Part shown: in pieces, positions 1-64,000 of the stretch
How the letters are laid out: every line of letters begins with the position of its first letter
How positions within the stretch are numbered: position 1 is the stretch's first letter
DNA from: an uncultured Woeseia sp.
Lineage (GTDB): Bacteria; Pseudomonadota; Gammaproteobacteria; Steroidobacterales; UBA11654
Length of the DNA: 64,000 bases
Assembly: GCA_964454905.1 (NCBI GenBank)
Contig: CAYVTR010000005.1
Coordinates: forward strand, 6,876 to 70,875
Reading direction: 5' to 3'
The notes under the pieces: model-generated
Seen by the model: the letters and a program-made list of their open reading frames with translations, nothing else
The model's database searches: none
Told to the model about the DNA's origin: nothing
Translations under genes and position numbers: made by a program

Positions 1-1
1 A

Positions 2-208
2 GATAATGATATGAGGCTAACAGGCCTTCATGAAACCCAAAGCATTGACGTTTTTTCATATGGCGTTAGTGACAGAGGGGCAAGCATCAGAATTCCAATA
101 TACACGGTTGAAAACAACTGGAACGGCTACCTTGAGGACAGAAGGCCAGCCTCTAACGCTGACCCATATAAGATTATCGAACACATTGTCGGAACACTAA
201 CAAGGTAA
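2..208 (+). CDS. glnII: glutamine synthetase type II (eukaryote-like GSII), C-terminal fragment; 5' end lies outside the window
   Basis: Frame is open to the window edge. C-terminal motifs [12 protein letters not shown] and [12 protein letters not shown] match GSII rather than GlnA/GSI. Confidence 0.8.
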
Positions 209-234
209 AAAACAAAGGGCCCTGAAAAGGGCCC
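205..234 (-). terminator. putative rho-independent terminator downstream of pyrD
   Basis: Self-complementary GGGCCC (217-222), loop TGAAAA, GGGCCC (229-234). On the minus strand the hairpin is followed by TTTGTTTTTT. It lies in the 35-bp gap between two convergent genes. Confidence 0.5.
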
Positions 235-243
235 CCTTATCGG

Positions 244-1176
244 TTACTTGATAAGGTCGCCAACCAGATTATCTATAGAGGCATAGCCGTTTGTTTCTAA
301 GTAGCTAGAGATGCCTTTGTTAATTTTATCGCACACCAGAGGATCAAAAAACAAAGCAGTACCAACACCAACGGTTGTTGCGCCAGCTAATAAAAACTCA
401 ATAGCGTCTTCAGCCGAAGAAACACCACCCTGACCTAAAATAGGGATCCCGTGTTTTTTTGTAACTTGGTACACATCAAAAACCTTTTTTAAAGCAATTG
501 GTTTTATGGCCGGCCCAGAAAGCCCCCCCGCGTTGTTTCCTAAAACAGTGGCTCTAGAGTTAATATCTATAGCCATTCCCGTAATCGTGTTAATCACAGA
601 CAGCGAGTCACTTCCCGCTTCAATACATAACCGGGCATTAAGCTGTATGTCCGCCTGATTTGGTGAGAGCTTGGTAATGATTGGTTTTGAGGTTACTTTT
701 TTGCAGGCGGCCACAACGCGAGCTGACATTTCAGGGTCGTTGCCAAACTCCATCCCGCCCTCTTTAACGTTTGGACACGAGATATTAAGCTCAATTGCTG
801 CGACGGAAGATTGGTCAAAAATCCTAGTAACCTCAACATATTCATCAACAGTTGAGCCAGAAACGTTTGCAATATAGTTGGTTTCTAGTGGCTCAAGACT
901 AGGGAGAATATTGTTAACAACCTCTTTTGCCCCTGGGTTTTGCAGCCCTATAGAGTTAAGCATTCCAGAAGGGGTTTCTATCACCCGATGGGGGTTGTTT
1001 CCAAGCCTTGGTTTTAGGGTTGTTCCTTTTAAAACCGCGCCACCCACAGCCTTATTTGAAAACCCTTCAAGCCGCGTATACTCATCCCCAAAGCCCACAC
1101 ACCCAGACAGCAGCACAATAGGAGAGGCCATATTAAGGCCTAAAAATTCTGTTGAAATTATGTTTTTACTAACCAT
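244..1176 (-). CDS. pyrD: dihydroorotate dehydrogenase, class 1 (catalytic Cys type)
   Basis: 310 aa. Motifs SGCVGFG, NSIGLQNPG and NISCPNV (Cys catalytic base, class 1), plus a GGV..AEDAIEF C-terminal FMN-binding region. Confidence 0.9.
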   Translation of the reverse strand: MVSKNIISTEFLGLNMASPIVLLSGCVGFGDEYTRLEGFSNKAVGGAVLKGTTLKPRLGNNPHRVIETPSGMLNSIGLQNPGAKEVVNNILPSLEPLETNYIANVSGSTVDEYVEVTRIFDQSSVAAIELNISCPNVKEGGMEFGNDPEMSARVVAACKKVTSKPIITKLSPNQADIQLNARLCIEAGSDSLSVINTITGMAIDINSRATVLGNNAGGLSGPAIKPIALKKVFDVYQVTKKHGIPILGQGGVSSAEDAIEFLLAGATTVGVGTALFFDPLVCDKINKGISSYLETNGYASIDNLVGDLIK

Positions 1177-1185
1177 ACTGAGGCA

Positions 1186-1650
1186 ATGTTAAACATTGTA
1201 CTACACCAGCCGGAAATTCCACCAAACACAGGAAACATTATACGACTTTGTGCTAACACGGGCGTCAACCTACACTTAATACATCCACTAGGCTTTGAGA
1301 TGACAAAGAAAAGCTTACGACGAGCAGCGCTTGATTATAAAGAGTTTGCCCAAGTAACAGACCACAACAACCTAGGCGAGCTAAAACAACACTTTCCAAA
1401 CAAAAAATATTATGCGGTCTCAACAAAAGGCAGCACACCACTATATAAAACAAGGTTTAAGAGAGGCGATATCTTATTGTTTGGCAACGAAACAAAAGGG
1501 CTCCCCCCAGAAGCCCTGACTTCAGAAGACTGTCTTGATGTTATTAGAATACCTATGGCGCAAAGCTCCAGAAGCATTAACCTTTCAAACGCAGTTGCAA
1601 TAGTTTTGTTTGAGGCGCTGCGACAGCTTAATTACCGAGGATTACTTTAG
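1186..1650 (+). CDS. trmL: tRNA (cytidine/uridine-2'-O)-methyltransferase, SpoU/TrmL family
   Basis: 154 aa. N-terminal IVLHQPEIPPNTGNIIR, then LLFGNETKGLP and RSINLSNAVAIVLFEALRQ (SPOUT knot motifs). Confidence 0.85.
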   Translation: MLNIVLHQPEIPPNTGNIIRLCANTGVNLHLIHPLGFEMTKKSLRRAALDYKEFAQVTDHNNLGELKQHFPNKKYYAVSTKGSTPLYKTRFKRGDILLFGNETKGLPPEALTSEDCLDVIRIPMAQSSRSINLSNAVAIVLFEALRQLNYRGLL

Positions 1651-2642
1651 ATCTCACCTTTTATCGGCCTTAGCATTAACTCTTCCGCTATTTTGTTGAC
1701 ATCAGAACCCCCATATAGAACTTGATAAACAGCAAACATAATTGGCTGTTGATCAGTAACGATATTTTTTTCAACAAGGGTTTTTATAGCATGAGCCCCT
1801 TCTGGGACACTGTTTTGTTGAGTTGTGGCTTCTTTTAAAGACAAACCTTTCCCAATTGATAGCCCCAAAAGTCTGTTTCTTGACTGATCGTCTGTGCAAC
1901 TAAGCACCAAATCACCCATGCCAGATAAACCCATAAACGTTTTTTCATCGCCGCCCAATTTTTTGCCAAGCAACTTAATTTCACTGAGCCCCCTGGTCAC
2001 TAGCGCCGCTCTTGCGTTGGCCCCCATTTTTAAAGCATCAGAAACTCCAGCAGCAATAGCAATTATGTTTTTTAGTCCACCACCCAGCTGCACCCCGGTA
2101 GGGTCGTCCGATAAATAAACACGCAGACTTTTGTTTGACATTTGTTTGGCTAACACAGCAGGGCTATGGATGTTGCTCGTTGCTAAAGTAATGGCAGCAG
2201 GCCTGCCTTCAGCAAGCTCTCTAGCAAAAGTTGGGCCAGAGATCACAGCGTACGGTGTTGTTTTACCCAGAGCTTTTTCAACAACCGTAGAAAAAAGCCC
2301 GCCAGTTTCTGGATCAAAGCCTTTGGTGGCCCAGAAGAAGTTCTTGTTCCCTATTGTTTCTTTAAACAAAGAAACGGCATCTAAAAAATAAGGGCTTTTA
2401 ACACAAACAACAACAGAACCAACCTGTTCTACCAAGCTGTTTGCGTAGGGTTCCACGCTTATTTCTTTTGGTAACATAAAGCCAGGCAAATATTTTTTAT
2501 TTTCTTGGTGATGTTTTATGTTCAGCAGGTTGTTTTTGTCAAACGAACTCAAAATAACTTTTTGACTTGACCGAGACAACTGTGTTGCTATAGCGGTGCC
2601 CCAAGCGCCAGCCCCATAAACTAAAAACGAACCGTTTGACAT
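1647..2642 (-). CDS. gpsA: NAD(P)H-dependent glycerol-3-phosphate dehydrogenase
   Basis: 331 aa. N-terminal GAGAWGTA Rossmann motif, then GPTFA.E and GLKN..A motifs. Sits in the conserved secB-gpsA position. Confidence 0.92.
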   Translation of the reverse strand: MSNGSFLVYGAGAWGTAIATQLSRSSQKVILSSFDKNNLLNIKHHQENKKYLPGFMLPKEISVEPYANSLVEQVGSVVVCVKSPYFLDAVSLFKETIGNKNFFWATKGFDPETGGLFSTVVEKALGKTTPYAVISGPTFARELAEGRPAAITLATSNIHSPAVLAKQMSNKSLRVYLSDDPTGVQLGGGLKNIIAIAAGVSDALKMGANARAALVTRGLSEIKLLGKKLGGDEKTFMGLSGMGDLVLSCTDDQSRNRLLGLSIGKGLSLKEATTQQNSVPEGAHAIKTLVEKNIVTDQQPIMFAVYQVLYGGSDVNKIAEELMLRPIKGEI

Positions 2643-2643
2643 A

Positions 2644-3114
2644 TTAGTTGGGTTTTTGTTTTGCCGCTTCCTCTATCGCCTGAGAGTAAAGTGCGTCAAA
2701 GTTTATAGGTTGGAGAAGGAGAGCGGGAAACCCACCCTTGGTTACCAAAGAAGCAACCAACTCCCTAATAAAAGGAAACAGGGTATTGGGGCAAAAAACC
2801 GCAATAAGCCCCTTAACCTCTTCTTCGCTATAGCCCTTGATTAAAAAAACACCACCCTGCTCAATCTCAGCCACAAACATTGTTTTTTCACCATAGATCG
2901 ATTCAACCTTGACTTTAAGTTGAACATCATAAGAGTCGTCCCCTATTTTATTGTGGGTGTTTGAAAGGTTTATTTTTGTTTCTGGAGAAATGTCAGTCTC
3001 CAAAAAAACCTCGGGACTGTTGGGCGCTTCAAATGAGACATCTTTTATATACATGGTTTGAAGGGCAACAACCTTTTCTGTTGTTTCTTCTTTTATGTTT
3101 TGTTCTTCCGCCAT
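2644..3114 (-). CDS. secB: protein-export chaperone SecB
   Basis: SecB-like sequence (YIKDVSFEAPNSP, CPNTLFPFIRE). I chose the ATG at 3114, which is preceded by AAGGAG. The longer tracked ORF (to 3183) would overlap the upstream gene. Confidence 0.9.
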   Translation of the reverse strand: MAEEQNIKEETTEKVVALQTMYIKDVSFEAPNSPEVFLETDISPETKINLSNTHNKIGDDSYDVQLKVKVESIYGEKTMFVAEIEQGGVFLIKGYSEEEVKGLIAVFCPNTLFPFIRELVASLVTKGGFPALLLQPINFDALYSQAIEEAAKQKPN

Positions 3115-3127
3115 AATATCTCCTTGG

Positions 3128-3544
3128 TTATTTGTTGTTTGAACTAACAGGCAATGACACGAGCTCCCACGCAGCCTGCCCACCTTTTATATAAAAGACA
3201 TTGTCTAGGTTTTTTTTTCTTAATGACAGACTTGTTTTTTTACTAACACCACCGCTATCACAGACCAAGAGCATCGGGTTCTTTTTGTTATGTTTGTCTG
3301 CTGTAAGGTTTTCCGGCTCAATATTTGTTGCCCCAAGAATGTGTTTTTGACTATAAGAGTCTGGTTTTCTGAGGTCATAAACCACAGCATTCTGGTTTAT
3401 CATTTTTACTGCCTCGATAGGCGTGAGCCCACAAACATCACCCTCTTTAATTTTTAACTCATTAAAAACAGCCAACAAAAAAACACCCATAGTGCCACTA
3501 ACCAGCAGGGTATTATTGTTTATAAACTCTAATATTTCACCCAT
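3128..3544 (-). CDS. yibN: rhodanese-domain inner-membrane protein (YibN-like)
   Basis: 138 aa. N-terminal TM helix, rhodanese fold with active-site loop CDSGGVS, and the same position upstream of secB-gpsA as E. coli yibN. Confidence 0.75.
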   Translation of the reverse strand: MGEILEFINNNTLLVSGTMGVFLLAVFNELKIKEGDVCGLTPIEAVKMINQNAVVYDLRKPDSYSQKHILGATNIEPENLTADKHNKKNPMLLVCDSGGVSKKTSLSLRKKNLDNVFYIKGGQAAWELVSLPVSSNNK

Positions 3545-3965
3545 CCGTAGCTAAACCTTCTTTAATTCTTTTTGCTACAAGAGCAAGGACTTTTGGTTCC
3601 TCAACACTCGATGGGTGAGGCTGAAACGGGGCCTCGATGTAAACAGGTATAACATGCATATGATAATGAAAAACAGTTTGGCCAGCTGTACTGCCGTTAA
3701 GTTGGGTAATAATAACCCCGGAAGGATCAAGGGACTGTTTAATTGCCTCAGCAATTTTTTTTGTGGTTTTTGAAACAGCCACCAAATACTCATTATCCAT
3801 CTCAAAAATGTTGGTTGCTTTTGTTTTGGGGATTACCAATGTGTGTCCTTTGGCTACCGGCATTATATCCATAAAAGCAAGGGTCTTGTCATCTTCATAA
3901 ACCCGGTGAGCCGGCATTTCTTCTAAAAGAATTTTTGCAAACACGTTGTTTTCGTCATAACCCAT
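3537..3965 (-). CDS. HIT (histidine triad) family nucleotide hydrolase
   Basis: 142 aa. Histidine triad motif HYHMHVIP. Confidence 0.85.
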   Translation of the reverse strand: MGYDENNVFAKILLEEMPAHRVYEDDKTLAFMDIMPVAKGHTLVIPKTKATNIFEMDNEYLVAVSKTTKKIAEAIKQSLDPSGVIITQLNGSTAGQTVFHYHMHVIPVYIEAPFQPHPSSVEEPKVLALVAKRIKEGLATDG

Positions 3966-3970
3966 AATAA

Positions 3971-4267
3971 TTACTCAGACCCTTGATAAACCCCTATGTT
4001 GTAAATTCCTGTGCCCTCTCTTTTTGGTTTTATAACGCTGTATTCAACGCTTTCCCAAAAAGCATGCAAAGACTCAATATCAGGAAACCTGGTGATAATA
4101 ACACTTTTGTTAGCTAACATCTCACCCTCATATACCTCACTTGCAGGCCCCCTTGTAACATAAGAGCCTCCAAACTTTTTGATAAGCTCAGCAGACTGTT
4201 GAGCGTACTCTTTTAATTCGTTGCTCATGTTTGTTATTTCACAAACTGAAACTAAATAAACAGACAT
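3971..4267 (-). CDS. DUF1330 domain protein
   Basis: 98 aa. Size and pattern (V.V.I.... Y...... GG.Y..RG...EV.EG......V...FP....) resemble the DUF1330 family. Confidence 0.6.
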   Translation of the reverse strand: MSVYLVSVCEITNMSNELKEYAQQSAELIKKFGGSYVTRGPASEVYEGEMLANKSVIITRFPDIESLHAFWESVEYSVIKPKREGTGIYNIGVYQGSE

Positions 4268-4381
4268 AAATTACTCCAAAATATAAACTACCCATTATCC
4301 ACTGTTTTTAAGTTGATCTCTAGGTGTCTAGTGGCTACAAAGAGCTATTAAAAGTTTTTATATCAGTTTAGAGTATGGCGT

Positions 4382-4912
4382 ATGGATTCTTTTGAACTTA
4401 AGTTTTGCCCGGTTTGTTCTTCGCCACTAACGGACACCATAGAAGGCGGCATAACACGAAAAAGCTGCACAAAACCAAGTTGTGAATACGTTCATTGGAA
4501 CAACCCTACACCAGTGCTTGCCGCTATTGCTCATCGCAAAGACGAAGTAATATTAATCCAATCCATGGGCTGGCCAAAACATTGGTATGGCCTTATTACA
4601 GGGTTTCATGAAGCTGGCGAGACAGCTGAAGAGGGTGTTTTAAGGGAGGTAAAAGAGGAAACAGGGTTAAATGGCGAGGTTAAATCATTGGTCGGCGTTT
4701 ATAGCTTTCTACAAATGAACCAAGTGATTATTGCTTACGACGTCCTGATTGAAGAGGGCGAGATAATATTAGACCGAACAGAGTTGGTGGACTACAAGAT
4801 CATCAAAACCAAAGACATCAGACCTTGGCCAAGCGGGACAGGACAGGCAGTAAAAGACTGGTTAGCCAAACAAGGAACAACCAACAAAGAATTGGCTTTT
4901 AGAAAAAAATAA
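4382..4912 (+). CDS. NUDIX hydrolase with N-terminal Cys4 zinc ribbon
   Basis: 176 aa. CPVC...C..PSC at the N-terminus. Nudix box GFHEAGETAEEGVLREVKEETGL. Confidence 0.85.
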   Translation: MDSFELKFCPVCSSPLTDTIEGGITRKSCTKPSCEYVHWNNPTPVLAAIAHRKDEVILIQSMGWPKHWYGLITGFHEAGETAEEGVLREVKEETGLNGEVKSLVGVYSFLQMNQVIIAYDVLIEEGEIILDRTELVDYKIIKTKDIRPWPSGTGQAVKDWLAKQGTTNKELAFRKK

Positions 4913-4939
4913 ACCCCCACGAAGGAGGCTTATTTTTTT
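4903..4939. terminator. putative bidirectional terminator between the NUDIX gene and the TonB-dependent receptor gene
   Basis: CCCCC (4914-4918), loop ACGAA, GGAGG (4924-4928). Flanked by an A-run at 4903-4909 and a T-run at 4933-4939. On the minus-strand RNA the stem has a G-U pair and a good T tract; on the plus strand it has one C-A mismatch. Confidence 0.5.
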
Positions 4940-4953
4940 ATTAGGGCTTTTTG

Positions 4954-7900
4954 TTAAAAGCTGTACTTGACCCTTATTCCAACCTGTCTAGGATCAGGAA
5001 TGCTTGCGTACCAAGCGTTACCGATACTTGGTGCCGCATGGACACTAGGCGCAAACATTTTCCCGTTCGGGTTTTGCCCAGGGACAAAACAACCGCCACT
5101 CACACCACCGCCACCAGGGACATTTTCTCCACCAGGGAACAAGGCGCAATCAGTAAACACCATACCAAACCTAAAGTCTGAGTTACCAATATCAGGGCCG
5201 TTACCGCCAGAAATTACAGTGTCATCATCAAGTAAGTTTTTAACATAAAGAATGCCTTCCCAGCTGCCTTTTGAGATACCCGCCCTAAAGTCAAGCCTCC
5301 AGTATTCTTTAAACCAGGCATTGTTATCAAAATCAACCGCACGATCATCTTGGTATCTGGCATTAAGCTCGGTAAAAAACATAGCGCCGGTATCCCTCAG
5401 CTCGTCAGAATAATTTAGATTAATATTGGCCGCATGTTTTGGCGCCCTTTCAAAGACATTACCGGTTCTATCAATAACACAGGTTTTCTCACCACCTACT
5501 GTGGTTAAGCTACAGTTACCGGCACGAGATATTTCTCCAGCACCAGTAGAAGTGAGCTTAAAGTCAGTGTATTTAGAGTCCAGATAAGAGTAACCGCCTG
5601 TCAAAGTAACTTGGTCATTGATAGCAAGAGCTAAGTCAATCTCTGCCCCAAAAACCTCACCACCGGCCGCATTTTTTATAACGTTTCCAAGCGAATTACC
5701 AATAACTCTTTGGACACTAACCTGTCGGTCTGTGTAGTCTTCGAAGAAGAGAGCTCCGTTAAGCCTTAAAGAACCGTCTCGTAAAACAGACTTAAAACCA
5801 AGCTCGAAAACATCCATAATTTCTTCATCAAATAGAATTTCTTCTGGGTTTCCATCAGCGTTAGGGTCTAAGCTGAAAGCACCAATGGCCAAAGTTGAAA
5901 ACCCACCCGGTTTTCTAGCCTCAGCAAAAGATCCGAAAATCAAAACATCGTCACTAATTTGATAACTAAGAGTTAGTTTTGGCGATACATATTGTCCACC
6001 AGTCCTAAAAGTTGTTTCCTTCATTGGAAGCGGCGCAAAACCCCTCCAACCAGCAGGAACATTAGCTGGGATTTGAACAAACGCCATACCAACGTAATCA
6101 CACCGCGCACCAGAACCACAAACCGAGACAGAACCAGGGCCACCAGATGGGGCATCAATACAGTCTACATATGGGTTATTAGGACAACTGTCAACACCAA
6201 AATTACCGTTGTAAACAGGGCCCGTCATTTTTTCACGTTCATCAGTCCAACGCATCTCTAGAGATGCTGACATTTTTTCAGAGAAGTTATAATCAAACAT
6301 TGTGTATAAGGACGCATGGTTTGTGTCTCTGATGTTAGGGGTAATTGGCCTTGCCGCACCTAGTGCATCAGCATAAGGAGCAATGTCTCTGTCGGTATAA
6401 CCACAAGGGCCTTGGAAATAAGATAAACCAAGATCTTCAACTTTTACCACATTACCAAAATAGTCTCTTGTAAGCCTAATAAAACAGCGCGAACCATGGG
6501 CCATGCCTGTGATATTGTTTGAGTTTTGTGTCATTTTTTCGTGCCAATATAGAGCACCTGCCGACATATTAAAAGGGCCATCGCTTTTGGTAGATAACCT
6601 AAACTCCTGACTAAACAGCTTAGTTGGTCCCCAAACATTAAATTCAACCATATGCCAAGGTAAGACCTCTTTGTCAATATCGTATTGTTGAGATACATCC
6701 ATGTTTGCTATATGAGTCCATGAGTTAAAGTCTACGGTCTCACCAGAGTAACCAACATTAATTTGGGCCCTTGACCCTTCTTTTGTTGAGCCAAACATAT
6801 CCCTGCCAGCGTTGTAACCTCCATGCGCTAGGTTGCGATCAAAAGCAATGGTTAGGTCATCTCCGTCTGGGAAATAGCCGTCATAATCCCGATGCTCCAT
6901 GTCATCAAAATGACCCATGTAATTGATCCCTGTGTTTCTGTCAACATTGGTTCCCGTGCTTCCGTAACCAACTTGCGTGGCATCTGGAATCATAGGCCCA
7001 CCTGGGAACGCTGGTTTCAATGGGTACCAAGGAGAGGCAAAGGGAATTAACCCAGCTTGTGCTGGAGTAAAAGCCATTACATGCTCAAACCACATGGCAT
7101 CATTATCACAACTTGCATCACGAACAAAACCACCGTTACATTTGCTTGCAGCTTGCGGCACTGGCCGTATAACATTTCCAAGAACTTTTGCTTGGGCAGG
7201 CGCGTCATACTCGTCACTCACATAGTCGAGACGAGTTTTAATACTTAACCTGTCATTCGGTTCAATAAGAAACGTAAGTGAAGCACCAACACCTTCACCG
7301 CCGCCCACATTAGCCCCGGTGTGAGAGTTCTGGTGAAAACCATCAAAGTCCCACGCTAGAGCGTTAAACCGAAACCCCATAGTGTCTGATATTGGACCAG
7401 AAGAACTCAACCTTGCTTCATGAAAACCGTCTTGGGCAACATCAAGGCTTGCAGTGTTTGTAAACGATTCTGAAGGGTCCTTGGTTACGTATTGAATCGC
7501 ACCAGCAAAAGCTGTTCTTCCATAAAGAGCCACTTGTGGCCCCTTAACAATCTCAACCCTTTCAATGTCCATCATTCTAGGAGATATTAAAGAGGACGAC
7601 CCAGCTGTACCCATGGTCTCACTGGAGATGTCAACACCATCAAAAATATTGGCAACAACAGGGCGTCCACGCATGTTGATAATACCCCGTATTGCGATCC
7701 TAACATCATCTGGAGCAAACCCTTTGTCATAAGTTAATGACGGATCCAGTTTGGTGACATCACTAAGATCTGTGATTCCCAGGCGCTCAAGCGTTTCCCC
7801 TTGAATGGCTGTAACTGATATAGCAACATCTTGTAAATTTTCCTCTTTTTTACGCGCCGTGACCACCAATTCCTCAAGCACTTGAGAAAAAAGGTTTGGA

Positions 7901-7956
7901 GTCGCGATAAATATTGCGAGACTAGCTCCCACAATGAAACGATTAATGTGTTTCAT
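4954..7956 (-). CDS. TonB-dependent outer-membrane receptor
   Basis: About 1000 aa. Signal peptide, TonB-box/plug region (EELVVTARKKEENLQDVAISVTAI), long beta-barrel, terminal aromatic ...RVKYSF. Start taken at MKHINRF (7956), preceded by GGGGGAGAA. Confidence 0.9.
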   Translation of the reverse strand: MKHINRFIVGASLAIFIATPNLFSQVLEELVVTARKKEENLQDVAISVTAIQGETLERLGITDLSDVTKLDPSLTYDKGFAPDDVRIAIRGIINMRGRPVVANIFDGVDISSETMGTAGSSSLISPRMMDIERVEIVKGPQVALYGRTAFAGAIQYVTKDPSESFTNTASLDVAQDGFHEARLSSSGPISDTMGFRFNALAWDFDGFHQNSHTGANVGGGEGVGASLTFLIEPNDRLSIKTRLDYVSDEYDAPAQAKVLGNVIRPVPQAASKCNGGFVRDASCDNDAMWFEHVMAFTPAQAGLIPFASPWYPLKPAFPGGPMIPDATQVGYGSTGTNVDRNTGINYMGHFDDMEHRDYDGYFPDGDDLTIAFDRNLAHGGYNAGRDMFGSTKEGSRAQINVGYSGETVDFNSWTHIANMDVSQQYDIDKEVLPWHMVEFNVWGPTKLFSQEFRLSTKSDGPFNMSAGALYWHEKMTQNSNNITGMAHGSRCFIRLTRDYFGNVVKVEDLGLSYFQGPCGYTDRDIAPYADALGAARPITPNIRDTNHASLYTMFDYNFSEKMSASLEMRWTDEREKMTGPVYNGNFGVDSCPNNPYVDCIDAPSGGPGSVSVCGSGARCDYVGMAFVQIPANVPAGWRGFAPLPMKETTFRTGGQYVSPKLTLSYQISDDVLIFGSFAEARKPGGFSTLAIGAFSLDPNADGNPEEILFDEEIMDVFELGFKSVLRDGSLRLNGALFFEDYTDRQVSVQRVIGNSLGNVIKNAAGGEVFGAEIDLALAINDQVTLTGGYSYLDSKYTDFKLTSTGAGEISRAGNCSLTTVGGEKTCVIDRTGNVFERAPKHAANINLNYSDELRDTGAMFFTELNARYQDDRAVDFDNNAWFKEYWRLDFRAGISKGSWEGILYVKNLLDDDTVISGGNGPDIGNSDFRFGMVFTDCALFPGGENVPGGGGVSGGCFVPGQNPNGKMFAPSVHAAPSIGNAWYASIPDPRQVGIRVKYSF

Positions 7957-8080
7957 GCATTCTCCCCCTTTTAGATATAACATAAGTTAATACAGTATAA
8001 CAATGTAACCGAGCAACTAAGAAAATCCAATTAAAAATACAAGAATAATTAAGATATTGTTGTTATTTAACAAAAATCAC

Positions 8081-9571
8081 TTATTTATGAGTGTTTTTCG
8101 CGGTCTTTATAACAAAAGACAAAACAATTAACCCCACCGCAATTAACAGATAATACTTAACCATAAAGCCGAACACAGGCGAGATACTGTCTAGTCCAGA
8201 GCCGAGAGCATCGCCGCCCAATAGCCCAGCCAAAACCCCACCAATTGCCGAAGCTGTGAACCACAAGCCAAACATTTGACCAATGTATTTTTTTGGCGAG
8301 TGCTTTGAAAAAGCGGCTAAACCAACCGGCGATAAAGTCAGTTCGCCCCAGGTCTGGAGCAAATAAGTAAGAATCAACCACCTCATGCCAACCGGCGAAG
8401 AAACAATAGCCAGCTCAACAGCATAAAGCATAACCATAAAGCTTATTGCCATTAACACCAAACCTAGCGCAAACTTAATTGGTAGCGAAGGGTTTAAGTT
8501 TCTTCTTGCAAGATGCATCCATGTTCCAGCAAAAATAGGAGCAAAAATCACCACAAAAATTGGGTTTGCAAACTGCAGCCAACCGATAGGAATAATATAC
8601 CCGCTTACTGATAGATCGGTGTAGTCTCTTGCAAAAATGCTTAGAGAGCTAGCAGACTGATCGAAACCTGACCAAAAAGCCGCAGCCCCTATAAACAAAA
8701 GAGCAAGCAAAACAAGGTTCTTTCTTTCAGCACTATTTAGTCCAGCAAAGAAGTATAGATAAAGAAAATAGGTTCCTGCGACAAAACACAAGAAGTAATA
8801 AAAACCCTCAGCAAAAAGTCTAGCGTCAACCGTGTAGAGGCCCAAAAGACCACCAACAATTACTGTAACCATCACAACTAAGCTTGCCTTTGTCCAGGCA
8901 ACTAACTTAGAGCGTCTACTATCTTCTATTGGGTTTGGTGCAGCTCCAGCTGAACCCAAAAGATTTTTTGACTTGATAAATTGTATTACCCCAAAAGTCA
9001 TGCCGATACCGGCCGCACCAAAACCCCAGTGCCAACCAATTTTTTCTCCTAGATAGGAACACACTAAAAAACCTAATGTTGAGCCAATATTAATGGCCAT
9101 ATAAAAAATGGTATACCCAGACTCTCTTCGATCATCATCTTCTCTGTAGAGTTTTCCAACAATAGTGGAAATATTTCCTTTTAGAAGGCCGGTCCCAAGA
9201 ACGACAAAAATCAAGCCTAGAAAAAATGTTTGCTCTAGAGGCAGAGCAAGCGTGAAGTGACCTAAAGCTATAATTATAGCGCCGTATAAAACGGCTTTTT
9301 GATGCCCAAGCAAATTATCAGCAAGCCAACCACCGGGAATAACCATAAAATAAACCATGCCCACGTAGATTCCATAAATAGCTTGAGCTTCAATGCTGCT
9401 CCAACCAAGGCCTGGGTTAAACCCTGTAAGAGCTCCGGTCATATATAAAACCAAAAGAGCCCTCATTCCATAATAAGACATGCGCTCCCACATCTCGGTT
9501 AAAAAAAGAGTTCTAAGGCCAATAGGGTGACCAAAAAAACCTTCGTTAGCGGTTGTGTTTTCAGTGTTCAT
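8081..9571 (-). CDS. dtpT: POT/PTR2 family di-/tripeptide:proton symporter
   Basis: About 496 aa polytopic protein. POT signature FLTEMWERMSYYGMRALLVLY. Start taken at MNTENTT (9571), just after the tatC stop. Confidence 0.85.
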   Translation of the reverse strand: MNTENTTANEGFFGHPIGLRTLFLTEMWERMSYYGMRALLVLYMTGALTGFNPGLGWSSIEAQAIYGIYVGMVYFMVIPGGWLADNLLGHQKAVLYGAIIIALGHFTLALPLEQTFFLGLIFVVLGTGLLKGNISTIVGKLYREDDDRRESGYTIFYMAINIGSTLGFLVCSYLGEKIGWHWGFGAAGIGMTFGVIQFIKSKNLLGSAGAAPNPIEDSRRSKLVAWTKASLVVMVTVIVGGLLGLYTVDARLFAEGFYYFLCFVAGTYFLYLYFFAGLNSAERKNLVLLALLFIGAAAFWSGFDQSASSLSIFARDYTDLSVSGYIIPIGWLQFANPIFVVIFAPIFAGTWMHLARRNLNPSLPIKFALGLVLMAISFMVMLYAVELAIVSSPVGMRWLILTYLLQTWGELTLSPVGLAAFSKHSPKKYIGQMFGLWFTASAIGGVLAGLLGGDALGSGLDSISPVFGFMVKYYLLIAVGLIVLSFVIKTAKNTHK

Positions 9572-9576
9572 GTTTG

Positions 9577-10317
9577 TTAAATCTCCTCGTTGTCTTTGTT
9601 GTTTAAAACCTTGGACAATAGAATGCCACACTCATAAAGCAAGTAAACAGGAACTGCCAACAAGGTTTGTGAAATCACATCTGGGGGCGTAACAAGCATG
9701 CCCACTATAAATGCACCCAAAAAAACATAGGCCCTGTTTTTTTCCAATGTTTCTATCGAAGTTAGCCCCGACCAAACAAGTATAACGGTGGCGATGGGCA
9801 CCTCAAAAGCCACCCCAAACGCAAAAAACAAAACCAACACAAAATCTAAATAGCTTGATATATCCGTCATTACAGAGACTCCTGCTGGAGCAGCAGACGT
9901 AAAAAAACCAAACATTAAAGGGAAAACAACAACATAGGCAAACGCAGCGCCCAAATAAAATAACCCCACGCTTGAAACTAATAAAGGCACTGCAAATTTT
10001 TTCTCTTTTTTATACAGCCCAGGAGCTGCAAAGGACCATAACTGATATAAGACAACAGGCATAGCTAAAAACAAAGCGGCAAACATTGTGGTTTTAAAGG
10101 GTGTTAAAAAAGGTGAAGCAACCTGTGTTGCAATCATTGTTGACCCCTCCGGTAACTTTTGCATTAACGGAAGAGCAACCTGTTTAAACACAACATCTGA
10201 AAAGGGAACTAAAACAACAAAGAAGAGCAGAACCGCGCTGCCAGCCTTTAACAACCTTGAGCGTAGCTCGATGAGGTGTGACAACAGAGTATCTTCTTGT
10301 AACTCTTCTTTGGACAT
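9577..10317 (-). CDS. tatC: twin-arginine translocase subunit TatC
   Basis: 246 aa, six predicted TM segments. N-terminal LSHLIELRSRL and the tatA-tatB-tatC gene order. Confidence 0.92.
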   Translation of the reverse strand: MSKEELQEDTLLSHLIELRSRLLKAGSAVLLFFVVLVPFSDVVFKQVALPLMQKLPEGSTMIATQVASPFLTPFKTTMFAALFLAMPVVLYQLWSFAAPGLYKKEKKFAVPLLVSSVGLFYLGAAFAYVVVFPLMFGFFTSAAPAGVSVMTDISSYLDFVLVLFFAFGVAFEVPIATVILVWSGLTSIETLEKNRAYVFLGAFIVGMLVTPPDVISQTLLAVPVYLLYECGILLSKVLNNKDNEEI

Positions 10318-10322
10318 AGGGG

Positions 10323-10547
10323 TTAATCTTTATCAGGGTCAGGTTTATTGTCTTTTGGTGACATTGGCCTATTGGGTGTTAGTTCAATCTCTTGTCTCAT
10401 TTGTCTGCTAAACGAGTTCACCATGGAGCGAGCCTTGCCCATATAATTTCCTATTTTTAGAGCAACTTCAGGCAACCTGCTTGGCCCCAGAACAATCAAA
10501 CCAAGGGCGCATAACAACAGCATCTCCCAAAAACCAATATCAAACAT
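10323..10547 (-). CDS. tatB: twin-arginine translocase subunit TatB
   Basis: 74 aa. MFDIGFWEMLL...LIVLGPSRLP is a typical TatB N-terminus. Confidence 0.85.
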   Translation of the reverse strand: MFDIGFWEMLLLCALGLIVLGPSRLPEVALKIGNYMGKARSMVNSFSRQMRQEIELTPNRPMSPKDNKPDPDKD

Positions 10548-10553
10548 GTTGGT

Positions 10554-10793
10554 TTAGTGGTGAGTATCTTCGTCGTTATTTGAAGGCTCTTCTTCAGCAG
10601 AAGTAGAGAGTTCATCCCCAATGTCTGATAGCTCTGTCTCTGCTTTTTCAGCCTCTGTCATGCCTTTGCGAAAACTCTTAATTGCGCCACCTAGATCGCC
10701 ACCAAGGTTTTTAAGTCTTTTGGTTCCGAACACCAAAACAACGATTAGAAGCACTATCAAAAGTTGCCATATACTGATTCCGCTTGCACCCAT
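10554..10793 (-). CDS. tatA: twin-arginine translocase subunit TatA
   Basis: 79 aa. [27 protein letters not shown] is typical of TatA. Confidence 0.88.
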
Positions 10794-10836
10794 GTGTTTG
10801 CCCCTTAAATGTTTCTATTTGCTTTTCACAATCATA

Positions 10837-11283
10837 TCATGGATTTTTTGTTTCCAATGAAATTGTTATAGGCCCATCATTGATCAAATGCACCTGCATA
10901 TCAGCACCAAAAACACCCTGTTCAATGTTTGGATATGCGCCCTTTAATTTCTTTATAAAAAGCTCAAACAAAGGCCCCGCTTTATCCGGTGACATCGCGG
11001 TGGAAAACCCGGGCCTATTGCCCCTTGATGTGTCTGCCGCAAGAGTAAAGTTTGGCACCACTAAAACACTCCCACCCACCGATTGAACATCTAGATTCAT
11101 GTTTCCAGCACTATCATCAAAGACTCTAAGAGAAATAATTTTGTCGCAGAGTTTTTGAGTAACCGCAGCCGAGTCATGCGACTTAATGCCAAGCAAGACC
11201 AACAACCCCATATCTATTGAGCACACCTCATTTTGGTCAATTACAACAGAGGCGCTTGAAACTCTTTGTATTAATGCAATCAC
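10837..11283 (-). CDS. dtd: D-aminoacyl-tRNA deacylase
   Basis: 148 aa, GTG start. MIALIQRV N-terminus and a NDGPIT motif near the C-terminus. Confidence 0.9.
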   Translation of the reverse strand: MIALIQRVSSASVVIDQNEVCSIDMGLLVLLGIKSHDSAAVTQKLCDKIISLRVFDDSAGNMNLDVQSVGGSVLVVPNFTLAADTSRGNRPGFSTAMSPDKAGPLFELFIKKLKGAYPNIEQGVFGADMQVHLINDGPITISLETKNP

Positions 11284-11359
11284 CAGTTAAAAGTACCACA
11301 ATACTTAAACAATATGATTTACTATCATTAATAATTTGCCAAACAAACCAGGACAGACA

Positions 11360-12424
11360 ATGAAACGAAGAGACTTGCTTATTGGTGCCACAGGACTTGC
11401 TGCTTCGAGTCAAATCAGAGCCGCAAACAAAAAAACCTACAAATGGAAAATGGTCACCACTTGGCCACCAAACTTTCCAGGGTTGGGCACTGGAGCAATG
11501 AGGATGGCAAAAAATATTGAAAAAGCTTCGGGCGGCAGAATCAAAATAAAAGTTTTTGCTGGCGGGGAGCTGGTGCCAGCCTTTGAAACATTTGATTTTG
11601 TTTCAAGCGGCGGAGCAGAAATGGGACACGGCGCTGCTTACTATTGGCGAGGAAAAAGCGAAGCAACACAAATTTTTACAACACTACCCTTTGGTTTAAA
11701 CGCGATGGAATTAAACGGTTGGTTTTATTATGGCGGTGGGATGGAGCTTTATAGGGAACTGTATGAATCTTTTAATTTAAGACCATACCCAGCAGGAAAC
11801 TCTGGATGCCAAATGGGAGGGTGGTTTAAAAAACCCATAAACTCTATCGAGGATCTACAAGGCTTAAAAATGAGAATACCTGGGTTTGGTGGCGAGGTTT
11901 TAAGACGAAACGGCGGGACCCCGGTGGCAATGCCAGGGTCAGAAATATTTACGGCGCTCCAAACAGGAACCATTGATGCAGCTGAGTGGATCGGCCCCTA
12001 CAACGATCTAACATTTGGTTTTCACAAGGTGGCCAAACATTATTACTATCCAGGGTGGCACGAGGGCGGGCCAACACTTGAATGCATTGTAAACAAAGAG
12101 GTTTATGACGGGCTTCCAGAAGATCTACAAACAATAATTGATATTGCAGCCAGCGCAACCAACGATAGGATGCTGGCTGAGTTTATGGCACGAAATGCGT
12201 TTTCTTTAAAACAAATTGAAATGATGGAGGACATAAAGATCGCACCATTTCCAAAAGAGGTTATGGATGCTTTTAAACAAAAAGCAGAAGAAATAATTAC
12301 AGAAATAATTACCAAAGACCCTAGGTTTGCAAAAATATATAAATCTTATTCAGAATACAAAAACACGGTCGAGAAATGGACAAAGATCTCTGAGTATGCG
12401 TTATTAAAAAACAGATACGAATGA
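11360..12424 (+). CDS. TRAP transporter substrate-binding protein (DctP family) with twin-arginine signal
   Basis: MKRRDLLIGATGLAASS Tat-type signal. DctP-like body (KWKMVTTWP, GGELVPAFE, AEWIGPYND). The tracked ORF starts 24 nt upstream at a TTG. Confidence 0.85.
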   Translation: MKRRDLLIGATGLAASSQIRAANKKTYKWKMVTTWPPNFPGLGTGAMRMAKNIEKASGGRIKIKVFAGGELVPAFETFDFVSSGGAEMGHGAAYYWRGKSEATQIFTTLPFGLNAMELNGWFYYGGGMELYRELYESFNLRPYPAGNSGCQMGGWFKKPINSIEDLQGLKMRIPGFGGEVLRRNGGTPVAMPGSEIFTALQTGTIDAAEWIGPYNDLTFGFHKVAKHYYYPGWHEGGPTLECIVNKEVYDGLPEDLQTIIDIAASATNDRMLAEFMARNAFSLKQIEMMEDIKIAPFPKEVMDAFKQKAEEIITEIITKDPRFAKIYKSYSEYKNTVEKWTKISEYALLKNRYE

Positions 12425-13386
12425 AGTTACTTTATTTAACAATGGCTATTTTGTTTGTAACCCCTGTTGGGGCACACGATGAATTATTTCCAAGTTGTTC
12501 TTCAAAGCATCCCACCCATGATATAGAGAACACAAGAGCAACCCCCAAACCTGTTGCTATTTATAAAGAGCCTCCAGAATACCCAGCAGGAAAGCGAACC
12601 AACGGTGCTGTGATATTAGAATATACGGTTACAAAAGAAGGCGAAACTACAGACATAAAGGTGTTGAGCTCATCCTCTGGGGCTTTCTCAAGCAGGGCAA
12701 TAAAAGCTCTAAGAGCATTTAGATACCAACCAGTATTAGTAGAGGGCAAACCTGTTGCTACAAAAGGACTAAAACACAAGTTTGCATTCGAATTCGAGTC
12801 CTCTAAACCCACGTTATTTATGGAGAGTGAGACCCTCGATTTTGATCCTAGCGCTCTTAGTAAATTTATAAAAAGCGTTTCAAGAATTAAAACAAAAACA
12901 GGATTGGAGAGAATTTCAAAAGCACTCGAAAAAGAGACAAACGGTTTTCACAAAGCAGTTCTATATTATATACAGTCCTCAAAAGAGTACGATTTAAATC
13001 CTGAGAACACGAACGCACGAAAAAAGAGCCTAGAACTTTCCTTGGTCGAGCTAAAAACACTCAACCAAGACGAGTACAATGTAATTAACTTGAGATCAAT
13101 AGCTATAGCAGCCCTTAGCTCAGTCCTCATCTTTGAAGAAAAAAACCAAGAAACTATTGATCTTTTAGCGCCCTTTTTAAAAGAGGCGTGGAGCAACAAT
13201 TTCATTAGACCGAAAGTAATTTATGATGCCACTGTTAATTTCTCTATTGCCTCCTATAATGCGAGGGAGTTGTGCTACGCATACAACGGCTTTGACAGGG
13301 CCATACAACAAGGAAATTCGCTAGGCATTAAAAACCCTAACTGGGTCAAGTACAGAGACACAGCAAAACAATATATGAAAGACTGA
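12421..13386 (+). CDS. secreted TonB C-terminal-domain protein with a helical C-terminal half
   Basis: Signal peptide (…VGA/HD). TonB_C-like block PPEYPAGKRTNGAVILEYTVTKEGETTDIKVLSSSSGAFSSRAIKALRAFRYQP. The last ~190 aa are unassigned. ATGA overlap with the preceding gene. Confidence 0.65.
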   Translation: MKLLYLTMAILFVTPVGAHDELFPSCSSKHPTHDIENTRATPKPVAIYKEPPEYPAGKRTNGAVILEYTVTKEGETTDIKVLSSSSGAFSSRAIKALRAFRYQPVLVEGKPVATKGLKHKFAFEFESSKPTLFMESETLDFDPSALSKFIKSVSRIKTKTGLERISKALEKETNGFHKAVLYYIQSSKEYDLNPENTNARKKSLELSLVELKTLNQDEYNVINLRSIAIAALSSVLIFEEKNQETIDLLAPFLKEAWSNNFIRPKVIYDATVNFSIASYNARELCYAYNGFDRAIQQGNSLGIKNPNWVKYRDTAKQYMKD

Positions 13387-13431
13387 TTCATGCTATAAAA
13401 ACACAGTTGAAAAATAGACGAAGATCTCCGA

Positions 13432-14850
13432 ATGCACCCTTTAAAAAAACAGATAAAAATAAAGAGATTACTAATAGTTTTTTTGTTTTTTGTACCAAGC
13501 CAATCATTTCAGCAAACCATTACTGAAAGAGATGAATACAACGCTTTTATATCTTTTGTTGATAAAAAAACCGTAGCAAAAGAAATAAAAAATATTAAAG
13601 CTATGTCTTTGGTGCCTATAGCGTTAGGGGTTAAAGATAATATTGATATTGAGGGGATTTCAAACACAGCTGGCTCCATCGCTTTACAAAACAACAAACC
13701 CAAAAAAAGCGCTTATCTAGCTAAACACTTAAAAAGTGGAGGGTACTATGTTGTGGGAAAAACCAACCTTTCTGAGTGGGCTAACTTCAGGTCCACCCAC
13801 TCAGTGAGCGGATGGTCTAGCTTGGGCGGCCAAACAGTTAATCCTTATGGGGTGAACCGCAACCCATGCGGCTCTAGCTCTGGTTCAGCTGTTGCTGTGG
13901 CAACGGGGTTGGTTAGTGTAGCGATTGGCACTGAAACCAACGGCTCCATTTCATGCCCTGCATCTGTTAATGGTGTGGTTGGGATAAAACCAACTCTAGG
14001 CCTTGTGAGTCGCAGTGGAATTATCCCGATATCTCACTCTCAAGACACAGCTGGACCAATGGGGGCGAACGTGAAAGACACAGCAAGGCTCCTGAGTTAT
14101 ATGGCTGGTTTTGACCCTGAAGACCCAACCACCTCAAACATACCAAAAGACATGCAGTTAAACTTTTCTACAAACCTTAGTAAAACAAGCCTAAGAGGTA
14201 AAACCATTGGTTTGATGTCAGCATCATCAAATGAGCCAGAGGAAAACAGGTTAATTATTAAAGCAAAAACAATTCTAATTTCAGCTGGAGCTAAAGTGGT
14301 TATGTTAACTGATAAGGGGGACTACCCTGGCGAAGAAGAGTATTTTGTTCTTTTGTACGAATTTAGGGAGGGGATAAATAAGTACCTCTCAACCCGTCCC
14401 AACCAAATAAAAAACTTAAAAGAGCTTATTAATTTTAACATTAAGAACAAGAAAACAGTTTTAACCCACTTTGACCAAGACATCTTTCTTCTGAGCGAAC
14501 AGACCAAAGGACAAAAAGAAAAATATTTAGACGCACTAAAAGTTACAAAAACAATCTCAAGAGGGCGTATTGATAGTTTGCTTAATAAAAATGGGCTGGA
14601 CGCTATCGTTGGTTTAACTAGGGGACCAGCTTGGGAGATTGACTATAAGGGAGGAGATAAAACAGCTTCGCAAAAACAACTTTCTTGGGGAACCGGCGGT
14701 TATGCTGCTATGGCGGGCTATCCCCACATCACCGTACCTTTGGGCTTTGTAAACAACTTACCTGTTGGGCTATCGTTTATCTCGTCCGCATGGCACGACA
14801 AAAAAATAATAGAAATGGCCTATGCTTTTGAGCAAGCTAACAACCTATAA
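13432..14850 (+). CDS. amidase-signature family amidase, secreted
   Basis: 472 aa. N-terminal signal peptide. AS motifs KDNIDIEG and GGQTVNPYG...CGSSSGSAVAVATG. Confidence 0.85.
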   Translation: MHPLKKQIKIKRLLIVFLFFVPSQSFQQTITERDEYNAFISFVDKKTVAKEIKNIKAMSLVPIALGVKDNIDIEGISNTAGSIALQNNKPKKSAYLAKHLKSGGYYVVGKTNLSEWANFRSTHSVSGWSSLGGQTVNPYGVNRNPCGSSSGSAVAVATGLVSVAIGTETNGSISCPASVNGVVGIKPTLGLVSRSGIIPISHSQDTAGPMGANVKDTARLLSYMAGFDPEDPTTSNIPKDMQLNFSTNLSKTSLRGKTIGLMSASSNEPEENRLIIKAKTILISAGAKVVMLTDKGDYPGEEEYFVLLYEFREGINKYLSTRPNQIKNLKELINFNIKNKKTVLTHFDQDIFLLSEQTKGQKEKYLDALKVTKTISRGRIDSLLNKNGLDAIVGLTRGPAWEIDYKGGDKTASQKQLSWGTGGYAAMAGYPHITVPLGFVNNLPVGLSFISSAWHDKKIIEMAYAFEQANNL

Positions 14851-14874
14851 CATCAATATAAAAAAGGAATAACT

Positions 14875-15498
14875 ATGAGTTCATCAAACGAAGTTTTTTT
14901 GGGACAAAAAAAATCTATTGCTAGGTTCAACATGGATACAAAAAAAGCAATCTGGAGCAAATCTGTCGAGGGCACTCCTTATATTATTACTACATGTGGA
15001 GACAACATATTGGTCCAAAGCATGAATTCTTGGCAAACAAAAAACTTCCACCAATTATTAAATGCCCACACAGGCAAAGAGGTTTGGAGCACCCAGGATA
15101 TTAAAGGCTGGATAGTTCCCGCATACCACAATGGAGATATTTATTTTTTTAACCACAAGGGACACATCTGTAAACTTTGTGGGACCAAAGGCATTTTGTT
15201 GTTTGAAACAAAATTTAAAAAATGGCATGACACAACACAATATGTGTTGGCTATAGCACAGAATAAAATTTACTTAACTTCTAAGAAAAAAACTTTTGAG
15301 GTGAGCCAAACATCAGGAGAGTGCATAGAGATTCCAGAATTGGCAAATTTCACCCAAGATAATATAACAGCAGCTTGCGGTAATGGGGTTGATCAAATGG
15401 CTTGGGTTTCTGTGGTTGCTTCCGCTGGTTCTGGTGGTGATGGTGGTATGGTAATGGCGGGTGGAGGCGACGGCGGCGGTGGAGGCGACGGCGGCTAA
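14875..15498 (+). CDS. hypothetical protein, weak PQQ/beta-propeller-like repeats, Gly/Asp-rich C-terminal tail
   Basis: 207-aa ORF. Repeated ...TKKAIWSK... / ...HTGKEVWST... blades. No signal peptide seen. The tail is GSGGDGGMVMAGGGDGGGGGDGG. Confidence 0.5.
   Translation: MSSSNEVFLGQKKSIARFNMDTKKAIWSKSVEGTPYIITTCGDNILVQSMNSWQTKNFHQLLNAHTGKEVWSTQDIKGWIVPAYHNGDIYFFNHKGHICKLCGTKGILLFETKFKKWHDTTQYVLAIAQNKIYLTSKKKTFEVSQTSGECIEIPELANFTQDNITAACGNGVDQMAWVSVVASAGSGGDGGMVMAGGGDGGGGGDGG
15460..15495 (+). repeat. perfect 18-bp tandem duplication (GGTGGAGGCGACGGCGGC x2), locally very GC-rich
   Basis: Direct reading gives 15460-15477 identical to 15478-15495. It encodes GGGDGG twice, immediately before the stop codon. 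Confidence 0.9.
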
Positions 15499-16871
15499 CC
15501 ATATATTTGGCTAGGTAGCCACGTTACTAGGCCAGGAAAAACAGCTATTAAAACAAGCATCAGCAGCTGAATCAACACAAACGGAAGCACCCCTTTGTAA
15601 ATGGATTTTGTTTCTATTTCCTCCGGGGCAACACCCCTAAGATAAAACAAAGCAAAACCAAACGGCGGAGTTAAAAACGAGGTTTGTAGGTTAATCGCAA
15701 TTAACACCCCCAGCCAAACCGGATCAACCCCTAGAGCTAGAACTATAGGCGCAACAATAGGCACCACCACAAAAGTAATCTCAATAAAATCAAGCACAAA
15801 ACCTAATAAAAACATGGCCAACATAACAACAATCAAAACACCAGTCACACCCCCTGGCACCGAAGATAAATAAGTCTGTACCAGCTCATCCCCCTCGTAC
15901 CCTCTAAAGACTAGCGAGAAGATTGACGCCCCAATTAAGATTAAAAACACCATGCTTGTCAACTTGGCAGTTTCTTGACAAACATCTTTTAAGACACCAA
16001 AAGACAGTTGTTGTTTTGTTGCTGCCAACAACATTGCACCAACAGCACCAACACCGGCTGCTTCAGTGATTGTTGCGACCCCAAAAATAATTGACCCTAA
16101 AACCGCAACCATTAAAAAAAGAGGTGGGATTAATACCCAAAGCAAACTTCCCGGTGATTTTTTCTCATTACCCTTGAGTTCAGCCGGCGGCATCGTTTCC
16201 GGTTTTAAAAAAGAAATAAAAACAACATATAACATATACAACAACACCAAGCCCAACCCAGGGATAATTGCACCAACAAACAAGTCACCCACCGAGACGG
16301 TTTCTGGCGAATAGATGCCTTGTTGTAGTTGTGATTGTTGAAAAGAGGAAGACAAAACATCACCCAACAAAACCAAAACAATAGAGGGTGGAATTATTTG
16401 ACCCAAGGTTCCAGATGCGGCAATCACGCCAGTAGCTATCTCGGGGTTATATCTTCGCTTTAACATGGTTGGCAAAGACAAAAGACCCATGGTAACCACG
16501 GTCGCCCCAACAATGCCGGTGCTAGCAGCCAACAACATACCAACCAGAACCACAGCTAAGCCTAAACCACCCCTGTAACCTCCAAACAACGAACTTAGGG
16601 TCTCTAATAAATCCTCAGCCAGTTTTGATTTTTCCAAAGTAATTCCCATAAACACAAACAAAGGCACAGCAATAAGCGTTTCGTTGGTCATGATTCCAAA
16701 AAGTCTGCTTGGCAACGCACTAAGGTAACCCACCTCAAAATTTCCAGTGATCAAACCAACACCAGCAAAAAGCAAAGCAACACCAGCTAAAGTAAAAGCA
16801 ACCGGGTAACCAATGAGCAGGAACAGGATCACAGTAAAGAAAAGAAGCACTGCTTCAATCATTGCGACCAT
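15495..16871 (-). CDS. dctM: TRAP transporter large permease (DctM)
   Basis: 458 aa polytopic protein with DctM-like composition. Immediately follows and overlaps a DctQ-like gene. Confidence 0.88.
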   Translation of the reverse strand: MVAMIEAVLLFFTVILFLLIGYPVAFTLAGVALLFAGVGLITGNFEVGYLSALPSRLFGIMTNETLIAVPLFVFMGITLEKSKLAEDLLETLSSLFGGYRGGLGLAVVLVGMLLAASTGIVGATVVTMGLLSLPTMLKRRYNPEIATGVIAASGTLGQIIPPSIVLVLLGDVLSSSFQQSQLQQGIYSPETVSVGDLFVGAIIPGLGLVLLYMLYVVFISFLKPETMPPAELKGNEKKSPGSLLWVLIPPLFLMVAVLGSIIFGVATITEAAGVGAVGAMLLAATKQQLSFGVLKDVCQETAKLTSMVFLILIGASIFSLVFRGYEGDELVQTYLSSVPGGVTGVLIVVMLAMFLLGFVLDFIEITFVVVPIVAPIVLALGVDPVWLGVLIAINLQTSFLTPPFGFALFYLRGVAPEEIETKSIYKGVLPFVLIQLLMLVLIAVFPGLVTWLPSQIYG

Positions 16872-17367
16872 TACCTATGGATTTGAAGGCAACAACCAAA
16901 CCCTGCATAAAAAGCAAAAGACCAGTCAATGGAATAGTTGTTTTTAATAAAGGCACAAAAGGGTAGGCTAACCCCCCAGCATCTTTAGAGGCTTCTTTTG
17001 TTACCCAAGAGGCTTCAACATAATCAAAAGAGCCAAAGACCAAAAACAGTGAGACCGGACACAAACAAAACAAACTCCCAAAAAAGTTAATGCGATTTTG
17101 GGTGTGTTTAGACCATTGTCGATAAAATACATCAACTCGCACATGAGAGTCTTCGCTCAGCGCGTAGGCAGCAACCAACAAAAACACCATCGCGTGCATC
17201 CAAGTAACCAGCTCTTGAAGCCAAATCCAGCCGACAGAAAACACATACCTTAGGACCACCACCCCAAAAACGGTGACCACCATTACCAACAATAACCAAG
17301 AGACGGTTTTACCAACAGAAATGTTAATTTTATTAAAGGCGAATAAGACCTGTTTTATAAGGACCAT
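16855..17367 (-). CDS. dctQ: TRAP transporter small permease (DctQ)
   Basis: 170 aa, four TM segments. 17-nt overlap with dctM. Confidence 0.8.
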   Translation of the reverse strand: MVLIKQVLFAFNKINISVGKTVSWLLLVMVVTVFGVVVLRYVFSVGWIWLQELVTWMHAMVFLLVAAYALSEDSHVRVDVFYRQWSKHTQNRINFFGSLFCLCPVSLFLVFGSFDYVEASWVTKEASKDAGGLAYPFVPLLKTTIPLTGLLLFMQGLVVAFKSIGNGRND

Positions 17368-17373
17368 ATAGAA

Positions 17374-18840
17374 TTAGTCTTGCCAGAATGTGGGAGTAAA
17401 AAGCACTAGCAAGGCAAAAATCTCTAACCTGCCTAAAACCATTGCTGCAATACAAACCCATTTAGGTAGCAGAGATAAATCAGTATAGTTTACAAAGACC
17501 TCACCCAAACCAGGCCCAAGGTTGTTTAGTGAAGCAGCAACCGCTGAGAAGGCGGTTAACTCATCTACGCCAGCAGCTAAAAGAGTTAATATAAACACCA
17601 CTAAAATAGCTATATAGGCCGACATAAACCCCCAAACAGAATCCAAGATTTTTTGATTTACTCCTTTCGAGTTTATTTTTACTGCAATCTCGGCACTAGG
17701 ATGAACCAGTCGTTTGGCCTCTCTTAAGCCTTGTTTTAAAAGGATTAAACACCGAGCAACTTTTAGACCACCACCAGTGGAGCCCACACACCCACCAACA
17801 AAGCTTAATAAAAGCAATAAAAAAGGAACAAACACCGGCCAATAACCATAACCCGAAGTGGTATAGCCGGTTGTTGTTCCTATGGAGACCACCTGAAAAA
17901 ATAACTCCGTGAATGTGGTTGGTGTTTGGTTTTGAGTTTGGCTAACCAACAATGAAACCCCAGCTATAAAGACCACGGTTAACAATAAAACAATGTAAGC
18001 TTTAAACTCAGAGTCTGCCAAGTAGGTAGACAGTGCTTTGTTTTTCCAAGCAAAAAAATGCAACGAAAAATTTATCCCTGCCAACAACATAAAAATACTT
18101 GATACCCAATAAATAAACGACGAGCCTTGGAAAAAACCAAAGTTAGCATCGTGGGTTGAAAAACCCCCAATGGCGACAGTCGTCATAGCATGGCAAACCG
18201 CATCAAAAAACGACATTCCCCCAAGCAAATAACCCAAAGCACAAAAAAGGGTTAACACAATGTAGATGATAGCTAATGATCTGGCTGTTTCTTTTTGTCT
18301 TGGGGTAAGTTTTGATTTTGACATTGAGGTGGCAGCCTCTGCTTTATATAAGTGCATGCCACCAACTCCCAACATAGGCAGAATAGCAACCGCTAACACA
18401 ATAATCCCCAGACCCCCTAGCCATTGAAGTTGTGCCCTGTAAAACAACAACCCTTTTGGCAGTGAATCCAAGTTATTCATGACTGTTGCTCCTGTTGTTG
18501 TCAACCCTGAGGTAGACTCAAAGATAGCGTCAGTTATGGTGAGGTTGCTTTCAGGTAACATTAAAAAAGGAACGCTTCCAAACAAGGCCAGTATTACCCA
18601 AAACAAAGAAACAATCATAAACCCTTCATGAAGGCGAAGCTCACCGGTTGTTTTTCTGCTTGGGTACCAAATTATAAGCCCAACAAAAAGAGTGAAGAAA
18701 AATGACGCCAAAAAAGACGACGCAGTGTAGACATCATTAAACAAGCCGGCCACAAAAAAAGGCATCAACATTGATGAACTAAAAACCATTAATAACAACC
18801 CCAAGGTTTTTTGCACTGACTGAAAGTTTTTTAAGATCAT
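17374..18840 (-). CDS. trkH: Trk potassium uptake protein TrkH
   Basis: Polytopic, with repeated pore-loop motifs (TTTG, GGFS, TTTGY, GSTGGG). Start taken at MILKNFQ (18840); a GTG at 18864 is an alternative. Confidence 0.88.
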   Translation of the reverse strand: MILKNFQSVQKTLGLLLMVFSSSMLMPFFVAGLFNDVYTASSFLASFFFTLFVGLIIWYPSRKTTGELRLHEGFMIVSLFWVILALFGSVPFLMLPESNLTITDAIFESTSGLTTTGATVMNNLDSLPKGLLFYRAQLQWLGGLGIIVLAVAILPMLGVGGMHLYKAEAATSMSKSKLTPRQKETARSLAIIYIVLTLFCALGYLLGGMSFFDAVCHAMTTVAIGGFSTHDANFGFFQGSSFIYWVSSIFMLLAGINFSLHFFAWKNKALSTYLADSEFKAYIVLLLTVVFIAGVSLLVSQTQNQTPTTFTELFFQVVSIGTTTGYTTSGYGYWPVFVPFLLLLLSFVGGCVGSTGGGLKVARCLILLKQGLREAKRLVHPSAEIAVKINSKGVNQKILDSVWGFMSAYIAILVVFILTLLAAGVDELTAFSAVAASLNNLGPGLGEVFVNYTDLSLLPKWVCIAAMVLGRLEIFALLVLFTPTFWQD

Positions 18841-18873
18841 GTTCTTAGATAGGCGTAACAACACCTTACCGGT

Positions 18874-20232
18874 TTATTCAAAAATTGTTTCTATTTCTGT
18901 AATAGTATCCCTGTTGTCTATAAAAACAACCACATGATCATCCGCCTCAATAAATGTTGTGTGGTGCACTGTTTTGATTTCTCCTTGGTTTGAAACAATT
19001 GCAGTGATAAAAGAGCCCTCAGGAAGAGTAATGTCACCTACCATTTTTCCAACAACATTTGAGTTTTCATGACCATGAGCAACAGCCTCAAGAGCTTCAG
19101 CACCACCCCGTTTTAAGCTGTGCACTTTTACAACATCCCCTTTTCTTATGTGTGACAACAAAGAGCTAACAGTGATCTGTTCAGCAGAGATTGCAATATC
19201 GATACTGTCCGTTTCCATTAAACCAGAGAAGGAGTCTTTGTTGATTAAGGCCATTACTTTTTTGCTTCCCATTTTCTTTGCAACCATAGCCGAGAGAATG
19301 TTGGCCTCTTCAGAATTTGTGGTGGCTACAAACACATCATTGTTATCAATGTTTTCTTCTTTAAGAAGGGCATCATCTGAAGAATCACCTTTTAATACAA
19401 TTGTCGACTCCAGCGTTTCAGCCAGTTTTTTTGCTCGGGGTGTTGATTTTTCAATCAGTTTTACATGGTTGTTATCTTCAAGCCTCAACGCAAGCCTTAG
19501 CCCAATCCTTCCACCGCCTGCAATAACAATATTTCTTGCTTGTTCTTGGTCTTGGCTGAACTCAGTAATCATGTGGTCGATGTCTTCAGGCGCCGCAATA
19601 AAATAAACCTCATCACCTTTTCTAATAATTGTGTCGCCTTCAGGGGCAACCATCTGGCCTTCTCTGTATATGGCTGCAATCCTTACTTTTTCATTACCAA
19701 GATGGTCATGAAGATGACGAATAGGGTTGTCCACCAGAAAACCTTGTTGTTTGGTTTTAACACCAACCATCCTGATTCTGCCATCAGCAAAATCAAGCAC
19801 CTGAAAAGCACCAGGGTGTTGAATCACTTCTACAATATAGTCAGTTATCAGGTCCTCAGGGCTGATTGCAAAATCAACAGGTATGTCGTTTTCAGAGAAT
19901 AACTCTGATCTTTTTGTATAAGCAGCAGCCCTTATTCTGGCTATCTTTGTTTGGGTGTTAAACAAGGTTGAAGCAACCTGGCAGGCCACCATGTTAACCT
20001 CGTCGCTACTGGTCACAGCTATTAGTATATCGGCACTATCAGCACCGGCGGTTTTTAATGTCTTAGGGTATGAGGCGTTTCCCTCAATAACTCTTAGGTC
20101 AGATTTGCTGGCGAGTTTGTTGAGTTTCTCAGAATCAACGTCAACAACCGTCACATCATTACGCTCTTCTTTGGCCAACTGAGCTGCTGTTGTTGACCCC
20201 ACTTGCCCCGCACCTAATATTAAAATATTCAT
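18874..20232 (-). CDS. trkA: Trk system NAD-binding regulatory protein TrkA
   Basis: 452 aa. Two Rossmann motifs (ILGAGQVG and IAGGGRIG) and RCK_C domains. Confidence 0.92.
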   Translation of the reverse strand: MNILILGAGQVGSTTAAQLAKEERNDVTVVDVDSEKLNKLASKSDLRVIEGNASYPKTLKTAGADSADILIAVTSSDEVNMVACQVASTLFNTQTKIARIRAAAYTKRSELFSENDIPVDFAISPEDLITDYIVEVIQHPGAFQVLDFADGRIRMVGVKTKQQGFLVDNPIRHLHDHLGNEKVRIAAIYREGQMVAPEGDTIIRKGDEVYFIAAPEDIDHMITEFSQDQEQARNIVIAGGGRIGLRLALRLEDNNHVKLIEKSTPRAKKLAETLESTIVLKGDSSDDALLKEENIDNNDVFVATTNSEEANILSAMVAKKMGSKKVMALINKDSFSGLMETDSIDIAISAEQITVSSLLSHIRKGDVVKVHSLKRGGAEALEAVAHGHENSNVVGKMVGDITLPEGSFITAIVSNQGEIKTVHHTTFIEADDHVVVFIDNRDTITEIETIFE

Positions 20233-20250
20233 GATTCTTCGGTTTTCATT

Positions 20251-22398
20251 TTACATCAAATTTAGCTTTGTATAGCTTAAAACCAACCATTTCGTGCCTT
20301 CAGTTTCAAAATTAATTTGTGCTCTTGTGTTGTCCCCGTCTCCCTCGATTGCTATAACAACACCTTCCCCAAAAACATGGTGATGTATTCTTTGTCCTAA
20401 CAAGGATGAAGATTTGTTTTTAGAGGAGCGCTTGTGGTTTGTTTTGGTTGGGTTAGACAACACTCCTTGGTTAGAGACTTCATCAACGAGTTCTTCTGGT
20501 ATTTCATACAGAAAGCGAGACGGCTGACTGTAATTTGTTAGGCCGTGGATAAGCCTTTGGTTGGCATAACTAATATAAAGCTCTTTCATAGAACGCGTGA
20601 TGGCCACATAACATAAACGGCGCTCTTCTTCTAAACCTCCAGCCTCAATTTGTGAGCGCTGATGAGGGAATAAACCATCCTCCATGCCAGCAATAAAAAC
20701 CAATGGAAACTCCAAACCTTTTGCAGAGTGCATAGTCATCAACTGAACACTGTCTTGCCATTCGCTGGCTTGGTTCTCACCTGACTCAAGTGCAGCGTGC
20801 GACAAAAAAGACTCAAGTGGTGTCATTTCATCCTCATCCAGCATCGGACGATAACCTTGTGCTGCATTAATAAGCTCCATAATATTGTCTATTTTTGTGG
20901 CTGACTGCTCACTTTTTTTCTGTTGAAGAAAGTTAATTAACCCTGACAACTGAATGGCAGCCTCAAACTGTTCTTTAAGCGGCTTGTTTTCAGTTTCACT
21001 TTTTATTTTTTGAATTTGAGCAACAAAATTACGGACAGCATTCACGGCTCGCCCACTTATTGATGAGTGTTCTATTAATTGTGAGGCCCCTACAAAAAGC
21101 GACACACCTTCTGTTTGGGCAAAAGAGCGTATATTACTCAATGTTTTTGCACCCAAGCCTTTTGGCGGCATGCTTGATGCTCTTTCAAAAGCCAAATCAT
21201 CGTGTTGATTAACAGACAGTCTCAAATAGGCTAGGGCATCTTTAACTTCAGCCCTATCAAAAAACCTAAACCCCCCATAAACCCGATAAGGAATGGCTTG
21301 CTGAAGGAGCGCCTCCTCAATAACCCTTGACTGGGCATTAGACCTATAAAGAATGGCAATATTATTCAAACCAATTGATTTAGACTTAGTTTGAATAGTG
21401 TCAATAATATTATGCGCCTCTTCATATTCATCATAATTGGCAACAAGTTTAATTTGGGGCCCATTTTCAGCGGAGGTCCACAAGGTTTTATCAAGACGTT
21501 TATCGTTATTAGCAATTACCGCATTAGCAGCATCAAGAATCGTTTTGGTAGAGCGGTAGTTCTGCTCCATTTTAATAACCCGGGTGTTGGCGAACTCTTT
21601 TTGAAACCTTGACATGTTGGCAGAATTAGCGCCACGCCACCTATAAATGGACTGGTCGTCGTCTCCAACAACGAAAGCAGCACCGTGTTCGCCGGATAAA
21701 AGCCTAATCATTTGGTACTGTATTTCATTGGTATCTTGAAACTCATCGACAAGAATGTTTTTGAATCTTTGTTGGTAATGCTCAAGGAGGCCTTTGTTTT
21801 TGCTCAGCGTTTCATAGCAGGACAATAACAGTTCGCCAAAATCAACCAAGCCAGAACGAGAGCATCTTTTCTCATACTCTTTATAAAGTTGAATGTATTG
21901 TTTTTTACCCGGCTCCTCTTTGACTTGATTGGCTCTTAGGCCCAAGTCTTTTTGACTGTTAACAAACCACTGAACCTCTTTGGGCGGATAATAAGACTCA
22001 TCAAGAGATTGTTCTTTAATTATTTTTTTAATTTGTCTGTGTTGATCATCAGAGTCCAAAACTTGAAAACCTTGCTCAAGCCCTGCTTCTTCCCAGTGCA
22101 GCCTTAAAAATTTATGAGCCAACCCATGAAAGGTGCCAACCCACATCCCGCGAGTGTCTAAGTCCAGCATTTCGCTAATACGTTCTCGCATTTCATTGGC
22201 AGCTTTATTGGTAAAAGTGACAGCAAACACATTGAATGGTGAGGTGTTATCAACACTTATTAACCAGGCAATTCTGTGGACAAGCACCCTAGTTTTTCCG
22301 CTTCCAGCACCAGCCAGAACCATAACCGGATTAGCACCACTGGTTACAGCTTCTCTTTGCGGCTCATTCAATTGGCCAAGAATATCTTCAGGTTCCAT
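20251..22398 (-). CDS. uvrD: DNA helicase II (UvrD)
   Basis: 715 aa. Walker A AGAGSGKT, DEFQDT, and a C-terminal tail (FGEGVVIAIEGDGDNTRAQINFETEGTKWLVLSY) like E. coli UvrD. Confidence 0.9.
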   Translation of the reverse strand: MEPEDILGQLNEPQREAVTSGANPVMVLAGAGSGKTRVLVHRIAWLISVDNTSPFNVFAVTFTNKAANEMRERISEMLDLDTRGMWVGTFHGLAHKFLRLHWEEAGLEQGFQVLDSDDQHRQIKKIIKEQSLDESYYPPKEVQWFVNSQKDLGLRANQVKEEPGKKQYIQLYKEYEKRCSRSGLVDFGELLLSCYETLSKNKGLLEHYQQRFKNILVDEFQDTNEIQYQMIRLLSGEHGAAFVVGDDDQSIYRWRGANSANMSRFQKEFANTRVIKMEQNYRSTKTILDAANAVIANNDKRLDKTLWTSAENGPQIKLVANYDEYEEAHNIIDTIQTKSKSIGLNNIAILYRSNAQSRVIEEALLQQAIPYRVYGGFRFFDRAEVKDALAYLRLSVNQHDDLAFERASSMPPKGLGAKTLSNIRSFAQTEGVSLFVGASQLIEHSSISGRAVNAVRNFVAQIQKIKSETENKPLKEQFEAAIQLSGLINFLQQKKSEQSATKIDNIMELINAAQGYRPMLDEDEMTPLESFLSHAALESGENQASEWQDSVQLMTMHSAKGLEFPLVFIAGMEDGLFPHQRSQIEAGGLEEERRLCYVAITRSMKELYISYANQRLIHGLTNYSQPSRFLYEIPEELVDEVSNQGVLSNPTKTNHKRSSKNKSSSLLGQRIHHHVFGEGVVIAIEGDGDNTRAQINFETEGTKWLVLSYTKLNLM

Positions 22399-22416
22399 GG
22401 AACAGTTATTGTAGCT

Positions 22417-23406
22417 TTATCTGTATTTTATTGTGTACACGAGATTTAAAAACGACAACAGCAATAAGGCAGCAAAAGCATTGTGAGCAGTGGCCAAAGA
22501 TAAAGCGATGCCTGACCACACCATAACTATTCCAATTAACAACTGAAAAAACAAAGCCGCAGCCAAAACTAGCGCCGCGTTTTTTACCTTGGTTGAAGGG
22601 TTTTTAATGTACTTAAAAATTATAATACCTAGCCCTAGAGTAAGAGCAACAGCCCCTAAACGGTGAAAGAAATGAATGGCCGTCCTCCCTGGAGGCGACA
22701 ATAGGCCACCCTCGTAATTTTTTCCAAAAGATTGCCACATTAAAAAACCTTCGTTTATATCCATATTAGAGGGCCAGAACTGGCCATAACACAACGGCAG
22801 ATCTGGACAACCCAAAGCCGCGTAGTTAGTGCTCGTCCATCCCCCCAGTAGAATTTGTGCAATTAATAACACCAAACCAAAAGACAAAAGACCTGTGAAG
22901 CTGGCTCTTGGTATTGTTGGGGCACTAATTCTTTTTAAATAAATAAACAACAGAGATAGTGTTGAGAGCCCACCCACCAGGTGCGCCAAAACCACAAAAG
23001 GGTGAACTTTGAGAGTTACTGTCCACATTCCCAACAACCCTTGAAAAATTACCAGTAGCAACAACAACAAGGAGATTTTTAAGGAAAAGTTATTAGCAAA
23101 GGCCGCTTTATTTTTTTTAAACACCTCTGAGACAAAGAGAATTAAAATAAGCAAACCCAAGAGGCTAGCTATATATCGATGTATCATTTCCCGCCAAGCT
23201 TTTGCAGGCTCAACCACTTGGCCAGGAAACGACTGTTCAACAATGGACAGCTCATCAGCGTTTTCAGGGACACCCAAAAAACCATAACAACCGGGCCAAT
23301 CAGGACAGCCAAGCCCAGCATCTGTCAACCTGACATAAGCACCAAAAACAATCACACAGAACGCAAGAAGGGTTGTTAATGTTAAGGTGGTTTTGGTTTT
23401 TGGCAC
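22417..23406 (-). CDS. ctaA: heme A synthase (COX15/CtaA)
   Basis: 329 aa, GTG start, eight TM segments. GLGCPDWPGCYG motif and conserved His residues (HR..A). Confidence 0.85.
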   Translation of the reverse strand: MPKTKTTLTLTTLLAFCVIVFGAYVRLTDAGLGCPDWPGCYGFLGVPENADELSIVEQSFPGQVVEPAKAWREMIHRYIASLLGLLILILFVSEVFKKNKAAFANNFSLKISLLLLLLVIFQGLLGMWTVTLKVHPFVVLAHLVGGLSTLSLLFIYLKRISAPTIPRASFTGLLSFGLVLLIAQILLGGWTSTNYAALGCPDLPLCYGQFWPSNMDINEGFLMWQSFGKNYEGGLLSPPGRTAIHFFHRLGAVALTLGLGIIIFKYIKNPSTKVKNAALVLAAALFFQLLIGIVMVWSGIALSLATAHNAFAALLLLSFLNLVYTIKYR

Positions 23407-23423
23407 GAGATCTTTGGTTTGCC

Positions 23424-23792
23424 TTAGGAAGGCGTCAAGGACATAAACAGATCTCTAATATAGTAAATAAACGCCCCATCTACAGCTAGAATTCCAACCA
23501 AAGCTAATAAAAACAGTGGCGGCAGAGTTATGGCGTATAAAAACGCCATTCGCTCCCAAGCCATATGCATGAAGACACCAACCACTAATCCAGCTTTTAA
23601 AAAAGCAAAAACAGTGACCAAAAACCACCTCAGATAACCCTCGACATTCATGTAGTCAACCATATATGAAAAAGCACTTAATACGAACAGCAGTATCCAA
23701 ACACTAATATATAAACTAAAAGGATGTTCAGTTTCAGGGGCATCACCAGGATAAAAACTAGGGTGTTTAAAAGGCTTTTCTTGTTCGTTCAT
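23424..23792 (-). CDS. prokaryotic cytochrome c oxidase subunit IV family protein
   Basis: About 122 aa, three TM segments, last gene of the oxidase cluster. Start at MNEQEKP (23792), directly after the upstream stop. The longer tracked ORF overlaps the previous gene. Confidence 0.65.
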   Translation of the reverse strand: MNEQEKPFKHPSFYPGDAPETEHPFSLYISVWILLFVLSAFSYMVDYMNVEGYLRWFLVTVFAFLKAGLVVGVFMHMAWERMAFLYAITLPPLFLLALVGILAVDGAFIYYIRDLFMSLTPS

Positions 23793-23799
23793 GTTTTTC

Positions 23800-24486
23800 C
23801 TACCAAAGATAAAAGAATGCAAAAATAAATATCCAAACCAAATCGACAAAGTGCCAATACAGACCTGCGACCTCAACAATTTGATAATCATCAAGCCGAT
23901 CATAGCGACCAGCTAAAACTCGTTTAGCAATAATGCTGAGGTACACAACACCTATGGATACGTGCAGCCCATGAAAACCGGTGATCATAAAAAAGAAGCC
24001 CCCAAACTGATGGGCTCCAAACTCATTGCCCCAAGGTCTAATTCCCTCTTCAAAAATTAACTTGCTCCACTCAAACATTTGCATACCAACAAAAGCAAGA
24101 CCACCAAGAGCTGTGAGCAGAATCAACACACCTGTTTTCACCCGCTGTTTTTTATAGCCTGAAGTGACCGCCATTGCCATGGTTCCACTACTACTAATAA
24201 GAATAAACGTCATGATTGCTATCAAAAGCAATGGAATATCAGCACCACCAACATGGAGAGCAAACACCTCGCTGGTGTTTGGCCAAGGCACAGTTGTTGT
24301 TAGCCTAACCGCCATATAAGCGGATAAAAAAGAACCAAAAATAAAAGTGTCACTAACCAAAAAGATCCACATCATTGCTTTGCTCCACCGAACCTTGAAG
24401 GTTTGAACATCAGAAGACCAATCCGCCACTAATCCCTTCAAATTATCAGGGACAGAGCTTTCAAATGAAACAGGCTGACTTGACAT
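23800..24486 (-). CDS. coxP: cytochrome c oxidase subunit III
   Basis: 228 aa. Subunit III motifs FFFMITGFHGLHVSIGV and YWHFVDLVWIFIF. Confidence 0.88.
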   Translation of the reverse strand: MSSQPVSFESSVPDNLKGLVADWSSDVQTFKVRWSKAMMWIFLVSDTFIFGSFLSAYMAVRLTTTVPWPNTSEVFALHVGGADIPLLLIAIMTFILISSSGTMAMAVTSGYKKQRVKTGVLILLTALGGLAFVGMQMFEWSKLIFEEGIRPWGNEFGAHQFGGFFFMITGFHGLHVSIGVVYLSIIAKRVLAGRYDRLDDYQIVEVAGLYWHFVDLVWIFIFAFFYLW

Positions 24487-24496
24487 AAATTCCTCT

Positions 24497-25066
24497 CTAA
24501 GTGATTAAAAGTAGTCCGAACAACATAACCCAAACTAAAAGCATGTAATGCCAGTAGGCACCAAGAAGACCAATGGATTCAGGTTTTAAAATGGACGCAT
24601 CTTGTTTAAATGTTTTTAAGGTGACATAAAACCAAGCCACTACCCCACCAAGAACATGCAAGGCGTGAAGCGCTGTGATCAAATAAAAAAAAGTGTTTGC
24701 AGGATTTATAGCCAAGAAAAACCCTGACGCTGTTAGTTGTTGCCAAGCCCATATTTGGCCAGAAATAAAAACAACAGCAAACAGACCACCCACAGCTAAA
24801 CCAACTTTTATAGTTTGTATATTAGTTTTTTTAGCACCACTTTTTGCCCAAGCCATCCCCACACTTGCTAAAATTAAGGCACCGGTGTTTACCCACAAAA
24901 GAGAGGGAACTGGCACCGACCTCCAGTCTTCAAAGTTCATTCTAAACAGGTAAGCATTAGTGATAAATAAAAAGAGTATCGAGATTACTGTCATTAACGT
25001 GTAAACAAACACCTGTCCATGGGTTAACCCCATAAAGCGCTCTTCATTGTTTGTGATGTTGTTCAT
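24497..25066 (-). CDS. coxO: cytochrome c oxidase subunit III-like protein (second, shorter copy)
   Basis: 189 aa, five TM segments. FYLITALHALHVLGGV and YWHYMLLVWVMLF resemble subunit III. Confidence 0.75.
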   Translation of the reverse strand: MNNITNNEERFMGLTHGQVFVYTLMTVISILFLFITNAYLFRMNFEDWRSVPVPSLLWVNTGALILASVGMAWAKSGAKKTNIQTIKVGLAVGGLFAVVFISGQIWAWQQLTASGFFLAINPANTFFYLITALHALHVLGGVVAWFYVTLKTFKQDASILKPESIGLLGAYWHYMLLVWVMLFGLLLIT

Positions 25067-25075
25067 AGTTTTTAT

Positions 25076-26806
25076 TTAGGTAATTTGCTCATCAGGAACA
25101 TTTTGTGGAACAAAGTCAGCAGTAGCCCCAGGCAGTCCATAATCATAGGGCCATCTATAAACCACTGGCAGTTGATCTCCCCAGTTTCCATGTCCTGGAG
25201 GCGACTCTAACGCCTGCCATTCTAGTGTGCATGCTCCCCATGGGTTTGAGCCTGCTTTTTCCCCACGAACAGCGCTCACAACAAGGTTGTACAAGAAAAT
25301 AAATTGAGCGGCCCCTACAATTAACGCACAAACAGTAATAAATTGATTGAGGTCATTAACTGATTGAGGAATGAAATCATATTGCTCATTAGAGTAATAT
25401 CGTCTTGGCACCCCTAAAAAACCAATATAATGCATTGGGAAATAAACCAGATAGGTGCCTATAAAGGTAATCCAAAAATGTATCTTACCTAAGCGGTCAT
25501 CAAGCATTCTTCCGGTAACCGAAGGGAACCAATGAACTAGCCCTCCATAAAGTGCTAACACTGGTGAGACCGCCATCACCATATGAAAATGTCCGACCAC
25601 AAAATAAGTGTCTGATAGTGGCACATCAACAGCCACATTCCCAAGAAAAAGACCGGTTAAACCACCAATTAGAAAAGTAATCAAAAACGCTAAACAATAA
25701 AGCATTGGTACCGTCATTCTAATGTTTGCGTTCCACAAAGTAATAACCCAGTTATATACTTTTATTGCTGTTGGTACCGCAATAATCAAAGTCGTTGTTG
25801 CAAAAAAGAAACCCAGATAAGGGTTCATGCCCGCAACATACATATGGTGAGCCCAAACAATAAAAGCTATTCCGGCAATGGCAATAAGTGCCCACACCAT
25901 CATGTTGTAACCAAAAATATTTTTTCTAGCATGACAACTTATAAGCTCAGAAATGATGCCAAAAGCAGGAAGCGCTATAATATAAACTTCAGGATGCCCA
26001 AAAAACCAAAATAAGTGTTGGAATAAAATCGGGCTACCGCCGCCATAATCTAAAACTTCTCCGCCCTTAAAAATTTCAGGCATAAAAAAACTTGTCTCTA
26101 GAACACGATCAAAAATCAACATAATCGCCCCAACAAGTAAGGCAGGAAAAGCCAACAAACCAAGGAAAGTGGCTAAAAACAGACACCAAATAATTAAAGG
26201 CATTCTCATCATGCTCATGCCCTTTGCTCTAGACTGAAGGACGGTGGTGATATAGTTTAATCCACCCATAGTGAAAGCAATAATAAACACCGCCAACGAG
26301 CCCAACATTAAAAGAATGCCTGCGCCATCAGCACCTGGAGTGCCTTCTAAAATTGACTGAGGCGGGTACAGTGTCCAACCGGCCCCGGTCGGGCCGCTTT
26401 CAACAAAAAAACTACAAACCAGGATAATAACCGACAGGAAGTAAACCCAAAAACTCAACATATTCACAAAAGGAAAGGCCATGTCTCTTGAGCCCAGCAT
26501 CAGTGGTATCAAATAGTTACCAAAACCACCTAGAAACAATGCTGTAAGCAAATAAATCACCATTATCATTCCATGCATGGTTACATCTTGATAATAACTT
26601 CCTGCATCAATGGATTCAAATAACCCCGGAAACCCAAGTTGCATTCTCATCATTAATGACAAAAACATTCCTGTTAGTCCGATTGCTAGAGCTACACAAA
26701 TATATTGTAAGGCAATTACTTTATGGTCTTGAGAGAAAACATAGCGACCCCACCAACTCTTTGGGTGATGGAGAGGTTGTCCCTCGTACATTGCGTTTTG
26801 TTCCAT
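25076..26806 (-). CDS. coxN: cytochrome c oxidase subunit I
   Basis: 576 aa. WFFGHPEVYI, VWAHHMY and GHFHMV heme-copper ligand motifs. Confidence 0.95.
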   Translation of the reverse strand: MEQNAMYEGQPLHHPKSWWGRYVFSQDHKVIALQYICVALAIGLTGMFLSLMMRMQLGFPGLFESIDAGSYYQDVTMHGMIMVIYLLTALFLGGFGNYLIPLMLGSRDMAFPFVNMLSFWVYFLSVIILVCSFFVESGPTGAGWTLYPPQSILEGTPGADGAGILLMLGSLAVFIIAFTMGGLNYITTVLQSRAKGMSMMRMPLIIWCLFLATFLGLLAFPALLVGAIMLIFDRVLETSFFMPEIFKGGEVLDYGGGSPILFQHLFWFFGHPEVYIIALPAFGIISELISCHARKNIFGYNMMVWALIAIAGIAFIVWAHHMYVAGMNPYLGFFFATTTLIIAVPTAIKVYNWVITLWNANIRMTVPMLYCLAFLITFLIGGLTGLFLGNVAVDVPLSDTYFVVGHFHMVMAVSPVLALYGGLVHWFPSVTGRMLDDRLGKIHFWITFIGTYLVYFPMHYIGFLGVPRRYYSNEQYDFIPQSVNDLNQFITVCALIVGAAQFIFLYNLVVSAVRGEKAGSNPWGACTLEWQALESPPGHGNWGDQLPVVYRWPYDYGLPGATADFVPQNVPDEQIT

Positions 26807-26841
26807 TGTTGTCGTTATTCCTCCTAAAAATTATATGCGAA

Positions 26842-27924
26842 CTACTTCGACAAAGTTTTAATATAATCAGCAATAGCATCCAGCTCCTCATCAGAAAGAG
26901 TAGCGTACGCAGGCATTATAGGAGCATAACCGCTGGCTATACTAGCTGCTGGATTAACAATTGATTCTTTTATATAAGACTCGTCAACCGTCACAAGTTC
27001 ACCGCTCGCAAGCTCTCTGGTTGATCCAAAGCTGTCTTTCCATGTTGGTCCAATGCCATTAACTCCATTGTCACTATGACAAGCAACACAACCAAGAGTT
27101 TGTGCGATTTGCTTCCCTTTTCCTTTAACTCCCTCATTTAAGGTTTGTGCAAACGTTGGTTGTTGACTTAGCCACGTTTGAAAGTCTTCTGCTGCTTCCA
27201 CAGTAATCACACCTCTCATTGCGTAATGCCCTGTTCCACAATATTCGGCACAAGCAACCTCGTAAGTGCCCACAGCTGTCGGCACAAACCATAGGTTTGA
27301 TTGTTGACCAGGCACCAGATCCATTTTGGCTCTGAACTGAGGGATATAAAAATCATGCAAAACATCTTTGGATCTTAATTGCATAATAATGTTTTCATTT
27401 ATTGGAAGACGCACTTCCGCGGACCTTATTAAAACATCATCCAAACTATTGGGGTCGTTTGGATCGAGCCCAAAAGTGTTTTTTGAACTAAATAAGCGGC
27501 CATTAGTGTTGCCATAAACCCCGTCTTCACCTGGGAAGCGGTAGCTCCAAACCCACTGTTGACCAACCGCCTCTACTTCAATCCCTTCATCAGGAAGAGC
27601 AATATAGTCATTCCAAGCAATTAAACCAGGGGCCAACAAAACAATCACACCAACCGTAGTAATCGCTGTTAACCAAAGTTCTAGCTTTGTGTTTTCTGGT
27701 TCATATTCAGACTTATGCCCTTCTTTATAAGGGAACTTAATAACACAGTAGATAATAAAACCCGACACCAAAACAAAAGCTACACCGGTAACCCATAATG
27801 AAATAATAATGGTTTGATCAAGAGAGCCCCAATTAGAAGCTAGCGGGGTAAACCACCACGGGGAAACAGCGTTCCAAAGAACCGTTCCGATTACAATGAT
27901 TGTGGCAACAATTACAAAAGCCAT
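26842..27924 (-). CDS. coxM: cytochrome c oxidase subunit II with fused C-terminal cytochrome c domain (caa3 type)
   Basis: 360 aa. Two N-terminal TM segments, CuA site CAEYCGTGHYAM, C-terminal CVACH heme c motif. Confidence 0.92.
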   Translation of the reverse strand: MAFVIVATIIVIGTVLWNAVSPWWFTPLASNWGSLDQTIIISLWVTGVAFVLVSGFIIYCVIKFPYKEGHKSEYEPENTKLELWLTAITTVGVIVLLAPGLIAWNDYIALPDEGIEVEAVGQQWVWSYRFPGEDGVYGNTNGRLFSSKNTFGLDPNDPNSLDDVLIRSAEVRLPINENIIMQLRSKDVLHDFYIPQFRAKMDLVPGQQSNLWFVPTAVGTYEVACAEYCGTGHYAMRGVITVEAAEDFQTWLSQQPTFAQTLNEGVKGKGKQIAQTLGCVACHSDNGVNGIGPTWKDSFGSTRELASGELVTVDESYIKESIVNPAASIASGYAPIMPAYATLSDEELDAIADYIKTLSK

Positions 27925-28072
27925 AAATACCCTTTATACATAAAGCTAACCAACCAATTTGATCGCATGCATTATCCATAAAAAAAGAGAAGAATACAAT
28001 GACTTAAACAAAATCAAAATCACTCAAATTAAAACACCCTTTACCTAAAAGGTTTTATCAGTATTTGTTGGC

Positions 28073-37807: not shown

Positions 37808-38329
37808 ATGCCTAAAAACACAAATAATATTTTTTTAATTGGCCCTATGGGCTCAGGTAAAACTTCAGTAGCAAAACGACTCTCCGCAAAACTAAGCAAA
37901 GAGTTTGTTGATACGGATCTTGAAATATCCAATATAACCGGCGTTGATATTAATTATATTTTTGACATTGAGGGAGAGGCTGGCTTTAGAAAAAGAGAAG
38001 AAGCAATACTAAAAGAATGTGTTCTTAAAAATAACATGGTTTTATCAACAGGCGGAGGCATTGTTCTTTCAAGGAATAATCGGCACCTTTTAAAAACACA
38101 TGGGGTGGTTATATATTTAGAAACAAGCATTGATTCTCAAGAAAGCAGAACCTCATTAACCAACAAAAGACCACTATTAAAAAACACAGAACATAAAAAA
38201 ACCCTCCAAGAGTTGATGTTGACAAGAGGCTCACTCTATGAAGAAATAGCAGACATAATAATAAACACAGATAACAAATCACCTAACAAGGTAGCCACAG
38301 AGGCCTACTCAAAAATAAATGAATACTGA
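37808..38329 (+). CDS. aroK: shikimate kinase
   Basis: P-loop GPMGSGKTS. aroK-aroB order. Start taken at MPKNTNNIFLIG. Confidence 0.9.
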   Translation: MPKNTNNIFLIGPMGSGKTSVAKRLSAKLSKEFVDTDLEISNITGVDINYIFDIEGEAGFRKREEAILKECVLKNNMVLSTGGGIVLSRNNRHLLKTHGVVIYLETSIDSQESRTSLTNKRPLLKNTEHKKTLQELMLTRGSLYEEIADIIINTDNKSPNKVATEAYSKINEY

Positions 38330-39392
38330 AACAGTAAATTTAAATGATAGAAGTTACCCAATTTTTATAGGCAAAGGCGCTAGCCAAGAACCCGAAGCAT
38401 TAATTGATCGAGTTGAAGGGTCTGATGTAGCAATTATCAGTGATGAGGTGGTTACCCCCTTATATCTCGATCAACTGTTAGAAGGGTTGCCAGAAAAGAA
38501 TGTTATTACTTATATCCTTCCTAAGGGAGAGCAAGAAAAGAAGTTAAAAACTGTTCATAAGATTATAGACCAGCTGCTTCAGAATGGTTTTGGTAGAGAC
38601 GCCACATTAATCTCTTTGGGTGGAGGAGTTGTCTGCGACATAACCGGCTTTGTTGCTTCGGTTTTTATGCGAGGGGTTAGCGTTATACAAATACCCACAA
38701 CCTTGCTTGCACAGGTTGATGCCTCTGTTGGCGGCAAAACCGGAGTCAACCATAGCCTTGGAAAAAATCTTATTGGCTCCTTTTATCAGCCATCAACTGT
38801 TATTTGTGACACAGCCTTTTTGGCCAGCCTTAACCCAAAAGAAATGTCAGACGGGTTAGCTGAAATCATAAAATATGGCCTTATCTATGACCGTGATTTT
38901 TTTATTTGGTTGCAGTCCAATGTTTCTAATATTCTAGAGCAAGACAAGGCCTCATTGGGACACGCTGTGCAACGGTCTTGTCAAATAAAAGCTGAAATAG
39001 TTGCTCAAGATGAAAGAGAACAATCGGTCAGGGCTATCCTTAATTTTGGACACACTTTTGGGCACGCTATAGAAAACCAAACCGGTTATGACCAATGGAG
39101 TCATGGGCAAGCAATTGCAGCCGGCATGGTTCTTGCCTCTCAACTATCAGCTAAAATGTCATTAATCTCGGAGGAGGATGTTGAACTAGTTAAAGATATT
39201 TTATTAAAAGCAGGTTTACCAGTGGAGCCCCCAAAAATTAGCACACATGATTTTATTGACACCATGAAAGCAGACAAAAAAGTTAAAGACAGAGCGATCC
39301 AATTGGTGTTGTTAAAAGAGATTGGTAATGCGTTTTTAACAGCTGATTACTCCGAACAAGACCTTGAGGAAACACTAAGAGGAGCTGTGTAA
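38319..39392 (+). CDS. aroB: 3-dehydroquinate synthase
   Basis: 357 aa. GGGVVCDITGF, DASVGGKTGVN and FGHTFGHAIE motifs. Confidence 0.93.
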   Translation: MNTETVNLNDRSYPIFIGKGASQEPEALIDRVEGSDVAIISDEVVTPLYLDQLLEGLPEKNVITYILPKGEQEKKLKTVHKIIDQLLQNGFGRDATLISLGGGVVCDITGFVASVFMRGVSVIQIPTTLLAQVDASVGGKTGVNHSLGKNLIGSFYQPSTVICDTAFLASLNPKEMSDGLAEIIKYGLIYDRDFFIWLQSNVSNILEQDKASLGHAVQRSCQIKAEIVAQDEREQSVRAILNFGHTFGHAIENQTGYDQWSHGQAIAAGMVLASQLSAKMSLISEEDVELVKDILLKAGLPVEPPKISTHDFIDTMKADKKVKDRAIQLVLLKEIGNAFLTADYSEQDLEETLRGAV

Positions 39393-40090
39393 TGGTTGTT
39401 GATAATAAAGACCGCCTAATATTTGCTCTTGATGTCCCAGAGGTTGATCAAGCAAAACAATTAGTGAGTGAATTAGGGACTACAGTAAGTTTTTATAAAA
39501 TTGGTATGGAGCTCATGATGACAGGAAATTATTTTGATCTCCTGGACTGGTTGGTTGAAAAAGATAAAAATGTTTTTGTTGATTTAAAGTTGTTTGATGT
39601 TCCAGCAACAGTTTCTAAAGCAGTCAAACGCCTCAGCAAACGAGGCGCTTATTTTACAACAGTGCATGGCAACCAAAGCATGATGGAGGCCGCTGCAGCT
39701 GAAAAAGGCGACTTAAAAGTTCTAGCTGTTACGGCGCTTACTAGTCTTGATCAAGGTGATCTTAATGATATGGGGTTTACCTGTGATGTCCAAGAGTTGG
39801 TAATATCTAGAGCTAAAAGAGCCCTTAGCTCAGGGTGTGATGGTATCGTTGCGTCAGGCCTGGAGTTAGAACATATAAGAAACGAAGTTGATCAAAAACT
39901 TGTAATTGTTACCCCAGGCATTCGACCAGTGATTAATCGTCCCACAGACGATCAAAAACGAGTAGTAACTGTAGAACAGGCTTTTCAATGGGGTGCCGAC
40001 CATATTGTAGTCGGGCGTCCGATAAAGGATGCAGCCAACCCCAGAGAGGCGGCAGAGCTGATTCAGGAAAGTATTGCTAATTCCATTTAG
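39392..40090 (+). CDS. pyrF: orotidine-5'-phosphate decarboxylase
   Basis: 232 aa. FALDV, DLKLFDVP and VVGRPI motifs. TAATG junction with aroB. Confidence 0.9.
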   Translation: MVVDNKDRLIFALDVPEVDQAKQLVSELGTTVSFYKIGMELMMTGNYFDLLDWLVEKDKNVFVDLKLFDVPATVSKAVKRLSKRGAYFTTVHGNQSMMEAAAAEKGDLKVLAVTALTSLDQGDLNDMGFTCDVQELVISRAKRALSSGCDGIVASGLELEHIRNEVDQKLVIVTPGIRPVINRPTDDQKRVVTVEQAFQWGADHIVVGRPIKDAANPREAAELIQESIANSI

Positions 40091-40101
40091 AGCAACCTAG
40101 G

Positions 40102-40929
40102 TTAGTTTTCTTGTTCTATGATTTGATTGATTGAGGCTTCAAATACACCCAATCTTTTTTGAAATTTTGCCCTCTGTTTTTCATCAAGCGAGGCAATAAT
40201 TTCTGCGGTAATCTGGTTGATCAATATCCTTGTATTTTGATTTTCAGAGTTGAGTGAAATGATATGATTGACAAAGGTTTCTTCGAAGTCTTCATTTTGT
40301 CTTAAATTCAGTATGGCTATAAATTGTTGGTTCCATTGTAACCGCTCACTGATTAACTGCTCCCTAGTGTCTTTTATGCCTGAAGAAAGAATCCGCACGG
40401 TATTTATTTGCTCATTATTCAGTTTGACACCCATTAACCTAAAAAACCGCTTGAAACTTTTTGCCAAAGAACCTTGAAAATCCCCCTCTTCATTTTCTAG
40501 TTCCAACTTCCTTTCTTTCATCAGCCCATCAAAATATATTGCCATTTCTTCGACTTGTTTGTTTGTAATGGTTTTACAAAATTCAACTATACTAGGAACA
40601 AAGAAATCTCTACTGTTGTTGCTAAGCATTATGCCCTGTTGGTAAATACCATCAATGTCATCAACAGTTGTTGTGTTATCTAAAAATCTAAACTGTGAAA
40701 GTAGTTTTTTATATTTTGGTAACTCATTTTTAACATTCCAATACTTAAATTCTGATGTGGCCTTTCTAATATAGTCTTCTTGGGCGTTTGAAAAGTTTGC
40801 ATACTCTAAAAATTGATTGGCAATAAGTTGATCAATCCTCTCATACCACATCCCGCCCACAACAGAGCAAGCAGATAAATTAAAAAAGATTAAAACAAGG
40901 ATAATTTTTTTATAAGCTTGTCCAAACAT
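40102..40929 (-). CDS. hypothetical lipoprotein (possibly DUF6279-like)
   Basis: 275 aa. Signal peptide with lipobox NLSAC. Otherwise a helical, unassigned sequence. Starts 23 nt downstream of the tesA-like gene on the same strand. Confidence 0.6.
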   Translation of the reverse strand: MFGQAYKKIILVLIFFNLSACSVVGGMWYERIDQLIANQFLEYANFSNAQEDYIRKATSEFKYWNVKNELPKYKKLLSQFRFLDNTTTVDDIDGIYQQGIMLSNNSRDFFVPSIVEFCKTITNKQVEEMAIYFDGLMKERKLELENEEGDFQGSLAKSFKRFFRLMGVKLNNEQINTVRILSSGIKDTREQLISERLQWNQQFIAILNLRQNEDFEETFVNHIISLNSENQNTRILINQITAEIIASLDEKQRAKFQKRLGVFEASINQIIEQEN

Positions 40930-40952
40930 AGTTTTAACAATAGCGAGCTTAA

Positions 40953-41612
40953 TTATTTTTCCAAGTATTTATTAAGGCGTTCCCAGATAATGTTCTCAAT
41001 TTGTTTATGACCTAAAACATTGGGGTGTATCCCATCACTTTGCATCAAGCCCTCATTAACCATTTTCTTTAAGGTTCCTTGGATCAGGTTGAGGTTAAAT
41101 TCTTTTGCTAAACCGGAAAAAATATTCTCAAACTCGTTGGTGTAAACAGCTCCATAATTGGGTGGCAGCTGAACACCGATTAGTAGCACAGTAATGCCAC
41201 TGCTTTGTGCTGAATTAATCATACCCCTAAGATTTTTTTCAATGGCTTTTAATGAGGTGCCCCTTAATCCATCATTGCCACCAAGCTCCAAAATTAAAAT
41301 CTCAGGTTGATGGAGCTTGATTAGTTTAGGTAATCGAGATACTCCTCCAGAGGTAGTGTCACCACTTATTCCAGCATTAATGACTAAATAATTATAGCCA
41401 CCCTGGTTCAACCTACTTTGCAGAAGCAGCGGCCAAGATTGTTGGTAATCAACCCCTAGTCCCGCACTAAGACTGTCCCCCAGAACAAGTATTTTTTTAT
41501 TTATGCTTGTTGCTTCAGAAGCAGAGGTTGCTGTTGTGATAACTGTGAGTAAAATAGCAACAAAGAACCAAGAGCGCTTTGTGAAAGAATCAATTTTAGA
41601 AGTCCAAAACAT
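40953..41612 (-). CDS. tesA: SGNH/GDSL arylesterase-thioesterase (TesA-like), secreted
   Basis: SGNH blocks GDSLSAG, GGNDG and DGIHPN, plus a signal peptide. Start taken at the ATG at 41612. The tracked ORF (to 41840) is an unstopped antisense extension into ybbA. Confidence 0.85.
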   Translation of the reverse strand: MFWTSKIDSFTKRSWFFVAILLTVITTATSASEATSINKKILVLGDSLSAGLGVDYQQSWPLLLQSRLNQGGYNYLVINAGISGDTTSGGVSRLPKLIKLHQPEILILELGGNDGLRGTSLKAIEKNLRGMINSAQSSGITVLLIGVQLPPNYGAVYTNEFENIFSGLAKEFNLNLIQGTLKKMVNEGLMQSDGIHPNVLGHKQIENIIWERLNKYLEK

Positions 41613-42249
41613 AACTAAAGAAGTTAACAGCCCAGAAGGGGTGTTGACAATACTTAAAGATATCAGCTTAACAATTAATCCTGGTGATGTGACCTCTATT
41701 GTTGGCCCATCTGGGTCTGGAAAAACGACATTGTTGGCGATTATGGCAGGACTGGACTTGCCAACCATAGGCACAATCAATCTCCTTGGTGAAGAGATCA
41801 CTATAATGAACGAAGACCGCAGAGCACAAGTTAGAAGCAAGGATGTTGGTTTTGTGTTTCAATCATTTCATCTGCTGCCCAGGCTCTCTGCTTTAGACAA
41901 TATAATGTTGCCATTGGAGATCTTGGGCGACAATCAAGCAAGAGAAAAATCAATGAGCGCGCTCTCACAAATGGGTCTAGAGAAACGCGCTCTCCATCTT
42001 CCCAACCAACTATCTGGGGGTGAAAAACAAAGGGTGGCTATAGCCAGAGCTATGGTTAAAGAGCCAACCATATTATTTGCAGATGAACCAACAGGAAATC
42101 TCGACAAGAACAGCACAGCGAAAATTAGTGATTTGCTGCTTGATATTAACCGTTCTTTTGGCACCACTATTGTGATTGTAACGCACGACTTATCCTTAGC
42201 TGAGAAAGGGAAAAACATGCATGAGCTCAACGAAGGTGAGTTAGTATGA
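41581..42249 (+). CDS. ybbA: ABC transporter ATP-binding protein (YbbA/LolD-MacB class)
   Basis: Walker A GPSGSGKTT, signature LSGGEKQRVAIARA, Walker B ILFADEPTGNLD. GTG start at 41581 chosen by alignment with the E. coli YbbA N-terminus; an in-frame ATG at 41503 is also possible. Confidence 0.85.
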   Translation: MKESILEVQNITKEVNSPEGVLTILKDISLTINPGDVTSIVGPSGSGKTTLLAIMAGLDLPTIGTINLLGEEITIMNEDRRAQVRSKDVGFVFQSFHLLPRLSALDNIMLPLEILGDNQAREKSMSALSQMGLEKRALHLPNQLSGGEKQRVAIARAMVKEPTILFADEPTGNLDKNSTAKISDLLLDINRSFGTTIVIVTHDLSLAEKGKNMHELNEGELV

Positions 42250-44714
42250 TCAATGGCTTTTTTTATGGCTTAAGAAAGTTTTGGTTTGATTTAACAAGTG
42301 GCGACCTAGTCATTCTCTTTGCTTCAATGGTTTTGGCGGTAACAGCGATCTCTGGAGTAAGTTTTTTAGGCGATCGTTTACAATCATCAATTAAGCAACA
42401 GGCCTCTGTGGTCTTGGCAGCTGATGCCACATTGCGATCAACCTCACCATTACCTCAAACCTATCTAAAAAAAGCAGAAGACCAAGGGCTGAAAACAGCC
42501 GAAACAATTTCTTTTTTAAGTATGGCATTGGCAAATGACAATAATTTATTGTCATCAATTAAAGCCACCACTAGCAACTATCCTTTAAGGGGTGAGTTGA
42601 CACTCACTGACTTTAATCAACAACAACTTAGTTTCGAGACCGGGGTTCCAAAACCAGGTTATGTATGGGTTGAGCCCCAACTGGTTGAGGAATTCAATCT
42701 CGAACAAAACAGTGAATTGATCATTGGTAACGCTAGCTTTGTTGTCGAAGCTATATTGACAAATTTCCCAGATCGCAACGTCGGGTTTTTAGCGTTCTCT
42801 CCGACCATCATTGTGAACATGGACGACCTTGAAAAAATGCAGGTTATTCAAACAGGGAGCAGGGTGACCTATCGACAATTGTTCTCAGGCACAGATAACA
42901 ACATTTATTCCTTTATAGATTCATTAGAGACTCTAGATGAGGAGGTCAGGGTACAAAGAATTGATGATTTTGGTGATCAGCTGGGTAGAACCATCGATCG
43001 ATCAACACGTTTTTTTAATATGGCCGGATTGTTCACTATTTTAATCGCGGCAATTTCCTCAATGATAGCCGCTCGTCGATACGCAACCAGACACTTGCTC
43101 AACACCACCCTAATGAAAGTGTTTGGCGCCTCAAAAAATTTTATTCTCTCTTCTCAAATTAGCCAACTGTTCCTTATGATTGTTTTAGCAACTTCAGTTG
43201 GGCTGCTTTTTGGTTATCTTCTCCAATCTGTCCTCATAACTGTTCTCAGCGACCTTATTGCTAATGATCTGCCTCCCCCTTCATTAAAACCAGTCTGGAT
43301 AGGGTTGTTAACTTCGTTTAGCTTAGTCTTTGCAGCTACAACCCCGTATTTGAAATTATTGGGTCAAGCAGAACCAATTCGTATTCTTAGAAATGATTTT
43401 GCCTTTGATTTCGAAACAAATATTGGAATTTATAGTTTGGCTGGCATCACTTTAACAGTGTTTTTGTTGATCTTGCTCGAGGACATTGTTTTGGTGATCA
43501 GTATTTTGGGCGGCATGATCATTTTGATAGCAGTGCTTTCATTATTAGGGTATTCGATTGTCTGGGTGTTATCGAAATACATTGATTTATCAGGCAGTGG
43601 CTGGCGATTAGGATTAAAAAACATTTCAAGACGAAGAAACGAAAGTGTTCTCCAAATCGTGGTCTTCGGGTTGTCACTAACTTTCCTGATGGCATTAACT
43701 GAGACTCGCACGGACTTAATTGAGTCTTGGAAGGAGACACTCAGAGAAGACACACCCAATTATTTCTTTTTCAATATTCAGGATTATCAAACAGAAGACA
43801 TCCGCTCTTTTTTTGATGGCCGATTGAGCCAACCTATAAAATTTACCCCATTGATCCGAGGACGCCTGCTTGATGTTGTCTCTTCCAATGGCGAGCCTGT
43901 CAATGCTGAAAGCATGGTCGAGCGAGAGACTAACCTGACTTGGTTTAATGCTCTGCCTGAAAATAATTTGGTGCTTGAGGGCGAGTGGTGGTCAGAAGGT
44001 GATCCTATGCCTTCTGTGTCAATCGACAAAGGTATTGCAACGTCGATGAATCTTGCGCTTGGTGACCGTTTAATTTTTACTGCAGGAGGCACTAATTTTG
44101 AGGCAACCGTAACAAGCTTTAGGGAAGTGCAATGGGAAAGCTTTGCCCCTAACTTTTTTTTTATCCTGTCCCCCAATTTAGGTAAAGATTTACCTCAATC
44201 ATTTATCACGAGTCTCAATATCCCCCCTGATTCTAGAATTGCAGATGATTTTATACAACGCTTTCCAACAGTCACCAGCGTTGATTTAGAGGCAGCACTT
44301 GGGCAAATTCGATCCATCGTCAACAGTGCATCACTTGCGGTTCAGGCTATATTTGTACTCTCGCTTTTTGCAGGTATTCTCACCTTGGTGGCTGCTATTT
44401 TTTCAAGCGTTGACCAACGCAAAAAAGAAACCGCAGTTATGCACACCATCGGGGCAACACGAAGAACAATATTTGCCGCTGTCGCGGCTGAGTTTTTGGG
44501 TTTGGGTGTTCTGTCAGGGTTGACCGCAGTGCTGGCAGCAATGATATTTTCAGGATTTTTAACAACACAGATCTTTGAGTTAAGTTATACGCCCAACCTA
44601 CCCATCTTTTTTGTTGGGTTTGCACTTGGAGTCAGCTCAATTGCTATTGCTGGCATGTTGGCGGTGAGGCAAGCCATATACAGCCCAGCTATTCTGACAC
44701 TGAGAAATTATTGA
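42246..44714 (+). CDS. ybbP: FtsX-family ABC transporter permease, duplicated (YbbP-like)
   Basis: 822 aa. Two FtsX-type 4-TM modules, each preceded by a large periplasmic domain. ATGA overlap with ybbA. tesA/ybbA-ybbP arrangement as in E. coli. Confidence 0.85.
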   Translation: MINGFFYGLRKFWFDLTSGDLVILFASMVLAVTAISGVSFLGDRLQSSIKQQASVVLAADATLRSTSPLPQTYLKKAEDQGLKTAETISFLSMALANDNNLLSSIKATTSNYPLRGELTLTDFNQQQLSFETGVPKPGYVWVEPQLVEEFNLEQNSELIIGNASFVVEAILTNFPDRNVGFLAFSPTIIVNMDDLEKMQVIQTGSRVTYRQLFSGTDNNIYSFIDSLETLDEEVRVQRIDDFGDQLGRTIDRSTRFFNMAGLFTILIAAISSMIAARRYATRHLLNTTLMKVFGASKNFILSSQISQLFLMIVLATSVGLLFGYLLQSVLITVLSDLIANDLPPPSLKPVWIGLLTSFSLVFAATTPYLKLLGQAEPIRILRNDFAFDFETNIGIYSLAGITLTVFLLILLEDIVLVISILGGMIILIAVLSLLGYSIVWVLSKYIDLSGSGWRLGLKNISRRRNESVLQIVVFGLSLTFLMALTETRTDLIESWKETLREDTPNYFFFNIQDYQTEDIRSFFDGRLSQPIKFTPLIRGRLLDVVSSNGEPVNAESMVERETNLTWFNALPENNLVLEGEWWSEGDPMPSVSIDKGIATSMNLALGDRLIFTAGGTNFEATVTSFREVQWESFAPNFFFILSPNLGKDLPQSFITSLNIPPDSRIADDFIQRFPTVTSVDLEAALGQIRSIVNSASLAVQAIFVLSLFAGILTLVAAIFSSVDQRKKETAVMHTIGATRRTIFAAVAAEFLGLGVLSGLTAVLAAMIFSGFLTTQIFELSYTPNLPIFFVGFALGVSSIAIAGMLAVRQAIYSPAILTLRNY

Positions 44715-44743
44715 TCGGTTGCTTCAAGCACCCTTATGGCCGC

Positions 44744-45712
44744 TTAGTTGTTGACTACATTGATGGGCCTGTTGTTTTGAAACGCTTCAATATTTTCAGC
44801 GATTCGGTCCAAGGCTCGTTGTCGAGCCTCTCGAGCTGCCCAGGCAATGTGAGGGGTGATAATCAAATTGGAGTATTGTTTTTGCATTAGCGGGTGGTCT
44901 GAATCCGGAGGCTCTTGATCGAGCACATCAATAGCGGCCCCAGCGATCGCTTTATCTTCAATGGCTTTAATTAAAGCATGGTCATTAATCAACCCTCCTC
45001 TTGCAGTATTGATTAAAATGGCTGATGACTTCATTTTTTTAAATGCAGTTTCATCAAATAACCCTTCAGTGTTATCCGTTAATGGGCAGTGCAGGCTGAT
45101 AATGTCTGATTCAGCTAACAAGGTATCAAAGGGAACACGGGCAATACCTTCATCCGGTTTATTGTTTTCAGCAAAACTCTCGCTGATCAAGACTCTTAAC
45201 CCTAATGTCCTAGCTGCTCTAGCTACACCTTGTCCTAACACCCCATAACCGATAATCCCGAGGGATTTACCTGAGAGTTCAGTAATAGGGTGTTGCAGCA
45301 AACTAAATGAATTGCCTTCTTGCCAGTCTCCGTTGTCCATCGAAGCACTGTAATCTCTAGATGAATGCTTTAATGTTAGCATTGAAAGCAACACGTGCTG
45401 AACCACTGAATCAGTGCAATAGTCCTTAATATTACAGACCACAACCCCCGATTGTTTTGCTGCCTCTAGATCAATATTATTAGTTCCTGTAGCGGTAACA
45501 CAAATCAATTTAAGCTTGGTTGCTCGAGCAAACACATTGGCATCAAAGACCACTTTATTAGCGATAGCCACTTCAACGTCTTCAATTCGACTAAGCACTT
45601 CTTCCTGGTTTGAAAAAGAATGAACCACAATCTCAGGCAACAAGGCTTCGATTGAGCCAAGATCCAAGTCATTGGCGTCCACGGTTTTGTAGTCTAAAAA
45701 AACAGCATGCAT
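44744..45712 (-). CDS. D-isomer-specific 2-hydroxyacid dehydrogenase (glycerate dehydrogenase-like)
   Basis: GIIGYGVLGQGVA Rossmann motif, ARGGLI and TPHIAWA motifs. Start at MHAVFLDY (45712). Confidence 0.85.
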   Translation of the reverse strand: MHAVFLDYKTVDANDLDLGSIEALLPEIVVHSFSNQEEVLSRIEDVEVAIANKVVFDANVFARATKLKLICVTATGTNNIDLEAAKQSGVVVCNIKDYCTDSVVQHVLLSMLTLKHSSRDYSASMDNGDWQEGNSFSLLQHPITELSGKSLGIIGYGVLGQGVARAARTLGLRVLISESFAENNKPDEGIARVPFDTLLAESDIISLHCPLTDNTEGLFDETAFKKMKSSAILINTARGGLINDHALIKAIEDKAIAGAAIDVLDQEPPDSDHPLMQKQYSNLIITPHIAWAAREARQRALDRIAENIEAFQNNRPINVVNN

Positions 45713-45749
45713 GTATAATCCTTTTAAGTATGAAAACATTTTACCAACA

Positions 45750-47570
45750 ATGATGCCAGATTTGCCGAGCATTCATGCTTTGATGATTATGGGCCTTACA
45801 GTGGTAGGCCTTTACATGTTTTCTCGTGATTGGATACCTATCGAGACCACAGGCTTGGCCATTCTAGCAACCATCGTGAGTCTGTTTTTTATATTTCCCT
45901 ACAGCTTCAATGGCAACCCAATCAATCCCATTACTTTTTTTATTGGCAGTTTTGGTAACGAAGCGCTGATTACTATTTGTTTATTGCTTGCTATAGGAAA
46001 AGCCATAGAAGTTAACGGCTCGTTACAACCTTTAATTGGTTTTTTGTCGAGATCATGGCTCAGTTACCCAAAATTCTCGTTTTTGGCAGTTCTGCTTTTT
46101 GGAGCATTTTTTAGTGCATTTATTAACAACACACCGATTGTGGTGATGCTAATTCCCGCTTTAATTGCGGTTAGCAAAAAAGCTGAGATTAGTTCCTCTA
46201 AGGTGCTTATGCCAATGGGCATGGCGACCTTGCTTGGGGGGATGGCGACTACAATTGGTACATCAACCAACTTATTGGTTGTGGGCATTGCCAATGACAT
46301 GGGATTGGAACAGATTCAACTTTTCGATTTTGCTCTCCCAGCGTTGATTGCTGGATCTATTGGGATGATTTTTTTGTGGTTGGTTGCACCGCGCTTGCTT
46401 CCGGATGACCCCCCGCGTTCGACAAAAGAGTCAACACGAATATTTGAGGCGGCTCTTAATGTAAATGAAGGTGAATTTAGCGACGGCAAATCTTTGTCTG
46501 AAATTCAGGAGAAAGCAGGAAGTAATTTTAATATCGATAAAATTAAACGTTCAGATAGCCTGTTTGTTGCAAAAATACCTTCTGTTATTTTTGAGTCAGG
46601 AGATAGAATCTATGTCAGAGATACCTTAGAAAACCTACAAGAGTATCAGGGGTTATTAGGGTTAAGCCTCTTTGAAGGTGAGATTGATGAAGAGGTGGAA
46701 ACAGAGACTGGCTCGAAAACTGAATTGGCTGAAGTGGTGATCACGTCGGGTTCTATGTTGGATCATGTTAGCTTGAATGCACAACAGTTTTCGTCCCGCT
46801 TTAATTTATTACCAATTGCAGTGCACAGTGGGTCCACAGGCATAGAGTTAAAGGGCGAAATAGCCGCTAAAACACTTACCCCTGGCGACGTGGTTTTAGT
46901 GCAAGGCAGTCTTGAGGCCATTGAGAACTTAAAAGCCAACTCAAAACTGCTGGTGATTGAAAATGAAAACTTGGATCTTGGTGCTAAGCGTTCATTTATG
47001 CCGCTATATATTATGCTTTCTGTTGTAGCTTTAGCAGCCTCTGGTTTGTTACCTATATCAATAGCAGCAATGCTGGGGTTAATTGGTATGTTGGTGTTTC
47101 GTCTAATGAAGTGGAGCGATGTCGGCAATGCAATGAATATCCCGATTATTATGTTGATTGTCGCTAGCTTAAGTTTAGGGAATGCTCTTGAGGTCACAGG
47201 AGGGTCTGATTTCTTAGCTGAGTTTTTTGTCTATTTGACCAGCTCAATGTCAATCGCTTTGGTTCTAAGCACATTAATGCTGGTTATGGCATTGTTAACA
47301 AATGTTGTCTCGAATAATGCCGCTGCTGTTATTGGAACACCAATAGCAATCAGTATTGCCCAGCAACTTGGGGCCCCACCGGAGCCGTTTGTGTTAGCGG
47401 TTTTATTTGGTGCAAATATGAGCTTTGTGACCCCAATTGGTTACCAAACCAACCTTTTAATTATGGGTGCCGGGGGGTATAAATTTAATGATTTTATTAA
47501 AATCGGTTTACCCTTGGCTTTTATTATGTGGGTGGCGTTTTCCATTATTTTGCCTGTCCTCTATTTGTAG
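45750..47570 (+). CDS. SLC13/DASS-type anion permease with two central TrkA-C (RCK_C) domains
   Basis: Polytopic halves flank about 200 aa containing two RCK_C-like repeats (…GDRIYVRD… and …GDVVLVQGS…). The start is ambiguous: ATG at 45711 or MMPDL at 45750. Confidence 0.75.
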   Translation: MMPDLPSIHALMIMGLTVVGLYMFSRDWIPIETTGLAILATIVSLFFIFPYSFNGNPINPITFFIGSFGNEALITICLLLAIGKAIEVNGSLQPLIGFLSRSWLSYPKFSFLAVLLFGAFFSAFINNTPIVVMLIPALIAVSKKAEISSSKVLMPMGMATLLGGMATTIGTSTNLLVVGIANDMGLEQIQLFDFALPALIAGSIGMIFLWLVAPRLLPDDPPRSTKESTRIFEAALNVNEGEFSDGKSLSEIQEKAGSNFNIDKIKRSDSLFVAKIPSVIFESGDRIYVRDTLENLQEYQGLLGLSLFEGEIDEEVETETGSKTELAEVVITSGSMLDHVSLNAQQFSSRFNLLPIAVHSGSTGIELKGEIAAKTLTPGDVVLVQGSLEAIENLKANSKLLVIENENLDLGAKRSFMPLYIMLSVVALAASGLLPISIAAMLGLIGMLVFRLMKWSDVGNAMNIPIIMLIVASLSLGNALEVTGGSDFLAEFFVYLTSSMSIALVLSTLMLVMALLTNVVSNNAAAVIGTPIAISIAQQLGAPPEPFVLAVLFGANMSFVTPIGYQTNLLIMGAGGYKFNDFIKIGLPLAFIMWVAFSIILPVLYL

Positions 47571-47652
47571 TTTATACAACCCTCCGCATAACATTAGTTA
47601 CCTATCTTTCTTCTTGACCATTGCTTGTGAACAGGAGATACTTTGCCAACGT

Positions 47653-47700
47653 ATGATTAAGTTGGAATTAAATTTAGGCAATTGGTGGCTTCTCTCTTAG
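47653..47700 (+). CDS. trpL: trp operon leader peptide MIKLELNLGNWWLLS
   Basis: 15-codon ORF with tandem Trp codons TGGTGG (47683-47688), about 40 nt upstream of a terminator hairpin and directly upstream of trpE. Confidence 0.75.
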   Translation: MIKLELNLGNWWLLS

Positions 47701-47739
47701 GAGAGGGCTAGACCTGTCTGGTTTAATTTATAAGGTTCA

Positions 47740-47770
47740 CCCATCTCCCGAAAAGGCGATGGGTTTTTTT
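47740..47770 (+). terminator. trp attenuator (intrinsic terminator, 3:4 hairpin)
   Basis: CCCATCtCC (47740-47748) pairs with GGcGATGGG (47755-47763) and is followed by T7 (47764-47770). The competing pairing GGAGAGGG (47700-47707) with CCATCTCC (47741-47748) could act as an antiterminator. Confidence 0.75.
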
Positions 47771-47779
47771 ATGGGAATA

Positions 47780-49171
47780 ATGAATAAATATTTTGACATA
47801 GCAATGGATACTGAAACACCGGCTTCTGCTTTTATTAAGTTGAGGTCGTTAAAACCATGTTTTTTATTAGAAAGTATTGAACGAGGTGTTGATCAGTCGC
47901 GCTATTCTTTTCTTGGTTTGGGTGTGTCCAACATTGTTCAGGTTAAGAATGGTTTGTTTGCAGTTGATGGAACTGTTTTAGATGCCCCTCAATCACTCGA
48001 TGAGATGATGGACTTGTTTAGAAGCACTCTGGCTGGGATTCCCACACTAAGACCGACGATTTCTCACATTCCTTTTGATGGGGGCTTGGTTGGGTTTAGT
48101 AGTTATGACATGGTCAGATTTTTTGAACACCTACCTGTGCCCAAAGATAAGGAGGGTATATTGAGCCCACCTGATTGCGCTTACTTAGCGCCAATATCCT
48201 TGTTAGTGTTTGACCACGAAAAAAATTCAATTGCTGTGCTTCACTCTGGCACTGAAGAAGAGAGGCTCGAATTAGCAGCCAATGTATTGAATTTGTTACA
48301 GTCAGAGATTGCTCACCTAAACCAAGGTGTTACTTATTCTGAACCTGCCCCCAATATTGAACCAGAAACTTTTTATAAGGCGGTGGACAAAGCCAAGCAC
48401 CATATTTATGAGGGCGACATTTTTCAGATCGTCTTATCCATAGCTTTTTCTGGAGAGTGTGATCTAGACCCTTTTAATGTTTATCGAGCCATGAGATTGG
48501 TGAACCCATCACCCTATATGTTTTTTTGTGATATTGACGGGTTCCAGGTTGTCGGCTCATCTCCAGAAGCACTGGTTAGACTCAACAGCAACACAGCCTC
48601 TCTTCGCCCAATTGCAGGCACTAGACCTAGAGGCAAAACCCCCGAAGAAGATGTTGCAAATGAAAAATCATTATTAGCTGACGACAAAGAAATTGCTGAA
48701 CATGTGATGTTAGTGGATTTGGCACGCAATGACTTAGGCAGAGTGGCACAACAAGGCACGATAAATGTTAACCCTTATCAGTCAATCGAGCGTTACAGCC
48801 ACGTCATGCATATTGTTAGCGGTGTTCAAGGCGAGTTAGATGACAACAAAGACGCTTTCGATTTGTTCGCTGCTGCGTTTCCTGCGGGGACACTTGTTGG
48901 TGCTCCCAAGGTTAGAGCCATGGAGTTGATTGATGAAATTGAGCCGAGTTTGAGAGGTGTGTACGGAGGGACGGTTGGTTACTTTGCCAATAATGGAGAT
49001 ATGGACCAAGCAATTGCCATACGCACCGTTGTTTTTTCTAAAGAACGATACTGTTTTCAAGCTGGCGCAGGAATTGTTGCTGACAGCGTCCCAGAAACTG
49101 AATTTGATGAAGTCATGGCAAAAAGTGAAATTATAAGAATGGCTTTGAGAATGGTTAAGGAAGGCGTGTAG
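47780..49171 (+). CDS. trpE: anthranilate synthase component I
   Basis: LLES, GDIFQIVLS and GAGIVADS motifs. Start placed after the attenuator T-run (ATG at 47780; 47771 is also possible). The tracked ATG at 47759 lies inside the terminator stem. Confidence 0.92.
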   Translation: MNKYFDIAMDTETPASAFIKLRSLKPCFLLESIERGVDQSRYSFLGLGVSNIVQVKNGLFAVDGTVLDAPQSLDEMMDLFRSTLAGIPTLRPTISHIPFDGGLVGFSSYDMVRFFEHLPVPKDKEGILSPPDCAYLAPISLLVFDHEKNSIAVLHSGTEEERLELAANVLNLLQSEIAHLNQGVTYSEPAPNIEPETFYKAVDKAKHHIYEGDIFQIVLSIAFSGECDLDPFNVYRAMRLVNPSPYMFFCDIDGFQVVGSSPEALVRLNSNTASLRPIAGTRPRGKTPEEDVANEKSLLADDKEIAEHVMLVDLARNDLGRVAQQGTINVNPYQSIERYSHVMHIVSGVQGELDDNKDAFDLFAAAFPAGTLVGAPKVRAMELIDEIEPSLRGVYGGTVGYFANNGDMDQAIAIRTVVFSKERYCFQAGAGIVADSVPETEFDEVMAKSEIIRMALRMVKEGV

Positions 49172-49761
49172 TGTTTAAAATACTCATGATTGATAATTTT
49201 GACTCTTTTACCTATAACCTGGTGCAAGGCTTTAGAGCCCAGGGTGCTGAGGTTATTGTGTTTAGAAATAACGCCATTACCACCGAAGAAGCGCAAGCCC
49301 TGAGGCCAACTCATTTAGTCATATCGCCAGGCCCAGGCCGACCCACTGATGCAGGGGTTTCAATGCCCATGATCCAAAAATTTGCACTTAGAATTCCTAT
49401 ACTTGGAGTGTGTTTGGGGCATCAATGTATTGTGGAAGCCTTCGGTGGAAAGATAGTTTATGCTCAACAACTAATGCACGGTAAAACTTCCGTTATAGAG
49501 CACGATCAAACAACTATTTTTACAAATCTAGACAACCCAATGGTTGCAGGAAGATACCATTCTTTGGCTGCAGATATAACAAGCCTGCCGAAGAATTTAG
49601 ATATTTCAGCAACCACAGAAGACAATGAGATTATGGCAGTTCGACATAAAACCTATCCAATAGAAGGCGTGCAGTTTCATCCTGAGAGTATCTTGACCCC
49701 CTTAGGCGAGAAATTAATGCATAATTTTTTACAACAAGAAAACGAGGTTAACCATGACTAA
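49171..49761 (+). CDS. trpG: anthranilate synthase component II (glutamine amidotransferase)
   Basis: 196 aa, GTG start. GVCLGHQ catalytic Cys and VQFHPES. Confidence 0.93.
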   Translation: MFKILMIDNFDSFTYNLVQGFRAQGAEVIVFRNNAITTEEAQALRPTHLVISPGPGRPTDAGVSMPMIQKFALRIPILGVCLGHQCIVEAFGGKIVYAQQLMHGKTSVIEHDQTTIFTNLDNPMVAGRYHSLAADITSLPKNLDISATTEDNEIMAVRHKTYPIEGVQFHPESILTPLGEKLMHNFLQQENEVNHD

Positions 49762-50773
49762 AGACCCACAGCAGATTTTATCTGCATTAATGAGTAAAAG
49801 CGATATTGGAGAACGGTCAGCTTATGATTTGATGGAGCTTCTTGCAGAAGGTGAGATAAGCCCAGTTATGGCAGGCGCTATTTTGACCGCGCTTCGTGTC
49901 AAAGGAGAGTCGGCAGAAGAGGTTCGAGGTTTTGCAAATGCTATGAGAGCTCTAGCCACGCCTATAGAGATAGAGAGTGAAGAGAAAACAATCGACATTG
50001 TGGGCACTGGAGGTGATGGTTCCAATAGCTTTAATTTGTCAACAGGAACCGCTCTTTTAAGTGCTGCCACAGGATTAAAAGTGGTCAAACATGGCAACCG
50101 ATCGGTATCAAGCAAGTCAGGCAGTGCTGATTTATTGGAGGCATTAAATATACCCTTAGCTGATAATCCTGAGACGGTTAACGCTTTTCTTAAAGATCAT
50201 GGTTTTGTCTTTTTGTTTGCGCCATTTTTTCACCCAGCAATGAAACATGTTGCCCCCATTCGTCAATCATTAGGTGTTAGGACTGTGTTTAATATATTGG
50301 GACCATTAACCAACCCAGCGCAGCCTAATTTTTATTTGCTTGGTGCTTTTAGCTCCCCAATGGCAAAACTTATGGCAGAGGCTTTATCTGGTATGAGCAT
50401 TGATCGAGCATTTATTGTGCATGGTCTCAATGGTTGGGATGAGCCAACCCCAGTAGGAGAATTTGAGCTCTATGATGTCAAACCTAATCGTGTTCAACAC
50501 ACGGTAAGAGACCCTAAAGATTTTGGCATTGATAGGTGCACAGAGGACGACCTAAAAGGCGGAGACGCAAAGACCAACTCTGCTGCCCTAATCAATGTCT
50601 TTAATCAAAACGATCAAGGCCCACATAAAGATGCTTTGGTTCTGGGCACGGGTTTAGCTTTAGAGGTTTCTAGTACAGTTAATAACTTGAAAGAAGGCAT
50701 AGAGTTGGCCAGATCCACCATTGATGATGGCAAAGCAACCCAAATGATCAACTCGTTATCAACAGATGACTAA
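49754..50773 (+). CDS. trpD: anthranilate phosphoribosyltransferase
   Basis: 339 aa. GTGGDG, KHGNRSVSSKSGSAD motifs. Confidence 0.93.
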   Translation: MTKDPQQILSALMSKSDIGERSAYDLMELLAEGEISPVMAGAILTALRVKGESAEEVRGFANAMRALATPIEIESEEKTIDIVGTGGDGSNSFNLSTGTALLSAATGLKVVKHGNRSVSSKSGSADLLEALNIPLADNPETVNAFLKDHGFVFLFAPFFHPAMKHVAPIRQSLGVRTVFNILGPLTNPAQPNFYLLGAFSSPMAKLMAEALSGMSIDRAFIVHGLNGWDEPTPVGEFELYDVKPNRVQHTVRDPKDFGIDRCTEDDLKGGDAKTNSAALINVFNQNDQGPHKDALVLGTGLALEVSSTVNNLKEGIELARSTIDDGKATQMINSLSTDD

Positions 50774-51605
50774 AACCACAGACAATTTTTTGTTAACCAT
50801 GGCAAGCAACAGTCTTGAGAGGTATAAAGCAAACTCTCAAAAGATAAATGAGCATCAATTACTTGAGTATTGTGAAACAAACAAGCCCAACACAGGATTT
50901 CAGTTAAACAAAGACGGCTTCACATTTATTGCAGAGATCAAGAAAGCATCACCGTCTATTGGAGCATTATCAGCAGATAATTTTGATCTGTGCCATCAAG
51001 CCCAAAATTACATTGTAGGGCGCGCAGATATTATCTCTGTCTTAACTGAGCCCACAAGATTTTTAGGGTCTCTTGATGATTTATCAAAACTAAGCAAACA
51101 ATATCCGAATACCCCATTTATGCGAAAGGACTTTCTTGTGCACCCTTATCAAGTCTCAGAAGCTTGTTATTCTGGGGCAGCAGGGGTTTTGTTAATTGCT
51201 GGTATTTTATCTGATGCCAAATTAGAAACCATGATCAAGCGTGCACAACAGCATCACATGTTTGTTTTGGTTGAAGTGTTTAATAAAGCAGAGTTGGAGC
51301 AAAGCATCGATGTAATTGCTAACCTCAACAACCAACCAAACTCTATAATGTTGGGTGTCAATTGCAGAGATTTAAAATCTCTTGAAGTAAATTTTTCTTG
51401 GTTTGAACATCTAGCTGAGGCATTACCCAAGGATTTGATTTGTGTTGCAGAAAGCGGGACCAATGTTCCAAGTGATATTGGAAAAATAGTGAGCTGGGGG
51501 TATAGGGGCGCCCTAATCGGAACAACATTAATGCAGTCAAATGACCCTGCTCAGACCCTGCTGGATTTTAGACAGGCAGCTATAACAGCTCAACAAGCCC
51601 TATGA
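50766..51605 (+). CDS. trpC: indole-3-glycerol-phosphate synthase
   Basis: 279 aa. IAEIKKASPS, MRKDF and NCRDL motifs. Monofunctional, not fused to trpF. Confidence 0.9.
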   Translation: MTKTTDNFLLTMASNSLERYKANSQKINEHQLLEYCETNKPNTGFQLNKDGFTFIAEIKKASPSIGALSADNFDLCHQAQNYIVGRADIISVLTEPTRFLGSLDDLSKLSKQYPNTPFMRKDFLVHPYQVSEACYSGAAGVLLIAGILSDAKLETMIKRAQQHHMFVLVEVFNKAELEQSIDVIANLNNQPNSIMLGVNCRDLKSLEVNFSWFEHLAEALPKDLICVAESGTNVPSDIGKIVSWGYRGALIGTTLMQSNDPAQTLLDFRQAAITAQQAL

Positions 51606-52219
51606 AAACATTAATCAAAATATGTGGGTTAAACAACGAAACCTCTGTTGCGACCGCAGTTCATAATGGGGCTGATATGCTGGGTTTTGTGTTTGTTCCA
51701 TCATCTCCTCGATACATAACACCAAAACAAGCAAACAACTTTCGTCAATTAATCCCTGAGGGCATTCAAACCGTCGGAGTTATGCTACATCCAACCCAGA
51801 GTGAGATTGAAACAGTGCTTGACCAGGTAAAGCTTGATTATATACAGACTGACGCTGAGGATTTTGATCTGCTTGACTTAAAAGGAGGTTCAAAACCCTT
51901 GAAAGTGTACCGAGACAAAGAAGATTTTAATGTAAATTGTATAGATGATAACCCGTTTGCCTTATTTGAAGGCCCTGTTAGCGGAGTTGGCGATTTAGTG
52001 AATATACTAAGAGCTAAAGAAGCATGTAAAAACAAGCACATTATACTCGCCGGGGGGCTCAATACTGAGAACCTTAAACAGATATTGGAACAGACGGGAC
52101 CGGTTGGAGTTGATGTGAGCTCAGGTGTTGAGATAGATCGAGGAGTTAAAAACGAACAAAAAATTATTGAATTTATTAGAATTGTTCGTGCCTTTGATGA
52201 AGGGGTAAATAATGAATGA
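51602..52219 (+). CDS. trpF: phosphoribosylanthranilate isomerase
   Basis: 205 aa. KICG, GFVF..SPRY and GVDVSSGVE motifs. Confidence 0.9.
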   Translation: MKTLIKICGLNNETSVATAVHNGADMLGFVFVPSSPRYITPKQANNFRQLIPEGIQTVGVMLHPTQSEIETVLDQVKLDYIQTDAEDFDLLDLKGGSKPLKVYRDKEDFNVNCIDDNPFALFEGPVSGVGDLVNILRAKEACKNKHIILAGGLNTENLKQILEQTGPVGVDVSSGVEIDRGVKNEQKIIEFIRIVRAFDEGVNNE

Positions 52220-53432
52220 AGAAAATAAAAAACTACTACAACAACTTTTAGATGGAGGGTTTCCCGATCCTCAGGGTCGATTTGGTGTTTTTGGTGGGCA
52301 GTATGCTCCAGAAACCCTAATGCCGGCATTAAAGAATTTAGACAATAAGGTAACAACCCTATTAACAGACGACTCTTTCATGGAGGAGTTTACAACAGAG
52401 CTAAACCAGTGGGCGGGAAGGCCCACAGGACTTACATACGCAAAAAAACTCAGTGAACTTTGGGGCGCTGAGATCTATTTAAAGAGAGAGGACCTTACTC
52501 ACACAGGAGCACACAAAATAAACAATGCATTAGGGCAAGCATTGATAGCAAAAAGACTAAACGCCAAGCGAGTGGTTGCTGAAACTGGAGCAGGCCAGCA
52601 CGGTGTAGCTTCAGCTGCAGCGTGTGCAAGAGTAGGTATACCTTGTGTTGTGTATATGGGTGTTGTAGATATAGACCGACAGGCGCCAAACGTTGATCGA
52701 ATGCGACAACTCGGTGCAGAAGTAATTCCAGTAACTGCAGGCGACCAAACATTAAGAGCTGCTGTGGATGAGGCTTTTAGAGATTGGGTCGGCAGTCCTG
52801 ATGACACTTATTATATTTTGGGCTCGGTGGTAGGCCCACACCCTTACCCTTATTTAGTCAGAGAACTTCAATCAATCATTGGTAAAGAGGCAAGGAAGCA
52901 AATCATCACTCAAGCGGGAGGGTTGCCAGATGCTGTTTTTGCTTGTGTTGGAGGGGGTTCTAACGCAATTGGTATTTTTCATGCCTTTCTAGGAGATGAG
53001 ACAGTAAAATTATACGGTGTTGAGGCAGGCGGCAAGAGTCAAAAACTAGGCGATAATGCGGCCACACTAGCCTCAGGTAAGCCGGGGATATTACATGGAA
53101 CTTACTCTATGTTACTGCATGATGATGATGGCTTAGTTCAAGAGACACATTCAGTGTCTGCAGGCTTGGATTACCCTGGCGTTGGTCCAGAGCATGCTTT
53201 TCTTCAATCTATAGGCAGAGTAACTTATACCTCAGCTGAAGACGAGGAAGCACTAGAACAAGTTAGAGAATGTTGTAGTTTGGAGGGCATATTGCCAGCA
53301 CTAGAAAGCGCACATGCATTTGTTGGAGCTAAAAAATGGGCTGAAGTAAACCCAGGTAAAGTAGTGTTAATTGGTTTATCAGGAAGAGGCGATAAAGATA
53401 TGCCAACCCTAAGCAAGTTGTTTAACAGCTAA
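52212..53432 (+). CDS. trpB: tryptophan synthase beta chain
   Basis: 406 aa. LTHTGAHKINN (PLP Lys) and GGGSNAIG motifs. Confidence 0.95.
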   Translation: MNEENKKLLQQLLDGGFPDPQGRFGVFGGQYAPETLMPALKNLDNKVTTLLTDDSFMEEFTTELNQWAGRPTGLTYAKKLSELWGAEIYLKREDLTHTGAHKINNALGQALIAKRLNAKRVVAETGAGQHGVASAAACARVGIPCVVYMGVVDIDRQAPNVDRMRQLGAEVIPVTAGDQTLRAAVDEAFRDWVGSPDDTYYILGSVVGPHPYPYLVRELQSIIGKEARKQIITQAGGLPDAVFACVGGGSNAIGIFHAFLGDETVKLYGVEAGGKSQKLGDNAATLASGKPGILHGTYSMLLHDDDGLVQETHSVSAGLDYPGVGPEHAFLQSIGRVTYTSAEDEEALEQVRECCSLEGILPALESAHAFVGAKKWAEVNPGKVVLIGLSGRGDKDMPTLSKLFNS

Positions 53433-53445
53433 AAGGTCATAACAT

Positions 53446-54207
53446 ATGTTTGGTAGCGAATTAATTGAAGACAGGGTCACAAACCCCAAACAAAAAGGGC
53501 CAGCTATTGTGCCGTTTATTACAGCAGGCTACCCAAATAAAAATGATTTTTTAAACTTAGTTCAAGCTTTGGCTGATTGTTCTGATGTTATAGAGATAGG
53601 GGTTCCGTTTTCAGACCCAATGGCAGATGGGGTCACCATTCAACGCTCTAGTCATGCCGCCATTGAAAGCGGAGTAAGGCTTCGGTGGATATTGAATCAA
53701 TTGAACACCATTAATATCGACACACCCATCATCTTAATGAGCTATTTAAACCCTTTGTTTGTTTACGGCTATGCCCAACTAGCCCAAGACTCCATAGATG
53801 CTGGTGTTGATGGTTTTATAGTGCCCGACCTGCCGATTGAGGAAGGTGAAGAACTAAGAGAAACAATGAAACTAGCAGGCCTTGCTATGATTCAATTGGT
53901 CACTCCAGCAACCCCAGAAGACCGCATTAGAAAAATTGCAGAAAAAAGTTCAGGCTTTTTATATGCGGTTACCATGAAAGGTGTTACAGGGGAGAGCGGC
54001 GGGTTACCGAAAGAAGTGACCTCTTATCTTAAAATTGTTAAGTCGCATACAACAATACCCGTTTGTGCAGGTTTTGGGGTTAGGTCGAGTAACGATGTCG
54101 CACTTCTTGAGCCGTTTGTTGATGGAGTGATTGTTGGTTCTGCTTTGGTTGAGGCCATTGAAGGTCAGGCATCACCAATAGATTTTTTAAACTCTCTGCG
54201 CTTTTAA
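53446..54207 (+). CDS. trpA: tryptophan synthase alpha chain
   Basis: 253 aa. IEIGVPFSDPMADG and GF.VPDLP motifs. Confidence 0.93.
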   Translation: MFGSELIEDRVTNPKQKGPAIVPFITAGYPNKNDFLNLVQALADCSDVIEIGVPFSDPMADGVTIQRSSHAAIESGVRLRWILNQLNTINIDTPIILMSYLNPLFVYGYAQLAQDSIDAGVDGFIVPDLPIEEGEELRETMKLAGLAMIQLVTPATPEDRIRKIAEKSSGFLYAVTMKGVTGESGGLPKEVTSYLKIVKSHTTIPVCAGFGVRSSNDVALLEPFVDGVIVGSALVEAIEGQASPIDFLNSLRF

Positions 54208-55313
54208 AGTTCAAACTTTTCAATATAGCATTTGAAAGAGTGATTCACTTGATCAGCTGTTAAGTTGAAAGCATCCAGATTGTAATGATGGGGTGATTTT
54301 CCTAATTGGGATTTGTTATTGATAAAAACCTCCATTTTCTTTCTAGTGTGACGATCAAAACTAAGTTTAAACTTTCTAAAAACAGTTTCTACTGAGTTAA
54401 CAGGGTTAACAATGAACTCATTAAAATTAATATCAATTACGTTTGACTCATTGATTAATGTCCGTTGAGCTAAAAAATCTTGAATAGCTTTTGACCAAAA
54501 TGACAAAGAATTGCGTCCTATTTCTTTTTGATCAACAGTGTTAGAAAAAGCAGCACGCAAGTGGGCCGATAAACTACTGATTGAAGCAATCGTATCTTTT
54601 GGGTCTCTATGGATAAAGACAAACTTAGCCTCGGGATAAACACTTATGATTTCCGATATATGTTGGATATGACAAGGGTCTTTTAGTAACCAATGGTTCG
54701 GCTTATAATTTGTTTCCAAAGCTTGTAAAAAACGTTTATGCCAAAGTAGTGCTGACGAGTAATCACAATTGTTAATGAAGGACGCATATTCTGGCACCTT
54801 AGATGAATAAGAAAAACTAATACTCCTAAAGTCTAATGCCGTAATCAACTGACACTCTTCAGGAAGAGCCGCTTTCATGGGATGAATATTCTTTAGTTTA
54901 GGCACCAATGTTTTTAATAAGGCTAATTCAGCCTCAGTTTTAATTTGTTTGTAAGTTTGTTGATAGCGCGAAGTAGCTATCGGCATCATTTGAAATATTT
55001 CCCATGTCAAAGGCCCTCTAAACTCATTAGAACAATGAAGAAGATCAAAGAGGTATGTTGTTCCTGATCTTGGCAATCCAGAAACAATGATAGGCGAAGA
55101 AGGTTCTTCAAGATTGTTATTGTTGATGAACTGAAATAAACGTCCCCTGGATTCTAGTGTTTTTACAAGACCTCTTTGCACCAAGAGAGAACCTAACCTA
55201 GTCAAGTTAGAGTGATTTTCATAATCCTTTAAAAGGATAGATAAGGGTTCTCTATAAGTGTCCTCACCCAAAGGAAAGTTGACCTTATTTAATAGAGAAT
55301 CAATATTAAACAA
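54204..55313 (-). CDS. sulfotransferase family protein
   Basis: 369 aa. 5'-PSB-like loop LPRSGTTYL and 3'-PB-like HRDPKDTIASISS. Confidence 0.7.
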   Translation of the reverse strand: MFNIDSLLNKVNFPLGEDTYREPLSILLKDYENHSNLTRLGSLLVQRGLVKTLESRGRLFQFINNNNLEEPSSPIIVSGLPRSGTTYLFDLLHCSNEFRGPLTWEIFQMMPIATSRYQQTYKQIKTEAELALLKTLVPKLKNIHPMKAALPEECQLITALDFRSISFSYSSKVPEYASFINNCDYSSALLWHKRFLQALETNYKPNHWLLKDPCHIQHISEIISVYPEAKFVFIHRDPKDTIASISSLSAHLRAAFSNTVDQKEIGRNSLSFWSKAIQDFLAQRTLINESNVIDINFNEFIVNPVNSVETVFRKFKLSFDRHTRKKMEVFINNKSQLGKSPHHYNLDAFNLTADQVNHSFKCYIEKFEL

Positions 55314-55322
55314 ACAAACCTC

Positions 55323-56930
55323 CTATGATTTTGGCTTAGAGAGCAACAATACAATAAACCCAAAGCCTAATAACCCCCATCCTGCAAGCACCTCTAATCC
55401 TAGGAGCGCCCCCCCAACCAGCATCACCGCTAACCCAAGAAGGCTTTGGTAAAAGGTTTTGCTAACTGACTTGAGAAAATCTTCATCAGTGTCGTTGCTT
55501 CTTAAATCAGCATGTAAGAATTGTTTTGCAAGGGTTGGTAATTCCTCAATGGTTCGTTTAATTTCCGGAGCGTCTTTCTGTAGTTTGCTTAGAACTGATT
55601 TTAAGTTAGTTTGTTGGTCTCCCCATTCATCAAGAACAGGTTTTGCTGCCGCCACTATATCTAATTGAGGGTATAGTTGCCTCCCTAAGCCTTCTATATT
55701 TAGAAGTGTCTTTTCCAGCTGTACTAGTTGAGGCTGGTTTTCCATTTTAAATTCTCTAGCGGTTTGAAAAAGACGTATTAATAATTGTCCAAAAGATATA
55801 TCTTCAAGAGGTCTATCAGCAATAGGGTCACAAACCGTTCTTATAGAGGCTTCAAAAGCATCTAATCTGGTTTCTTTTGGAACCCAACCAGCATCCACAA
55901 AACTTGAGGCAATGGTTGTATAATCTCTTTCGAAAAATGCAGAAAAACTCCGAGCCAGGTAACGCTTGTCTTTTTCGTCTAAGCTACCCACAATACCAAA
56001 GTCAACCGCAGCGTAGAGCGGTTTTTTTGGATTAGCAACATCAACAAAAACATTTCCAGGGTGCATATCAGCATGGAATAGATTATGGAGAAAGACCTGC
56101 GTGAAAAATATACGCACTCCATTGATAGCAAGCTCTTCTATGTTGACCCCGGCGGCTTTTAATTCCTTAATATTATTAATTGGTATCCCATGAATTCTCT
56201 CTTGGACCAAGATGTTTGTTTTACAATAACCCCAATAAATTTTTGGGACTTTTATAATGTCTGAACCCTCCCAATTTCTCCCTATTTGTGCGCAATTTGC
56301 AGCCTCCCTGACTAAATCCAACTCATGCAAAACACTGGTTTGATAATCAGAGACCACCTCTATCGGGCGAAGTCGTTTCGATTCTTCGGAGTAATTATTA
56401 ATTAATTTTGCACACAGGATTAGAATCTCCATGTCTTTTTCTATTGCCTCCCAAATATTAGGACGAAGTATTTTTACTATCACCTTTTCTCCACTTTTGA
56501 GTGTGGCAAGATGAGCTTGTGCAATTGAAGCTGAAGCGAAAGCGTTGTTATCAAACTCTGTAAAGATATCCGTTGCAGGCTGTCCAAAGGCTTTTAATAT
56601 TTCTTGTTCAACTAGGTCTGCAGAAAAAGCAGGAACGTCATCCTGTAACTTTGACAGCTCCGTTGCAATATCTTCAGGAAGTAGATCTGGCCTTGTTGAA
56701 AGGGATTGGCCAAATTTTACATACAAGGGTCCTAAATCCTCTAGAGCACACCTAAGTCGCTCCCCTCTAGACACGGATGTTGTTTTTCTAAACCATAGGT
56801 TTGGAGACAAATAAAATACCCAACGCAGAGAATGTAGAGCAGGGATATCAGCAATAAATTCATCCAATTGATAATAAATTAAGGTTTTTTGGATTTTGAG
56901 TAACCGAGATAATGTTTGTATTTTTTTCAT
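55323..56930 (-). CDS. ubiB: ubiquinone biosynthesis regulatory kinase-like protein UbiB
   Basis: ABC1/ADCK domain (FGQ.LSTRPDLLP, SIAQAH, HADMHPGN, DFGI), two C-terminal TM segments. Start at MKKIQTL (56930), 1 nt after the ubiE stop. Confidence 0.9.
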   Translation of the reverse strand: MKKIQTLSRLLKIQKTLIYYQLDEFIADIPALHSLRWVFYLSPNLWFRKTTSVSRGERLRCALEDLGPLYVKFGQSLSTRPDLLPEDIATELSKLQDDVPAFSADLVEQEILKAFGQPATDIFTEFDNNAFASASIAQAHLATLKSGEKVIVKILRPNIWEAIEKDMEILILCAKLINNYSEESKRLRPIEVVSDYQTSVLHELDLVREAANCAQIGRNWEGSDIIKVPKIYWGYCKTNILVQERIHGIPINNIKELKAAGVNIEELAINGVRIFFTQVFLHNLFHADMHPGNVFVDVANPKKPLYAAVDFGIVGSLDEKDKRYLARSFSAFFERDYTTIASSFVDAGWVPKETRLDAFEASIRTVCDPIADRPLEDISFGQLLIRLFQTAREFKMENQPQLVQLEKTLLNIEGLGRQLYPQLDIVAAAKPVLDEWGDQQTNLKSVLSKLQKDAPEIKRTIEELPTLAKQFLHADLRSNDTDEDFLKSVSKTFYQSLLGLAVMLVGGALLGLEVLAGWGLLGFGFIVLLLSKPKS

Positions 56931-56931
56931 C

Positions 56932-57681
56932 TTATTGTTTGTGTCCAACATGTAAAGCAACAATACCTGCAGTAAGATTAAAATATTCTGTATCCATAAA
57001 CCCCGAAGCCTTCATCATATTAGCCAATGTTTCTTGGTCAGGATGCATGCGAATAGATTCTGCTAGGTATTGATAGCTGTCAGCATCATTCACCACCCAT
57101 TCCCCTAGTTTTGGCAGAACACTGAAAGAGTAAAAATCATAAAACGGAGCAATCATTTCGTTTGCTTTAGAAAATTCTAATATTAGCAGCCTGCCTCCAG
57201 GCTTAATAACTCTGAACATAGAAGACAGCGCAGTTTCTTTGTTGGTTACATTACGTAAACCAAAACCAATAGTGACACAATCAAAAGTGTTGTCATTAAA
57301 AGGAAGCTCCTCAGCATTTGCTTGAATAATCTGTATGTTTTTCAGTTGACCTTGATCAAGTAATTTCGCTCTCCCCTTATCAAGCATGGACGCATTAATA
57401 TCAGTTAAAATTATTGACCCTGATTGACCCACCTGGTTTTGTAGCAGGACACTGAGATCACCGGTGCCACCAGCAACATCAAGAGCTGACATACCTTTTT
57501 TTAAACCAGTGTGCATTAAAGTGAATCGTTTCCAGAACCGATGAACACCAAAAGACATAAGATCATTCATGAGGTCATATTGTTTAGCTACAGAGTCAAA
57601 AACCTCCTCAACTTTTTGGGTTTTCTCAGATTCAGTTACATCTTGAAAACCGAAACTCACTTTTTTTTCTTTATTTATCAT
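56932..57681 (-). CDS. ubiE: demethylmenaquinone/ubiquinone C-methyltransferase
   Basis: 249 aa. [18 protein letters not shown] motif and FGLRNV. Confidence 0.92.
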
Positions 57682-58577
57682 TTTTTCCCTGATCTTGGGT
57701 GAGCCTTATCATATGTTTCTGTAAGGTGTTGAAAATCTAAATGAGTATAAACCTGTGTCGTGCTAATGTCTTTATGCCCTAAGAGTTCTTGTACGGCTCT
57801 TAAGTCACCACTGGCCTCTAATAAATGAGTGGCAAAACTATGCCTAAGTAAATGGGGATAAACAGTTTGCTGTAAACCATTTTTTTTAGCCCAATGATTA
57901 ATGCGACTTTGTACCGATCTTCTGCTTAAACGATTACCTCGGTTACCCACAAATAATGCCTCTTCTTCAGGTGCGGCCAACTGTGATCTAACCTTAATCC
58001 ATTCCTGTATAGCTTGTATAGCCTTAGACCCTATTGGTAGCATTCTTTTTTTATTTCCTTTACCAATCACTGTAAGACTCATGTCTTGAATATTTAAATC
58101 AATGGGATTTAAAGAAACTAACTCAGACAATCGAAGGCCAGAAGAGTATAAAAGCTCCATAATAGCTTTATCTCTAAGGCTAATAGGGTCTGCTTGTGAA
58201 ATATTTAGCAACTGATTAACCTGGTCAACATCTAAAACCCCTGGTAATTTTTGTGGAGCTTTTGGTGTTTTTACGCCGTCAGCGGGGTTAGTTTTTAAAA
58301 AGTTTTCTCTTACTAAATAATTCATAAAACTTCTAATCGCTGACAATTTTCTTTGAATGCTTCTCGCCCCAAGACCGTCTATAAAAATCTGAGATGCATA
58401 GCTTCTTATATGATGGGGTTTTATGTCTGACCATAACGATATCTTCTGAGAGCTAGAGAAAGTTGCAAGATCATTGATGTCTTTCGCATAATTGAGAACA
58501 GTATGTTTTGAATACCTCCGCTCAGTTTCTAAGTATTGAAGAAACTTTTTTTGTAATGTTTGAGATTCTGGTTTCAT
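57678..58577 (-). CDS. xerC: site-specific tyrosine recombinase XerC
   Basis: 299 aa. R...HxxR...Y catalytic set ([12 protein letters not shown]....TTQVYTH). The C-terminal [17 protein letters not shown] closely parallels E. coli XerC rather than XerD. Confidence 0.85.
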
Positions 58578-58604
58578 TAATTAAATGGAGACAGTTTTGC
58601 AATG

Positions 58605-59846
58605 TTACTTATCTATTTCTCTAGCAGATTTCAGTGCAGCTAATGCCTCCTCTTTTTCGCCAAGCTCAGATAGAATAAGCGCCAGCTCTGTGTACTTAGA
58701 GGCACTATGAGATAGTTCAATTGATCGTTCTAGGCATTGTTTAGCTTTAGACCATAGACCGTCTCTTTGAGCCAACCTGCTTGCAGCAAGCCAAAGATTT
58801 GTGTCCCGAGGTCTGTCCTCAAGCCAATTATCAACACGATTAGATAATTCATTAATGCTGGGATTATCTAAATCCGCATACAGCAAGATAAGCCTTGTGT
58901 TCCAGGTATTGGGAATGAGTTTCCTGAGTGCTGACTCTGCTTTTATATGTTCTTTGTTACCTAACCAACTTTCAATTTTTCCTGTCATAATCAGGGGATG
59001 TTTTTCTATGGATTTGGGTATTCTCTCAAGTATTGATTCTAGGGGTTTGTTGTTATGTATAGCGTCCCTTATAACCTCAAGAAACATCTCTGCTAAATTG
59101 TCTTCGTCTACATGTTTATCAAACTCAAACACTTTTCGTAAAACTAGCTCATAATCTTTTGTCGCAACAAGAAGCGCAAAAAGCAGCTGGTGGGCAGATG
59201 CGTTGGTTGGGCTAATATCAAACAACTGATCAACATAGGTTTTTGCATCGATATAATTTTTAGAATTAATCAAAAGAGTTGCAACAAAGTTCAGAATATA
59301 GGGCTTAATCTTAGGAAAGGCATTTAAACTTTTTTCTACCCATTCCTCACGTGATTTATGGTCACCAGCAGCTTCAGATAACTCTATATTTAATAAAAAA
59401 GTTTGGAGTATGGGCTGACTTGAGGAGGATGCTGATTTTAATCTTTTTCTGGCCTTAGTGGTTTCTCCTCTAGATAATAAAAGCAGGCTTTCATTAAGCA
59501 ATCTTTTTGTGCGTTTAGCGCTTCTTTCAGCAAGGAGATATTTAATTCTCCCAGGAGAATTCCAAACCAAGATAACAACTCTAATTAATATATATAACAG
59601 CAACAATCCCATCATCAATATAGGGACTGTGGTTTCTAAGGAGTAATCAAGAAACTCCAATAAAACATATCCATTTAGTCTATCAACCATGCTATCGAGC
59701 GATGACAGCATGGTTTGGTCCATTGATTGCTTGCTAAGCCAAAATAGACCCCCACTAATAACAACCAATAGAATTATTATAAAAAAACCGATAAAAGATC
59801 CTAAGCGGCTTTTTTTCTTTTCACTTTGTTCTGTTGTTCCAACCAT
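58605..59846 (-). CDS. HemY-like inner-membrane TPR protein
   Basis: 413 aa. Two N-terminal TM helices followed by a basic stretch (HemY_N-like) and a TPR-like helical C-terminus. No hemCDX neighbours. Confidence 0.5.
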   Translation of the reverse strand: MVGTTEQSEKKKSRLGSFIGFFIIILLVVISGGLFWLSKQSMDQTMLSSLDSMVDRLNGYVLLEFLDYSLETTVPILMMGLLLLYILIRVVILVWNSPGRIKYLLAERSAKRTKRLLNESLLLLSRGETTKARKRLKSASSSSQPILQTFLLNIELSEAAGDHKSREEWVEKSLNAFPKIKPYILNFVATLLINSKNYIDAKTYVDQLFDISPTNASAHQLLFALLVATKDYELVLRKVFEFDKHVDEDNLAEMFLEVIRDAIHNNKPLESILERIPKSIEKHPLIMTGKIESWLGNKEHIKAESALRKLIPNTWNTRLILLYADLDNPSINELSNRVDNWLEDRPRDTNLWLAASRLAQRDGLWSKAKQCLERSIELSHSASKYTELALILSELGEKEEALAALKSAREIDK

Positions 59847-59919
59847 TTTTTAATATTAATACCTGCTTTATGCTCCTTGCTACTAATGATAATATCGAAG
59901 TTTTCTATTTGAAGCGATT

Positions 59920-60162
59920 ATGGATAACGATAAATTCAAAAAGTGGTCTGAAGGGTTCGCTTCAATCCTGCCAGAATCAGCGCTTGAGGTTAAGGATGAT
60001 ATACAAAAAAATTTACGTGTGTTGATAAGAGAGGCAATACAGAAAATGGATCTTGTTGAAAAATCAGAGGTTGTGGCCCTGAAAGAAGAAATACAGCAAC
60101 TCAAAACTACTCTCGATGAGATGAGACAAAAGATTGATCAGCAACCTAATAATGGAAATTGA
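59920..60162 (+). CDS. ubiK: ubiquinone biosynthesis accessory factor UbiK (YqiC/BMFP family)
   Basis: 80 aa coiled-coil protein. The ...QKMDLVEKSEVVALKEEIQQL... block parallels E. coli UbiK ...LDLVSREEFDVQ.... Confidence 0.7.
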   Translation: MDNDKFKKWSEGFASILPESALEVKDDIQKNLRVLIREAIQKMDLVEKSEVVALKEEIQQLKTTLDEMRQKIDQQPNNGN

Positions 60163-60547
60163 TAGTTTGGGTTAAATCATTAGCTAAACTCTTAGCAACA
60201 GGACAGTTTAAAGCAGAGGTCTGAAGGAGTTGTTTTGAATCTTTATCGTAAGATCTAGGAAAAAAGAAATCTATTCTGATTTCACTAATCATGCGTGGCT
60301 CAGTCCCCATAATTTTTGTTACTTCTGCCTTAGTTCCTTCTATATCCAAAGATTGTTTTTTAGCAATAATACCCATGATAGTGAGCATGCAATTGGCCAA
60401 CCCTGTGGCTATTAAATCAGTTGGAGAAAAAGCGTTCCCTTTCCCTTCGTTATCAGTTGGTGCATCCGTAATATAGGTTTCTCCTGACTGGAGATGAGTG
60501 CTTTCAGTTCTGAGTTCTCCTGAATAATAAACGATAGAGGTCGTCAT
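60146..60547 (-). CDS. OsmC family peroxiredoxin-like protein
   Basis: 133 aa. Two conserved Cys contexts (GLANCM, ALNCPV). Confidence 0.8.
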   Translation of the reverse strand: MTTSIVYYSGELRTESTHLQSGETYITDAPTDNEGKGNAFSPTDLIATGLANCMLTIMGIIAKKQSLDIEGTKAEVTKIMGTEPRMISEIRIDFFFPRSYDKDSKQLLQTSALNCPVAKSLANDLTQTINFHY

Positions 60548-60556
60548 AAAATATAA

Positions 60557-61210
60557 TTAAATAACTTTAAAAGCTCCTTTCATAATGGCGTAATGCCCCG
60601 GGAAAGAGCAGAAGAAAGTGTAGTCATCACCCACCACCAACGAATCAATTGAAAACGTTACTGATGTTTCCTGGCCGCCACCAATTATAGTTGTTGCAGC
60701 AAGTACTCTTTGATCCCCAACGGGGACATAGTTATTTTCTATACCAGCTGCTCCGCCTGCCTGTGCAACAGGCATAAAGTCAGTATTGTTTGTCAAAACC
60801 CAATTATGCCCCATAACATTTGCTGGCATGGCACCAGTGTGCTCTAGAGTCACTGTTACCTCTTTACAGTTTGCGCTGACAACCATTTCTTTAAGGTTGA
60901 ATTGCAGCATATCATTACCCTCAATAACTTGTTGGCAAGAACCTTCTGCTGACCACTCTGCAGCAACAGCTTCAGATGTTTCTTCCACAGAGTTATCTAT
61001 GGTTGCTTCTGTCGCTAGAACCATAGCTGGCTTGAGGCGATCTTCCGCATTTTTTTCTGGATGAAATTTGCTAGTAGTTTGTTCTACTTGGGTTTTAATC
61101 ATGCCCCCACCAAGTTCACTAGCACCCTCAAAGAGAACCACCAGAAAAGCAATAGATACAATTAAAGCAATGAAACGATTATGAGAAAAACCTAGACCTG
61201 AATCACTCAC
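60557..61210 (-). CDS. azurin-family blue copper protein with N-terminal membrane anchor and linker
   Basis: The C-terminal ~130 aa align with azurin (CQQVIEGNDMLQFN, NVMGHNWVL, FFCSFPGHYAIMKG). The N-terminal ~90 aa hold one hydrophobic helix and an acidic linker. GTG start. Confidence 0.85.
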   Translation of the reverse strand: MSDSGLGFSHNRFIALIVSIAFLVVLFEGASELGGGMIKTQVEQTTSKFHPEKNAEDRLKPAMVLATEATIDNSVEETSEAVAAEWSAEGSCQQVIEGNDMLQFNLKEMVVSANCKEVTVTLEHTGAMPANVMGHNWVLTNNTDFMPVAQAGGAAGIENNYVPVGDQRVLAATTIIGGGQETSVTFSIDSLVVGDDYTFFCSFPGHYAIMKGAFKVI

Positions 61211-61329
61211 GAGAACTCCTTTTTTATATCGGTTTATCTAGAAGAATAATTAAGCAAGCTTCTATTTTGCAAAGCAGTATAAAACCAATTGTCTTTGTAA
61301 TAAAGAGAATAAAGTTATATTTTTTAGTG

Positions 61330-62235
61330 ATGCAAAAAATCAAAATAAAAAAACTATGTTTGATTTTAAACCCTAAGGCAGGCAGTCAGGACCATGAGAC
61401 TGTTCTCAAATCAGTTCAAAAAGAGTTAGATCATCTAAAAATTGAATACCTAACTTATAAAAGTGAATACAAGGGAGCAATCTCAGATTTTATTCAAAAT
61501 GAAAATCTAGAAGATTTCGAGGGCGTTTGTGTTATTGGTGGAGACGGCACAATCAATGAAGCTGTAAATGGACTAATGAGGTCTGGCAAATCTAGGAGCA
61601 TGGCCTTAGGCATTATTCCAAAAGGAAGCGGAAACGCCTTTGCAGAAGATTTGGGTGAATTAAAGCCATTAGAAGCTCTCGAGACAATTCTTAAAGGACA
61701 TGTGACCCCAATAGATCTTTTTAAAATTGACCACAAAGGAGACACTTACTTTGCAATTAACATCATTGGCTGGGGGATGGCAGCACAAGTAAATATTTTA
61801 GCAGAGAAGCTTCGTTGGCTTGGTGGCATCAGGTATTCAATAGCGTCACTGATTAGTGTGATGAAGATGAAAAAAAGCCAATTAGATTTTATATTGGATG
61901 ACACTAGTTTTAGTGGTGAGGGATTATTTTTTTTAGCATTAAACACAATACATACCGGTAAAGGCATGAAAATGGCACCCCATGCTGTTTTGGATGATGG
62001 ATTAATCGATGTTGTTCTGGTTAAAAGTGCTTCAAAGTTACGTGTTTTAAAAATTTTCACTCAACTCTTTTCTGGAAATCATATAAATGACCCACACGTA
62101 GAGTATAACCAAATTAGACGTTTCGCCTTAAACACAGACGGAGATCCGCTTAATATTGACGGAGAGAATATGGGCGTGACCCCTATCCAAGCAGAATTAA
62201 TTCATAAAGGAATTAAAATATTCACAAAATTATGA
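61330..62235 (+). CDS. diacylglycerol/lipid kinase family protein (YegS/BmrU-like)
   Basis: LILNPKAGS and GGDGTINEAVNGL motifs. Start at MQKIKIKK (61330). Confidence 0.85.
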   Translation: MQKIKIKKLCLILNPKAGSQDHETVLKSVQKELDHLKIEYLTYKSEYKGAISDFIQNENLEDFEGVCVIGGDGTINEAVNGLMRSGKSRSMALGIIPKGSGNAFAEDLGELKPLEALETILKGHVTPIDLFKIDHKGDTYFAINIIGWGMAAQVNILAEKLRWLGGIRYSIASLISVMKMKKSQLDFILDDTSFSGEGLFFLALNTIHTGKGMKMAPHAVLDDGLIDVVLVKSASKLRVLKIFTQLFSGNHINDPHVEYNQIRRFALNTDGDPLNIDGENMGVTPIQAELIHKGIKIFTKL

Positions 62236-62263
62236 ATTTTCTTTAAAATCGTCGTTTAGATTT

Positions 62264-62407
62264 ATGAATAAAAAAATTAATTGGATACCAATTTGTATCA
62301 TGCTCTTTTGCATTTTTTTAACTGCTATGGCGATTTATTTTGAGCAAGAGAAAAAAGAAGCCATGTTAGGTCTAAATGTTAGTCTAGACAGAGATATCAA
62401 AACCTAA
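62264..62407 (+). CDS. possible small membrane protein (47 aa), absent from the supplied track
   Basis: Translated by hand as MNKKINWIPICIMLFCIFLTAMAIYFEQEKKEAMLGLNVSLDRDIKT. One TM helix. Its stop lies 2 nt before the next ATG. Confidence 0.35.
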   Translation: MNKKINWIPICIMLFCIFLTAMAIYFEQEKKEAMLGLNVSLDRDIKT

Positions 62408-62409
62408 CC

Positions 62410-62823
62410 ATGGCCACAGTCATTAACCCAGCAGAAGTTGCAGCAAAACAAAAATGCGATCTGTTTGCCTTAATTTTCCAAGAAATAGAACATAATCCTT
62501 TACTCCTAAACGAAAACCTTGAAATGGTTTTAGAAGCCAACCCTGTAAACAATAAACCAGAGGCAACTCTAGTAAAAATAGGGCCATTTAGGGCTTCGAT
62601 TAGAACTTATGTTGCTAAACATCCTGTCTCAGGGGAACTTATTAACAACCTACCCATTATGGTTTCATCTTGGCGAGACAACAGCTTCCATTTAAAAGAA
62701 GGTTGTGAAACACCACCCATAGAGAAATTAAATAATAAAGCGTTTGTGAATGTTGAGGATTCGGCTAAATTCTTTTTATCTCAAATTGAGTTGATTTCTA
62801 GAGCAAACAAACAAGAAGGTTAA
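62410..62823 (+). CDS. hypothetical protein
   Basis: 137-aa ORF filling the gap between flanking genes. I recognise no motif. Confidence 0.5.
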   Translation: MATVINPAEVAAKQKCDLFALIFQEIEHNPLLLNENLEMVLEANPVNNKPEATLVKIGPFRASIRTYVAKHPVSGELINNLPIMVSSWRDNSFHLKEGCETPPIEKLNNKAFVNVEDSAKFFLSQIELISRANKQEG

Positions 62824-63584
62824 TTTCTGTCATAGCGGTCTTCATAGCGAATAATATCGTCCTCGCTTAATTCATCACCAACTTGCACCTCAATGACTTT
62901 TAAAACCTCTGCTCCTAAATTGCTTAGCCGATGCTTAGCCCCCAAGGGAATAAAAGTAGATTCATATTTTGAAAGCAACTTTGTTTCTGCGTCACATTCA
63001 ACAGTTGCAATCCCTTCAGCAACAAACCAATATTCGCTTCTATGATTATGAGACTGCAGGGAGAGTATTTCATCAGGCAAAACCGTCATTCTTTTTACAA
63101 GATACCCCTCGCCTGTTTCAAAGGTTTTATATGAACCCCAAGGCTTTAAAACTTCTCCGGAGACCAATTCTGAACTTGACTGAATTTTGCCGCCCCCCAC
63201 ATTAAATTCCATTGCAATACCAAATTTTTTACACACTTCTGCCTCAGGGATGTCTGCTTTATTTTTTCTGTCACCGCCGTTAGCAAAACATTTAATATTC
63301 TCTTCACTGGCTAACCACTCTAAGGTTTTGCATACAGTCATATCCTCATCAATAGATTCCACAGCCCTGTAAACACCACTAAACCCTTCAAGAATTTCAA
63401 TTCTTTCTTTAATGGGCATAAACGCGTAGCCTTTCTTTTTTAATAAAAAGCTATCGCTATTGGCAATAACAATAAGCTTAGAGGCAAGCTTTGCAGCTCC
63501 TTGTATCATTCTTAAGTGTCCGATATGAATGGGGTCAAAGCCACCGCTTACCACCACACAATCATTTTTTTTCATCATTACCAC
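62820..63584 (-). CDS. cytidylyltransferase-like nucleotidyltransferase fused to a type II PMI/ManC-type cupin domain
   Basis: The N-terminal ~130 aa carry GGFDPIHIGHLRMI (HIGH-type nucleotidyltransferase). The C-terminal ~110 aa carry the cupin block WGSY......Y.VKRMTV.P...LSLQSH.HRSEYWFV..G. Confidence 0.7.
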   Translation of the reverse strand: MVMMKKNDCVVVSGGFDPIHIGHLRMIQGAAKLASKLIVIANSDSFLLKKKGYAFMPIKERIEILEGFSGVYRAVESIDEDMTVCKTLEWLASEENIKCFANGGDRKNKADIPEAEVCKKFGIAMEFNVGGGKIQSSSELVSGEVLKPWGSYKTFETGEGYLVKRMTVLPDEILSLQSHNHRSEYWFVAEGIATVECDAETKLLSKYESTFIPLGAKHRLSNLGAEVLKVIEVQVGDELSEDDIIRYEDRYDRN

Positions 63585-64000
63585 TCGTATTTACTAAAGG
63601 CTTATTTATTTCTTTTCTAAACGTCCATAAAGAATTGCCAGCATAATTAAAAATTATTCCAATTGCTATACCCAATATTACTGCAAAGATATCGTAAATA
63701 TTTACCAGATAGATCAGAACAAGAAAAAACAGATAATTGATAATCCCAGCAAACCCCGCAACAAGATGAAAATTTAACAACCTTGTCTGAAGGGATTTTC
63801 TTATGGGCCTTGTCTTAAAGGTCCAAAAATTATTCAGGAAAAAATTAGATATAATTGATACCTCAATAGCAACTGGTGAACTCATCGTAACTGGGAAGCT
63901 AATAAAGCGTGTTAAATAATAATACACTCCTAAATTAACAATCACTCCACTCAAACCCACTAAACAATATTTTAAAAAGTCTTCAGAATTGTTAAATCTT
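63562..64000 (-). CDS. GtrA-like membrane protein, or GtrA domain of a larger protein; 5' end lies outside the window
   Basis: The frame stays open upstream of the tracked start to the window edge (…RFNNSEDFLKYCLVGLSGVIVNLGVYYYL…). Four TM segments and a NSLWTF motif typical of GtrA. Confidence 0.65.
   Translation of the reverse strand, partial: RFNNSEDFLKYCLVGLSGVIVNLGVYYYLTRFISFPVTMSSPVAIEVSIISNFFLNNFWTFKTRPIRKSLQTRLLNFHLVAGFAGIINYLFFLVLIYLVNIYDIFAVILGIAIGIIFNYAGNSLWTFRKEINKPLVNTSGNDEKK

Follow-up and report, generated by a model that had tools for sequence, protein, structure and literature searches.

Several well-described systems frame the locus reported here. In the TakP/TakQM importer of Rhodobacter sphaeroides (2hzk and 2hzl), a TRAP solute-binding protein holds sodium and pyruvate through six residues, and pyruvate-bound proteins of the same type have been solved (4pet and 5cm6). 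In the TPAT system of Treponema pallidum, TatT/TatP(T)/TatQM, the helical, TPR-type periplasmic protein TatT binds the TRAP binding protein TatP (review PMC5812351). TonB transducers such as that of E. coli combine a membrane anchor bearing a His motif, a Pro-rich spacer and a C-terminal domain with a YP motif. Here, we analyse a locus within a 64,000-nucleotide window from an uncultured marine SAR86 bacterium, in which the two halves of a TRAP importer are split by a small, fast-changing gene slot and in which a secreted protein joins a TonB_C domain to a TPR-like domain.

The ORF listing and Pfam confirm the six ORFs and domains that an earlier note on this DNA had described, including its split TRAP locus with convergent dctQM. 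On the plus strand, dctP (11360–12424; Pfam DctP, 7e-59) is followed by genes for a 321-residue protein, TonBC321 (12421–13386), a 472-residue amidase (13432–14850) and a 207-residue propeller-like protein (14875–15498); the minus strand carries dctM, the large permease (15495–16871), and dctQ, the small permease (16855–17367; Pfam DctQ, 1e-16), which overlap by 17 nt. The ATG of the TonBC321 gene overlaps the dctP stop codon in an ATGA at 12421–12424, as had been noted, and the 207-residue ORF and dctM overlap by 4 nt at their stop codons. With plus-strand intergenic gaps of −4, 45 and 24 nt and no terminator-like site found by a plus-strand scan between these four genes, their co-expression is plausible. 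The N termini and signal peptides of all four products were judged by eye.

The locus appears to encode one TakP-type, or 2-oxo-acid, TRAP transporter. DctP begins with MKRRDLLIGATGLAASSQIRA, a twin-arginine type signal (MKRRDLL...), and its best solved relatives are the pyruvate and keto-acid binders 4pet (1e-104), 5cm6, 7ug8 and TakP (2hzk), with matches to the TakP group spanning 1e-84 to 1e-104. Residues Y95, Q151, R172, E209, W210 and E235 align, at a constant offset of 5, with TakP Y100, Q156, R177, E214, W215 and E240. Because all six sodium and pyruvate ligands of TakP are thus kept, DctP is predicted from its sequence to be of the 2-oxo-acid type, and not a receptor for an amide-derived carboxylate as had been proposed. 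Both permease partners are present, and the DctM (Pfam DctM, 2e-85; TIGR00786, 336 bits, cut-off 268) has no second copy of the TakP-partner type in the genome. In contrast to takP, dctP here converges on dctQM, with accessory genes between them.

TonBC321 consists of a signal peptide, a conserved mature N terminus, a TonB_C domain and a helical solenoid. Its N terminus, MKLLYLTMAILFVTPVGA followed by HDE, is a short Sec-type signal whose hydrophobic core lacks His, with cleavage predicted after residue 18 (...VGA/HD; 12421–12474, plus strand); a small residue at −1 (Ala or Thr) and the short core are conserved in two alignments. The mature protein opens with the motif HDELFPxC(P/S)SxHxxH (residues 19–33; 12475–12519, plus strand), defined by alignment, in which H19, D20, L22, F23, C26 and H30 never vary among 17 sequences, the most divergent at 32% identity; the most distant relatives still keep LFxxC together with C285 (WC). 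The TonB_C domain (residues ~47–127; 12559–12801, plus strand), delimited by Pfam, profile and model, contains the YP motif (Y54, P55) and scores 46.7 bits against the Pfam cut-off of 24.6 (4.4e-12, residues 56–124), bearing out the earlier domain call. Run against the PDB, the family profile finds TonB C-terminal domains at E-values as low as 1e-19, and the AlphaFold model adopts a β-β-α-β fold that Foldseek matches to 2k9k (the Vibrio anguillarum TonB2 C-terminal domain), 1u07 and 2grx.

In contrast to TonB transducers, however, TonBC321 has a predicted cleavable signal instead of a membrane anchor with a His motif, lacks a Pro-rich spacer and has no exbBD neighbour; the missing anchor and spacer had been noted before and are confirmed in the sequence. 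Its TonB_C domain is N-terminal and precedes the TPR-like domain. Because there is no membrane anchor or ExbBD-contact motif, TonBC321 cannot transduce energy; a separate, ordinary TonB of 218 residues is encoded elsewhere in the genome. The helical domain of roughly 190 residues in the earlier description is indeed helical and can now be described as a TPR-like solenoid of nine helices (residues 143–318; 12847–13374, plus strand), modelled by AlphaFold at pLDDT mostly above 90 and resembling the TPR domains of KLC1, PlcR, Rap and NASP in Foldseek. Searches of Pfam and the PDB gave no relative of the solenoid by sequence. Only TonB_C reaches E ≤ 0.1 when TonBC321 is compared with Pfam, so the protein has no sequence match to TatT, and it lacks a lipobox. 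TatT-type TRAP accessory proteins are the closest described concept, and we rejected assignment of TonBC321 to them.

TonBC321 belongs to a narrow family of 14 clusters at 40–97% identity, to which 23 metagenome loci, with identities as low as 33%, can be added. A search of 1.84 billion representative proteins gave about eight full-length clusters, roughly five close and three distant; of 185,579 species representatives only this genome carries a member, and 400 order-level genomes contain no other carrier. Values of dN/dS between 0.13 and 0.42 point to a real gene under purifying selection, although homologues (TonBC) evolve fast relative to their neighbours, falling to 33–40% identity where dctM stays at 77–83%. 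A TonBC gene lies upstream of a convergent dctM in 18 of the 19 contigs with a readable downstream flank; on contig L041, no dctM occurs within 1.2 kb. All four dctM clades include TonBC carriers, with TonBC-less genomes interleaved in three of them; this spread, together with the dctM linkage, suggests that TonBC is the oldest, ancestral resident of the slot. The one clear case at a different locus is P0182, a distant homologue of 26% identity whose neighbours on its 2.5-kb contig include no TRAP gene. Two observations bear on how this linkage is read. The region from POT-tatC-dtd to trkHA-uvrD is syntenic throughout, so the conserved position could reflect inheritance alone. Furthermore, the ATGA overlap of TonBC with dctP recurs in six contigs (L026, L036, L037, L038, L039 and L040), but in L033 the gene overlapping dctP in this way is the amidase; the overlap is carried by whichever gene follows dctP and thus belongs to the 3′ end of dctP, without being specific to TonBC.

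Comparison of the slot across relatives shows that its contents turn over freely. The dctP and dctQM genes are convergent throughout the genus, and the space between them is empty in five species (G013, G007, G003, G012 and G015). Elsewhere it holds TonBC alone (L042 and L057), TonBC plus propeller (L036 and L038), amidase plus propeller (G009, G006 and L033) or, as here, all three (L026–28, L039 and L040); gene order differs in L044 and L024, and the slot reaches about 31 kb in G006. TonBC, amidase and propeller were each gained or lost independently, and none of the genus's 16 other species representatives has the five-gene order. The place of the amidase beside the TonB_C protein is taken in other lineages by a GH29 fucosidase or an S15 peptidase. 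Hydrolases are a recurrent element (amidase, Amidohydro_1, GH29 and S15), and other contents include a methyltransferase, a fatty-acid desaturase, MORN proteins, a BBE oxidase and an ABC/FtsX system.

The amidase resembles the peptide amidase Pam of Stenotrophomonas maltophilia (1m21 and 1m22). As the earlier note had recognized, it is an amidase-signature enzyme (Pfam Amidase, 1e-77) with a Sec-type signal, MHPLKKQIKIKRLLIVFLFFVPSQSF. It matches 1m21 at 5.5e-104 over 407 residues with about 55% identity, and keeps the signature Lys and Ser motifs (GKTNLSEWANF, CGSSSGSAVAVA and GTETxGSIxCPA). In contrast to Pam it falls below the NCBIfam equivalog cut-off (PRK08137, 487.9 bits against 534), and its gene is a strain-variable SAR86 cassette: positions 13410–14865 (plus strand) are missing from the near-identical contig L036, with blastn break points at 13409/14866 and flanks 93% and 87% identical, and an amidase remnant persists in L034/35. 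The amidase thus appears to be an independent, strain-variable addition and not to supply the importer with substrate.

The closest structural match to the 207-residue protein is BamB, a lipoprotein of the BAM complex whose PQQ-like propeller has eight blades. The earlier suggestion of PQQ-like blades holds in structure, with Foldseek matches to BamB-type propellers at 4e-9 (TM-score about 0.5 on the query; model pLDDT 78), but not by profile, where PQQ_2 scores 25.6 bits against a cut-off of 27.6. Unlike BamB, the protein is about half the size, with roughly four blades, and has neither lipobox nor signal peptide; the latter, a point missing from the earlier note, is also absent from 33 aligned homologues. 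It further differs in a Gly/Asp-rich, disordered C-terminal tail (15427–15495, plus strand; pLDDT below 50). This GGDGGGGGDGG-type tail is found in most of 34 aligned homologues, down to 31% identity, and is missing or truncated in P0034, P0042 and P0115. The propeller family comprises 111 clusters.

These features can be read in several ways. The earlier note envisaged a processing-plus-uptake module, in which a TonB-dependent receptor admits an amide-linked substrate, the periplasmic amidase hydrolyses it and DctP takes up the resulting carboxylate, with the TonB_C protein linking the steps. All its parts are real, three of the four plus-strand products carry export signals, the genes are closely spaced, and both the full gene order in diverged contigs and the recurrent hydrolases fit. 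We nevertheless consider it very improbable. Pam products are peptides, not the small 2-oxo acids to which the retained TakP ligands point; the propeller lacks an export signal; the importer occurs without the amidase in at least five species and TonBC without it in L036, L038, L042 and L044; the amidase is present or absent at strain level; and the hydrolases that adjoin TonBC in other lineages have chemically unrelated substrates. By that note's own reckoning, a five-gene order that is not conserved and a DctP that groups with pyruvate and 2-oxo-acid binders both weigh against it. Chance adjacency, in which the three middle genes are unrelated to each other and to the importer and have inserted harmlessly between convergent 3′ ends, would account for a slot ranging from nothing to about 31 kb with unrelated genes included, for propeller homologues (59–64% identity) at unrelated loci in other SAR86 genomes and for synteny of the whole neighbourhood regardless of function. 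It is improbable given that TonBC, unlike the propeller, is off-locus in a single clear case and is start/stop-coupled to dctP in this lineage.

Two further readings concern TonBC321 itself. TonB C-terminal fragments produced in the E. coli periplasm are dominant-negative for TonB-dependent transport, so an unanchored TonB_C domain could act as an inhibitor instead of a bridge. TonBC321, unable to energise transport, might then be a decoy or brake that competes for TonB boxes, damping receptors or intercepting TonB-dependent bacteriocins or phage proteins, while hitch-hiking in a flexible island beside TRAP genes. Its fast evolution and strain-level presence or absence in a hypervariable slot are in keeping with this, but we think it rather unlikely: TonBC321 matches no PADLOC defence family, dN/dS stays below 0.45, giving no sign of positive selection at this resolution, its persistence at a single locus in each of the four clades is more in keeping with vertical descent than with a mobile defence gene, and the conserved TPR domain and Cys pair are left unexplained. 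Slightly less doubtful, though still unlikely, is a TPAT-like T component, whose TPR-like domain would bind DctP and take or hand over its ligand while TonB_C anchors the complex to the outer membrane or cell wall. The documented precedent, the TPR-like fold, the linkage of the gene to this TRAP locus and its coupling to dctP, beside which it is encoded and with which it is probably co-expressed, favour this idea. However, TonBC321 is unrelated to TatT in sequence, is not a lipoprotein, has an added TonB_C domain and is encoded downstream of the binding-protein gene, not upstream. DctP belongs with the hydrophilic 2-oxo-acid binders and differs in this from TatP, a hydrophobic-ligand type, and the accessory gene is dispensable, with the importer persisting in many lineages without it. 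None of the 354 DctP columns separates TonBC-carrying from TonBC-lacking lineages, which argues against a tight DctP–TonBC complex.

We therefore favour, at a probability of roughly 0.55, a reading in which the gap between the 3′ ends of dctP and dctQM is a small flexible island in a TakP-type TRAP locus, holding here three cassettes: the TonB_C/TPR protein, a probable Pam-type periplasmic peptide amidase and a BamB-like half propeller. The three genes would not form an amide-to-carboxylate pathway that feeds the importer; TonBC321 would be a soluble periplasmic adaptor produced along with DctP. Its TonB_C domain may attach through strand addition to a segment resembling a TonB box, and one of the cell's TonB-dependent receptors, for which the genome has at least 14 genes, is the most plausible partner; the TPR groove may hold a second protein or peptide, and the conserved Cys26–Cys285 pair would fasten the N-terminal peptide to the solenoid. 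We found no description in the literature of a TRAP binding-protein gene linked to a gene for a secreted TonB_C protein, in agreement with the earlier note, and the linkage is conserved. A secreted protein joining TonB_C to a TPR-like domain would be a new, hitherto undescribed part of this locus.

The window encodes all six ORFs of the proposed locus, with the gene for the TRAP binding protein set apart from the convergent permease genes, as the earlier note had described. On the plus strand, dctP (11360–12424; Pfam DctP PF03480, 199.8 bits against a cut-off of 23.4) is followed by a 321-aa ORF (12421–13386; Pfam TonB_C PF03544), whose product we denote TonBC, a 472-aa amidase ORF (13432–14850; Pfam Amidase PF01425, 262.5 bits) and a 207-aa ORF (14875–15498) for a BamB-like product that we denote the propeller. 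The minus strand carries dctM (15495–16871; Pfam DctM, 287.7 bits; TIGR00786, 336 bits) and dctQ (16855–17367; Pfam DctQ, 61.5 bits). The dctP stop and the TonBC start share ATGA, as previously claimed and as read directly in the sequence. Promoter and terminator scans of the locus returned a number of sites not above that in shuffled sequence, and the export signals of the dctP, TonBC, amidase and propeller products were judged by eye.

DctP carries a twin-arginine signal, and its closest solved structures are the pyruvate/2-oxo-acid binders 4pet, 5cm6 and 7ug8 and TakP. The sodium and pyruvate ligands of TakP are Y100, Q156, R177, E214, W215 and E240 (PMC1839085). All six are present in DctP at a constant offset of 5 (Y95, Q151, R172, E209, W210 and E235). 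Both the DctQ and the DctM subunits are encoded, and the set is the sole close copy in the host genome (1.49 Mb in 40 contigs, 95% complete). By sequence, the locus is thus predicted to encode one TakP-type TRAP system with a binding protein of the 2-oxo-acid type.

TonBC begins with a short Sec-type signal (residues 1–18) in which a hydrophobic stretch of roughly 13 residues, with no His, leads to a cleavage-type site between VGA and HD; the same arrangement is found in all homologues. The signal is followed by a conserved HDELFPxCxSxH segment and then, at residues 47–127, by a TonB_C domain that scores well above cut-off (PF03544, 46.7 bits against 24.6; TIGR01352, 32.1 against 27.1), which bears out the original domain call; the family profile matches TonB C-terminal domains in the PDB at 1e-19. 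The helical domain noted earlier is modelled by AlphaFold as a nine-helix TPR-like solenoid (pLDDT >90), for which Foldseek returns the TPR domains of KLC, PlcR, Rap and NASP. TonBC shares the TonB C-terminal domain with the TonB energy transducers, but everything else that marks those proteins is missing: the anchor with its ExbB/ExbD-contacting His, the Pro-rich spacer and the linkage to exbB/exbD. The absence of anchor and spacer had already been remarked on; that of the anchor holds in all homologues, and in TonBC the 28 residues between signal and domain contain a conserved His/Cys motif rather than Pro-Glu/Pro-Lys repeats. Neither exbB nor exbD lies beside the gene, the neighbours of which are dctP and the amidase gene. 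Because it lacks membrane anchor, anchor His, Pro-rich spacer and an exbBD neighbour, TonBC cannot be an energy transducer; an ordinary 218-aa TonB is encoded elsewhere in the host genome.

The conserved N-terminal segment admits several readings. A lipoprotein reading of LFPSC was rejected: Cys26 is eight residues beyond the predicted cleavage site, well clear of the hydrophobic core and preceded by the charged HDE, and there is no lipobox. A histidine-brace or metal site at the mature N terminus was rejected as a general feature of the family, since three close homologues have Lys before the His and the distant members lack the His residues. L22, F23, C26 and C285 are retained in the most distant members. 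We therefore consider a Cys26–Cys285 disulfide, which would tie the N-terminal peptide to the final repeats, more likely than a metal site, since the Cys pair is kept where the His residues are not.

Across the genus, the gene order is POT, tatC, dtd, dctP, then the oppositely oriented dctM and dctQ, followed by trkH, trkA and uvrD. dctP and dctQM are convergent in every genome of the genus compared, and the transporter is therefore ancestrally ‘split’. What varies is the slot between the 3′ ends of dctP and dctM. It is empty in five species (genomes G013, G007, G003, G012 and G015), and it holds all three genes in the window and in loci L026–28, L039 and L040, the amidase and propeller genes in G009, G006 and L033, the TonBC and propeller genes in L036 and L038, and TonBC only in L042 and L057. 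In L044 the propeller gene precedes TonBC, and in L024 and L045 a gene for a MORN-repeat protein lies in between. The slot is flexible and the three cassettes are independent of each other. In G006 dctM and dctP are separated by 32 kb on one contig (C28, 5560–39736, part of which is in L014); the propeller-to-dctM stretch of roughly 31 kb makes the island at this site far larger there, and among its genes are an FtsX/ABC system and AurF-like genes of the kind also seen in L034 and L035. On a small scale, the locus neatly illustrates how single genes come and go between a convergent gene pair in a streamlined genome, with slot contents ranging from nothing to roughly 31 kb.

Sequence identities form a mosaic between the flanks, dctM, dctQ and the TonBC gene, which suggests recombination within the locus (window 10800–17500 compared with L013 (G009), L026 and L036). 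G009 is 92% identical to the window in the trkH/trkA/uvrD flanks, 83% in dctM and 66% in dctQ; for L026 the figures are 80% in the flanks and 97% in dctM; and between the window and L036, dS for the TonBC gene is just 0.04, against an identity of 93% for the region as a whole. A further contig, L062, carries dctM, dctQ, trkH, trkA and uvrD at 87–96% identity to the window; it almost certainly comes from SAR86 and was misbinned. Elsewhere in the window, a TonB-dependent receptor gene downstream of the POT permease gene (4954–7957) shows between-species identities of 38–73%, far more variable than POT (80–93%) or tatC, and is perhaps a second variable gene of an otherwise syntenic region.

TonBC is a real family under purifying selection: 14 protein clusters, all full length, span 40–97% identity, 23 metagenome loci extend the range down to 33%, and dN/dS is 0.13–0.42. 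Searched with a profile, 1.84 billion representatives yielded the full architecture in roughly five close and three distant clusters, the remaining matches covering the TonB_C domain alone. A family-alignment scan of 185,579 species genomes found no further carriers, nor did any appear among 19 other genomes of the family or 400 of the order; genes like those of the homologue cluster P0220 were not found in the 400 order-level genomes. dctM follows the TonBC gene in 18 of the 19 contigs with enough downstream sequence (the exception is L041), and the distant member P0182 lies on a 2.5-kb contig with no TRAP genes on it. In the dctM tree, TonBC occurs in all four major clades, with TonBC-less genomes interleaved in three of them; TonBC is thus an old resident of the slot with three or more losses behind it, and one that the transporter can do without. 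The neighbours of TonBC in deeper lineages are a secreted GH29 fucosidase (with an overlapping start), an S15 X-Pro dipeptidyl peptidase, a methyltransferase or a desaturase. One deep lineage (L048) has two different TonB_C proteins in the slot: between dctP and the TonBC gene lies a gene (552–2096) for a 515-aa MORN-repeat protein that has a TonB_C domain as well.

The amidase has a short Sec-type signal and matches Pam, a periplasmic peptide amidase (1m21), at 5.5e-104 in an alignment of 407 residues. The Lys, cis-Ser and Ser motifs of the amidase signature are intact (GKTN, GSSSGS and GTETNGSI align with those of 1m21), and the score against the curated model NF006006 is 487.9 bits against a cut-off of 534; we take the protein to be a predicted peptide amidase of the Pam type. 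Its cassette (13410–14865) is exactly absent from L036, the flanks of which are 93% and 87% identical to the window, and the cassette borders show no direct repeats beyond weak microhomology of the GAA..ATA type. At the TonBC-less junctions of L033 (5631–5645), G009 and G006, it is the amidase gene that overlaps the dctP stop by ATGA, and the amidase signal peptide there (MTKQALSASFFVV...) differs from that in TonBC-carrying lineages (MHPLKKQIKIKRLL...). In L034 and L035 (both 6786–6971) a 55-residue remnant of the amidase C terminus (residues ~417–470, ~70% identity) sits immediately upstream of the propeller gene; the slot is occupied by a BBE-type oxidase, a Vgb-lyase-like protein and an Amidohydro_1 enzyme, and the amidase here looks like a replaced cassette.

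The PQQ-like blades ascribed earlier to the 207-aa ORF are found at the level of the fold and not at the Pfam cut-off. The PQQ_2 score is 25.6 bits, below the threshold of 27.6, whereas the AlphaFold model (pLDDT 78, from 34 homologues) matches BamB in Foldseek at 4e-9, spanning about half of it. With 207 residues and roughly 17 strands, the protein is modelled as a BamB-like partial propeller, in contrast to BamB itself, which has eight blades and a lipoprotein signal; no signal peptide or lipoprotein signal is seen in the propeller or its aligned homologues. As a single query it retrieved only four loci. A Gly/Asp tail, GGDGGGGGDGG, is encoded at 15427–15495, and such a tail is missing or shortened in three of the 34 aligned homologues. 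Its presence in most of them, down to 31% identity, argues that it is not a recent local duplication artefact.

These results confirm the arrangement that the earlier note observed and support its interpretation in part; they do not bear out the pathway that it built on it, in which an amide is hydrolysed in the periplasm and the released carboxylate captured by the TRAP binding protein. On chemistry, the pathway would pair a predicted 2-oxo-acid binder with a predicted peptide amidase, and the binding protein groups with binders of substrates not derived from amides. On distribution, the amidase is an accessory that varies between strains, five species have the transporter by itself, and the five-gene arrangement is not conserved across the genus. 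This lack of conservation and the grouping of the binding protein are two outcomes that the earlier note had itself listed as refuting its reading. The propeller, for its part, has no export signal. The amidase is unlikely to feed the transporter, and the attractive metabolic story is unsupported. Transporter, amidase and flexible-island behaviour are ordinary; what is new is the TonB_C/TPR family and the fact that it has long resided in a TRAP locus. The claim that a soluble TonB_C protein coupled to a TRAP binding protein is novel stands, as we found no description of one in the literature, and a search for secreted TonB_C/TPR proteins returned nothing relevant.

The architecture of TonBC suggests that it probably acts as a soluble periplasmic adaptor. 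Structural work has established that TonB_C domains engage their partners by strand addition to the sheet, as in the TonB–FhuA and TonB–BtuB complexes (2grx and 2gsk), both of which are among the PDB matches; TPR solenoids accommodate peptides or proteins in their groove. In the simplest model, one end of TonBC would engage a TonB-box-like strand and the other a second protein. A more specific and speculative version, to which we give a probability of roughly one in eight, is that TonBC is a new fourth component of classical (non-TatT) TRAP systems, a soluble coupler that would bind the TonB box of an outer-membrane receptor loaded with ligand and bring to it the TRAP binding protein or hydrolases of the periplasm. 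Two observations weigh against the idea that DctP and TonBC form a tight complex: no DctP alignment column tracks the presence or absence of TonBC, and any gene that follows dctP carries the ATGA overlap. TonBC could instead be a decoy or natural brake on TonB, a reading in keeping with the inhibition of transport by periplasmic TonB fragments in E. coli; as a defence system, however, it finds no match in PADLOC.

The nearest concept to a TRAP coupler is TatT, the accessory protein of TPAT transporters. TonBC resembles it as a secreted protein with TPR-type helices, encoded by a gene that overlaps dctP and lies inside a TRAP locus in those 18 of 19 contigs, but TatT differs in sequence, in lipidation and in the type of binding protein. 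Consistent with these differences, TonBC has no Pfam match besides TonB_C at E ≤ 0.1, and its family profile retrieves no TatT chain from the PDB at E ≤ 10.

Few uncultured heterotrophs of the surface ocean are as abundant as SAR86 bacteria, which rely heavily on TonB-dependent receptors; the SAR86 genome studied here encodes at least 14. To our knowledge, little is known of how imported material, once past the outer membrane, is handed on in the periplasm. An anchor-less, secreted TonB_C domain joined to a protein-binding solenoid, and long kept in a transporter locus, is a candidate link between outer membrane and periplasm. If TonBC is indeed a coupler, it would physically join import across the outer membrane to uptake across the inner one, in a bacterium that depends on TonB-dependent receptors for its living.
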